A DNA stretch of 63,891 nt, filler included, from Stramenopiles sp. TOSAG23-2 (GCA_900128395.1; 37 parts of 37 records of this genome joined end to end with filler, not necessarily neighbours in it), one strand, 5' to 3'; positions 1-63,891 are shown, numbered from the whole stretch's first letter. The notes: a model not told the origin generated them from the sequence alone. Numbers and translations are program-made.

Positions 1-617
1 AGTTTGTGTTTAACTTTTTAATATTTTTTTTTGAAGGGCATGGTTGTTGGTAAACACGTTTTTTTCCATTTTCGTGTTTCAAAACTCTATACAGGCATAA
101 ACGATTATATGACGATTTCCGGCATAAAATTATAGATAGTGAATCGATCTAGTTTCGAAGATTATAACGTTGAAAATTTTTTGCTCCTCAGAGACATGAT
201 AATACGGAAAGAGCTTTAAAATATGTAGAAATAGCATATAAATACCATTAAAAATTATGTAAAACTAGGTACTATGTAATATTATGGTCTTTTTTATATT
301 CCTCCTGATCTTATCGAAGATGGGTCATATATTATATGATATGATATGTGTCATGGGTATCATAGAAATAAAAAAAATTACGAACGTTAGTAAAATATTA
401 TATCACACGCGTATCATACGTACGTACTTCATATCATTATAATTTTTAATGATTGCATTAATATGATATTTTATGGGACATATTATACGAATCGTAAATA
501 CTTACGAGCGCGTCGTATATGATACGAATATATTTTAAAAATAATATTAGCATTATGTCATAATTTATATATATATCATACCTAAATATATATATTATAT
601 AATATATACGGGGTATA

Positions 618-1007
618 ACAAAAAGACACAACCGCTAGATATTATTTCACATGTTTGTTTCAAGAGAAGAAAAAATTTCATCACATATTTGTTTCAATGT
701 TGTTTGTTCTACTTGAGTGTATCCTATCATATGTACACATTTTAAAGATGAATTTTCATTTTTCAACACAGTGTTAACAATTGAACTAACGCCAATACGT
801 AAAACATGTTCTACAAAAAGACACAACCGCTAGATATTATTTCACATGTTTGTTTCAAGAGAAGAAAAAATTTCATCACATATTTGTTTCAATGTTGTTT
901 GTTCTACTTGAGTGTATCCTATCATATGTACACATTTTAAAGATGAATTTTCATTTTTCAACACTGTGTTAACAATTGAACTAACGCCAATACGTAAAAC
1001 ATGTTCT
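618..1007. repeat. ~195 bp tandem duplication of the macro gene 3' end (likely assembly artefact)
   Basis: 618-812 is almost identical to 813-1007. Confidence 0.85.
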
Positions 1008-1414
1008 AATGTTTGATTCCCTTTGTAAACACCAGCAGAGATCAATGGGAAAGCCATTGATTCAATTTTATTGCCATTTTCAGCCTCCGATATTGACGAA
1101 GCATAAGCATTGTATAAAAGTTCATCCCCAATTTTATTATCTGTAATATTGTGATAATTTGGACCAACCGCATGAATTACAAAATTAGTTGGTAATTCAC
1201 CGCTGATAGTTATTTTTGCATCCCCGGTTTTAACCCTTGTGGAACCTTCTACAATTGGCATTGCTAACCTTGCATCATACAATGCCTTCCCACCTGCTTT
1301 ACTTATAGCTCCATCAACACCACCACCACCTAAATTACGATTATTTGCTGCATTGACAATTGCATTTCCTGTAAATTTACAAATATTTCCAGTTGATAAA
1401 AATAATAGGACTTG

Positions 1415-1483
<69 letters not shown>

Positions 1484-1636
1484 TGTCCCTTTTTTATTAA
1501 TAATATATTTTGCAAATGGTGTTAAACCTTGTGAAGTAAATTTTGCAATAGATTCATCCATATTATTATTATCATTCATTGTAAAATTTCTTATATATTG
1601 TTTACGTACGATAATTTTCGATGTTTTATTTCCCAT
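842..1636 (-). CDS. Macro domain protein (MacroD-type ADP-ribose hydrolase) with N-terminal poly-Asn
   Basis: Motifs GNICKF..AIVNAAN..LGGGGVDGAI.KAGG, VIHAVGP and AFPLISAGVY. Start codon uncertain. Confidence 0.9.
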
Positions 1637-1642
1637 TTATTT

Positions 1643-1742
1643 NNNNNNNNNNNNNNNNNNNNNNNNNNNNNNNNNNNNNNNNNNNNTTAATTAATTAANN
1701 NNNNNNNNNNNNNNNNNNNNNNNNNNNNNNNNNNNNNNNNNN
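1643..1742. other. Artificial contig spacer N44-TTAATTAATTAA-N44 (first of 36; recurs about every 1.72-1.74 kb to 62273)
   Basis: The same 100-nt spacer with stops in all six frames separates 37 contigs of decreasing length (1642 to 1618 nt). Confidence 0.99.
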
Positions 1743-2174
1743 TTGTATATGTATTACTCATTCATACATGTATATCTATATATATATATAATTTAGTACT
1801 AATGCAATGGTAAATAGTGTGATAGATCATCATGGCCTTTTCAAATATAAAAAATACTCATTCAAAATCAAAAATGAGATGATTATACATTACACAGCAT
1901 CATATAGCATCGGGAAAATTATAAAATAGATGAAGAATACAAAAAAGGTACTTTAATAATGTGCCTATATATATAGTAGTATAGTATATTATAGTATATT
2001 TAGAATATTATTCATTACCAATGGATAGACCTATCTTTACAACTAAATGGGAACATAATTGTGTATCCTTCTTTCCAACACACAATATCCTGTCAACGTG
2101 CAAAATACAAGTCTCTGACACATTCAAGTCCAAAGGTATATATAGTCCTGCAAATACACCATACTGTTGCTTTT

Positions 2175-2430
2175 TCAATTTGAAACATCCAAATTTGGCT
2201 TCAAATGCAAGTGGACTCGCTCATTTTCTTTTTTATATGCTGCACCAGCATGTATAAAATCTCCTCTAAATATAATGCATTCTCCTTTGCTCAATGCAAA
2301 TGTATTTAATACAACTACTCTCAATTGATGAAATGGCAAAATGTAACACTCACCACAGGCATATCCAGACATTGTGAAATCTTTTCAGGTTTGGATGTTT
2401 GTGTATCGCTATGCACTCCAATCTTCTTGT
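2175..2430 (-). pseudogene. 2OG-Fe(II)/PhyH-like dioxygenase fragment, frameshifted
   Basis: VHSDT (HxD) in one frame, then GECIIFRGDFIHAGAAY..NERVH (distal His plus Arg) in another frame. Confidence 0.5.
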
Positions 2431-2449
2431 TTATAATGAAGAAGAAAAC

Positions 2450-2670
2450 GATGAAGAAGGCACAACTAGTGGTTATGGGATTTAGACAAATATGGGGATC
2501 TGAATACAAAGAAACATATGCGCCTGTAGCACATGAAGCCACAATAAAATTTGTATTAGCACATGCAGCAGTACATAATCATGACTGTGTATGTCTAGAT
2601 TACCATGGTGCATTTGTACATTCACTGATGCCAGACAAATTCAAGGTGTACATAGAGACACCGTATAATT
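2450..2670 (+). mobile_element. Ty1/copia reverse transcriptase (RVT_2) fragment, degenerate
   Basis: KAQLVVMGFRQIWGSEYKETYAPVA..TIKFVLAHAA..LDYHGAFVHS..VYIETP matches the copia pattern KARLVA.GF.Q..G.DY.ETFAPV..D...AFL...VY...P. Confidence 0.8.
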
Positions 2671-2698
2671 GGTTCAATCAGTTGCTTTTTTTTTTTAA

Positions 2699-3095
2699 CA
2701 TCATTTAGTGTAAAATAAAGTTCCAATATAAGTTTAATCAATTCCTTTTTTTTTTTTTCACATCATTTAGTGTAAAATAAAGTTCCAATATAAGTTNNNN
2801 NNNNNNNNNNNNNNNNNNNNNNNNNNNNNNNNNNNNNNNNNNNNNNNNNNNNNNNNNNNNNNNNNNNNNNNNNTTTTTTTTTTTTTTTTCACATCATTTA
2901 GTGTAAAATAAAGTTCCAATATAAGTTTAATCAATTCTTTTTTTTTATTTCACAACAGTTAGTGAAAAATAAAAGCACGATAGTAGTAAATCATTTCACA
3001 ACAGTTAGTGAAAAATAAAAGCACTATAGTCGTAAATCATTTCCTTTTTTTCTTTTTCTTTTTTTTCACAACAGTTAGTTTAAAATAAAAGCACG
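2699..3095. repeat. Degenerate tandem repeats of ~35-65 bp units (CATCATTTAGTGTAAAATAAAG / CACAACAGTTAGTGAAAAATAAAAGCAC) around an internal gap
   Basis: About six related units separated by T-runs. Confidence 0.75.
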
Positions 3096-3483
3096 AAATA
3101 AAAATATGTCGTCAATCGAGTTTGCATGCTGCATAAAAGTTTGTACGGAACAAAGAATGCTGGTATGCTTTAGTCGAGTGCCTCGCCGCTTTGCTAATGC
3201 CTGGAATGCAAAGCGGCGGTTTGTCTGCTGTGTCCATGTCCTAATGCTATACCTATAATATACTATACAGTAATATTATATTCTTCAACATCACTAATCA
3301 TCATCATCACCAACCATTTTTTTTAACCAATTTCCGAATAATCAATAATCGAACAAAAAGAAAATGATATATTAGAAGAAAGANNNNNNNNNNNNNNNNN
3401 NNNNNNNNNNNNNNNNNNNNNNNNNNNTTAATTAATTAANNNNNNNNNNNNNNNNNNNNNNNNNNNNNNNNNNNNNNNNNNNN

Positions 3484-5124
3484 TAAGTGGTGAATTGATG
3501 TTTAGTACAGGTACTACATCATGTGGATCATCTGGATCGATATCAATCGGTACTGGTTCGGCATGCAATGGTAAAGGTGGTGATATTACAATGAGTCATT
3601 TACGTTTTGGTCCATCTCCACACATGCCTGAATACGAAATTCAACAAGGTGCGGATTATATTGCTTGCGGTAACACTAGTTATGTAAGAAAATTCGATAT
3701 GATTAAAACCATTAAAAATGGTGGAGTTTTCGTTTTAAATACGCCATGGGACGTAGCTCAGTTGGAGGAGGAATTGCCTTTAAAAATGAAGAAAACGATT
3801 GCTGAGAGGAATTTGGAATTTTACACCATTGATGCTACCAAAGTTGCAAAGGAAATTGGTCTCGGACAACGTATTAATACGGTAATGCAAGCTGTATTTT
3901 ACCATTTATCCGGTGTTTTGCCAAAAGAAGAGGCAGTTCAACTTTTAAAAGATGATATTGTCAAATTGTATACGAAAAAAGGACCTGATGTTGTTGCGAT
4001 GAACCATAAAGCAGTTGATAGTGCAGTTGGTGCGTTGACCAAATACCCTGTGCCTGCAGCTTGGAATGATATCACACCTGATATGTATGAAATTAGCTAT
4101 GGTAGTGGAGTTGCAACGCCAAATGTTCCTACAAGTGAAACCAGCGGAATTGCCATGCCAGTCCTTGGAGATAGGTTGGATAAAGGAAAGGTTCCGTTTG
4201 ATGATCCTACTACGTTTGTAGAAGAGATTATGGACCCCGTATTGGCATTAGAAGGCGATGCTTTGCCAGTTAGTACATTCACCCCTGGTGGATATATGCC
4301 TGCAGCAACTACTCAATTTGAAAAACGTGGTATTGCGCCAGAAGTACCTGTTTGGATCGCAGATAATTGTACTCAATGCAATTATTGTGCAATTGTCTGC
4401 CCACATGCTGTTATTCGCCCGTTCCTTTTCGATAAACAAGCTCAAGGTATGAAACCAGATAATTTTGTCATGAAAAAAGCGCAAGGTGGAGCGGAGTTGG
4501 CTGGTTATCAATATTCCATCAATTTAGCAACAATGGATTGTACTGGATGTGCAGTTTGTGTAGAATCGTGTCCAGATGAAGCGTTATATATGGCAGATTT
4601 TGTTGAAAATGCACCAGCTGAAGTTGAAAACTGGGAATTTGCATTGAAACATGGTAGCAAAGACAACCCAACTGATAAATTTACAGTAAAAGGCTCTCAG
4701 TTTGAAACACCATTGATGGAATTTAGTGGAGCATGTGCAGGATGTGGAGAAACTCCATATGTCAAGTTAATGACACAATTATTTGGCAATCGTATGATGA
4801 TTGCAAATGCATCTGGATGCAGTTCCGTATGGGGTGGTACGTCTACCACGAACCCGTACACCGTTGACGAAGAAGGCCGAGGTCCAGCTTGGGGTCGTTC
4901 ATTATTCGAGGACAATGCTGAATATGGTTTGGGTATGGCAATTGCTTCCTTACAACGCCGTAAACAACTCCGAGAGAAAATACAAGGCATTGTAGATGGG
5001 GAAACAGAGGTTAGCGATGCGTTAAGAAAAGAATTTGATGCATGGTTGAAGCATTATGATAATGCTGAAAAAAGCGACCAAGCATTCAAGCGTATTATCC
5101 CAATCCTTGAAGAGGAAAAAGATG
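3484..5124 (+). CDS. PFO: Pyruvate:ferredoxin oxidoreductase / pyruvate:NADP+ oxidoreductase, internal fragment (first ~35 aa probably chimeric)
   Basis: TMSHLRFG; two 4Fe-4S motifs CTQCNYCAIVCP and CTGCAVCVESCP; FSGACAGCGETPYVKL, ANASGCSSVWGG and WGRSLFEDNAEYGLG. Confidence 0.96.
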
Positions 5125-5805
5125 NNNNNNNNNNNNNNNNNNNNNNNNNNNNNNNNNNNNNNNNNNNNTTAATTAATTAANNNNNNNNNNNNNNNNNNNN
5201 NNNNNNNNNNNNNNNNNNNNNNNNTGAACACACTAGCTGTTGTACGTCCTTTTGTCGATATAGCAGCTCCCATTATATTAAATTAATAATTAATGATAAT
5301 AATATATATAATATTCTATATTATTATATCTATATATTAATATTTCTTTGTTTTTTCTTGTACTTTTACTTTTCGATTTTCAAGGAACAAGAATATATAT
5401 CTAATGACTTATCTTTCTTTTATAATATATTTCAACTTGTATTCTTTTCTACATCAACAACAGCTTCATCACAATCGATCATTCTTCGCGAACTTTTATA
5501 AGTACCTGTGTGGTATTGGAAGTACTTTTATTATTATTGAAGGGGATTTATTTGTGGTGATAGTGTCGGACAAACTATGGTAAAAGATATAGAATAAAAA
5601 TTATATTGAAGGACATTTTAAATGATTATTAGTAGTTATATATATATGATTTATTTTGAATAGAGAAGCGGATATTTTAATATTAAAACTGTACATTTTG
5701 GTAATATTAGTACAATAATAAAATATGATCTATCAACTTCAACAACATTTTTTACCACCAGGTTCAGTATTTTTAAAATTTTATGATTTAGATTGTGATG
5801 AAATA

Positions 5806-6324
5806 TTAGAAAAGATATTCATTTGGTGCCAATAACTTTTCTAAAATGATCCCACCAAAAAAACCAACAAGAATTTGTAAAATAGTATGTGCACCATTTG
5901 GTGTTGCAGCAATGTACGTAGTCACTTGTTTCGGTGGTAATCGAGATAATGCAACCACAATTGCCAAAAAAATTCCAACCAATTTTGCATATACATTAAC
6001 TACGCCAGTTTTTGTGGATAATATAAATACAGCAAAAAAACAACCAGCCGTCCATGAATGTCCACTTGGCATTCCACTTCGTTTGTCTTCATGTGATGGT
6101 CTATCCCACATACCACAATGTATCGCATTTTTAGGCCTTCCACACAAACCTGGACCAAATACAGTAATTGCAAAATATTTACATAAATATAATATAGTTA
6201 TATGTGTAACACCTCTACTAAACATCCATAATTTCCTATCATTTTCTTCTTGTATGAAACATATTAAAAATAACAATGGTGTTGCAAGCCTTAACAAGGC
6301 TTTGTAAAATACCATATATCTCAA
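5806..6324 (-). CDS. PAP2 superfamily lipid/dolichyl-pyrophosphate phosphatase-like membrane protein
   Basis: C1 K..GRP, C2 MPSGH, C3 SRL...GAHTILQI..G motifs with hydrophobic helices. Confidence 0.85.
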   Translation of the reverse strand: MRYMVFYKALLRLATPLLFLICFIQEENDRKLWMFSRGVTHITILYLCKYFAITVFGPGLCGRPKNAIHCGMWDRPSHEDKRSGMPSGHSWTAGCFFAVFILSTKTGVVNVYAKLVGIFLAIVVALSRLPPKQVTTYIAATPNGAHTILQILVGFFGGIILEKLLAPNEYLF

Positions 6325-7797
6325 CTGTCTTTCTTATATTTATTTCCATGTATATCTATGATAATTCTTGTCTATTCTATTTTCTTCTTATAATTGATTA
6401 TATTATATATTATATCACAGAGACTGTACATACATGTATTTTTGCTTCTTTGCACCCGTTTCTGTTTTAATTTTTTCAATCATCTGAGCAGCCAGAGAGG
6501 CCGCCTTATGATCATATGATGGTATATTAATAAGTATAAATTCCTATATGTAATTTATGTATTTGTTCATTTTTACATTAAAAAATACAATAGTGTATCG
6601 TTTTATTTTATATTTTTTATGCGTTTTCGTTGCTTTTCTGTCGTCCCAAAAAACATAGAATTGTTGAGGGGAAAATTATTATGTGTAAATGGAAATGTCA
6701 AATATAAACAATATATTGTGTATATAATTTGAATGTCTAAATATTTTTTATGTATATATATGCCATGTCGTCTTTATCATCACCACCATCATCATCGTTT
6801 TCTTCTATGTTTTGTTTGAGAAAAAAAAGACAAAGAAATAATTTTTTTCAATGTTATTATCTAAANNNNNNNNNNNNNNNNNNNNNNNNNNNNNNNNNNN
6901 NNNNNNNNNTTAATTAATTAANNNNNNNNNNNNNNNNNNNNNNNNNNNNNNNNNNNNNNNNNNNNTTCCATAAAATATTTAGTACTATTTACTATTGTTT
7001 TTATAGTCGTTAGAGAGGAGAGGAGAGAGGCTAACCAGCTAATATTCGCAAATTTTTTTCTCTCTGAATGTGCGAATCAACAGACGAGGCCACGAGGCGA
7101 CGTTAGAACGTGCAGAGAGAAAAATCAACTTCTCTCTGGAATCAACGAAAAAACAGATTTTTATTTTACCTTAATTAGATTAATGTACCTCTTGATCTCT
7201 TCATTTTGCTTTTTGTTGATTTTGGATGAGTTTTGAGTTTTTGTTTGTTTGTTTAAGGGGAGGGAGACCAGGCATGTGTTCAGAGAGCTGGGAGGCGATA
7301 AACGATCGTGCCCAATGGTAATGTTGATTACAAAATTCTATGAGTTTCCTAGGTAAAATTGGTAGTGTTATTTTGTACTTTCAAATGCAGTATTATACCT
7401 TAATAACCTGAGCGAGAGAATGATGAAAAAAAAGTGATCATAAAAAATTGCACTTTTTTTTACTAATAATTTTTATTATTATTTTTTCAACAATTATACG
7501 TGCTACCAGGTACAGTATACGTGCATAGCGCCAGCATACCAATACCAAGAAAAAAATCAATTTTAGAATTATAGAAAATCATAGACGTATTATATTATCT
7601 CTTTTTTTTTTTTTTTGTAAAAATTTCTATCCGAAAGATACTTTCAATTTCACACTGTTATAAATGAAAAGTGATTAGTATAATATTACAACCTTGCCAA
7701 TATACATATATCTATATATCTTCCATTTGTAAAAAAAAAAAAATCGCCATTCATCGACTCATTTAAGTTAATATATAGAATCTTAAATCAAAATAAA

Positions 7798-8235
7798 ATG
7801 CCATTGAAAGATGTGAAGCTTGGTGAAAATGTTAAAATACCATATGATAATTTAGTGAATTTATACGGGTGTGAAATTGGTCCGAATTGTTTTATAGGCC
7901 CTTTCGTTGAAATCCAAAAAAATGTTAAAATTGGTGAGAAATCACGTATACAATCGCATAGTTTTATATGTGAAGGGGTAGAAATTGGTTCAAATACATT
8001 TATTGGCCATGGTGTTATGTTTACAAACGATTTATTTGATTCAGATAATATTGAAAATTTTATATTAAGAAAAACAATTATTGGTGATAATGTTCGAATG
8101 GGTAGTAATGCGACTATTTTACCTGTGAAAATAGGTGATGGTGCAATTATTGGTGCTGGATGCGTTGTGACAAAAGATGTCCCCGCTGGTGTAACTGTTG
8201 TTGGTAATCCTAGTAGAATACTTGAAAAGGCATAA
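7798..8235 (+). CDS. Left-handed beta-helix (hexapeptide) N-acetyltransferase, WbpD/WxcM-like
   Basis: Hexapeptide repeats, NLYGCEIG..CFIGPFVEIQK, GHGVMFTND and IGAGCVVTKDVP..VVGNPSR. Complete and intronless. Confidence 0.92.
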   Translation: MPLKDVKLGENVKIPYDNLVNLYGCEIGPNCFIGPFVEIQKNVKIGEKSRIQSHSFICEGVEIGSNTFIGHGVMFTNDLFDSDNIENFILRKTIIGDNVRMGSNATILPVKIGDGAIIGAGCVVTKDVPAGVTVVGNPSRILEKA

Positions 8236-8704
8236 TATTAAAAAAAAATATGATATCATAATGATATATTAATAAAAAGTAAAATATATTTTTTAATATC
8301 ATAATATATACTCGTACGTACGAAGTATATAAAAATAATTCTCTTACTCTATATATATGATAATTGATGTCACATTAAATCTACGTAAAGTATGATATGA
8401 TATGACACATGTACAAAACTAAAAATCAAAAAGATGACCAGGTAGTGTGTTTTAAATAAAAAATAATTTCGTGTTGTCTCTTTTTCTTTTTTAAATATAT
8501 ATATATATATATATTTAAAATATAAAAAATATAACACACCTTCGTCCCTTGTAATTACTCAACTTGTATTCACTTGAATTTTTGTGCCAGGTCCAGCTCC
8601 AAGTNNNNNNNNNNNNNNNNNNNNNNNNNNNNNNNNNNNNNNNNNNNNTTAATTAATTAANNNNNNNNNNNNNNNNNNNNNNNNNNNNNNNNNNNNNNNN
8701 NNNN

Positions 8705-10221
8705 AAAAGTGAAGATTGGGAGTCGAATTTAAAACGTTTAAGGAAACTATTAAAATTAACTGAAAATCGTTTTTGTGCGGACTGCGGTGTTAAAGGTCCA
8801 CGATGGGCAAGTGTCAACTTGGGCATCTTCATTTGCATCAAATGCAGCGGTATACATCGTAACTTAGGGGTACATCTCTCGCAAGTACGTAGCGTTAGCT
8901 TAGACAAATGGCCATTAGCAAACGTGAAAAACATGGAAAAATGGGGTAATAAACGAGCACGTGAATTATATGAAGCAAATGTTCCAAAAGATGTTTACAT
9001 ACCAGATGAAAACGATAGTGCACAAATATTAGAACGTTGGATACGTGATAAATATGAGCGTAAAAAATATACTTCTAGTAGTGGAAAAGGTAGTAAAAAA
9101 TCGAAAAAAGACAAGAAAGAAAAGAAAGAGAAAAAAGAAAAGAAAGAAAAAAAATCGAAAAAGAATAAAGAGAAAGATAATAATATACGATTTGATGATG
9201 AGGATGTGAATAATAATGATGCATTTGGTAGTTTTGATAATAATAGTAATGATGCATCATTATCTAAAAAATCAAAAAAAGAAAAGAAAGAAAAAAAATC
9301 AAAGAAAAAAAATAAAGCAATTAGTAGTAGTAGTAACAACAACAATAATTATAATACAACAGATGATTTATTAGGTTTTGATATGGGAAGTAGTAATAAT
9401 AGTAGTAGTAGTAATAACACAAACAACAACAATAATAATTCAAATAATTCATCAATGACCGATGCATTTAATACAATGTCCATGATGGATTCAACCAATA
9501 ACAATAACAGCAATAGTAATAATAGTACCAGCACTACTACTACTACTACTACTACTACTACCAACAACAACAACAATGCTTCAAATGATTTTGATGAATT
9601 TCAAGATTTTCAAGATTCAAATAAATCACATGCTGATAAAAAAACAGATATTATGGCATTGTTTCAACAACCGCAACAGCAACAGCAACAATATAATCAA
9701 CCGCAACAATATGGATATGGAATGCAACAGCAAACGCAACAATATGGTATGGCACAAAACAATATGATGAACGCACAAGCACAAGGATATGGAATGAACA
9801 ATGTGAATGTGAATCAACAAGCGTACCAACAACAAATCATGGTGCAACAACAACATGCTGCTGCACAACAGTAAGTAATCATATTACCTCCCTCTTGTAA
9901 CAATGCAATGCAATATACTAACTTTTTTACATACGGTATGCACTCATGTACATTTGTAATATAATTAACAGACAACAATACAATATGCAACAACAACAAT
10001 ATGGTAATGCACAACGTTATAATAATGGTGGACAAAACCGTATGATGAATACCCAACAACAATTTAATGGTGGTGGTGTTAGTTTCATGCAACAAGCAAA
10101 CAACTACAATAGCAATAACAATAATAACATGAATCGTAACCCCAACAATAACAATAACAATTTGATGAATAACAATCGTCAACAAAATAATAATAATAAT
10201 AATGGTGGTTGGTCCATGTAA
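8705..10221 (+). CDS. ArfGAP (SMAP1/2-like), 5'-truncated; exons 8705-9870 and 9972-10221
   Basis: NRFCADC..GPRWASVNLGIFICIKCSGIHRNLGVHLSQVRSVSLDKW zinc finger. A phase-2 intron (GTAAGT...TACTAAC...CAG) joins the frame to the Q/N-rich ORF ending at 10221. Confidence 0.93.
9871..9971 (+). other. Spliceosomal intron, 101 nt
   Basis: GTAAGT donor, TACTAAC at 9916-9922, AACAG acceptor; removal restores the reading frame. Confidence 0.88.
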
Positions 10222-10908
10222 AAATATGTATCACCTGCATTTTTTTACAGTAAAAATACCTCGCGCGTGGTGTTGTCTAATTTTATATGTATACTTTCAG
10301 GGAAATGTGTGTGTATAAAGAGACAACCTACACTAGATTAAGANNNNNNNNNNNNNNNNNNNNNNNNNNNNNNNNNNNNNNNNNNNNTTAATTAATTAAN
10401 NNNNNNNNNNNNNNNNNNNNNNNNNNNNNNNNNNNNNNNNNNNAATAAATTGTACCAGGGTACAAATCATTATACGACTCACCAAATGCACATTTTAAAG
10501 CAAAACGATTATTATAGGCGCAAGTTTTAATAATCGCGGTTTGTATATCTCTACACGTAGAAATAATTTTATATATATATATTTACCACGGGAAGTAAAA
10601 TTATTATATAACTTTAGATTTTATGAACATTATATATTATAATATAAATATATATAATATATGAGTATGCATAAGAGAACATTTTATATATATAATATAT
10701 ATATATACAATATATGTTTTATATAACATATGAGTAAGAGAAAAACACATATATATATGTATTAATGATATCTAAAAAGTACATCTATCTTTTATATTAT
10801 ATTTTAATATATATATTAATACACACACACACACATACACGCTTCGTACTATGGTTTTTCTTGCGTCCCAACACCATATACACAAACTCCCCTCCCTCCC
10901 CTTTTCCC

Positions 10909-11868
10909 TCATCTTTTTGAGCTACCATTAGTAGTAGCACCAGGTGGTGGGAAAAAGATTGCATTAATTTTTCTGATTATTTCAATTGGTATTTTAATTT
11001 TATTCCTCATCTCTGGAAATGCATGAATTAACATATCATCTTTTATATTCCATCTCATTGCTTCATGACCTGCACGTTGTCCTTTTACATAAATTTCATC
11101 TCCGCTTTTTAAAGAGAGCCAGGCTGGATAATATTTATGACTAGAGCTAGCCTTTGCATTTTGCCATCTTGAATATGTTTCCCAAAAATGTATTTCTGTG
11201 TCATTATATTTATTATTACGATTATGTACATGATTAACAATTTGTGCAAGACGAAAAATACGATTGCTGCCATCAGTTGGCAATGGTTTTATAATCACGA
11301 AAGATTTTAATGGCAAGGTCTCCAATTTTGGTAATGGTGGTGGTGGAGGGGGTAATTTTGGTTTTGGAATTGGTTTTGGTTCAATTGTTTCCACTTTGTT
11401 TTTCTTTTTAGAAATAAATTTGTTTGATTTATTATTATTACTATTGCCACCACCTCGTTTTCGTTTTTTTGAATTATTATTTTTATTATTTGATTTTTTT
11501 TCAACTTCATCTTCTTCTTCCTCCTCCTCCTCCTCATCTTCCTCTTCAGACGATGACGAAGAAGAAGACGACGACGATTCATCAGAATCTTCGCTAGCAG
11601 ATATTTCTGATGATGATGCTTCCTCTTCCTCTGATTCCTCCTCTCCCTCGTCTTCTGATTCCTCTAGTTCTTCTTCCTCTGATTCTACTTTTTTACCTAA
11701 CGATAGTTCTGTAAAATTTTCGACATCATATTTTCTTAAAAATTTTTTGACTACACGACTATTCCAACTGACTTTGAGTTTGACCTCTGCTACAGGGCCT
11801 GCTGTTGTAGTTGTGGTTGTTGTTGTTGATCCTGCACTATTACTTTCTTGACTCATCATTCTTTTCAT
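10909..11868 (-). CDS. Hypothetical nuclear protein (acidic E/S tract, basic NLS-like segment, Pro-rich linker, small C-terminal globular domain)
   Basis: 319-aa ORF; no family recognised. Confidence 0.6.
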   Translation of the reverse strand: MKRMMSQESNSAGSTTTTTTTTAGPVAEVKLKVSWNSRVVKKFLRKYDVENFTELSLGKKVESEEEELEESEDEGEEESEEEEASSSEISASEDSDESSSSSSSSSSEEEDEEEEEEEEDEVEKKSNNKNNNSKKRKRGGGNSNNNKSNKFISKKKNKVETIEPKPIPKPKLPPPPPPLPKLETLPLKSFVIIKPLPTDGSNRIFRLAQIVNHVHNRNNKYNDTEIHFWETYSRWQNAKASSSHKYYPAWLSLKSGDEIYVKGQRAGHEAMRWNIKDDMLIHAFPEMRNKIKIPIEIIRKINAIFFPPPGATTNGSSKR

Positions 11869-12237
11869 CTATCTATATATCTATATATCTATCAACCATA
11901 TTATGCATTGAAAATAATATAAGTCGTCTTTTGTTATGATATTAATAATAATGGTAATACATATATATACCAATACCAATATCATCTGATTATTCATTAT
12001 TGTGCTATTATTATTCCTTGTAAATAAGACGGATGAAACTCTCCTAAAAACAGGCGTGGTCTAATTAGTACAGATTTAGTATNNNNNNNNNNNNNNNNNN
12101 NNNNNNNNNNNNNNNNNNNNNNNNNNTTAATTAATTAANNNNNNNNNNNNNNNNNNNNNNNNNNNNNNNNNNNNNNNNNNNNATCATTACTATTAGTAGT
12201 ATCATTATTATTGTTATGATCTGATAAAAATTGATTT

Positions 12238-12588
12238 GGTAATGAATATTCAAATGGATCAGAACCTGTAGCAACTGCTAAATGAAAATTTGGTTCCAAT
12301 GCCAACGCTGAAGCAAGTGCAATGAAATCTGCAGATGCTGCATGTATATATTTCCCCAATTCATTTTTTGGTAATCCTGCACCACAATGGCAAGCACTCA
12401 TTGTATGATCCATATCAAATACAATACATTTAATATTATTCTTTTTTAAAAATGTAATAAATTGTTGAATCCATATGTTGTTGTTCTGATTTTTCTTCTT
12501 TTTTTTCTCTTCTTGTTTATTTTTATTATTATTTCGCATTAATGTATATATAAAACCAGTTGCAGCAGTAATTATATATTCCATCATA
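12238..12588 (-). CDS. HAD-superfamily hydrolase, 3'-truncated
   Basis: IKCIVFDMDHT (DxDxT motif I) and LAVATGS (motif II). The last ~18 aa come from a fold-back artefact. Confidence 0.7.
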
Positions 12589-13137
12589 TATCCAATTTTC
12601 AATTTAACCCTTGTTGAGCAATCTTAAATCTTTTTAAATTCAAAAAGAAGTGTAGTTGGTAGTTGGTACCAGTATATATATAGTAGATATATAATATGTA
12701 TATCCTTTTATATTAACTTTTTCCCAAAACAACTACTAATCGATTTTTCTGAAAATATTGTATAATTAATTTTCAATTTTTAACCCTTGTTGTTGAGCAA
12801 TCTTAAATCTTTTTAAATTCAAAAAGAAGTGTAGTCCAGGTATTAATATTATTAATAGTTGGTATAAGAAGAAGCACCTCCTTTCTCCTTTCTGACGAGA
12901 CTGGATGGACTACTTGCATGCAAATCATCCGGGGTTATTACAAAAGGACATATACATATACAGTATACATATACATTGTCCCATTGTATTATTAAAATAT
13001 ATAAATAAATATAATTAATTAATTAATAATATTATGCTCTCAGCAGAACATTTAGCATTGGAATATACATACATATACATTGCCATTGTATTATTAAAAT
13101 AAATAAATAAATAAATAATTAATTAACTAATAATATT

Positions 13138-13821
13138 ATGCTCTCAGCAGAACATTTAGCATTGGAAAATGAAGCGGTAAGACAATTATTAGCAATACGT
13201 GAAAAGGAAATACAATTTTTTACGGATAGATTTAATGCCATTTCCACCCAAAGTGCTTTAATAGCAGGGTTTGTGATTACCAGTCTTACAGCCGTGCCAC
13301 TACAAGGTCAACCAGGTCATGAAGCTTTAGAATCAGTATTTCTCATTTCTGGTGCATTGAGTATGATATGTTGCTTTTATTCATTGTTGTGTAGCACGAT
13401 GGCGGGTATTTGGGGGCCATCTTTGTCTTTACGAGGACCAAATGGCTCTGTAACAAAAGCATGGTATGAATTGAAAAAAGAATCCAAACAAATCATGATA
13501 TCGTATTTGAGTTCTATTGTATTTTTTGCCATACATGCTGGTTGTGCTTTTTTCTTAATCGATTACGATGATAAATGGACATCGTCTTGGATTGCAACAA
13601 TTATTGTCCTGCTCGGGGTATTTTTAATTTTAGTTAAATTATATTTCGTCAAAAAACGTTTAAGTTTTGATAGTACAAAGAATGCACTTGATGATACAAT
13701 AATCAGACCAGAATTTCCATCTTCAAATGTATCATCACCACAACAAATGGGAGCACCATTGTTACAAAATCAATTTTTATCAGATCATAACAATAATAAT
13801 GATACTACTAATAGTAATGAT
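13138..13821 (+). CDS. Four-TM membrane protein (Orai/PGG-like family), 3'-truncated
   Basis: QSALIAGF in TM1, four hydrophobic helices, WGPSLSLRGPNGS loop. Confidence 0.6.
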
Positions 13822-14032
13822 NNNNNNNNNNNNNNNNNNNNNNNNNNNNNNNNNNNNNNNNNNNNTTAATTAATTAANNNNNNNNNNNNNNNNNNNNNNN
13901 NNNNNNNNNNNNNNNNNNNNNTTTTAGATTTTTTTTAAAAACATTAATTTCAGACCTAGTGCTCTTATATAATGCAATGAGATTGAAAATAGCGATGGAG
14001 AAATATCAGAATTTGAAGAGAGTGATGATGAA

Positions 14033-14779
14033 ATGTATGATGATGTAGGCGAGGAAAGTAATTATCTATGGCATGATAAGAGCAGAAGAGATGAATGGGT
14101 AAATAGTCTTATATCAGATGACGCCATCAATCCGCAGAAATTTTATTGTCGTTTCTTTCAGCTTGCTCACAATTTATATAGGTGGTGTGAGGGAAACAAA
14201 TTAAATGCCAAAAAATGTAAATTGCAACTATCACCAGATGGCCTGGATATGGCTGTGCCAAACAACGTGATCGCCACGAATAAATTAGTTTGGGCAAGAC
14301 TAGAGAATTATCCTTGGTGGCCAGCGCGAATTTGCAAGTTAAACAAAGGCGAGGAAAAATGTGTAAATGAAAAAAAAGTTTTATTCTTTGAAGATTCAAG
14401 TGTTTGTTTTGTTCCGTCCAAGTCAATTAAACTTTGGAATGGGTACGGTGAATTTGGTTGGTACGAAGAAGAATCAGAGCCAATTCCAATTTACGATCGT
14501 GTCCGTTTGCATAATGCAGCAATATTTGCTAGGAATTTTGCCTCTGTTCACCCGTTTTTAAAACAAAAAAGAAAACGGAAGAAGAAGGAGAAACATAACC
14601 AAAGCAATGATGGGGGTAATGAAGTAGTAGTAAAGAAAAAGAAAGATGAAAATGTTAGTAAAGGTGTACAAAATGGAAATATGAACATTGTAACGAAACA
14701 TGAACCAGTGAAAAGTCAAGCGCTTGAAACAGGAGTTGTTGAAACGGGGGTGGGTGACAATGGGACACTTTTGAAATAG
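14033..14779 (+). CDS. PWWP-domain chromatin protein (probably 5'-incomplete)
   Basis: LVWARLENYPWWPARI..VLFFED motif; basic NLS-like tail. Confidence 0.85.
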   Translation: MYDDVGEESNYLWHDKSRRDEWVNSLISDDAINPQKFYCRFFQLAHNLYRWCEGNKLNAKKCKLQLSPDGLDMAVPNNVIATNKLVWARLENYPWWPARICKLNKGEEKCVNEKKVLFFEDSSVCFVPSKSIKLWNGYGEFGWYEEESEPIPIYDRVRLHNAAIFARNFASVHPFLKQKRKRKKKEKHNQSNDGGNEVVVKKKKDENVSKGVQNGNMNIVTKHEPVKSQALETGVVETGVGDNGTLLK

Positions 14780-15192
14780 AAGGGGTTTTGAATAAAAAAT
14801 AAAAAAAAATATAATATATATCTTGTTTTATATATAAAAATTTAAAAAAAAATCCAAAAAAAATAATATTTTATATTTTATCTCCTGCTGAGAGAAGAAT
14901 ATTATCAATATATACATGCTGAATACTGGAATACTCAATCTAAGAAAAGGATTTACTCCTACTTCCTACTACGAACTTCGTATAAAATAAATAAAGCTCT
15001 CATGCGCCGCCGCAAGCTAATACTCTCTATGCATTATATAAGAGCACTAGGTCTGAAATTAATGTTTTTAAAAAAAATCTAAAAAAGTTGTTTAGTGAAA
15101 TAAATAACGTGTTAAATCTCCTCCTAAATATGCTACGAAGTGCCATAGTCCTGGCACTCTAATACTCTACAAGCACAAGTAAAAAGTAAGAA

Positions 15193-15254
15193 GTTTCTAT
15201 CCTTCCTTACGCGCTAGTTGAACGCGTTGGACGTCGTCGGCTTCGCTCGAAAAC
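15193..15254 (+). repeat. GC-rich dispersed ~60 bp element, copy A
   Basis: Aligns with the reverse complement of 44885-44943 (GTTTCTATCCTTCC...GTTGAACGCG.TGGACGTC..GG.TTC.CTCGAAAAC). Confidence 0.8.
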
Positions 15255-15660
15255 GGGGGTGTTATCGATGCGGCAGATCCTGTAGTAAAGCCAGTAATTT
15301 GCCGGAAAAGATCTGTCTTGCAGGTCTCTACAAAATTTTGTTGACCCGGTTCGTAAATGTGTACGAAAATTCGTATGATGCTTCGTATATAACTGAGATT
15401 TTTTAACTTTTACGAGCTCGTACATCATACGTAAAAAATTTAAATATGATATTCGTGCGAGGCAAAAGAATTTCAGCCGTCATACACAGCAGGCACTAAA
15501 AAAATGCCGTGAAGATATAGGAAAATATAAGTACAATAAAATAGTATACTCTAGCATGTTNNNNNNNNNNNNNNNNNNNNNNNNNNNNNNNNNNNNNNNN
15601 NNNNTTAATTAATTAANNNNNNNNNNNNNNNNNNNNNNNNNNNNNNNNNNNNNNNNNNNN

Positions 15661-16040
15661 TTTTTTTTAATACAATTATCACATGTTTCAAAGGTTGTTG
15701 CACTACCCATTACTGCCATAACAACCCCTAAGATAGTGCAGAAGAACCCAACTGCATTAGCAATAGAAAAAACACGCATTAATAGTTTATTTTGTCCGTT
15801 AATACCCTCCACGAAACAGAAGCAACACGAAGCACCAATTGCAATGCTGAGTATCAGTCCAATCCAAAAGAACACACCAACTTGTGCGCCCGACCCAGCA
15901 AATGTTTGTATCATAGATACCAACAAGGAAATAAACCACCAACCAACAACAAACATGAATAAGCTTTTCATGAATTTAACTTGGTGTTCAGGCACCTCTT
16001 GTGAAACGTTAAATAAACCATTCAATACACGTACTTTTTG
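15661..16040 (-). CDS. Hypothetical multi-pass membrane protein fragment
   Basis: Three hydrophobic helices; open to the contig edge. Confidence 0.55.
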
Positions 16041-16740
16041 CGGTCCATAAATAATATAAATAATATACAGAGACATCAGCAGTGTGAAACAGTGAAACTA
16101 AAACCACCTATAAAAAACCAAAAACTAAAAAATTGGATTCACACCTTAAAAATAATACCTGTGCTACAATGATGCTATCTATTATATTGTGCTATTTCCC
16201 TGTAAACAGCTTTTATATTCAAGGGAAAAAAAGAAAACCGGACACATTGTAGTTTTATTAGCTAGCACACAGCATACAGCTAGCATACAGCATGCCTTAT
16301 TTGCACTCATTACAGTAGTCGGAACACACGACGCATCATTACAGATTTTACAGCATTTTATTCTATTATTGCAACTATTATACTATTAATATACTTATTT
16401 TACTTGTGGTATTATTACCGTTGTCCGTTTTATGACTATACCTGCACACTGGGCAATAGGTATATAATATTATAACATTACACAGCATTGAAATTAATAC
16501 GGTAATAATGATTAATAAGAGGGTATTATTATTGCTTGCCAGCTTGCCACCTGGTGGCCGGCAGCATGATGATGCATCATACTGGCAACATTTTTACATA
16601 ACAATAATATTATAATCAATATAGATAATTATACATTTCAAATCAACAAGTTTAATAGTATCTATTCAACGTCAAAGCCCAGTCATTCATTTATTCAACC
16701 AGTAAAACAAATTACTACATCGTTCGTAATAGCTAATAGT

Positions 16741-17298
16741 ATGGGTGATCGAGCTATACCGGAGGGAAATCCAATCTTAGTTGAAAAAGAACGTAAAAGA
16801 TTGAGACAGGTACATTTATCTAGGTTGCGTAAAACAAGGCCAACTATTGACACTTCGTTACCTAAAGGTTTTTCGAGAAAGAAAGGCGGTGGACTCATAC
16901 GCAAGAAAAATTTAAAACGCGAACAGCAAATGGAGGAACGCTACTCCGCTATAGNNNNNNNNNNNNNNNNNNNNNNNNNNNNNNNNNNNNNNNNNNNNNN
17001 NNNNNNNNNNNNNNNNNNNNNNNNNNNNNNNNNNNNNNNNNNNNNNNNNNNNNNNNNNNNNNNNNNNNNNTCCTCCATAGAGCGAGAAAATCGTCGTTTG
17101 CTTGAAAAAATGTCATCTGTAATGACGTCCAAAACTTTAGATAATAAACTAGCAGCAAAATATAGACATTTTAACACAGTGAATGGCCCAGCTAGAAAAA
17201 GATTACAAGAAAAAATAAAATTAGATAATTTACACAATAAGAAATTAATACAAAACACAGAAGCATATTACCAAACGAAGGTATGGGAAGTTGAAAGG
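16741..17298 (+). CDS. Cilia/flagella-associated CFAP97 (KIAA1430/hemingway)-like protein, gapped and truncated
   Basis: H..RL....PTIDT, IERENRRLLEKMS and N...RKR....I..DN.....I....YY pattern. Confidence 0.7.
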
Positions 17299-17398
17299 NN
17301 NNNNNNNNNNNNNNNNNNNNNNNNNNNNNNNNNNNNNNNNNNTTAATTAATTAANNNNNNNNNNNNNNNNNNNNNNNNNNNNNNNNNNNNNNNNNNNN

Positions 17399-19034
17399 GA
17401 AGTTGATTTGTCACTTGGTGCTCGTAAATTATTTGAAGATGGATTAAACCATGAAATAATTAATAATTCAAAAGTTTTCATACCATTAAAATATCAAACT
17501 ATGATGGAAGCATCGGCATATGGTGGGTTTGAGCTTGCAATAGGATATTGTCATTTACATGGACTTGGTAATTTTGACAAAGATGAGAAAAAAGGATATA
17601 ATATAATTAACAAATACATTAAGACTAACAAAGATGATAGTTTGGCACAATATTTAATGGCTGCTATGTATTATTATGGTCGTGGTGTTACACAGGATTA
17701 CAAAAAATCAGTTGAATGGTATACAAAATCAGCAGAACAAGGATTTGCACCTGGTCAAAATAATCTTGGTTGTATGTATCAAAATGGTGATGGTGTTACA
17801 AAGGATTACAAAAAAGCAGTTGAATGGTATACAAAATCAGCAGAACAAGGATATGCAAGTGGTCAATTTAATCTTGGTGGAATGTATTATCATGGTCAAG
17901 GTGTTACAAAGGATTACAAAAAAGCATTTGAATGGTGTACAAAAGCAGCAGAACAAGGAAATACATGTGGTCAATTTAATCTTGGTTTAACGTATCACAA
18001 TGGTGATGGTGTTACAAAAGATTACAAAAAAGCAGTTGAATGGTATACAAAAGCAGCAGAACAAGGATATGCACGTGGTCAATGCAATCTTGGTTACATG
18101 TATCGAAATGGTCGTGGTGTTACAAAGGATCTCAAAAAAGCAGTTGAATGGTATACAAAAGCAGCAGAACAAGGAAATGCACGTGGTCAATGTAATCTTG
18201 GTTATATGTATGAAAATGGTCATGGCGTTACAAAGGATCTCAAAAAAGCAGTTGAATGGTATACAAAATCAGCAGAACAAGGATTTGCACCTGGTCAGCA
18301 TACTCTTGGTGTAATGTATGAAAATGGTAATGGTGTTACAAAGGATTACAAAAAAGCTGTTGAATGGTTTACAAAATCAGCAGAACAAGGATATCCAGGT
18401 GGTCAATATAATCTTGGTACAATGTATGAAAATGGTTATGGTGTTACAAAGGATGACAAAAAAGCAGTTGAATGGTATACAAAAGCAGCGGAACAAGGAC
18501 ATGCACAGGGTCAAAATAATCTTGGTTATATGTATCAAAATGGTTATGGTGTTACAAAGGATGACAAAAAAACAGTTGAATGGTATACAAAAGCAGCGGA
18601 ACAAGGACATGTAAGTGGTCAATATAATCTTGGCGTAATGTATGATACTGGTTATGGTGTTACAAAGGATGACAAAAAAGCATTTGAATGGTATACAAAA
18701 TCAGCAGAACAAGGATATGCACTTGGTCAATATAATGTTGGCGTAATGTATGATAATGGTCGAGGTGTTACAATGGATAAAGCGAAAGCTGTTGAATGGT
18801 ATACAAAATCAGCAGAACAAGGATATGCAGATGGTCAATATAATCTTGGTAGAATGTATGATAATGGTAATGGCGTTACAAAAGATTACAAAAAAGCACT
18901 TGAATGGTATACAAAATCAGCAGAAAAAGGAAATGCATGTGGGCAATACAATCTTGGTGAAATGTATTATTATGGTCAAGGTGTTACAAAGGATTACAAA
19001 AAAGCAGTTGAATGGTCTACAAAAGCAGCAGAAC
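17399..19034 (+). CDS. Sel1-like repeat protein with 13 tandem 36-aa repeats, truncated
   Basis: 108-bp units with consensus A.GQ.NLG.MY..G.GVTKD.KKAVEWYTKSAEQG. Confidence 0.97.
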
Positions 19035-20158
19035 NNNNNNNNNNNNNNNNNNNNNNNNNNNNNNNNNNNNNNNNNNNNTTAATTAATTAANNNNNNNNNN
19101 NNNNNNNNNNNNNNNNNNNNNNNNNNNNNNNNNNAACTACCTTAAAGAAAAATCACAAAATCATATAATTGTCGTCAGTTACACACTACTACCTATGACA
19201 CATCTCTGGGAGATCTCAAAAAAAATGTGTCTTTTTATATGTCTATACCATCTAATAATAGCTATCCCAATAAACAGGATATACACGCATATATTTATTA
19301 ATTTTACGTTAGGCCAGACATATTATACATTATATATATATATATATATTGAAACATTGACATTTCAATTTAAAAGGTTTTCCAAACATATTTTAAACAG
19401 ACAAATATATATGAATTATGTTTCTAATACATATTAGCTATATAAATAATGCACCATATGTGTGTGAATATGAATAATTGCTTAATGCTTAAACAAAAAA
19501 AATAAATAATTCAAAATTATTTTTTAGTTCGTGCGTTCCGAAGTTTGCATAATATTTATGTTAAGGTAACAAGTATTCATTGTATATATTTATATTTTCC
19601 TAAAATAAATTTAACCCAGGAAGGATATTTTTTTCTAAAAATTGTTTTTTTTTTTTTTTTTTTTTAAAAAAAAAACAAAAATGATNNNNNNNNNNNNNNN
19701 NNNNNNNNNNNNNNNNNNNNNNNNNNNNNNNNNNNNNNNNNNNNNNNNNNNNNNNNNNNNNTTTTCCAAAAAAAAATTTAACCCAGGAAGGATTTTTTTT
19801 TCTAAAAATTTTTTTTTTTTTTTTTTTTTTCTAAAAATAATCACAAAATAGTGAAACCCCCGAATCACAAATGCAAATGGTCAATTTTATGCTTTATGCT
19901 TTTCCTTTAAAATATGAATAAAAATATGAATAAAAAAGACACATTAACTTTTTCAATGTGTGTATATATATATATATAGATTTCCATTTTAGTTAGTTGA
20001 TCAACCACGAGGGACATTATTCTAGTCTCTGCATATCTATCTATTGATAAAAATCATATTGTAGCAAATTTTGAAAATAGTGTGTGTGTGTATGTAGCAA
20101 TACCTATAACTCAAAGAAATCATTTGACACGCATGTGATAACATAAACAAATACGAAT

Positions 20159-20548
20159 ATGGACGTAATTAAATATAGACATTATGTAGTCAGTGATGCG
20201 AAATATTGTTGCATTGCGTGTAATAAGGGCGATGTACTAGTGCGGAAAGGTCATGCGTATTATTTAAACGAACATAAAGTTGTAGTCGGATATCAAATTG
20301 CAAATTCGACTGTGCCATACACGGTGTTTTTACCAGTATTTTCATTTTATCGAGAAAGTTTTCTATCGAAAATAAGAAATGGTATCAATAAGTTTGCAAA
20401 GTTTACTGTTGCGACATTTCGAATGAAACTGTATATGAAAGAAATGGATGAAATATCAAAAAAAGTATTGAAGAAACCGTTTCCTATGGTGCTATTACAT
20501 ATTATTGGACTGTACTGCTACGATCCTTTTCTATTGGTAAAAAGATAA
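20159..20548 (+). CDS. Hypothetical protein
   Basis: 129-aa ATG ORF of plausible composition; no motif recognised. Confidence 0.35.
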   Translation: MDVIKYRHYVVSDAKYCCIACNKGDVLVRKGHAYYLNEHKVVVGYQIANSTVPYTVFLPVFSFYRESFLSKIRNGINKFAKFTVATFRMKLYMKEMDEISKKVLKKPFPMVLLHIIGLYCYDPFLLVKR

Positions 20549-21206
20549 ATTTTTTACATGGAAATCAAGGAGATAGACGTTTTGACTATGTACAAATGTG
20601 GGCGCAATAGTATTTAATCTTACAAATATCTGATATGATATTACTGCTGGTGTGCATAAATAATATATTATGTTTTTTTATTACTCTTCCTCTGCCGCCT
20701 CTTTCCCACCTCTGCCACTAAAAGTATTATCTTGTGGATTTTCTTTTTTATCATACAATGAAAAAACGCNNNNNNNNNNNNNNNNNNNNNNNNNNNNNNN
20801 NNNNNNNNNNNNNTTAATTAATTAANNNNNNNNNNNNNNNNNNNNNNNNNNNNNNNNNNNNNNNNNNNNTTTCATGAGAGATATTTAAATTAAATAGGGT
20901 AATATGTAAAAAGTATACTAAAAACAGTAAATTAAGCATAATTTTTTATACATTTTAATGCTGTGTCCATGTAGTTGTGCCTATCGGTGCCTGCCGTCCT
21001 CCTCCTTGAGGCAAAAGTTGTGCCTATGGCCAAGGACTATGGTGTGTGGTTAAAAAGAAAAGTCTAGGACCTAGATTAGTGTGTGGTGGTCTGCGAGAGA
21101 GTCCAACCTTTTGTCGATAATAAAAAATAATTAATAGATTTTTTTGAGATTTTGAAAGTATAAAAAATCAATCAAAAGCTGGTGCCGATAACTTGAAGAA
21201 TAGAAT

Positions 21207-22503
21207 TTGACAAAACAAAAAAAAAACAACCAAGAAACGAATATAAAAGTTGACGGCCAAATTATAAATCAGTTGAAATCAGATAAATATTTGGTACAGA
21301 TTTTAAAACGTACACCAGTGGATCGGTATCACATTTACAAAACATTTATAGATAATTATATAACGACAGAAGCAAAACGACAGCAAACGAAAGCTATCTC
21401 TGTAATTGAATTAAATAATGAGGCATATGAATTTTCAACACAATTGGCATTAGAAATGACAGAAGAAAATTTAACCAAAGTACCATATGAACAAGGACTA
21501 CATCGATTTAGACAAGAAAGTCGGTGGAAACTATTTTTAGGTGAACGTGGCGAAGCAATGGAAATGATACGTCGTGTCGCACCAATACAAAAACGTAAGT
21601 ACAAACTCAATTTTATAAAAATTGTAAAGTGTTACAATACATACTAACTGCATTTTAATACTTCATTTTCACTTAACTGGTTATCTACAAATGCAGGTGT
21701 TGGTATAATTTCGTTCATACATAAATCGGTGCAAGAATATTTAACGGCATCGGAAGTAATACGCGCTATTTCAAATGCATGCGATGAAACCTTGATGTCA
21801 TTAGATGAATTAAATGCATTCGTTACAAAAGTCGAAACGCTAAGACAGGGTGGATATAAAGTGCAAGACAATATTCGGCAAATGGAACGTAACAAAGTAG
21901 CAAGTAATATGGCAAATGCTATAATTAAAATGGATACTAACAAAGTTGCAGAAACAAGAAAAAAATGGAAAGATTTGAAAGATCGGAAAGCCATTGCGCG
22001 TAAGAAAGTAAAGGAATGGGAAGCGTTATGTGAGAAACAAAATGGATCCAAACCAACTAAAAGCGATAGAAAAAAGGTTGCCAATTTGTATAAAGATGCA
22101 AAAGCTATTTCTTCACAATTGAAATTAACAGAGACAGAATTGCAAAAACTAGAGCAGGCATATACGAGTACAAATAATTCAGCAAAGGATTGGAAATTAC
22201 ATAAAAAATATGTTGGGAATAGTAAGCGTTTAATTGATATGTTTCTTGCGATTGAGCGTTCGCCATTGAATCGAATATTTATTGGTGGAGAGGAAGCAGT
22301 ATTAGACTTTTTAGTGGATTGTATGGTTGGCGAAAATCCTTTGATAGCACATATGATGGATATAGTTGGAAGAGTTACTACAATTGGACATGTATTTGGT
22401 AAAGATGATTTAGATATGGTAAAGGATAATATGCGAGATTTATTTATTACCAATTTGCCGAAACGAGATAATGTTGGAACGTTGTTTCACGAAGCAGCAA
22501 CAG
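21207..22503 (+). CDS. NACHT/STAND-type protein, post-NTPase HD1/winged-helix region; exons ~21207-21594 and 21697-22503, truncated
   Basis: Splicing joins two ORFs and gives SFIHKSVQEYLTA (NACHT winged-helix F.H.S.QEYL.A motif). Upstream RYHIYKTFI and FSTQLALEM resemble HD1. Ends in the ankyrin-like GTLFHEAA. Confidence 0.72.
21595..21696 (+). other. Spliceosomal intron, 102 nt
   Basis: GTAAGT, TACTAAC at 21642-21648, TGCAG; phase 1 with the frame preserved. Confidence 0.85.
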
Positions 22504-23399
22504 NNNNNNNNNNNNNNNNNNNNNNNNNNNNNNNNNNNNNNNNNNNNTTAATTAATTAANNNNNNNNNNNNNNNNNNNNNNNNNNNNNNNNNNNNNNNNN
22601 NNNCAGTACTTTTCATTTTCTTTGTTTTTACAATTGCTTTTCCTTTTCCACCTTTTCTGGTATTTTTACCAGATTTTCCACCACCACCTTTAGCAGTGTT
22701 ACGAACATTCATGTTTTTTGTTGTATGTTTGTTTTAATATAATTTATTATGAATATTGTTTTAATATTTTGATATCTTTGTTTTAGTTTCTCATTCCTTC
22801 TTTTCAATTTTCAAACTTTCATAATCGAGGAGTGTAAATAGGTATTATATATGTTTCTTGCCGCCATATTGATTGATTTGCGTGTGTGAATTTGATGAAT
22901 TTCAAACTAGGTTTACATGATATGTGCATTGTAATACCAAATAGTAGGGGAATAGGATTAGAAACCATAATTTTAACATGAAAAAATATGTGCACATTTT
23001 GGTATTCTGGCCAATCTATAACTTTTGATTACTTGATAGGATATATAACAATGAAAAATTTATTTTACTCTCATCTCAATCTTCAATTTCTTTTTCAACT
23101 GTTATACTACAAATAATATTAAAATGATATTTGTCATACCAATTTAAATTGTTATATTCAATCTCATTTTCACATTGTCAAAATCGAGCGACTTTACATT
23201 TGCGGGCCATTGGATTTGCCGCTTGATGGTTAGCAAAAGTTGGTATTACATTGTGCACGTTACTTGCTGATAAATTATTGTGTACTCCAAGATGATGTTG
23301 TTTTTTTTAAATATCGAAGATGATTATAAATAAATTTTCATCCCAAGTCACAACATCAACCGTTTTCCCTCCCTTTAAATTTTGCGCCTCTTATAAATA

Positions 23400-23686
23400 G
23401 CCATTACTGACATGGAACGATGGAAAACACATAATCCGGATAAATATAAACAAATTGGACTAACCCGATACGTCGACGACATCATAATTATCAATATTTA
23501 CAAACAAGGAAAAAAACATACGGCATCACGTTTTTTACATCAAATTTTCAATGACAAACCAATCTTTAAAAAACCACTGAGACTGATCCGAGAAAAACCA
23601 AATGTAGATGGATCTCTTAATTTTCTAGAGGCCAACGTTAAAATTATCAATAACGATGTTATTACGCATTTTTACAACAAAAATCA
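23400..23686 (+). mobile_element. Penelope-like element reverse transcriptase fragment flanked by 24-bp direct repeats
   Basis: RYVDDI catalytic motif, then E....DGSLNFLE..V......THFYNK (PLE RT thumb). TAAATTTTGCGCCTCTTATAAATA occurs at 23376-23399 and 23687-23710. Confidence 0.75.
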
Positions 23687-24337
23687 TAAATTTTGCGCCT
23701 CTTATAAATATTTTATAGATATGCACATATATATCTATTTGATAATAATAAAATAATTAAAAAAATCTTGTGGCTATATCCGGAAATGTTAAATTTGGAT
23801 GAAAATATCTATATAAAATATCCGATTTTTTTTATATTATCCTATACAAATATATATTTATGATATACTAAATCTGTACTTATTTGAACCCCACTCTAGA
23901 GGAGGTTTTCACACATGTTTTCATCCGTATAAAAAAAAAAAATGATTTGAATTTATTCTAGTCAGTCCCCACATGGACATACCATTGCAATTTTTTTTGA
24001 ATATCAAAATAACCATTTCTAAATTTGAAATTATAACGTAGGACTATTGATAAATACATACCTGAAAATAAAAATTGAATATATCTATATCTATATATAT
24101 CTGTAATAGAGAGAGACAGAACAGTCATACATACATACATACATATATATATATACATACAAGATATATTTTGTTGATAATAGTGTGTGTGTGCAAGAAC
24201 AAGGACGAATATGTATACATCCAATGAAGGTGGGGGANNNNNNNNNNNNNNNNNNNNNNNNNNNNNNNNNNNNNNNNNNNNTTAATTAATTAANNNNNNN
24301 NNNNNNNNNNNNNNNNNNNNNNNNNNNNNNNNNNNNN

Positions 24338-25234
24338 GAAGTTTATGTCGTTTTCCATCTGAATTATTACCAGAGCACATTGTTGCATCTGGGCTAACTA
24401 TGTCATAACAAAAGCAACGATATTTAATTAAATTGGCATTGTGTAAGACTAATTTTGCAGTTAGGTCTACTGTTTTAAATTGTTTTTGTTTTACAGAATA
24501 GCCATCATCCACAACCTCTATCTCATCGCTTAGCATATATGTTATAACACCTTCTTCACCTCTATATTTTTCCTCTGCATGTGCGTATACTGCTTTTTTG
24601 CCAACGTTGCGAACTTTCTCAAATGGTAATTTAGCATTTGGTAAACATAATAATTTTCTTACTTTTTGACTAAACAATACATTTAATCTATATTTTCCAG
24701 GGTATTTTCGATTTTCTAATAATAAATTATATTGATCCAACTCAGCTTTTATACTGCTTTTTTGCCAACGTTGCGAACTTTCTCAAATGGTAATTTAGCA
24801 TTTGGTAAACATAATAATTTTCTTACTTTTTGACTAAACAATACATTTAATCTATATTTTCCAGGGTATTTTCGATTTTCTAATAATAAATTATATTGAT
24901 CCAACTCAGCTTTGACATTGTTATCAACATTTATCCAAGCTATTAGTTCTGCGCGGTCAAAAGTTTTATCAGAACCACCAATTACCATTCTTAAAACATA
25001 TTGTTGTGCGGTTTCTGATAAGGATTGAAAAATTGCCTTGACACTCCATACATTTGTATATATTGATATTTTTTTCCCTCTCGCCTCTGGTGAAAAAAAA
25101 ATGCCACCACGTTTTACAAAGCAACGCTTCACAAAGTCAAAAATATTTTTTGGCTTTTTCATTTCTCGTCTTTTCGAATCTTCCATTTCAGTAGTATCCA
25201 TTTGTACCGCCGCTGCTTTTAACATGGACGTCAT
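24338..25234 (-). CDS. TFIIH subunit p52/Tfb2-like N-terminal region, broken by a 164-bp tandem duplication (24586-24913)
   Basis: IY..VWSVKAIFQSLSETAQQYVLRM...L.AWI...YRLN..F...VRKLL resembles the Tfb2 N-terminus. Removing one duplicate joins ORFs 24749-25234 and 24282-24740. Confidence 0.55.
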
Positions 25235-25470
25235 GGTGATGTTTTTTGTTTTTTTTTTTGTCTATAATTGCACTTATGTGTTATATATCTATGTGTGTGT
25301 GTGTGTGTGGATGGAAAAAACAATGACCTATGGTATTTTTATTTTAGATGAATATAAAAATAATAAGGAAAAAAAAAAGAACAGATGAAGAGAGACGAAG
25401 ATACTAATATCAAAACAAACGAATATGAACAATAAGTGGAAAGAGACGTAAAAGATTGATTTTCTACAGA

Positions 25471-25752
25471 TATCTATATATCTAGACGACCACATAGATC
25501 ATATGTTTACTTCAATATATATATATATCTTTATTATTTAAATTTTTTTGTGTTTTTTTCGAGGTGTTCATTCAATTTTATTATATTTTAAAAAATAAAA
25601 AATCTTCGATTTATCTATATATCTAGACGACCACATAGATCATATGTTTACTTCAATATATATATATATCTTTATTATTTAAATTTTTTTGTGTTTTTTT
25701 CGAGGTGTTCATTCAATTTTATTATATTTTAAAAAATAAAAAATCTTCGATT
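25471..25752. repeat. 141-bp tandem duplication (likely artefact)
   Basis: Two identical adjacent copies. Confidence 0.85.
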
Positions 25753-26091
25753 TGATAGGTATATTTTGTACTTAAATAACACAACACTAGGAAAATGCAT
25801 TTTTCGTTGGTTTTTTTTTGCATATATTAGTGTGGCTATAATAGGATAATTTAATAATAAAAAATCGGATATTCTGATAATTTTCATCAAATGAACCATA
25901 TTATTGGTTATTTTTTGATTTTATTGACACATTATTTATCGCAACATATATTGCACCTATATATAAAAAGTNNNNNNNNNNNNNNNNNNNNNNNNNNNNN
26001 NNNNNNNNNNNNNNNTTAATTAATTAANNNNNNNNNNNNNNNNNNNNNNNNNNNNNNNNNNNNNNNNNNNNTAAAAGAAATTTATATAATA

Positions 26092-26159
26092 TATGAGTAA
26101 GAGAACATTTTATATATATATTATATGATATAGGCACATAAAATGTTCTCTTACTCATA
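26092..26159. repeat. Palindromic repeat element (TATGAGTAAGAGAACATTTTAT and its inverse)
   Basis: 22-bp inverted repeat. The core ATGAGTAAGAGAA also occurs near 10730, 53015 and 53226. Confidence 0.75.
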
Positions 26160-26274
26160 GATAGGCATATATATATACGAGACGTATATAATTTTTAGGG
26201 ATATTTTATGCCAGTGAAAAAATTTGAAAACATTAATATAATCTGTACGCCCTCCCTTTAAATTAATCTTCCAC

Positions 26275-26495
26275 ATCTTAATCAAATTCTTCATATCTGT
26301 ATTCGTACCAACAATTTCCAACGTATTTGCTACAGCAACATGGTTACTACCTGATATCGTACAATCAGTGGAACGTGTAAATATTCCAGTATTTGTCGTA
26401 ACTGCGCAATCCCATTCCACGGAATATACATTCCCAAACGATGTCATGAAAATGACATAAATGAAATAGATAGTTGTTATTATTTTTTTCATCAT
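26275..26495 (-). CDS. Secreted protein N-terminus (signal peptide + EWDC...TDC), truncated or chimeric
   Basis: MMKKIITTIYFIYVIFMTSFGNVYS signal-like segment followed by a Cys-containing beta-rich sequence. Confidence 0.45.
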
Positions 26496-27901
26496 CAAGC
26501 AATTTTTCTTTCACACAAAGTTTTTTTTCTTAAAAAAATATTATAGCAAGTCTGTACGAAACAAAATTATTGGTTCGTTGATAATAGCAGAAATTTTTTT
26601 CCTTTGTTATGAATATATTTCGATATATTGCTACCTAGAAAAAATATTCCAAGCTATAAAGTTCTTTTCAAACCATGTGCATCCTTCATTGATTGTACAC
26701 ATAGTGCATAAAAGATTTTGCCCTCTCTTTTTGTGTATCTCCTTCTTCTCCTCTTTTTCTTGTATATTCCTCCTCATCGTATACTCTAAGTACGATTACA
26801 TATACAATCCCCTATCCTATTTTTATTACATCGCTCTATCAGGGAGAAAATAGGCATTTTTCCAGGTGTCTATCGACCATTCCAGCTCGTTTCCTTCATT
26901 TTGAGGCCTGGTTTAAGGATTTTAGCTGAAAAAGTTCGATGAGTTCATTTTTGGCGTTAAATTAAACCCGGTTTTGAAATCCACTAATAATCCTTCTCAT
27001 TTACAAGGTATATTAATATGAATAAGCAGCGTACAAAGATGCTTAGTTGATGTATGTAATACCATCAGTTGTTGTAATTTGGCATCATAGTTATAATTTA
27101 GTGTAATAAAATATTTTAATAACAACCACGAACACACACAATATAAAAATATATAATATATATTAAATTACCCCTCCTTTGAATTAAATGCATTTGCTAA
27201 TTCATTGTAATTGTCAATTTTTTCCATCCTACCTTCAATATATTGCATATGCTCTTTACATTCAACTTGCACAAGATATGTGAAAGCATCCTACTTCTTA
27301 AATGATGATATATAACTTTTTTCTTTGCATATGTTTTGGCAATATCTATAGGTATGAAATATTTTGCTAATATTTCTTCACTTTCCTCGTATAATCCTTT
27401 TCCTGTCTCATCCTCGTCATCATTATGATGACGACGACGATGCTGTTTTTCTTCTTTTTTTTCTTCCTTTTTCCGTGCCATTAATGTTGTTGTTGTTTTT
27501 TTTATTTATGTATCCGTGCAATAATATACTCTTATAGTACTAGTATATGTATGCGTGTATGTATATATAATATATGCAATTTATAGAAATTCCACACACA
27601 TCCCTCGAGGCATTTATATACATTTATACACCTTTTACTTATTGATTCTTAGAGGCATTTATACACCTTTTACTTATTCATTCTTACATGATGTATAATA
27701 ANNNNNNNNNNNNNNNNNNNNNNNNNNNNNNNNNNNNNNNNNNNNTTAATTAATTAANNNNNNNNNNNNNNNNNNNNNNNNNNNNNNNNNNNNNNNNNNN
27801 NTAGCAATGGGAATTGGATTAGATGATTTCCATTATGGTAATCGTGAGCATTAAAAGGGTGAATTTTGATTACGTACACGAATATAATTTTTAAAAAATT
27901 T

Positions 27902-29429
27902 TTACATCGCAACGACATATTTATTAGTAGCGTCATCTTTTTTGTCACCATCTTTAACATCTTCACCAGTTGTATTTTTCGATGTATTTGTCTTTTCATA
28001 ATTATAATCCTCAGGATATACGATATGCTTTGTATTCATTATATTTGAAGATATAAACATTTGATTTGATGATGGAGAGGATATATTTTTTTTCCGGATG
28101 GATGATCTTCTTTTCGATGGTGATAATACCGATGAAGATGCTAACATTTCTGATAATCTTGAAGGCTTTGCAAGCATTATATTTGAAGATATAAACATTT
28201 GATTTGATGATGGAGAGGATATATTTTTTTTCCGGATGGATGATCTTCTTTTCGATGGTGATAATACCGATGAAGATGCTAACATTTCTGATAATCTTGA
28301 AGGCTTTGCAAGCACTGGTGGCATTACATCATGTTTTGAAACTTCGGAAGTTGGTTCCCAATTAAGTTTTTCATATTCTACATTATTTGTTATCTTAACA
28401 TGTTTCCTACCATAATCATTCGGGTTAATATATGAGGGGTCCTCGTCAATTTCTTCTACTTTTTTGCCTTCATCAATATCCTTTTTTTTACGTACCATCT
28501 TTTTCTTAACTTTCTTCTTACGTTTTTTTTTCTTCATCTTCGTACTTTTTGTAGACATCACGCTGGATTTACCTTCTAACAGATTGGTATTGCGATTAGC
28601 CATATGAATATAATCAACATCATGGCATGTTTGATATGATTCATCATAATGCTTTTGAGCAATTGACATATTTGCTACAAATGTCATCATTTGTCCAGGC
28701 TTTAATGCTGAAGATAAAACCTGTGTCAAAGGGGAATTGCGAATTGGTAATGATCGCTTAGCTTTCCCAGTTGGAAAAGCATTTAATCTGGCTTTTGCTA
28801 AACACTCTAACAACGCAGATTGATTACTATGTCCTCCGCTCGATGCAGTTTGATCCGTGTGACAGCATTCCACGAAATAATATTTACCAGTCTTCTCTTC
28901 ACCTTCAGACAATCGATCACCACGTACATCCCATCTATCGCTAACTCCAGTAATTTTACATTGAATTAAATATATTGTTGTTAATCCTTCCATTTCCAAT
29001 GTATCGCGTGCTAAATATCCACGATAACATTCATTTAAGAAAGATTTATAATTTTTTGTTTCAGTAACTACTAAATCGTCTGGCCAATACGACTCTTCTT
29101 CAGGACTCCATCTCAACGCTTTTGGTTCTGTTGGATTTAAACTTAGCATATCATACGCAACTGGTATTGATGTGTCATAATCATTCACAACCATGATGGA
29201 AGTAACTACTAAATCGTCTGGCCAATACGACTCTTCTTCAGGACTCCATCTCAACGCTTTTGGTTCTGTTGGATTTAAACTTAGCATATCATACGCAACT
29301 GGTATTGATGTGTCATAATCATTCACAACCATGATGGACAAACTGGTGACAATATTTGTTTGTTCGTATAGACCTCGGTGACTAACTTCTTTAAAGATAT
29401 AGCTAATAGCGCGTGGAAATATCCCATCA
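27902..29429 (-). CDS. Highly divergent kinesin-motor-like protein, 5'-truncated, with two 138-bp tandem duplications (28037-28314, 29063-29338)
   Basis: LPIRNSPLTQVLSSAL..G.MMTFVANMS....YDESYQT matches kinesin HIPYRDSKLT.LL..SLGG...T.MIANISP....EETL.T. The switch II position reads KYYFVECCHTD. Confidence 0.65.
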
Positions 29430-29727
29430 NNNNNNNNNNNNNNNNNNNNNNNNNNNNNNNNNNNNNNNNNNNNTTAATTAATTAANNNNNNNNNNNNNNN
29501 NNNNNNNNNNNNNNNNNNNNNNNNNNNNNCATGTACGCATAATTTATTTTTTAATTTTTTACTCATGATACGGGCGGATGGTTCGTAATTTTTTACTCTT
29601 TAAAAGAATAACGTACAAATAACTGAGGAGGCAATAAATATCTACGAAGTATGTCACACTATATGATCTTAATATTCTCATAAAAAGGAGAATGTCAATG
29701 AAGGTTAAATATAGTTGGTATCACAAA

Positions 29728-31103
29728 TTAAATAGGGTATGAACCTAGTATCGTTGCCCTATGCAATATTCTCAATCCATTTTTGGCACCTTCTTGATTC
29801 CCAGCTTGTCCTGCCCGATGTGCTAATGCTAAATTATCAGTCACAACTATATCGCCTTTAGACCAAACATGCACGTAATTATTTCCTTCTTCCGAGCAAA
29901 CTTTTTGTATTTCTGACATTATATAGCTAATTTCCTCTTTATCAATTTTTTGCAACACTTCAACATCCATCTCATCGTCTTTCTTATTGTATATGAAATA
30001 ATTTAAATGAGGTATCCATCGTTGTATATCATTATCCCAAATCGCAGAATTCTCATCTAATTTTATATTACCTAATTTCCCAGACACTATTTCTCTTAAA
30101 TCGTTTAAACCGCCTAGTTGAAAAATGGCTTGACCAGTTTCAGGATGATCGTACAATAATGGATGGTATATGCCAGTTACTGTGGAGCATAGCGTAGGAA
30201 GAGTACGTGTTTTGTTAGAGCAAAAATACACTAAAAATGCAAGCCCGCATGTAAGAGATCATATATATAGAAGATCAATAGAAAAAGAACATATATTTTT
30301 AAAGGAACTTTCTTTTTCGGTTTAGGGAAGTAAAATTTGACTTACCATCCGATGTACCAATCATATTATACATTCTATTTACAAATTGAAAATTTTTAGA
30401 AGCCATAACACTCACGACTTTATTCTGTAGAGCGTAGTGTATAAATGGGTCATGTGTTAGAGAGGATATCCTTTTTTTTTTTTTAGTCTAAGGGGGAATA
30501 TAGTAATTATTTACTTACTAAATGAGCATATTGCGTATTACCCCCCTGTGGTGTTTCGACGATTTGATAAACAGCATGTGAATATCCATTTTGCATGAAA
30601 GAGCCATCGTTATGCCATCCTACACTGCCTAAACCATTTGGTGTATAACAACCAATCTCAGGGTTATTTGAGACACGAAAAACATCTTTATGCTCACATT
30701 TTGGATGTACCCTATGTGCACTATGGATTTCCCCACTACCAAATAATTTAGCAAATTGAAGTAAATTAACTGCAGACATTACTTTCCTATTGCCTTCCAC
30801 TTTTCCATACTTTTGTTTCTCATCATCTTTAACAAATTGCTCTTTGAAAACCAATATTTTATATGTACGAACTAGGTAATTCAAATGTTGCCTTATGACT
30901 TCCATTTTCGTTGCTCCGTCTTCACTAGTATTCTTATTTGTTGCTGATAATACATCATTAACTATGTCCAACTTACGAATAACTACACCAAACGTCTCAT
31001 CATTAGTTAGGGGCTCTACAAAATATGTGGCCTGTTTTGGAATTAAATATTTATTTTTTTCCTGAAATTTCTTCTCATTATCATTTAAACGTACTTTTGA
31101 CAT
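29728..31103 (-). CDS. TauD/TfdA-family 2OG-Fe(II) dioxygenase; exons 31103-30519, 30424-30346, 30179-29728
   Basis: WHNDGSF, GGNTQYA, HPLL..HPETG, HVWSKGDIVVTDNLALAHRA and RILHRATI. Two GT-AG introns give one continuous frame. Confidence 0.92.
30180..30345 (-). mobile_element. TauD intron 2 (166 nt), diverged member of the same intron family
   Basis: GTAAGT...TTCCCTAAACCGAAAAA at the 5' end and CTCTAACA...CTATGCTCCACAG at the 3' end; phase 1. Confidence 0.6.
30425..30518 (-). mobile_element. TauD intron 1 (94 nt), putative Introner-like element
   Basis: GTAAGT...TATTCCCC...A-run...GATATCCTCTCTAACACAT...CATTTAT...TACGCTCTACAG; collinear with the GH35 intron. Confidence 0.75.
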
Positions 31104-31257
31104 GATAGCATTACTGTTTTTATTCTTGTGTTACATATATATATATATATATATACGNNNNNNNNNNNNNNNNNNNNNNNNNNNNNNNNNNNNNNNNNNN
31201 NTTAATTAATTAANNNNNNNNNNNNNNNNNNNNNNNNNNNNNNNNNNNNNNNNNNNN

Positions 31258-31468
31258 ATAACCAATCTTGTAATATCTCCCAATTATCATTGATTTCTTT
31301 GTAATTCCCGATGAAAAAATATGGCATAGGTTGTGGTATTTTATGTCGTTTAAAATATGAATTTGGTGCAGCAATAAATACATATAAATATATGATAATA
31401 AATAAACATATACTTAATAAAATGATGGATGTGGTGGATAATGTTTCCAATATGATGGATACAAGCAT
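31258..31468 (-). CDS. Cytochrome P450-like N-terminus (membrane anchor + Pro-rich hinge), truncated
   Basis: Hydrophobic anchor followed by YFKRHKIPQPMPYFFIGN. Confidence 0.6.
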
Positions 31469-32183
31469 TATTATTTTTGCTTTTATAATAAAAAAAATAA
31501 ATGAAGGTTTTGTATATATAACTTGTTGTTGTATAATTTGTTATTGTTGTTGTTGTTGCTCAATCGATGTTGATCGTTCGTTGAATATATATATATATAT
31601 ATATATACAATTTCTGCGTTTCAACTTTCTTTCTACGTCCTTAACTATTTGTATACCATTTATACCATTGTAAAAGGGTGCAAGGAAATGAAAAAAATAA
31701 ATGTCATTAAAAAACAATATGATATAGCACTATATAAAAAGTTAAACAGAAAAAGTTTTTAAAGAAACACACAAAACACTTCTTTGTTTAAACATGTCTC
31801 TCTGCATTTACATTCATAAATTGTCCGCTCTGAAACTACAGTAAACACTCTCTCTCCTCATTACACACCCAAAACACCCAGAGAGTTCATAGTCTTGTTG
31901 ACGACTGATTACACTTCCTCTTACTTATAGCAATATATATATCCTCTGTTCCATTTTTTAATTATTATCATCATATATAATATGATAACACGTTGTCAAA
32001 ATTACGCGAGACAGTATGTAAAAAAAAAACAACCCCACACATATACACGGTTATAATTTCATACCTCCCTTTACGTAAAGTACACCATATCCTACATCAT
32101 CACACGTATTTCAGGTGATGAACTAAAAATTGCACTTCATCGTTGTGGATGCCATATTATAATTCCCATTCAATATAATACGT

Positions 32184-32884
32184 TTACCTCGATCGACCAC
32201 CACCACCACCACCACCACGTGCTTGTTGCAAACCATGAACTACACCAAGTCCTTCACATAAATCAACAACAATTGTTGTATCATTCTCACCACCAGTACC
32301 ACGTTGTTTTTTAGATAAATATTCTAATTCACGTTGAAAATCTTCAATACTGCCACGATTACGTTTAAAACCAATGTTGGATAAACCTTTTTGTGCTTTT
32401 TTTACTAATTTATCTTTTTTTATTGATAATGCTATGAATTCTGCTAGACGATAATTAAATGCTCGGCGTTCACGTATTTTATTTGATTGTCGATAATATT
32501 CTTCTAATGAACGTTGATCTTCCGTACGTCGTATTTTATCACGTAAACGATTATCAAATGTTCTACCAGAATTGCCTTTACCAATATATGCCTCTGCAAC
32601 AAATGTTTGAAAGGTTTTATTATTTGTGAAAAAATCACCATATTGTACAGCTTCATCAAAATATGGTACACCTTCTCCACGCGTTAAATGGCAATTGCCT
32701 AATTGTATATTTGCTTGACATATTAAATAATGAAACCGTTCTTGTTGTTCCATATAATACTGACGTCGATCTTTTTCCTTATCAAAATTAGATTTATGAC
32801 TTTCAATTTCCAATGCCATATGAAAGATTTCATGTGCTAATTTAATGGCATGTTTTAAATATGCTACACGTTGTTCATCCCGTA
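32184..32884 (-). CDS. Helical (TPR-like) protein C-terminal fragment
   Basis: Open from the contig edge; QANIQLGNCH and AEAYIGKGN helices. Confidence 0.5.
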
Positions 32885-33039
32885 NNNNNNNNNNNNNNNN
32901 NNNNNNNNNNNNNNNNNNNNNNNNNNNNTTAATTAATTAANNNNNNNNNNNNNNNNNNNNNNNNNNNNNNNNNNNNNNNNNNNNATTTTCATCTCCATAA
33001 TATTCAGTATCGCAGACTCGTGAACCCCATTTAATTTTT

Positions 33040-33197
33040 TTTCTTTCCTCTCCACCTTGTATGAATTTGCTTAATTTCTTAATTAATGTACTTTTTCCAA
33101 AACCATTTGGACGTAATAAATAAAACTTTGAACCAGGTATTAATAATTTCGCTATACCTTTCGTGGAATCAATGGAGAAAAATTGTTTCGCGTTCAT
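33040..33197 (-). CDS. AAA-ATPase-like (PF09820-type) N-terminal fragment
   Basis: IDSTKGIAKL...FYLLRPNGFGKSTLI resembles YVDKT..I..L...YFL.RPRRFGKS. Confidence 0.65.
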
Positions 33198-33692
33198 CCT
33201 GTGTGGTTGACAATGATGATAGAAAGATGATGGATAAGGATGATGGATATTTTGTATAGAACGATATAGAGAGAGGTTTATGCATGTTTATCCAATGTGA
33301 ATATTTTTTCATATTATTATTTTTGAAGATTATTTATTATTTTATTATTTTTTGTTGGGGGGGGGGGCAAAAGTTTTTTCATCATCCCTTACAATATCAT
33401 TTTTCATATTATTATATGTATGATATTATACTGTTGATCACTTTTTAAGGATAGCTGGATAGGAAAAGTTGACAGATTAAGATGAGGAGGAGGATGAAAA
33501 AAGCAGCAACAAAAGATCGCCGCCGTCTCATCAATTTAATAAATTGAAAAATTGAATAATTGTACATCTCTCAGAGATATGTGTGTGTGTGTAAAGGTGT
33601 CATAACTATACATATATATATATATATATACTTATATATATATCCTTCCATATAACAACAACAACAGCAAGCAAACAGTTCAATTTTTTATC

Positions 33693-34610
33693 ATGGCATC
33701 AATATCCTCCTCTTCCTCAGGTAACAACAATACTGAATATGGTGAAGTTGTATTTAGTGGAGAACAAGGAATAGATAATAATAATAATGATGATGATGAG
33801 AATAAAAATGGTAATAATGTAGCACCACCACCAGGAAAACCACCAGCAACACAGCAGAACACAGTTACTTCCAATACTCCGTCTAAAACATATTATCCCG
33901 TAGAAAATGGAAGAAAATTATCTTCATCGTTACTTTGGGAATTACAGCGTGAATTTTATGAAGAGCAAAATGTCAAGGCATGGTCAAAAAGTTTAGTGCC
34001 ACATTTCGTCTCGTCAAATGCGTATTTAGCACATTGTTACGCTCGTTTAATTATTGCATATGCAACAGACGTATATAAAAAAGACCCATCGTTTAATTAC
34101 AACGATCCGCCAGAAAATACATTGAAATATTTCAATATTATTGAAATCGGTGCAGGACACGGTAAATTTGGATACCTCGTTTTGCAGAAATTAGTACGAT
34201 TGCGAGAATTTTGGCCTAGGGAAAATTGTTTTAGGTATATATTGACAGATTTTGTTCAAGATACAGTCGATTTTTGGGAAAAAAATGAATCTTTTTTAAA
34301 TTTTTTTAGAACTGGTTTGTGTGATTATGCAAAATTTGATGCAGAGAAAGATACAGAAATTGTATTGCAACGGGCTGGGCATGTTTTGGATTTAAAAAAT
34401 GCACCTAATTCTATATTTATATCAAATTATGTCTTTGATACATTGAGACAAGATGCATTTCGTATTCAAAATGGCAAGTTGGAAGAAATTTTATGTTCAG
34501 TATTTTCAGAAACGGAAAATGATAGTTTAAAAATTAAAGGCTTAATGGATCGTTTAAAAATTAAATGGGGTTCACGAGTCTGCGATACTGAATATTATGG
34601 AGATGAAGCG
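33693..34610 (+). CDS. SAM-dependent methyltransferase, MidA/NDUFAF7-like fold, 3'-truncated
   Basis: IIEIGAGHGKFG (motif I), YILTD, ISNYVFDTL.QDAF; N-terminal SLLWELQREFY..AW...VPHFVSSN. Confidence 0.8.
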
Positions 34611-34710
34611 NNNNNNNNNNNNNNNNNNNNNNNNNNNNNNNNNNNNNNNNNNNNTTAATTAATTAANNNNNNNNNNNNNNNNNNNNNNNNNNNNNNNNNN
34701 NNNNNNNNNN

Positions 34711-35343
34711 AACTTGCACCATCAATATAGGATTAAACTCCTCAGCATCATTTATATACAAAAATGGTTTGATCACTTGCGGCAAGATAACATCCATCCA
34801 TTTTGTAACGTGACTAATATATGGCTCTGCGTAAGTCCTCAACTGAATTGTTCCATTAGATAACAACCATGCAGGAAAACCACCAAATTCCCACTCTCCG
34901 CAGACGTACGGCCCGGGCTGTGGAACGTACCGAATAAATGAGGAATAATGTGTTAGAGAGGATATCAATTTTTTTTTAGGTTTAGGGGAATAGAATGTAC
35001 TTACTCGAATTAATGCATACATTTTTCTATCTTTGATTATCTCCAAAAAGTACGTAACATTTTTGCCTTTAGTCGTAAAATCATAGACGTTGTGTTCAGT
35101 TTCATGGTAGTTCCAAGGTATGTAGAATTCAACTGCGTTAAAGCCGAGAGACAATAGACGGTCTAAGTTTTCTTCCCAATACTCTGGGGGAGTTCGAAAA
35201 TAATGCATATTACCAGATAATATTCTAATAGGTTTATTATTTATCATAAATTGATTATTTGATATTGTAAATAAAGATGATGTTGATGCTAATAATATTG
35301 AAAAGAAAAATAGTATTATTGTTGTCATCATATGTACGTCCAT
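34711..35343 (-). CDS. GH35 beta-galactosidase with signal peptide, truncated; intron at 35004-34918
   Basis: ILSGNMHYFR, YIPWNYHE, and after splicing LIR|PGPYVCGEWEFGGFPAWL; PILMVQV. Confidence 0.95.
34918..35004 (-). mobile_element. GH35 intron (87 nt, phase 0), putative Introner-like element
   Basis: GTAAGTACATTCTATTCCCCTAAACCTAAAAAAAAATTGATATCCTCTCTAACACATTATTCCTCATTTATTCGGTACGTTCCACAG; splits the conserved RPGPY motif. Confidence 0.8.
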
Positions 35344-35810
35344 GTTACAAAAGTTTAATCCTTTACAATATTATTCTTTTGTTGGGTAACATAATTTATA
35401 ATTCTTATATATTTATATAAGGATATTTAAATATGCGCAGTAGATCGATTATAGATATATACAAAGATTGATGAGAAGAAGAGCATCGCAAGAGTATACA
35501 TGTAATAATATTAATATATATATGGAAGATTTGAAGAAATTATATAAAAAAAATTAATAAATAAATCCATAATAAGGAGTCATGTATCATGTGCTCATGA
35601 CTATGTGCTATGTGCTCGTCTTTTTCTCTCTGCTTTAGCTTTCTTCTTCTATTCTCTACCTACCAGGTTAAGGTATTATTATACCAGGTAAAAAAAAATG
35701 TAGAAGAGAAGAAAAACCGCAAACCGCACTCTTACTGTATTGGACTTATTATAATCATATTATTATTCGACAAAAATATTTATAATAATAGTCTATTAAC
35801 AAAATCATTT

Positions 35811-36335
35811 TTAGTATCCACCACCATGGCCTCCTCGTCCTCCCCTTCCACTTGATGAGCGTGAAAAGTTATTATTATTATTATTGTTTCCACCGCGTCC
35901 ACCACCACGGCCCCCTCTGCCACGTCCTCTTCCTCGTCCTCTACCTCGTCCTCCTCTACCACCACGTCTGTTATTATTACCACGTCGATTATTATTATCT
36001 TTTTTTAAAATTTTATGCTTTCGTTCACTTTGTGGTAAACTCAGCTCTTTCAATTCCTCTCGATATCTTTTTAACATTCCCATTAAATAAGCATTGTAAT
36101 TAGTTATCTGCTTATCTTCGCTTTCATTTTGTTGTTTATGATCTAATGTTTCTCCTAAATCTTTTAAAATTTCTACAACAACTTTATATGGAAATGTACA
36201 TAATGCATCGATATTACGTTCGTCTAATTTATCATATAATTCTGCCAAGTCTTCATTATCATCATTACGATTTTGTTCAATTAAGCTTGTGATTAATTCC
36301 CTGACTTCGCGTTGGATTTTTTCACCTTGTATAGC
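35811..36335 (-). CDS. RNA-binding protein fragment: hnRNP-Q/R acidic (NURR)-like domain + RGG tail
   Basis: LDERNIDALCTF...ITNYNAYLMGMLKRYR resembles LDERA..AL..F...NKSAFL.GVMK.YR; RGG repeats follow. Confidence 0.7.
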   Translation of the reverse strand, partial: AIQGEKIQREVRELITSLIEQNRNDDNEDLAELYDKLDERNIDALCTFPYKVVVEILKDLGETLDHKQQNESEDKQITNYNAYLMGMLKRYREELKELSLPQSERKHKILKKDNNNRRGNNNRRGGRGGRGRGRGRGRGRGGRGGGRGGNNNNNNNFSRSSSGRGGRGGHGGGY

Positions 36336-36435
36336 NNNNNNNNNNNNNNNNNNNNNNNNNNNNNNNNNNNNNNNNNNNNTTAATTAATTAANNNNNNNNN
36401 NNNNNNNNNNNNNNNNNNNNNNNNNNNNNNNNNNN

Positions 36436-38060
36436 TCAAAATTTATCGAAAAAGGCATTAATTTATCGAAAGAGGCAAGAGAATCCTATTCTCAACGAGG
36501 TGAATTTCATAAAATTGTTGTTAATTTTTTCGATGGTGTTGATAAAGTACGACAAGATATGCAAGCATCAGGTGGGGCTAGTTATAACTTTTGGGGAACA
36601 AAATTATCTATAAATTGCGATTCAATCGATAGATTTGAGACTGGGCATGTACGTGTCGATATAATGAAACAAATAACTTCAACCAAAGGTGCAAAAAAAT
36701 ACAAAGTATTTAATAAACCATTTTGTATACCTGTGCAAATATTACAAAGTAATACACAATATACCTTCTCTCATGAATTTAATGACGAATATAAAAAAAT
36801 TAGCAAAGATTTTTCACATAAATTACGATTTCTGTTAAGTATCGATGAAGTCTATTATGATGCAACAATGCAGGAAACAAGGATGCAACAGCAACAACAG
36901 CAAGTGGAAAATCAATTGCCAAACACCATTACCAACAACAACAACAACAGTAATACTTTCATACCAAAGCAGAATTTTGATTTTTCAAGTAAATTACATA
37001 TTGACTCGATGCGTATTCATAATAAATTATTCGAAACAGGACAAATATGCTTACATGTACAACAAGTTCAAAATGTAAAAGTAGACAAAGGTGATCTAAA
37101 TACAAAAATCTTTAATGACACATCGAATATTAATCCAACCAATATATTGTCACAAGAAAATTGGGAAAATTGGAAATTAGTAGGTAAAATATCAAAACCG
37201 ACAAATGCAAATTGTCGCCCTTTATCATATGATTGGATAACAAAACATTGTGGCAACACTGGCGATAAATTAAATATATTTGTCTCCTTGTTTCATTTTG
37301 ACCCAAAAAACGGTTTCGATGAATCATTGGGATATGTTGGTACTGGATTAATTCACTTATTCATGCGAGAAGCAAGTTTTGGGCCTATTATATCAGAAAA
37401 GCTGATTTTGGAAAATAAATTAAATGTTGATCATAGTACAATTAACTACGATGTAATATGCACTGCATTGTATAAAACTGAAACATTGTATCAAAATAAC
37501 AATAATGATGACTCAATCATTTTGCCATCGTTAAGTCCATTGAAATTTCAAAATAATTCATTGATATTAAATGGTAACAGTGATAATAATAATAATAACA
37601 ATGTCAACAATTTTAACCAGCAAAATCAGGAGCAAAAAACTACATCACCACAACTAAATATTCAACAAGAACAAGAACAACGACAACGACAACCACAGAT
37701 AGTCACACCAAGACAATCACCAATTTTACCAAGTTCACCTGTAAATCAAGAACAGGGACAAATTACATCACCAAAAAGTCCACCACTTCCATTAAATGCC
37801 TTACCAATATCACCTCAACAGCCGCAACAACAACAACAAATTCAAATACCATCAAGTCCTGTAAATAACAATGGAACTGTCAGTCCTTCTACATCAGCAA
37901 CATTATCTCCTGTTATGCAAAATCAACAAAAGTCACCGTTTTACAGTAATATAAACACAGTCCAATTACAACAGATACAGGGTGAAAATGATCGATTAAA
38001 TAACTTACATCAAGAAAGTCAAAACGCTATCTCTGATCTACAAGGTAAAGTTAGTAATTT
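36436..38060 (+). CDS. Large hypothetical protein fragment (beta-rich domains, Q/P/S-rich linker, start of coiled coil)
   Basis: Reading frame open across the whole contig. Confidence 0.7.
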
Positions 38061-38762
38061 NNNNNNNNNNNNNNNNNNNNNNNNNNNNNNNNNNNNNNNN
38101 NNNNTTAATTAATTAANNNNNNNNNNNNNNNNNNNNNNNNNNNNNNNNNNNNNNNNNNNNCAACAACAACAACAATATAATTACACCACCAGCGCACGTA
38201 AACAAACTATATATTGTTATATAAATTATAACAATTTTCAAAAAAAAATGAGAGTTAGGTGCTTAGAATGAATGATGTGCAAAAAATATCTTTGTTTGTT
38301 ATAGAAATAGGGTTATTAAATGATACTATATTCTATATTGAAGTATATAAAGGAGTATACTAAAACTCCATTCCCTATATATTGCGTATTCATCTCAAAA
38401 TTTTTATGAAAACATTTTTTTTTATACGTGAGATTTTTAAGACGTTGAGAGGATAGTGAAACTGTCCATATGCCTGGCATACATGAAATATGGCCATATA
38501 GCATGTGCATAGCATGGATTAACCCCTTTTATGAAATATACATTTTTTCGCAAGCGTTTTTTAATTACAAATATATACGATTTTATATATGTATACATAC
38601 ATATACATGAAAAAGGAAAGATACATATACATACATATACATATATATACATCAAATACATTTCCTACTTTAATATTACGACAAAGTCATAATATTAGTA
38701 ATATAATAATAATAATATATTGAAATATTATTGTACAAATATTAACATATATCGATATAACA

Positions 38763-39292
38763 ATGAATATACCGAAATTAAATATTACCAACATTGTACC
38801 ACCAAATATACCAGGCTTTCGTAATAATGCGCATCCATCATCGGCAAGAGGTGGAAATGCAGCACGTAATAGCTATTTTGGTTTAGATATGCAGCATACA
38901 ATGATTCAGGTCATGATTCAAATAGCTTTGATGCAGAAGAAGCAGCGAAATATTTAGCACATATGAATAAGCAAACTGCTGATCGGGAAAAAGGACGTAG
39001 ATTAAATCAATTATTAAATGAATTTGCAACTGCATTCTTTTCCAAAGGGAAGGAATCTGATGCTAGAAAAGCATTTAAAAACTTTGACGTTGATAATAGC
39101 GGACATGTTGATCGATATGAATTTAGTTGTGCACTTAAGGCTGGAGTTGGAGTTAGTGTAAATGAATCTGATATTGTATTGTTAGAAGATACCTTTTATG
39201 GTGATGATATTGAGGAATTGAGTTACACAACATTTATCGATTTCATACGCGAACATTATAATAAACTTGGACAAACTGGTGTTGCCCGATAA
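38763..39292 (+). CDS. EF-hand calcium-binding protein with a probable frameshift near 38885
   Basis: AFKNFDVDNSGHVDRYEF is a canonical EF-hand; a second degenerate hand follows. The upstream ORF joins by a frame change. Confidence 0.75.
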
Positions 39293-40418
39293 ATATTGAT
39301 ATATATAGTTATGCGTGTGTTGTGTAATAAAATCTAATAATGCATAAATTAATCTTGCAGGTATGTGGAAAAAATGAAAAAATACATGCGCGTGGTGTAG
39401 TGTGGTTTGGTATTTGCGTAAAAAAAATGCGTTGTGTTGAAGAATTTCAATCGACATTTTGTGTTAGGAAAAGCTTTCACAGAAGGAGGAGTAAAAAATA
39501 AAACTTCCCCCCCACACCCTGGTTTAAATTTTTATAAAATAAAATTATTTCATATATATTTTTTTATTATTAATTTTAAAATATACTGTACGTACCAGGT
39601 AAGGTATCATTAATATTTTAGTAACCTGTCCTGTATCATATGAGAGTATAAAATCCTTAATATATTCAAAAAAATAATAATAATATTTTATGATATCATT
39701 TATGATGATATATAAACAGCTCTACTCACATATATATATATTTTATATTTACTGATATGAAGACAAAGTTCTAAGTGTGCATAATNNNNNNNNNNNNNNN
39801 NNNNNNNNNNNNNNNNNNNNNNNNNNNNNTTAATTAATTAANNNNNNNNNNNNNNNNNNNNNNNNNNNNNNNNNNNNNNNNNNNNATATATATATATATC
39901 AATCAACATATAATGTGGGAGGGAGGGGAGGGATGTTCTCAACAATATTATTACAAATTGTTTGTCGATCTATCTTTCATCTATACATACAAGGACAGAA
40001 AAATAGTTAATTATTGGTGTTGTGCATTGGTTTTTTTGCGCGTCGTACTTATTTCACTTGGAATTGGTTATATAGGATAATTGTACTTGTTAGTATATTA
40101 TATGGATTCTGCAAATCCAAGGTAGGACAGAGAGTAGAAAATAATAATATGTAATATAATATATATAAATAATAATATCTAAAGATATGACGTGTGAAAG
40201 AATATGTGTTGTATATATCTAGATTAATATACACTTATAAACATATTCTTACTGTATTTATATTGTAAGTTGTTGTTGCAAGATAATTTATACTACACTT
40301 TTAGGCAGTGTCTCAAGCTCAGAAAAATCAATTTCAGAAATTTTTCTATATATATATATAGTAAGCCACATGATATACATCATAATCACACATACACGCA
40401 AAGAATATATATAACAAG

Positions 40419-41135
40419 ATGCCGCTGACATTATATACAAATCCAATTTCCCAACCAAGTAGAACAGTTTGGTGGTTAATGACATGGAAAATGCCTGCGG
40501 GATCCTTCAATGTTAAAATGACAAATCCTGGTGCAAAAAAAGCCAAGGCACCAATGATAGGTAGTCGTAGTCCTACATTTCTGGAAAATACTGATGGTGT
40601 TGGAACCATTCCAGCATTGGAGCTAGAAAGCGGTCAGTGGATTTATGAATCAAATGCAATCATGGCATATCTTGCAGATAAATATGGTTGGGAAGATTTA
40701 TATCCAAAAAATTTGGAAGAACGTGCTAAAATCAATCAATATTTTAATTGGCATCATGGGAATGTAAGAAAGGTGACAACAAGTCGATTTGCCCCATTAG
40801 TGCGTTTGGATCTGAAATTCAACGACGATTTAATTGCTTCAGATTATAAAATGGCACAACGTGCATTGCAAAATGTTGAAGCAAGACTAGGAAAGAGCAA
40901 ATTTATATGTGGGGAATCATTATCATTAGCTGATTTTGCTGCATCTGGTGATATTCTTCAAATGTTGGATGAATTTTGTGGGATGGCAGATTTCTCCAAT
41001 TATCCTAATATATTAAGATGGAGTGAAGATATGAAACAACTACCAAAATTTGATGAAATGCATAAAGCATTGGTAGGTTTTGGAAATAAAGTTTTCAAAA
41101 AAAATTTTGCAAAAGCAGGAAGATCTAAATTGTAA
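40419..41135 (+). CDS. Glutathione S-transferase, theta-like
   Basis: LYTNPISQPSR, TIPALE...IYESNAIMAYL, LYPK...RAKINQY..W.H, FICGESLSLADF. Confidence 0.93.
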   Translation: MPLTLYTNPISQPSRTVWWLMTWKMPAGSFNVKMTNPGAKKAKAPMIGSRSPTFLENTDGVGTIPALELESGQWIYESNAIMAYLADKYGWEDLYPKNLEERAKINQYFNWHHGNVRKVTTSRFAPLVRLDLKFNDDLIASDYKMAQRALQNVEARLGKSKFICGESLSLADFAASGDILQMLDEFCGMADFSNYPNILRWSEDMKQLPKFDEMHKALVGFGNKVFKKNFAKAGRSKL

Positions 41136-43547
41136 AAAATGTCATGTTATGTAAATTTTCGTGTAAACCTCGTAAAATAATTATACAAACCGTATGATGA
41201 TACGAGTATTCAAAAGGAGAGAAGGAAATGTATGATGCTATGATGTGGTTGAGAGTGTTTGTGTTTAAAAAGTGCATCATGATGAATCGTTTCACATTTT
41301 GAATCGCGCATGTAATTATTTAGTAGTATATTTTTTATATATTTATAAAAATTTATATTTTAACCATTATAATAATGGTTAAAATAAAAATTTATAATCA
41401 CATACGAATTCGTAAAATTTTTAAATGTCTCTGCTCTGTCGCTCTATCTTCTGTCTGTAAATTTTTAAATTACATCAATCACCTTGTGCTTTTTCTGTAG
41501 CTTCAATTTNNNNNNNNNNNNNNNNNNNNNNNNNNNNNNNNNNNNNNNNNNNNTTAATTAATTAANNNNNNNNNNNNNNNNNNNNNNNNNNNNNNNNNNN
41601 NNNNNNNNNGATATATCTATCTGAATATTATCTCTCGTACTATATTGTTGGTTTGATCCATCCATCCATCATTAGTAATAATGAGAAATATATATCCCCT
41701 GCTTCTGGCGGAGTAGGGGCTCTCTCATTTCTCCTTAATTACCAACAATTTTATACTTAAAAACGTCAACAGAACATACAATACGATTAAACTATTATAC
41801 TTAAAATGCCATATATAATGCAGGACCCTCGCAACTTTGTTGCATTTTTTATATTTTCCTGACGATTTATTCAAAAAACCTATTAGGGATAAAATAGATT
41901 GGAATATTTACGGAGGGAGGGGAACCATGAGTTTAAATAAATTTTTAATAGCATGATAATATCACTAGTATACAAAATATTAATATTTGATAAATCGAAG
42001 TTTTCCCCAAAATATGGTCATAGGATTATCCTAATAGGATGATTTTTTAAATAAATTATTTGGATGCGTTGTAAATAGAATTACAACGACATGTAAGTTG
42101 AAGTGTTACTTGCTCACCTAGTACCAAATGACAATTCTTCCTTTATACTTTTCTATTATTTATAGTGGGAGGTGTGGCTGTCGGCATTTAATTGCTATTC
42201 CGCGGCCGCGTGTCTGTTTGATTGACCGGATCATGTTGTTGTAATACATGAATGGAACTAATTTGCTTTGTGCAAGCAAGTGGTTCAATAGTCTTCTGGA
42301 TTGTTGCATTTTCATACATGAAGACATGTAAAATCACACACAATGGCATAAAATTGTGTCTTATATTGACTTTTACGTTATCCTTTGCTCAAGTTTGTTT
42401 CAATTCATCATCAAATGTAAAAAACGAAAATGGTGTAACTAATACTGCTCGTGCTCTTGCATATGCAAGTTCTTCAAATTTTTCCAATCCAGCAATCCAA
42501 TCTGTTGTTTCAAAAGCAGATTCTTACCTCTTTGCTAATATTATTAGTTTGATATCTCCACAACATATTTGACAGTTTTAAAACTCCCTTTCCATTTGCA
42601 GTAAGTAATAATGTTAATTGTAACATTGTTTTTGTTGCTTCCTCATGGGTACAATAATTAAATTTTTCATCTACATAACAAAATTTTCCATATGTTTAGA
42701 TAATATAATTATCAATTCAATAATTCATAGAAATTAAGAAGGAAAATTTTCCAATTGTATACTCAGGAGATTATACAAAGTATCATAGCTGGGAAAAACA
42801 GCTAAAGAGCGTATTGTTACATTATGATAAAGTGGCATGGCTGGTAGCTGTGAAATGTATAAGTGTTTACCCCAGGGGAAGTGGATACAGGATGGAACGA
42901 TTACCTGAAATAGCAACAGTACTTGAAGAGTTAGCACGAAATGCGGGTAGTAAAATCGATGAAACTAATAAAATTAACCAATCAAAGAATTCAAAGTTTC
43001 TCATCTTAAAGTACCTGTGTATAGTATAACTGGAGTAGCTATCAATTCCCCTTGTAATCGCTACCTCGTGTTATAATTAGGGTTACAATCAATTAACAAT
43101 TAAGGTATTTTATCTTACAGTTTCAAGCCTAAAGCGTCTGGAAAAAAGGCCAAGCACACACAAATTCGTTAAATCATTAGCAGGCCACTTAGCAGGCACG
43201 TAGCACTGGAAACGGCACACCAAATCGACTCGANNNNNNNNNNNNNNNNNNNNNNNNNNNNNNNNNNNNNNNNNNNNTTAATTAATTAANNNNNNNNNNN
43301 NNNNNNNNNNNNNNNNNNNNNNNNNNNNNNNNNTATTTTAAAGCTTAAAGCTATAGCTAAATTAAAATTACATGGCCACTATATCCTCGTACATATAGGT
43401 GCCATATGCGATATTCCTTATATATCAAAATTAATTAGTTGCAAAGAAAAGAAAATAACTATTTACATTATATTACGTGAGATAGATTTGCAGTACGTAG
43501 TGGAATAATTCAATTCAAATTTATAATAAAAGTCCAATTCACAAACT

Positions 43548-44684
43548 ATGGCACTTTTCGCTGAAGTCGACGATGATCCTTTATCAAATGATTCCTATGA
43601 CCCATTTGCAAATTCATTACCATCGAAGAAGAAGAAAGATACGAAAAATGAAGGCGACACTTCTTCTTCATTATTTGCGAATGGTGGCGACGACGAAGAT
43701 GATGACGTATTTGCTTTGAAAAATAATAAAGAAAAGGTATCCTCAAAGTCATTATTTGATGAAGATAGTGATGGTGCATTAGGATCTATTTCGAAACAAT
43801 CTAAAAGCAAAGAAGAAAATAGTGGCAGGTCGGATGATTTAGGCGAGTTTGACTTTTCGAAGCTTGATAAGCTTGGGACAGAAAAAAATAAAACGAAAAA
43901 AAAAAATAGTAAAAAGAAAAAAGAATTTGTTGATACTGGACCAGCACAACGAGGTGGCGCTAGATCTGGTGCATTAGGAATAGGGCATGGGTTGGATGAA
44001 TTTGATTTATCATTGAAGAAGAAGAAACTGGGAAGTACACATGGAATAGATAAAACTGGCGAAGATAAAAAAAGCATTAAGAAAGACGACGATATAGAAG
44101 TAGGATTATTTGATGAAGATATTTTTGCAGGTGACATTGATGATACTTCTATTGCGAAAGGCAAAAATGATTTATTAAACTTTCTTGATGAAGGCGATGA
44201 TGATAAAAATAATAATAGTAGTAGTGTACAAAAACACAAAGTAAAAAAAACGAAAGACTTATTCGCAGAAGACGATGGTGAAATTGATATAGATGACTTA
44301 AAGACAAATGATTTAATGGTTGCCAAAATTCTGACGACTGATACTGATGATGCAGGTGGATTAATTAAGGGCAAATCTAACATCAAAGCGAATATTAAAG
44401 AATTATCAAAGAAAACCGCAGATGCTGTTCTGTCGATTGAAGGCGACGAAAATTTAAACTCACTTGAAATTGCAACAAAAGATAAAGATCTAACAGGTGG
44501 CGTGGATGATTTATTTGCTGAGCTAAACTTTGACGATGATAAAGATGGTGATAGTGTCGGTGGCGATGATTTATTTGCTCAAATTGCTGCATTGGAAAGT
44601 GGTACGACGGGAAATACTGATTTATCATCTATCGATGCGTACATACAAAATGAAAGTGGTGGTGGAGGCGGTTTGTTTGATTAA
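43548..44684 (+). CDS. Disordered acidic protein with repeated (D/G/S)LF(D/A) motifs
   Basis: Complete 378-aa ORF with many LF-acidic motifs; ends IDAYIQNE...GLFD. Confidence 0.8.
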   Translation: MALFAEVDDDPLSNDSYDPFANSLPSKKKKDTKNEGDTSSSLFANGGDDEDDDVFALKNNKEKVSSKSLFDEDSDGALGSISKQSKSKEENSGRSDDLGEFDFSKLDKLGTEKNKTKKKNSKKKKEFVDTGPAQRGGARSGALGIGHGLDEFDLSLKKKKLGSTHGIDKTGEDKKSIKKDDDIEVGLFDEDIFAGDIDDTSIAKGKNDLLNFLDEGDDDKNNNSSSVQKHKVKKTKDLFAEDDGEIDIDDLKTNDLMVAKILTTDTDDAGGLIKGKSNIKANIKELSKKTADAVLSIEGDENLNSLEIATKDKDLTGGVDDLFAELNFDDDKDGDSVGGDDLFAQIAALESGTTGNTDLSSIDAYIQNESGGGGGLFD

Positions 44685-44884
44685 AAAACAAGAGTTGAAT
44701 AATATAAAATACGAAGTATATATACTTCGTATCATATCATATATATATAATGATGGTTAAAATCTTTATCATAAGTTATGATACAATATTTTTACATCAT
44801 ATATAATAATATTGGTTATATAATATACACGAGAAGTATTCTATATATATACACGAACGTTTGGTATTAATTTTATATATATAT

Positions 44885-44943
44885 GTTTTCGAGTGAACCC
44901 GACGTCCAGCGCGTTCAACGAGTGCGCACGGAAGGATAGAAAC
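44885..44943 (-). repeat. GC-rich dispersed ~60 bp element, copy B
   Basis: Reverse complement aligns with 15193-15254. Confidence 0.8.
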
Positions 44944-45056
44944 CTACTCATGCTTGNNNNNNNNNNNNNNNNNNNNNNNNNNNNNNNNNNNNNNNNNNNN
45001 TTAATTAATTAANNNNNNNNNNNNNNNNNNNNNNNNNNNNNNNNNNNNNNNNNNNN

Positions 45057-46679
45057 TAAACTTAGTTGAAAGAATCCTTCACCTTGACTTTGCACTCTTT
45101 GTAAGAAATTGTGACTCGCTTCACTTCCATTTGGAGTTGGCCCAACTAATTCAATTTTTCCACCGCCCTGTAAATAAAAATATGCTTGAGTATATCCACC
45201 AGCAATATTTGGTTTGTTTTTAAATGTTAATCTTAAACCAAGTTTTTCGTAACTATCTATAGCTTTGTCAATATCTTCTACAAGTATAACCATGCATTTA
45301 TATGAAACAATCGATCTATCTTTCCCCGATGTTTCTGGCACCAAACCATATTCATCTCGTCTTAACGCATTTTTTGGTTTTTCAACCAATTGTATCAATA
45401 CACCATGTGTGGATTTTGGATGAACTAATTTTTGACCAATTGGATTTGTTACTATACGAACTCCGTTTTTTTCCATCATCTTGATAGTAGCATTTAAATC
45501 TTCGCAATGAAATGCCATTAAATTCATCCCTGCTCCATTTTTATTTAACGCTGGCATTAGAATAGAATCGTCCTTTGTTGGTGCGATGATCTCGACATAT
45601 CCATATGATCAAATCCATAGATACCAATTCGTTTCTTCATTTTTGTCAATAAATACAACAAATGTTGATCCATAATATCATACATAGGGGCTTTAATAAC
45701 AGGGGATGATATGGAAAAACTATCAAATACCATTTGTGCGGGATTTTTATGGTGATACATTGGCCACAATTCCACATCCTCATCATCTCCGTTTGGATCA
45801 CCACTTTTTGCAAATGTAGCCCAATAAAATTGCATCAATTTCATTAATTTGTTATCCATCTCATTGTCACCTGGACCTAAAATATTAGATCCAAAAACAA
45901 ATGCAATTTCTCCTGCATGGTATGCACCCGCAGTTTGTTGGTAGCTATTTGGTTGTCTGGAAAATGTATATAAATATGCAGGATTTCCATTTGCCGCATG
46001 TTTTGCTGCATAAAACCGTGCTTTGAAACCAAAGAAGCTATCTGTATAAAAATCTAAAATCGATTTCATTGGGGGTTTCTTGCTTCCTAGGCCTGGATAC
46101 ATGGACAATAATTTCTTCGAATTCTCCAGACTGCCATAAGCATTATTGTCATTCTCCATAACTGCTTCATATGGATTCTTTGACGTTGGATTTACAAGCC
46201 AATCTATTCCAGTAACATTGCCATTTGGATCTAAACGATATCTCATAGGAGCAATTAAACTTCCTTCATCCGAGTTGGATCCAACTATCAAAGGGACATT
46301 AGCAGTTTCTCCATTTAGAAATGCTTCAAATGGTGATTTTGGAATGATATTGTCCGTCTTATCTATACATGGATAAAAGCCTTGCCAAGATGTATTTCTT
46401 AACAATTCAGTTCCATATGCTTCTGCTAATTCGTTTGCTGGCATCATACGTAATTTTTTCAATTGATCATCATCGCTATCAAAATCAGCCCCAACAATTA
46501 AATCAGCAAACTGTTTACCACATTTTTCAGAAGATACATAATTTTCAAATGGTTTATGACGATGTACTAATTGCATAGAGTTATTACCCGATTGTATAAT
46601 AGCACGATGAAATAAATTTCTTGCAGCTGGTGATGCAAGTAAATGTGCAACAGACTCACCGCCTGCACTTTCTCCAAAG
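45057..46679 (-). CDS. Type-B carboxylesterase fused to two VOC (methylmalonyl-CoA epimerase-like) modules; frameshift/deletion near 45605; truncated at both ends
   Basis: FGESAGG at the contig edge, LFHRAIIQSG, GSNSDEG, GAYHAGEI and WATFAKSGDPN. Then GFDH | GYVEIIAP...HPKSTHGVLIQLVE and VEDIDKA..GGKIELVGP..GEGFFQL. Confidence 0.85.
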
Positions 46680-47070
46680 NNNNNNNNNNNNNNNNNNNNN
46701 NNNNNNNNNNNNNNNNNNNNNNNTTAATTAATTAANNNNNNNNNNNNNNNNNNNNNNNNNNNNNNNNNNNNNNNNNNNNGACTGCGCATCACCTGAATCC
46801 CAAGGTTCAATATCCAATATTTTCTCATCTGTTGTATTTAAATAATTTGAAATAATACGCTTCGTATATTTTTATACGCGAACTTCGTATAATTTATAAA
46901 AATATTATCGTATTTTTCCATTATTCCAGTATTGCTCCTCCAGTCCTCTCTAATAACTTTTTCTCTGCCCTTTCCAGGCTTTCAATTCATTCAGAGCCAG
47001 GATTATTTATATTTTTTTAGGATGCACAACATAATAATTATTATGTGCATCCAAATCATACGATATATGT

Positions 47071-47517
47071 TTACTTCATAACTGTATATGCACCGGTTTC
47101 AGCAGTATTACCTACTACAGCTGTCCCTACAACAGGTTGTGCCACAGGTTGTGCCACAGGCAACTCAGTGAAGTTCTTGGCTCGGTTTCTCCATGCCATT
47201 GCACGAAGTATCCACACGATGCCTAAAAATATAGCCAAATATGGATACCATGTTACAAAGTGAACACAACGACAGCCACTTGGGCAAACAGGGTAATTGG
47301 ATAGAAGATAGATGCCAGCACCAATCTTTATAAGACCAAGGAAACCAGTAACCATCGCAGCGTTTTGATATTTTTCCGCAGTCACCCTTACACCTCTACT
47401 AAAGTAACAACGCACAACAATTAAATTAACGAAAGTCAGTGCTAAAACACAATACGCTGTTGCGTTGTATTGGTTAAATTCACTGACATATTGTTCCTCG
47501 CAGGTTATATCATTCAT
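47071..47517 (-). CDS. Small three-TM membrane protein
   Basis: Complete 148-aa ORF, three hydrophobic helices, PVAQ-repeat tail. Confidence 0.65.
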   Translation of the reverse strand: MNDITCEEQYVSEFNQYNATAYCVLALTFVNLIVVRCYFSRGVRVTAEKYQNAAMVTGFLGLIKIGAGIYLLSNYPVCPSGCRCVHFVTWYPYLAIFLGIVWILRAMAWRNRAKNFTELPVAQPVAQPVVGTAVVGNTAETGAYTVMK

Positions 47518-48503
47518 TATTTAAGAAATTAAATATATAAATATACGTGTATCAGGAAGAATTTGATTGCCCTGCAGATATTTCTTTATTCGGGTAGGCG
47601 CGATAAGATCTTTGTTTATTTATTTGTATGTATGATTTATACAGATTGATATACAAGATTGAGTTGTTGGATTGCAGTTGATGTTTGGCAACTGCTTTTG
47701 ATGTCTGATTTATGTGTGTGTGTGTGTATGTGAAAATTATCATTATAAATTATTTTTTAGTTACAAATATATACNNNNNNNNNNNNNTCTGATTTATGTG
47801 TGTGTGTGTATATGTGAAAAATATCATTATAAATTTTTTTTTAGTTACAAATATATACATTTTTTATCCTGTACTTACTTTATTAAAAATACACTAAATC
47901 CTACAATATTCCTATCAATATTTTCTCATCTATAATATATAATAGCAAAAAAATAGAGAGGAGAGGAGATTATTTATTTGCGATCGATCTTGTTGGATCT
48001 TGTTGGAGGATGGAGGATTTCAATGCTATATCCAGGCTATACAAAAAGAAGATACAAAAAGACAAAAGATACTTATTATGCCGTGTCCACGCTCGTCAAA
48101 AGTAAAAATGCAATCTATTTTATTCAGTGCTGTGTCTATGCTATTTGTTGTAAGTTTTTCGAAATTATTAATATTTATTATTATAAATCTTGAATCTCTA
48201 TAGAATAAAAGATACTTGTATATTTACAAAGATTTTTTTTACAGACCTGGTATACGCTGCGCATGTGATAATACGCGTGAGACCAACATTTTAATGTAAA
48301 TAGATAGTCGATGTATAAGGAAGAAGAAGTAAATTCAAAAATATTTAAAAGGAAGTTTAAAAGGAAACAATATAAGATTCTTTTATAGTTAACATGCCAG
48401 CTNNNNNNNNNNNNNNNNNNNNNNNNNNNNNNNNNNNNNNNNNNNNTTAATTAATTAANNNNNNNNNNNNNNNNNNNNNNNNNNNNNNNNNNNNNNNNNN
48501 NNA

Positions 48504-48728
48504 TCCGATATAGAAGTCGTACGTGAAGCATTAACTAAGATTGATGATATCAATGAAATGAATCTTAATTATCATGGAGAAACTGTATTAGATCTTGCAT
48601 ATCGATATAATAATAGCCCAATTAAACAAGAGATCATTGATCTTATACATTCAAAAGGTGGAAAAGCAAATAGATATGATGCAGATGGTAGTTGGGTAGG
48701 ACCCGGTAATGGTGATTTAAATGATTAA
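48504..48728 (+). CDS. Ankyrin-repeat protein C-terminus (paralog of the downstream gene)
   Basis: GETVLDLAYRYNNSPIKQEIIDLIHSKGGKANRYDADGSWVGPGNGDLND*. Not in the supplied ORF track. Confidence 0.85.
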   Translation, partial: SDIEVVREALTKIDDINEMNLNYHGETVLDLAYRYNNSPIKQEIIDLIHSKGGKANRYDADGSWVGPGNGDLND

Positions 48729-49026
48729 CATTCTTACTTTATTATAAATTATATACAATTGTGTACATTTTCTGTCTTTCTCTCTCACACACGAACAGTT
48801 TCTCTTTTCTCTCTCCTCTCTCCTCTCTCTCTGATGTGGCATCATGATGCGTGGTGAGTCAAATTCATTCACAATATTTGTTGAAAATTGAAAATTGAAT
48901 GACTATAAATATTGAATATGAAGAACTAAAGAATATAATAAATAGAAATAATAGAAATATATATATATATATATATTGAAAAAGAGAAATATAATCATAT
49001 ATATAGTACAACATATCAACAACAAC

Positions 49027-50125
49027 ATGGCATCATTAACTATGAACCCACCACCAGCAAAAAGACTGAAAACATCAGCAACGAATAATAATAATACGTC
49101 GTCAACAATAAAAACAATATCGTTAGTACCATTTATTGATGATTTTATTAATACAATGTATGATAAACTATCATCTAATAACGGCATTAATGGTGAGCTT
49201 ATAATAATACGTCGTCAACAATAAAAACAATATCATTAGTACCATTTATTGATGACTTTATTAATACAATGTATGATAAACTATCATCTAATAACGGCAT
49301 CAATGGTGAGCTTACACCAGAAGACAAGAAAGATGTTTTAGAACGGATCGAATCTATAATACATTTGAAAGTGAGGCAACAACAAAGTAAACATTATATC
49401 AAAAAAGTAGTAAAGCGTGACTTTTCAAAACTACCTGGTATTGATGATATATGTGTGAAAACTATTATACCATATCTTGGTAACGATGGCCAAGCGTTAA
49501 TGAATATGTTTGGAAAAACAACAAAACGATTTTTAACTGTACCGACAATACGTGATGCATATAATAGTAATATTTCGAATTTTTATAGGAATGTTTTGAA
49601 TTGTTTAAACGATCGTTATGAAACTGAATTTCCAGATGGTATGCCATTGATATGTGCATGTGAAAAAGGACGTTTTGAGGATGTGAAATTATTTATTACA
49701 TGCATGAAGGGTATTAATAATATGACATTGAGAGAACACGTGAATCGATTCGGTGAAGATAGTGAAGGTGATGGTAATGAGGAATTTACACCTTTAATGG
49801 CAGCTACATACAAAGAACATTTCCACATAGTTAAATATTTAATTGCACAAGGTGAAGCTGATCCTAATATTGAAAATAGTGAATATGGAGCAAATGCATT
49901 ACATTTAGCAGCACAGAACAGAACGACTACTGAGTTGATTGAATTGTTATTAACTCATATGACTCTTGATAGTATTAATAAGAAGGCGTCTGATGGGGGA
50001 TCCACTCCCCTGGACTTGGCATATAGTTTTAATGATAGTCCAATTAGACAAGAGATCATTGATCTTATATGTTCAAAAGGTGGAAAAGCAAATTGTCATG
50101 ATGAGAATGGTAGACATGTAGGAGA
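49027..50125 (+). CDS. Ankyrin-repeat protein with NLS and possible F-box-like segment; 113-bp duplication (49088-49313) breaks the frame
   Basis: PPAKRLK; LPGIDDICVKTIIPYL; PLICACEKG, TPLMAA, NALHLAA and TPLDLA ankyrin motifs. Confidence 0.88.
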
Positions 50126-50233
50126 NNNNNNNNNNNNNNNNNNNNNNNNNNNNNNNNNNNNNNNNNNNNTTAATTAATTAANNNNNNNNNNNNNNNNNNN
50201 NNNNNNNNNNNNNNNNNNNNNNNNNATTTCTTT

Positions 50234-51848
50234 TCAAATTTCCTCCGACCTTGCTACCGCATTACGAGTATTATTTATCACATCATCATCATCAGTTGTT
50301 ACAGCATCTTCTCCTTCAACATCTTGTTGATCTTCCTCCATAATCATATTATCATTATTTTCTTTATCTGTTCCGTTATTATCTTGATCATCACTAGCCC
50401 AGCTAGCATCTTCTCCTTCCTCCCTTTCTTTCCAATTATCAACATTATTACGATGTTCTTTATTCAATACAAATACACCATTACCGGTACCACCACCATG
50501 TTTCGTCACATCTTTATAGCCAGCATTTAATATCAATTTTTTACCCATGTTTGATTTCAAACCTAAACGTTCAATATCAGTTAAAAACGATGTAATACTA
50601 TTTATATCTTTCTTTCCTTTCTTTTTTCGTCTTACTTGTCGAAATTGTTCCATGGTTAATATACCATCCGTAGTAGCATGCAAATTTAATGTATTGCCAC
50701 GTGTATAATTACGATGCATTTTAATCGTTTCCTTTGCTTTCTTCAACTTCAATTCCAATTTACGTTCTCGTTCAGCATTATAATGCAACTTATCATACAT
50801 TGATTTCAATTCTTTGATTCGATTACTCGCTGCATCTAATTGTAAATTCAATGATTTCTTTGTATCTTCCAATGTATTAATTTCTGCTTTTAATGTCTGT
50901 AAACAATTATATCAATGTTAGTATATATATACATATATGCTTAGGTACGTATTGATACGTTCAGCATTATAATGCAACTTATCATACATTGATTTCAATT
51001 CTTTGATTCGATTACTCGCTGCATCTAATTGTAAATTCAATGATTTCTTTGTATCTTCCAATGTATTAATTTCTGCTTTTAATGTCTGTAAACAATTATA
51101 TCAATGTTAGTATATATATACATATATATATATGCTTAGGTACGTATGGATATATATATATACATATTAATTCTACTTACTAATGTTTGCTGTTCTAATT
51201 TTGTTTTACTATTTTCTAATGTTAACATTCTTGTTTTTAAATTTGCAGTTTCATTATTAAAAATACTTTGTTGATCTGTTAATTTACGTGTAATTTCTTC
51301 TTTCTCATCGACCGCACGTTTTAAATTTTCTAATGTTAACATTCTTGTTTTTAAATTTGCAGTTTCATTATTAAAAATAGTTTGTTGATCTGTTAATTTA
51401 CGTGTAATTTCTTCTTTCTCATCGATCGCACGTTTTAATTCTTCTTTTACTTTTAATAAATCAGATGATAATTCAATTGCTTGATTTTCTTTTAATGTAT
51501 ATCGTTCATCAAATGCTTTTAATTCTTGTCGTATTATAACAATTTCTGCTTTATTCATATCTGCATTGTAATTATTTGATAATATATCTGAATTTAATTT
51601 ATTAATTTCAGATTCTTTTCCAATTAATGTTTGATTTAATGTTATATTTTCATTTTTTAATAATATTAATTCTGCTTTTGCCATTTCCAATTCATTTGAT
51701 AATTGCAATGCATTTGTTTTATTTTGATTTGCCTCATTTAAACGTTTTGTTGCTAATTCTGCTTTTGCTTTTAATGTTGCTTTTTCCAATGAATATTCTT
51801 TTTGTTGAAATTCACATGTATGTTTCAATGTATTATAATCATGTTCTA
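50234..51848 (-). CDS. Coiled-coil protein C-terminal part; intron 51180-51086; tandem duplication artefacts
   Basis: Heptad-rich ORFs joined by a GTAAGT...TACTAAC...TACAG intron. ~50770-51150 and ~51215-51440 are duplicated. Confidence 0.75.
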
Positions 51849-52286
51849 NNNNNNNNNNNNNNNNNNNNNNNNNNNNNNNNNNNNNNNNNNNNTTAATTAA
51901 TTAANNNNNNNNNNNNNNNNNNNNNNNNNNNNNNNNNNNNNNNNNNNNTCTTCCAAGTCTCTTCTTTGTTATCTTGCTTCGTTAATACCCCTATACACAC
52001 ACACACACACATCAGGGCAGGGAATAATAGGCCTATCACCACCTATCAAAATCATCGTCGAATAATAATAATAATAATAATTTCAGTACGTACATAAATA
52101 CATAAACCTCAAGCCCGGCAAGGAGAAAAGAGAAAAGTAGGAATACCAGAATATACGGATGAAAAATTCGAAAGTACAATTAGTAATTACGATAATTAAT
52201 ATTTATTACTTCCGTCTATTAATATAAATAAATAATTTGTCGTTGGACAATATATCGGTACAATAAATATATATATATTAAAAAAA

Positions 52287-52874
52287 ATGTTTAAAACAAT
52301 AATTTTAATTATTGTGTCAGTTTTATGTATTGTATCTTTGGCACGAGGGCAAGGTGAGTGTTCATTATATCATAAGGAAACGCAATGTAATATGCACTCA
52401 GATTGTGCTTGGTGTACCAGAACTGGTCATGAATCATATTGCACTCCAGCAAGTACTCCATGTCCATCGCCAGCACCATCTCATAGTATATGCAATAAAA
52501 CACAATACTGTTGTCCGGATGCAAAACAGTGTTTAACACCAACCAACCATTCCTGTGCATCTGGTCCAGATGCATGTTCAAAAGGTGAAGTTTGCTGTCC
52601 TTTAACAAAGATTTGTGTCGAGCCTTCAGGAGTTGATTGTAAGTCAACTTGTGACAATAATGATGAATATTGCTGCCCAGATGCATTGCATTGCCTTACT
52701 CCAACCGACCCAGGTGTATTTTGCGATCCTAGCAATAAAGATTCATGCCCGAGTGATGGACAAGTTTGTTGCCCCCTAACAAAAATATGTGTAAATGTTC
52801 GAAGACCATGTACTCCAGCAACTGTTAATGATGAAGAATCATTCGTAACTAAATTATATTTAAGAAAGAAGTAA
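52287..52874 (+). CDS. Secreted cysteine-rich repeat protein
   Basis: Signal peptide, PSI-like C..C..CAWC module, then two repeats of YCCPDA..CLTPT...VCCPLTKICV. Confidence 0.85.
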   Translation: MFKTIILIIVSVLCIVSLARGQGECSLYHKETQCNMHSDCAWCTRTGHESYCTPASTPCPSPAPSHSICNKTQYCCPDAKQCLTPTNHSCASGPDACSKGEVCCPLTKICVEPSGVDCKSTCDNNDEYCCPDALHCLTPTDPGVFCDPSNKDSCPSDGQVCCPLTKICVNVRRPCTPATVNDEESFVTKLYLRKK

Positions 52875-53160
52875 ATGTTGGTTTATAAAAGAGCGCATTG
52901 TACAAGGAATATATTCATACAATATATAATTTTCTTCTTCAGAAATATATATATATAAATGAGTATTTGATTTGAGATGTTAATTTCCGGGGGTAAAAGA
53001 AATTTATATAATACATGAGTAAGAGAAAATTTTTAAATAATTAATATATAATTTTCAAATAATACGAACCGTAAAAAAAAATATATACAAGTACGTTCGT
53101 ACGAAATATAAAAATATAATTTTTAATTTAATATATATATATATATATATATATATTTGA

Positions 53161-53334
53161 AGAGTAGGAATTATCATGAGTAAATTAAAAATAAATTATG
53201 CGTAAACCTATTATATCATATACATATGAGTAAGAGAAAAATACATATATATGAGAACTCTCGTGATGAGATATATATATAGATTTAATTTACGCATAAT
53301 TTATTTTTAATTTACTCATGATAATTCCTACTCT
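53161..53334. repeat. MITE-like element with 46-bp inverted repeats
   Basis: 53161-53206 is the exact inverse of 53289-53334. The same arm occurs at ~63466-63511 and partly at ~29534-29569. Confidence 0.75.
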
Positions 53335-53682
53335 CATACTTCGTACTTCGTATATATATACTTCGTCGTATATTACAGTATCATTCTAATTACACATTAC
53401 ACACACACTCTCATATGTACATATATTACTCGTAGATATTATATACAAAACTCATGTTCGTATCATTTTTTGGTGATTTTACGCAAAAAAATATACATAA
53501 TGATACTCGTATATTTCATGCTTTTCGCCCCACAAACACGGCGTGAAGGTAATCCAGATAATCACTTCCATNNNNNNNNNNNNNNNNNNNNNNNNNNNNN
53601 NNNNNNNNNNNNNNNTTAATTAATTAANNNNNNNNNNNNNNNNNNNNNNNNNNNNNNNNNNNNNNNNNNNNTAATTAAAAAA

Positions 53683-55266
53683 TCATTTTTTCAATGACGA
53701 TTGAAAATCTTGTGCCCAAAATTTCGATTTGTATGGAGAATCAAAGCCATTTTCTTCAGAATCAAATAAATTATCAGGTGGATGAAACCAATAATTAAAT
53801 GCCATATGGCCACCAAAATTATCATCTATATTATTATTATCACCACTAGTACCATCCATCATATTAGCATTTACATTTGTTGAATAGGAAGTCACTTCAT
53901 GAAACCATCCAGCTGGTAAATATAACATTTCTCCACTTTTCACTTCACACGAAGTACCTCTTACATTATTGAATTTTGGAAACTTTTCCTGAATTGTTTT
54001 TTCAGGCAAATATAAATTTATTTTTGAAAAATTCAATGGACCATCTTCCTTATCTTCATCACTTGATTTGTCATTATTATTATTATTATTGTTGTAGTCA
54101 TTATCATCATAATTATCATCCATTTGTACAGATAAAACAGAATCCAATGCATCATCTAAACGTTTTTCTGCACGTGCAACCCATTCTGCAGCACCAACTT
54201 TACCTTGTCTTAATGCTTGCTCAGCATTTGCTAAATCTTTCTCGGCATCATCTTGACATTTACTAGCATTTAATGCGACATCGGATAATAGATCTGCACC
54301 ATCTGCGCGTGTCACTTGACCTTTATAATTAATACGTCCATTTTCATGTACTTTTATAATCGTACCTTTCGTATACATGTTTAATGCATCTTCTGGACTA
54401 TATAATCGAAAACGTTTTTTTCCACGTATCAAAATATATAAATTATCATGAAAATCATGATGTAATCCAGAGGAGGAACCTTCTTTTGTATTTCCAAACC
54501 ACAAATTCAAATTAAATGGTATTAAATTTGGCAAAATGGATGGTTGCAATGGGAATTCACCATGATTAAACAATTCAACAATTGGGGATGTCATCATTTC
54601 TGGTCTACCTTCTTCATCAACTTTCAGATCTTGTGTTGTTAAATAATGCAATTTATCTCCACTTTTTATTTTATTTAAAAATTCTTTCATTTTCATTGTT
54701 TTTTCTTTTCCTTCACCAAATCTACCACTTTCATTCTCACGATATTCCACTCGTATAGTACTATTACCAGTTAAGCGATTTAAGTAATCATTGCTCCAAT
54801 GTGATTTTGTGCCTTTCCATTTTTCATCTATAGTGTCAAGCGATGATGAAAAAACTACAGGTCTCCGCTCTTTAACATATTTGTTATAAAATTCTTTCGG
54901 TGTAATAGCTGTTGGTGATATATAATCTATTGTTTCATTATTTTTTTTTAAACTATACCCACGATATGACATAATGTTTTCATTATTATTATTGGTGTTA
55001 TCAGAAAAACGTGGAATACTAAAACGAATTGGTGGATTGACCTTTGGTGAATTCTTCTTATAATGATTGCTCTTCTGTTTTTTGTGTTTATTATTATTGG
55101 TATCATCAGAAAAACGTGGAATATTAAAACGAATTGGTGAATTGACCTTTGGTGAATTCTTCTTATAATGATTAGTCTTCTGTTTTTTGTGTTTATTATT
55201 ATTATTCGTAAATAACTCTTTTGATTTTGAACGGCCACGTGAGCCACCTTGATTATTACTGTTCAT
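53683..55266 (-). CDS. JmjC (cupin-like 8, JMJD5/7-type) hydroxylase
   Basis: LWFG...SSGLHHDFHDNLYILIRGKKRFRLYSP and GEMLYLPAGWFHEV; imperfect 35-aa N-terminal duplication. Confidence 0.93.
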   Translation of the reverse strand: MNSNNQGGSRGRSKSKELFTNNNNKHKKQKTNHYKKNSPKVNSPIRFNIPRFSDDTNNNKHKKQKSNHYKKNSPKVNPPIRFSIPRFSDNTNNNNENIMSYRGYSLKKNNETIDYISPTAITPKEFYNKYVKERRPVVFSSSLDTIDEKWKGTKSHWSNDYLNRLTGNSTIRVEYRENESGRFGEGKEKTMKMKEFLNKIKSGDKLHYLTTQDLKVDEEGRPEMMTSPIVELFNHGEFPLQPSILPNLIPFNLNLWFGNTKEGSSSGLHHDFHDNLYILIRGKKRFRLYSPEDALNMYTKGTIIKVHENGRINYKGQVTRADGADLLSDVALNASKCQDDAEKDLANAEQALRQGKVGAAEWVARAEKRLDDALDSVLSVQMDDNYDDNDYNNNNNNNDKSSDEDKEDGPLNFSKINLYLPEKTIQEKFPKFNNVRGTSCEVKSGEMLYLPAGWFHEVTSYSTNVNANMMDGTSGDNNNIDDNFGGHMAFNYWFHPPDNLFDSEENGFDSPYKSKFWAQDFQSSLKK

Positions 55267-55676
55267 TGTTTATTTTAAAAGAGAAAATATCTANNNNNNN
55301 NNNNNNNNNNNNNNNNNNNNNNNNNNNNNNNNNNNNNTTAATTAATTAANNNNNNNNNNNNNNNNNNNNNNNNNNNNNNNNNNNNNNNNNNNNCTCTAAG
55401 CCCAGCTAATTTTAAATTCGTTGGATATTATTGGTATAGCTCACACACAGGTGCAGTATCCATCTATTGCCATATTAACATGCTCTATTTCATACACATT
55501 ACACATTATTTTCTCATTATTATTTTTAAATATGTCCGACATATCATATATATATAAAAATGTGATGATGAACATATTTCTGTATGAGAGATAATATAGA
55601 ATATATGTATTCTATCAAAAAATAGGTTTAACTAAAAATATATCGTTTTATATATTTATATATATATAGAAAGACA

Positions 55677-56424
55677 ATGACATCGAAAAAAATATTAACT
55701 ACTGCAGATTCATTATTAGATCAATTACTACCATTTACACCAATCTGTTTATTTCAAAATTTATCAAAAGAAGAAATTGGAGGAAATGTACGTAAGCAAT
55801 ATTCCATGAAAACAGAAGTATGTGCATGTGCCGTTTTTGATATCAGTGGATTCTCCAAATTAGCAAGCAAATTGCAACGTGATGTTAGAAGAAGGTTTAA
55901 GCCGAGGCAAACATGTTTTTAAGCCATCCAAAAATTACGTTGTATTAAAAGCAGGGGCAAAAGGCTCGAAATACCAAAATACCAGTACGGTTAAAATTTC
56001 AAATTTGTCACAGATTCCATTGTTCATATGTCAACTTCTCTCCGTATTTGGAGTAAGCTTAAATTTAAAAACATTAATATCTTTGCAATTATATTGCATG
56101 CCACCAATACCACTAACGGAGGAAGATATTAAAGGTCACTTAGACGATTTGCTTATTGAGATGTTAAATTCGCATACACTTTTTAGAAACCCATTATTTT
56201 TTTGCACTCGAATGTCAGGAAGAAGAAATTTATTGCAACGTATTAGATCAATGCAAACCAAAGTGCAAAAGTTAATACAAGGTAAAATTATTAAAAATAA
56301 GTCATTAGATATTAAAGGTATGGAACGTGATATTTTCGAAGATTTTCCACCATTAGGATGGAAGCCCAGTCAATTAGAATCTATGGCAAATAAAAGTTTA
56401 GAAGATTTGTTAGTTAATGATTGA
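55677..56424 (+). pseudogene. Class III nucleotide cyclase (ADCY10-like) N-terminus joined out of frame to a distal fragment; probably chimeric
   Basis: AVFDISGFSKL cyclase motif; frame breaks near 55895. Confidence 0.55.
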
Positions 56425-56454
56425 TTTTTAATAACCAAATGTTCGTTTTTCATA

Positions 56455-57015
56455 TATGATTGTATGCAAATTTCCGCAATAAGGATATTAATATAAAAAC
56501 TTAATAGCTGTTATTTAATGATAATTATTAAATTATGAATAATAGGTTTTTTAATTTAATCTATTAATTCCATTATTATTATTAGATGATTTAAGTATAA
56601 CATTATTTATTAATTTACGAATGAATGTCGTATTATTGTATAACTCCTCGTACTAGTACATATGTATATATATATTTACATAAAAATATCAATCCTCTCA
56701 CATTTATGTTATTTATGTTTCACTCCACTAAATGATTGTATGCAAATTTCCGCAATAAGGATATTAATATAAAAACTTAATAGCTGTGCACCTGTTATTT
56801 AATGATAATTATTAAATTATGAATAATAGGTTTTTTAATTTTATCTATTAATTCCATTATGTGCTTATTATTTATTAGATGATTTAAGTATAACATTATT
56901 AATTTTACGAATGAATGGCGTGCAATGTCGTATTATTGTATAACTACATATGTATATATATACATAAAAATATCAATCCTCTCACATTTATGTTATTTAT
57001 GTTTCACTCCACTAA
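56455..57015. repeat. ~280 bp imperfect tandem duplication (possibly two haplotypes)
   Basis: 56455-56731 vs 56732-57015 differ by small indels. Confidence 0.8.
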
Positions 57016-57115
57016 NNNNNNNNNNNNNNNNNNNNNNNNNNNNNNNNNNNNNNNNNNNNTTAATTAATTAANNNNNNNNNNNNNNNNNNNNNNNNNNNNN
57101 NNNNNNNNNNNNNNN

Positions 57116-58719
57116 AAATTTACTTGTGCATTTCCACATCCACGGCAAATGCATAATCCACAATCTTTGCACCATACAATATCTTCCTCTGATTTTCCAC
57201 CACTAGTTTCACAGACACAAAGAATACTTGATCGCATTGCTTCCGATTTTAACTTTAATAATTTTCCAAGCATTGTGTTGACGTCTGTTTGCTTAGCTAC
57301 ATCATCACTTTGAGGTTTTATCGTTCTTTTAACACGCCTGATGTATTCTGATTCGGCTGGCTCAGGGAGAAAGTAGCTTGGATCCTTCTTCCTCTCCCGT
57401 GCAAATTGCTTTACACAAAGGGCGGCAATTATTGCAGATGAAATTACACTTAAAGACATTGCATTACCAGCTAAATCAGATACTTGAACCTCAGATTCTT
57501 GGCCTAGTTGTAATCGATCGACCGGGATACCTTGAAACAATAATTTTTCGGTTCCCGTAACACTGCGACCAAGATGAGGCAAGTAACTCCAGCCACCCGG
57601 GGTTAAACAGCCGGCAACGCCTGGTGTGGCCGATTTGATTGACGCCATATGAACATTCTGGCTTATGTCCCAAAAAAAGCCATTATGCAAAGGATCCCGG
57701 GGAGGCATTAAATTAGCACATGCGGCACCAAAAATATCTATCATATCTCTTTTTCGTTGGTCAAACATACCTAAAAGCTCAGGCCATGAATTGTACAAGA
57801 CGTGATTCAGTTTTCCATCGGCACCCCATTCTGTTAAAGGCTTGGCGTCTGGCAAAATATTATACTTTTTGTCCCCATATTTACCTTCACCTGATCGAAC
57901 TTGTTTCGCATATTTATTATTGCCTGTGTTGCCATGAAAATATGCATTTTCCTGCGCTGTTGTATATGCTGTTTTGACACCAATTGGGCCACGAAGTACC
58001 TCCCTAAATCGCCTTACTCGAGAATCATTTGGCTTTGGTAGAAACGAAGTTAAACTATAAAGGACAGGTTCCTCCAATATTTCCATCAACTCTTCCCACA
58101 AATCACCAATATCTTGTCCTTTCACATCCGCATCTTGGAACTCTTCTGGTTTATACACAAACATATATTTGCGTTGTCGAACCTGTGGTAGCCCATATTT
58201 TCTTGTCACGACCAATTTAAAACGGCATTTGTATTTCACAGGAGTATCGAATGATAATTGATCCTCCAAATCGTCCAATCCACACCATTCTATCAGTTGT
58301 GTTGGCGCTCTTTGATTGGTACAAATTTTTGCCCAGAAAAACCTTTGATAAATCCATTTACTGTTGCACCTAAACGTACGCCAAGTTTACACTTTTCTTC
58401 TAGCATTTCAACTTTCCATTTGCCGTTAACAACTTTAAAAATAACTACCTCTTTTTTCCTATTATCCGCTTTTTTTTTTCTTTTTATCACCGCCTTTCTT
58501 ACCACTTGCAGCTCCTTCGTAAATGCCCCATAAAGGCAAGCGTCCTTCCACGTAACGTTGCATTTGAGGCCATGGGGCATTTTGAACATTTTCAAAAATA
58601 CACATTTTTGGTTGATATTTATAAATAAATTCTACCACTGCACAAAACGTCTCGCCACTTTGCCCTTTGTCCTCTAAATGATCTTTCAAGTTATTTGTCG
58701 TTTTAGTAAATTTAGTCAT
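57116..58719 (-). CDS. DNMT5: DNMT5-type C5 cytosine DNA methyltransferase, catalytic region with two frameshifts, truncated
   Basis: GQSGETF, PKMCIFENVQNAPW (motif VI), YGLPQVRQRKY (VIII), WDISQNV, CLTPGG, GRSVTGTEKLLFQGIP (IX), DLAGNAMS (X), then C.CE...C..C..C..C. Confidence 0.88.
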
Positions 58720-58835
58720 TTAAATAATAATATTANNNNNNNNNNNNNNNNNNNNNNNNNNNNNNNNNNNNNNNNNNNNTTAATTAATTAANNNNNNNNN
58801 NNNNNNNNNNNNNNNNNNNNNNNNNNNNNNNNNNN

Positions 58836-59738
58836 AGCGATCATATTTTGATGGTGATTCCATTCGTTTATCAATTTCTGTAATAGGCAATAGTTCCTTT
58901 GCATTTTCCGTGAAATTATAAAAAATAGAACTTTTCAATAAATCTACAACCCGTTTTATATTAATTAATGTTTGATTGTATGGTCCATATTTATTTCCAG
59001 TATCATCATTACTATTGCTATCCCGATGTTTCACCGTTTTAAATAGATATTCTTCCAAATGTGCAATTCGATTTGAAACGACATTTAATGCTCGTTCTTT
59101 ACCTTTAACACGGACTAATTGCGATACTAAATCTTCATGTCGATCGCAACGTTTACCAGTTAAGATCAAACCATTTGAACCAATAATTATACATTCACCT
59201 GGGCTTAATTCATGCGCTTCAATACATCGCCCAATTAATGATGTCAAACGAATTTCATAATCTGAACCATCTAAATACTCTGGTGGTTTCATAAAAGGCT
59301 GAAATTGTCCAGCAAGAATAGCCACGTACTTTGGAATACATTCTGTAAAAGGCACACCATTTGATTCACCATACATCACTTTAATTAAATCTGAGATACC
59401 AGATGCTAAATCATGCACGGTGCCTCCCTCTCCTATACCATCAGTATGATTAATGGATGAATGACCACCTCGCAAAAACAATGCATTTGATATTTGCGTC
59501 GATTTTCGTTGTAATTGACTCAGCATCGTACAACTAATGGCTCTTTACCTTTCCCAATATTAACAATATGTGCTTCATATGTGTTGACATCTTTATTTGA
59601 AGTCAATGCACTTTTACCCTTTTCTTTTAATTTAGCTTTTGCATCCGCTACTTTTACATCCGTCATGTAAGTTGATGATCGTTTATCATTATTATTATTA
59701 CTAGTATTTAAAGAAGAAGGTGCATCTTGGAAGTCCAT
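58836..59738 (-). CDS. Hypothetical protein, frameshifted near 59525, truncated
   Basis: Two overlapping same-strand ORFs (72 and ~230 aa) with globular composition. Confidence 0.55.
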
Positions 59739-60554
59739 TTTTGGTAATTTCTATTATTTATGCAATTAATTTATAGATATATGCGAAGTATTGCTGCGGT
59801 ATATCAGTCTTATGACATCAAGAGATATATGGTGTAAGCTTTTGTCTTATTTTTACGTGTAGATACATTTATATTTGTGTATATAATGTATTTAGAAATT
59901 ATTATGCGTCATCTTGAGATGTGTTCTATTATATAGTGATGTAGCTCTATCTAGTGATGCACTCTTGTATGTTATTAAAATAAATAATAACGGAATTATT
60001 CCTTATACTATACTGTACCTGGTAATTATAAGGTTATTATATTTAAAAAAAAAGTTGACGTGAGCCAGGTGAGGTTCCTTAAAAAACATGATGTAAAATT
60101 TTGAATTAATAGTAAAAAATGTACTGTAAGAACTCTCCACATATATATTAGCATGCACTTTACACCGTATTAGATATGGCCATATCTATATATATATATA
60201 TATTTACTGTAACTGTATATAAATTTTATTTGGAAAGAGAAAAGAGAGAAAGGATATATCTTCTGCACACACACACACTCACACACGTATATATACGATA
60301 GAAGCAAGCATTCAACAATGTTGATACATATTATTTTTGGAATGATAGTAGGCGCTATTTTTATTTTGTATTACCTTGTCACGAAACCAAATTCTGAAAA
60401 TAATGATAACCATCAGCTTTCAAAAGGATATAAATTTTATTTAAATGTTATTATNNNNNNNNNNNNNNNNNNNNNNNNNNNNNNNNNNNNNNNNNNNNTT
60501 AATTAATTAANNNNNNNNNNNNNNNNNNNNNNNNNNNNNNNNNNNNNNNNNNNN

Positions 60555-60613
<59 letters not shown>

Positions 60614-60672
60614 CGTTGGTTTTGTTGTTATTATTATCAGCTAGTTCATTAATATTTGTTAATGAAGACATG
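60555..60672 (-). CDS. N-terminus of a poly-Asn protein encoded by an (ATT)n microsatellite
   Basis: MSSLTNINELADNNNKTNEDG then poly-N to the contig edge. Confidence 0.5.
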
Positions 60673-61591
60673 TTATTTTTTACTTTAAAAATTTTGTAAG
60701 TATTTTTATCTGTCTGTGTGTGTGTGTGTTATATATATGTAATTATTATCTTTCACTTCTTTTTTTATCCACGTTGTTCTGCGATCTATATATAATGAAT
60801 ATTTCCATGTAAGGCCTTTTATCTCATTCTATCCATCTCTCTTTCACTCTCTCACACACATTCCATTTCTACATATTAATAATACATTGGTTGCATTGTA
60901 CACATCATAGACGACGACTAGACGACTATACTATAAAGCTTGGTCGAATGGCCACTTGTACTTTATGTATACTAATTACTATTGATTACCCATATAATAC
61001 GATGTAATGCTATGTCATGCTACTGGAAATAGTGAGACCCATTTTCCAATAGTGTATCGATGTAATTTATTGATGTTTTTTAGCCTATGCTGTGTGCCTG
61101 CTCCGGTCAATTTTTAATTTAGCATGGAATAGCACTACTAATGGTGTGTGTTTGCTAGAAAATTGTAGTGAGTGCTGTGTCATGCTATCTCGTGGCCATT
61201 ATTTGGCCATTTATGAAACCCTATAGGATACCTCCTTAATCTATAGGTCCTAGACTTTTCATTATTACTACCTCTCCTGATGGTATGTGGTAGTAATCCT
61301 TAGTGCATTATACCCAAAATTCAAATGTAATGTATTTATTGAAAAGTAGATATATGGAGTACATATATAGTGAAGAACCCATCTTTTTCATACTTAAAAC
61401 CATCTTATGATACATTAAAATGACAAGTTTACATATATATGGTACGGACCATTCACCAGTAGGTATACATTTTCCTCTTATTTTTTTTTATTTTTATTTT
61501 TTTTCCTCCTCATAATGATGAAATAATATCCTAACAACAATCTTTCATATATTATATACTGTAAAAGTGGGTACATTCAGTCTTACTAGCA

Positions 61592-62173
61592 TTGCATATA
61601 CATAATATTCATGACTATACGTTAAGTGCAACACCATCGTTGGCAACCATGGTAGAATCATATAAACAGAAACAAATTACTCCGTATATGATGCCTGCCA
61701 TGTGGTATAAAGGAAAATGTTATTATGAATCATATGATATTATTAGGATGATTCAAAATAAAATAGCAACAGAACAACCATTAACAAAACCAAATTTATT
61801 TGACTATAATGGTTTTGAAAATCTTGTTGAAATGGACAAATTGAATTTAAAATATATATTTACATATGCTATGACACGTGTATTGGGATTGAAAAAAGAA
61901 TTTCAATTTTGGCATGAATGGGCCGTTCATAAGGATAAACCAACATCACCAATTGCTGGATTAGTAACACCATTATTACGCCCTTTAACAACATTATATA
62001 TGTTTTCATTGCTCAATTATAATATTTTCACAACGAATTATCTTGCACCAGAGGAAGTACAAAAACAAACTGGTATAGATAAAGCAGGTTGGATTATTAA
62101 TCGTTGCAAAAGTTCTATTAAATATTTCAGTGGACGTTTAAATACAACTAATGGGAAATATTTATATGGTGAT
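61592..62173 (+). CDS. GST-fold/metaxin-like protein fragment
   Basis: TPYMMPAM..KGKCYYESYDII (GST-N cis-Pro/ES motif) and SGRL....GKYLYGD (GST-C). Confidence 0.65.
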
Positions 62174-62273
62174 NNNNNNNNNNNNNNNNNNNNNNNNNNN
62201 NNNNNNNNNNNNNNNNNTTAATTAATTAANNNNNNNNNNNNNNNNNNNNNNNNNNNNNNNNNNNNNNNNNNNN

Positions 62274-62671
62274 ATAAAAAGATGTATTCATCATTTCTAT
62301 TTTTACATGGCCCAGATTCCAATCATTTGAAAAGTGATGATTATGATAATAATAACAATTATTATTCAATATTAATGCCAAATGATAAAGTAAAAGCAAA
62401 ATGGGAAATGTTACCAATTTGGAGAAATGCAACATCATGGAAAAGCATAGCAAATCCAAAACCTTGGAGAGGTTACATGCGATCATGTACATTAGCAATG
62501 AACTCTAAAAATATAATTGAACCATTAACTCGTATGATATCGAAAGCTAGTGATATGATACGTACAGATGCATATTTACATCAATATAGTAAACATGGTA
62601 TTGATAAAATTGAATTTTGTAACAGTGCGTTGAGATTAGAACGTATCGTTTCATGTTATAGTGAGTTGTAA
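62274..62671 (+). CDS. Hypothetical protein C-terminal fragment
   Basis: Reading frame open from near the contig edge to the stop at 62671. Confidence 0.5.
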
Positions 62672-63891
62672 AAAAAAACTGTGTTTTTTACAAAAAATAT
62701 ATATACGAAAGTTCGTTGTTAATTTTTCTCTAGATGTTTTAAAAAATGTTTTCGTAATTGTGTGCATGTGCTTTTTTTTTATTATAAATAAATGATTTAA
62801 GATTCTATAACCGTACTAATAATATTTTTTTTTATTGCATTTTTTGCCTCGCCGCTTTGCTTAAAAAGAATTTATTAAGGATCCTAAACTAATACACCAC
62901 ACATTATTATTAATAGATCTATTACTAAAATTACAGGAGTACAAGCACACATTTCTTAGATCTAACAACTCATCCTACCACTAGCTATTAATATAATATA
63001 TTTTACTGGAATCCATGCCTGGCATGCATCACATCCAACGTTGCCAACCATCAATCATCAGAAAATCGTTATTATTATTATTTAAATTATTACAGTAAAA
63101 CGTATCCAATAATTAAAATGAATAAGTGTTAGTCACACATGATGATGTGATGCGCGTCATATCAAATATATATTATAATATTATTTTTTTAATATATACG
63201 AACCGCTTCGTATATATATATATAATTAAGTTCAAAAGAATACAATAACTGAAATAATCTATCTCACACTAGTGTGTTGATATACCCATAATACAGAATA
63301 CCAATGAAGGTAAATAGATGGTAGCAGTTGATGAAAAACAAACATATATATATATAATATATACTCGTATATATAAAAATAATTACATATGTATTTTCGA
63401 TTATGAGAATATCAACACACTACACTTGTGTGAGATAGATTATTTCAGTTATTTTATTCTTTTGAAGAGTAGGAATTATCATGAGTAAATTAAAAATAAA
63501 TTATGCGTAAATTAAATTATATATTTTTATCATTTAAATTATCATATGTGAGTAAATTATTACGAATGCGTATAATTATATTAGTCTTATGGAGATTTTG
63601 TATTCTGTGTGGGCGGTAGGGTGGAGTATTGATAAATTTTATTTAATCTAACTTTAAGATTTCATTTAATTATATTAGTCTATAAATATATATGAGAATT
63701 ATATGCATAATTAAATTTAAAAACTATTTTTATATTTTTTGCTTTTTAAAAATATTTCATATAGTTTTTACATATTATATTTTACTTTTTTTTACCACCA
63801 CCACCACTACCGCCTTTTCCTCGCAATTTGTTGTAGATTTCTAATCGTTGTGAAGCATCAATTACTTGTCCTTTTCGCTGAACTTTATATG

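Follow-up and report, generated by a model that had tools for sequence, protein, structure and literature searches.

A candidate introner family of short introns without transposon scars in an uncultured marine eukaryote

Three introns in two unrelated genes of an AT-rich, gene-dense uncultured marine eukaryote appear to belong to an introner family, that is, a short, self-contained predicted spliceosomal intron that has been copied into many non-homologous genes. The probability of this reading is put at about 0.88; the figure applies to the family itself and not to the route by which it spread. In total, 18 clear insertion sites were found, together with two to three degenerate, expanded copies that include the second intron of the TauD gene. 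In the sections of a recent survey that deal with this question, introners are the only known explanation for bursts of intron gain, 1,093 families are reported, most of them (72%) unclassified, and the mechanism is unknown for most (PMC12130899). Introners are already known from many marine protists; the family described here is unusually small and lacks the usual transposon scars.

The window, which is the whole stretch of 63,891 nucleotides (filler included) that was analysed, consists of about 37 short scaffolds with linkers of the form N44-TTAATTAATTAA-N44 between them. Because these linkers set apart the TauD scaffold (29530-31157) and the GH35 scaffold (34711-36335), the two genes lie on separate pieces of DNA, as the original prediction had held; the coordinates and the strand that it gave for the introns were also correct (Table 1). 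Exact tandem and inverted duplications, which look like assembly or amplification artefacts, are seen in the window scaffolds.

Table 1. Exons, introns and shared 19-mers of the TauD and GH35 genes, in window positions
Feature	Position	Strand	Description
TauD exon 1	30519..31103	-	begins at ATG; TauD profile positions 27-130
TauD intron 1	30425..30518	-	94 nt, phase 0; family member, 76% identity to the 79-nt consensus, nhmmer E 6e-15
TauD exon 2	30346..30424	-	79 nt, flanked by two family introns
TauD intron 2	30180..30345	-	166 nt, phase 1; probable degenerate member, AT-rich expansion in mid-intron
TauD exon 3	29728..30179	-	ends at stop codon
GH35 exon 1	35005..35343	-	Pfam Glyco_hydro_35 profile 1-82
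GH35 intron	34918..35004	-	87 nt, phase 0; family member, 84% identity to consensus, nhmmer E 1e-17
GH35 exon 2	34711..34917	-	Glyco_hydro_35 profile 83-146; continues off scaffold end
19-mer core with CTAAC branch site, TauD intron 1	30452..30470	-	
19-mer core with CTAAC branch site, GH35 intron	34948..34966	-	

TauD intron 1 and the GH35 intron, which had been described as collinear, can indeed be aligned end to end, with 75.6% identity in 90 alignment columns and an E value of 2e-10 in a comparison with the whole window. The 19-mer said to be common to both has exactly two occurrences in the window when up to three mismatches are allowed, where 0.01 are expected, and two matches were obtained in none of 100 shuffles. 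Read through, the GH35 intron gives 29 residues that form an insertion relative to all six distant homologues aligned, placed exactly between R and PGPY. TauD intron 2 had been proposed as a relative with a longer middle. Its 5' end matches the consensus at 29 of 34 positions and its 3' end at 36 of 45, against a background of 21-24 of 34 and 22-32 of 45 in five non-family introns. Because its matches lie above those of the five, it is a probable family member with about 85 extra nucleotides in the middle, although the support, which includes collinear nhmmer half-matches with E values of 0.065 and 0.11, is weaker than for the other two introns. The gene model P0004 places the acceptor of TauD intron 2 elsewhere, by which the intron would be 30345-30231. 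In a PDB alignment of the TauD model, the matches were too distant to tell the two acceptors apart.

Further copies, which the original prediction had led one to expect, were obtained by scanning public metagenome contigs for the 19-mer and then searching 234,481 bases with an nhmmer profile. The 19-mer was present at 24 metagenome loci, on contigs with at least eight different accession prefixes, and 20 of the 24 carry the same GT..AG intron of about 79 nt. These 20 loci represent 14 distinct sites in unrelated genes, the TauD site among them, and the profile search added three sites without the exact 19-mer. The 18 clear sites come from 149 kb of sequence, which is a non-random sample, and since 13 of them were recovered via the 19-mer, the apparent conservation of this core is inflated. 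Two of the metagenome loci overlap other window scaffolds with 98.9-99.8% identity, which indicates that both are from the same species as the window. The copies are 76-99% identical to the consensus, with one of them, L014:1624-1702(-), matching it at 78 of 79 positions; the pairwise identity among copies has a median of 78% and a range of 60-95%. Through substitutions and AT-rich expansions they grade into introns of ordinary appearance, the expanded or decayed copies being TauD intron 2, L016 and L008. A search of viral contigs with three family motifs gave no match, and a viral vector for the family was dropped on this basis. The lone match among prokaryote genome contigs (L025) was rejected as a chance hit, and an Rfam scan of the window returned no family at the gathering score.

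The genes that carry the copies encode a FAD monooxygenase, a sulfatase, an SMP-30/gluconolactonase, a short-chain dehydrogenase, an actin-related protein, a methyltransferase and a DUF7605/PDZ protein, besides TauD and GH35. They belong to different Pfam families, so that the claim of non-homologous hosts holds. The reading frames are open on either side of the copies examined, and the Pfam profile is contiguous across five of them, with the break falling between profile positions 82 and 83 in GH35, 157 and 160 in FAD_binding_3, 94 and 97 in Sulfatase, 61 and 65 in SGL, and 87 and 97 in adh_short. Removal of a copy from the sequence restores the predicted reading frame together with the protein-domain profile; in this respect the copies behave as introns. 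From strain to strain, intron lengths differ by amounts not divisible by three (94/96, 166/168 and 91/131), and the surrounding exons are at least 97.5% identical. TauD intron 1, for example, is 96 nt long in strain L003 versus 94 nt here, with flanking exons identical at 199/200 and 197/200 positions, and TauD intron 2 measures 166 nt here versus 168 nt in another strain.

Protein searches gave no spliced, transcript-derived form of TauD or GH35. For TauD, no longer form was returned, and the near matches were a cluster of genomic ORFs only; the sole junction-spanning TauD protein is P0004, which is itself a gene prediction. The near matches of GH35 were one same-species ORF and distant homologues of at most 41% identity, with no orthologue from a sister taxon among them. 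In the profile search, all 18 copies were sense-oriented and none antisense, and none was located in the 25% of the sequence that lies outside ORFs of at least 80 codons. The copy at L017 may precede the ATG by one base, in a 5' UTR and not in coding sequence. The intron was present in 9/9 strain pairs compared; no presence/absence polymorphism was seen among them, nor any direct indication that the family is mobile at present.

The three phases are represented 6/6/6 among the 18 copies. Copies within the same gene are not mutual nearest relatives, and the two copies at L001 lie in paralogous dehydrogenase domains, nine codons apart and in different phases. Local duplication as the origin of same-gene copies was ruled out on these grounds. 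From the phases and these relations we infer that each insertion arose independently from a source close to the consensus.

The consensus spans 79 nt. It has GTAAGTA at the 5' site and CACAG at the 3' end, and the branch site, CTAAC, lies 32 nt from the latter. Alignment of the copies revealed that the repeated unit runs exactly from GT to AG and that the flanks are unrelated. Conservation is highest in stretches that take in both intron ends and the branch site, and similarity also spans the whole length between these signals. The absence of terminal inverted repeats (TIRs) and target site duplications (TSDs), noted before for the window introns, extends to the 18 copies. No inverted repeats were found at the termini of the family copies. 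A TSD test over 8+8 flank positions showed that matches within copies were not systematically above the expectation from comparisons between copies; the largest excesses among the 16 positions were 6 versus 3.0 and 7 versus 4.0. Flank-to-flank repeats of at least 3 nt were seen in 1/18 copies. The flanks of the 18 copies also displayed no base preference or target motif, the bases at -1 and +1 being mixed. G makes up 9% of the sense strand, which renders self-complementarity nearly impossible. The minimum folding energies of 0 to -3.2 kcal/mol were no better than those of shuffled sequences (z-scores 0.5-1.4), and no hairpin was predicted. A telomere-like stretch with two CCTAAA units is found in the 5' half of the intron, in data that contain no telomere arrays for comparison.

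Two explanations that need no mobile family were considered. One is that the shared blocks represent an extended consensus around the splice and branch sites of the lineage, kept by selection for efficient splicing. It could account for the position of the best-conserved stretches, and all introns here do have GTAAGT-like, CTAAC and CAG signals. It is nevertheless very improbable, as the similarity covers the whole length, including the stretches between the signals, and one copy is nearly identical to the consensus; moreover, non-family introns with equally good GTAAGT, CTAAC and CAG signals share none of this and have no profile match at E values up to 10. This also disposes of the generic lineage motif that had been named beforehand as a possible refutation. 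The other explanation, which is the least probable of all, attributes the similarity to duplication of genes or domains, gene conversion between paralogues, or chimeras in single-cell or metagenome assemblies. The artefact-like duplications in the window scaffolds and the two L001 copies in duplicated dehydrogenase domains are in its favour. However, the hosts fall in different Pfam families, the flanks are unrelated right up to GT and AG, the L001 copies differ in position and phase, and the copies are 60-95% rather than 100% identical to each other. The same insertions also recur at 95-99.9% identity in contigs with at least eight accession prefixes. Because the assemblies are independent and the hosts non-homologous, this explanation is contradicted.

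How the family spread is much less certain than its existence. RNA-level reverse splicing is tentatively favoured over a scarless DNA element. By this route, an excised intron would be put back into another transcript through reversal of splicing, the intron-bearing transcript would then be reverse-transcribed, and the resulting cDNA would enter a gene by recombination. The points counted for it are the lack of both non-ORF and antisense copies, and the fact that a classical MITE found among the same sequences is located outside ORFs. In its full form, the proposal is that an intron of minimal size (79 nt) and without structure propagates as an exact GT..AG unit, with no duplication or target motif and only on the sense strand of transcribed genes, which is the pattern to be expected if the spliceosome reverses splicing and the product is then reverse-transcribed and recombined; in this form it is more doubtful. 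The alternative is that the same family spread as DNA, either as a non-autonomous element of very small size, mobilised in trans by an enzyme that makes no duplication and does not depend on TIRs, or as cDNA of excised introns caught at chromosome breaks, with only sense insertions in genes surviving selection. This is possible too, though it is not the reading we prefer. Selection alone predicts sense-only survival within genes, and DNA-type MITEs are present in the genome. According to PMC9860276, DNA elements too can show insertion biased towards genes, and most introner families outside fungi, or more narrowly outside ascomycetes, bear DNA-transposon marks; both points count specifically against the RNA route. 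The same source uses the term 'direct insertion' for some families that have neither mark. That 72% of families could not be classified in the survey cited above (PMC12130899) likewise leaves room for such an element. Against DNA spread, either orientation should survive in the non-ORF quarter of the sequence, where no copy was found; if antisense insertions within genes are lost, some 40% of the survivors would be expected there, which gives P ~1e-4 by our own calculation from a small, non-random sample. Furthermore, there is no preference for a junction of A and T or any other target, no hairpin and no conserved terminus besides the splice signals, and the 234 kb profile search yielded no longer relative.

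Several known systems resemble the family. Gozashti et al. (2022), who screened 520 Tara genomes, define introners by similarity bounded by intron-exon boundaries in non-paralogous genes, and such similarity is seen here at 18 sites. Like those of their families that are without TSDs or TIRs, this one consists of near-identical introns in unrelated genes, with a unit that carries both splice sites; the examples given are equally short (64-115 nt) and come from aquatic protists, where such families are common. The host here, an AT-rich uncultured marine eukaryote, is probably a different one, although it may be among the 520 genomes. The introner-like elements of fungi, for which reverse splicing was proposed as the route (van der Burgt 2012, as described in PMC3609843), resemble the family in the lack of TSDs and TIRs, restriction to genes, sense orientation, and decay in sequence and length towards ordinary introns. 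By the same description, however, they are longer than regular introns and have a stable predicted structure, whereas this family is unstructured, with 79 nt versus 95-300 nt for the other introns here, and its host, to judge from the data, does not belong to the fungi. The MITE-type introners known from Micromonas and Aureococcus (Huff et al. 2016, summarized in PMC9860276) are likewise short and non-autonomous, and they give rise to introns across whole genomes of marine picoeukaryotes, as this family may; those elements make duplications of 3-9 bp that supply one splice site, and many have inverted repeats, whereas both are missing here. Helitron-derived introners insert between fixed bases (A and T, or TT and TC) and have a 3' hairpin, in contrast to the mixed -1/+1 bases and lack of a hairpin in the family. 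By its description in PMC12130899, Parmales sp. 'scaly parma' is a similar case, a marine plankter of stramenopile type in which one introner family dominates by a mechanism not yet known; for the family described here, dominance is only suggested.

The family is near the smallest conceivable introner: its unstructured, G-poor spacer carries little besides the two splice sites and the branch site. Its minimal size and clean, scar-free edges make it a sharp test case for RNA-level versus DNA-level intron gain. If the reverse-splicing route is true, an abundant marine plankter would provide a natural instance of intron transposition outside the fungi, and the decayed or expanded copies would suggest that much of the small intron set of the lineage was built by one family. 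Roughly six to eight convincing non-family introns of 95-300 nt were recognised in the sequence analysed. Set against the 18 family sites in a sample biased towards the family, this number suggests that one family may dominate recognisable intron gain. The in-silico intron scan of the window is noisy, and the earlier tally of three family members among six introns stands only as an approximation. Gene callers mis-model such introns, as illustrated by the public TauD model with its other intron 2 acceptor, and a family profile would improve annotation of this organism.

It is also evident that, starting with one 19-mer, an uncultured plankter's introner family can be retrieved by means of metagenome contigs alone. 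In the literature searched, no paper was found that mentions 'introner' and 'MAST-4' together. MAST-4A would fit as the host lineage; the genome figures reported for it in PMC5269757 are 33.9% GC and 0.56 introns per gene in a compact genome. A run-share listing places the TauD scaffold in marine and seawater sequencing runs of both DNA and RNA.

The introns shared by the unrelated genes of this window and of public metagenome contigs very probably represent an introner family, its host being a marine eukaryote that has not been cultured; this reading is based on sequence comparison and is given a probability of about 0.88. What was first observed is thus confirmed, and the interpretation put on it is supported. 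TauD intron 1 and the GH35 intron are, as the original prediction had it, collinear from GT to AG on the minus strand (75.6% identity over 90 columns, E 2e-10 within the window), and both are in phase 0. The 19-mer with the CTAAC branch site occurs exactly twice in the window with up to three mismatches allowed, where 0.01 occurrences are expected. The host genes were named correctly: Pfam gives a match to TauD that is weak yet consistent over two exons, and a strong match to GH35, with profile positions 1–82 in exon 1 and 83–146 in exon 2.

More copies had been predicted elsewhere, and 20 of the 24 loci from public metagenome contigs that hold the 19-mer (handles beginning with L) carry the same intron. 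The others (L006, L019, L021 and L022) are chance matches with unrelated sequence around them, as is L025, the sole 19-mer match among prokaryote genome contigs; viral contigs searched for three family motifs gave 0 matches. Merging of strain variants reduced the 20 loci to 14 distinct insertion sites, including the TauD site, and a profile of the family copies run on 234,481 bases added three sites without the exact 19-mer; no antisense matches appeared in that search. This brings the clear family sites to 18: the window has two, and 13 non-redundant loci have the other 16. The consensus measures 79 nt; copies are 76–99% identical to it (median pairwise identity 78%), and one natural copy (L014:1624-1702, minus strand) matches it at 78 of 79 bases. 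The 19-mer itself led to 13 of the sites, so ascertainment accounts in part for its perfect conservation; 16–18 of the 19 bases are kept at the three sites found without the exact motif. The defining introner tests that could be run came out positive.

Indirect evidence is consistent with the copies being introns, as predicted from sequence. Removal of each copy leaves the frames open on both sides, and at five sites the Pfam profiles continue over the gap (GH35 82/83, FAD_binding_3 157/160, Sulfatase 94/97, SGL 61/65 and adh_short 87/97). Phase bias was looked for over the 18 copies and none was found, the counts being 6, 6 and 6. The differences in intron length between strains (94/96, 166/168 and 91/131) are not divisible by three, and the 200 nt on each side of these variable introns are 97.5–100% identical. 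The GH35 intron (87 nt) is free of in-frame stops and read-through is possible in principle; its 29 read-through residues form an insertion between the conserved R and PGPY relative to all six of the distant homologues aligned, and a same-species protein from another contig loses the frame inside this intron. Protein searches for a transcript-derived spliced protein found none, the single junction-spanning protein being a gene prediction (P0004, the public model of the TauD gene), which agrees with the original prediction at intron 1 and uses another acceptor at intron 2. There it splices to an upstream AG (window 30231-30345 vs 30180-30345) and keeps 17 extra residues. A PDB alignment of TauD was too distant to choose between the two acceptors; the downstream one at 30180 is favoured because of the family 3' end. 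Decayed family members are probably mis-modelled by gene callers. The copy at L017 3947-4025 (minus strand) ends one base before the ATG that opens a downstream ORF, and Met is absent from the frame of 43 codons upstream; judging from this layout, the copy may be a 5' UTR intron.

TauD intron 2 does resemble the family at both ends around a longer middle, as had been claimed: 29/34 and 36/45 bases agree with the two ends of the consensus, above the 21–24/34 and 22–32/45 of five non-family introns, and its middle holds ~85 extra AT-rich bases. In L016 the L002 copy is longer by 40 bases, and L008 3326-3090 retains a good 3' half (38/45). Such decay indicates that members grow longer and come to grade into ordinary introns. 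The possibility that the shared blocks are a generic motif of introns in this lineage is ruled out by the convincing non-family introns, which have only splice signals in common with the family.

Positions of the TauD and GH35 introns, additional family sites, genes with several copies and non-family introns
Class	Location	Remark
Family intron, TauD intron 1	window 30518-30425 (-)	94 nt
Probable decayed family intron, TauD intron 2	window 30345-30180 (-)	166 nt
Family intron, GH35	window 35004-34918 (-)	
Site without exact 19-mer	L010 2670-2740	profile search
Site without exact 19-mer	L015 2976-3057	profile search
Site without exact 19-mer	L001 9880-9960	profile search
Multi-copy gene	TauD	two copies, 79 nt apart
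Multi-copy gene	L015 2976-3168	two copies, both phase 1, 30-nt exon between; spliced frame open through both
Multi-copy gene	L010	two copies, 167 nt apart
Multi-copy gene	L001	two copies, 953 nt apart
Multi-copy gene	L008	three copies, one clear, two decayed
Convincing non-family intron	window 21595-21696	
Convincing non-family intron	window 51180-51086	
Convincing non-family intron	L020 3650-3549	ends in long (CA)n run just before 3' splice site
Convincing non-family intron	L014 1172-1067	ends in long (CA)n run just before 3' splice site
Convincing non-family intron	L002 9871-9572	

Alignment with flanks revealed that the similarity extends in every copy from the G of GT to the G of AG, and that the flanks are unrelated, with no base preference and no AG/G proto-splice site. 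A published duplication test (PMC9860276) sets the 8 bases at the start of the intron against the 8 at the start of the downstream exon, and the 8 at the end of the upstream exon against the 8 at the end of the intron; over these 16 positions, observed matches were not systematically above the number expected from comparisons between copies (at the widest gaps, 6 v 3.0 and 7 v 4.0). Terminal inverted repeats were looked for in the copies and none was found, so the absence of both marks noted earlier holds. The intron RNA has next to no structure (minimum free energies between 0 and -3.2 kcal/mol, not better than shuffles), with a sense-strand G content of only 9%. In half of the copies (9/18) the distance from the branch A to the 3' end is 32 nt (overall range 14–37), and variant 5' sites are present in L001 (GCAAGT), L015 (GTAACG), L011 (GTATGT) and L008 (GTTAGT). 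In the 5' half, at consensus ~17-33 (e.g., window 34972-34988), two adjacent CCTAAA units lie inside a CCCCTAAACCTAAAAAA stretch; they recall the C strand of plant-type telomere repeats, of which the data hold no arrays for comparison.

The host genes are unrelated. All 18 copies lie within ORFs on the sense strand; none falls in the 25% of 148,676 non-redundant bases outside ORFs of at least 80 codons. Under a null model in which place and orientation are random and only genic antisense copies are lost, ~40% of the survivors would lie outside ORFs, and 0/18 has P ~1e-4 by our own estimate, for which the sample was small and not random. Copies in the same gene are not mutual closest relatives, the nearest being near-consensus copies in each case, and the two L001 copies sit in paralogous dehydrogenase domains, 9 codons apart and in different phases. 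The copies therefore look not like local duplications but like independent insertions, repeated in the same genes, from a source close to the consensus.

The pattern is scar-free, exact-unit, sense-only and indifferent to target and phase, with a consensus-like source. This is the expected outcome of reverse splicing, cDNA synthesis and recombination, and spread by such an RNA route is given slightly under even odds; every step beyond the pattern we infer. The excised intron would be put back into transcripts through reversal of splicing, the intron-bearing transcript would be copied into cDNA, and the cDNA would recombine into the gene. Scar-free fungal families have been interpreted as RNA-based (PMC9860276), and a recent study in yeast considers the spliceosome chemistry of intron lariats with regard to intron transposition (PMC10996645). 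The main rival, a DNA-level element that inserts without duplication, or intron cDNA captured at breaks, is considered somewhat less likely than the RNA route. DNA elements that insert preferentially into genes are known, and DNA-transposon marks are borne by most introner families outside the fungi (PMC9860276). The 79-nt family fails both tests for MITE-type introners, that of duplication and that of inverted repeats. The same data also contain, in non-ORF sequence, a classical MITE whose inverted repeats are long (arms ~55 nt, AT-rich; window 53159-53336, partial at 63464-63533 and 26072-26132; L007 1589-1720; L015 4463-4566), which indicates that classical DNA-transposon relics exist in this genome, outside genes unlike the intron family.

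The phenomenon is already known, and the 79-nt family is a further introner family, set here against published ones by their descriptions. One survey reports 548 families, found in 175 of the 3,325 genomes screened (520 of these being partial genomes from Tara Oceans), and a 6.5-fold introner excess in aquatic organisms; it already describes families that have neither duplications nor inverted repeats, as well as units 64–115 nt long (PMC9860276). A later one reports 1,093 families in 201 species, ~72% not classifiable (PMC12130899). Fungal ILEs are described as longer than regular introns and stably structured (PMC3609843), whereas the 79-nt family is neither; it resembles them in its scar-free, genic, sense-only and decaying copies. 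None of the papers searched joins 'introner' with 'MAST-4'. Small, scar-free and sense-only, the family is of moderate interest because introners are well established (PMC9860276); the interest would grow if the RNA route were shown.

The window (63,891 bases, overall GC ~29%) is a chain of ~37 separate scaffolds of ~1.6 kb in descending length, with N44-TTAATTAATTAA-N44 linkers between them (e.g., 1643-1742, 31158-31257 and 34611-34710); gene neighbours in it are therefore not genome neighbours. The TauD scaffold (29530-31157) was found in metagenomes and metatranscriptomes from marine and seawater samples of 12 studies, which tells only the whereabouts of the DNA. It is matched by L003 at 97.7%, and two other scaffolds overlap L009 (99.8%) and L015 (98.9%), which indicates that the metagenome loci come from the same species or population. 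Several scaffolds have exact tandem duplications of 138–196 nt (24586-24913, 25471-25753, 29063-29338 and 618-1008), and perfect inverted copies of 52–60 nt are located at scaffold ends (32988-33039 with 34556-34607; 12183-12242 with 13762-13821); both look like assembly or amplification artefacts, not biology. The scaffold at 3484-5124, with a GC of 40.8% vs 29% for the window, encodes a pyruvate:ferredoxin oxidoreductase fragment (POR, EKR and 4Fe-4S domains) and may represent either DNA of foreign origin or a gene conserved in the organism itself. At 17399-19034, a single ORF of 13 Sel1 repeats consists of a 108-nt unit repeated in tandem, the copies of which are 85–88% identical in DNA.
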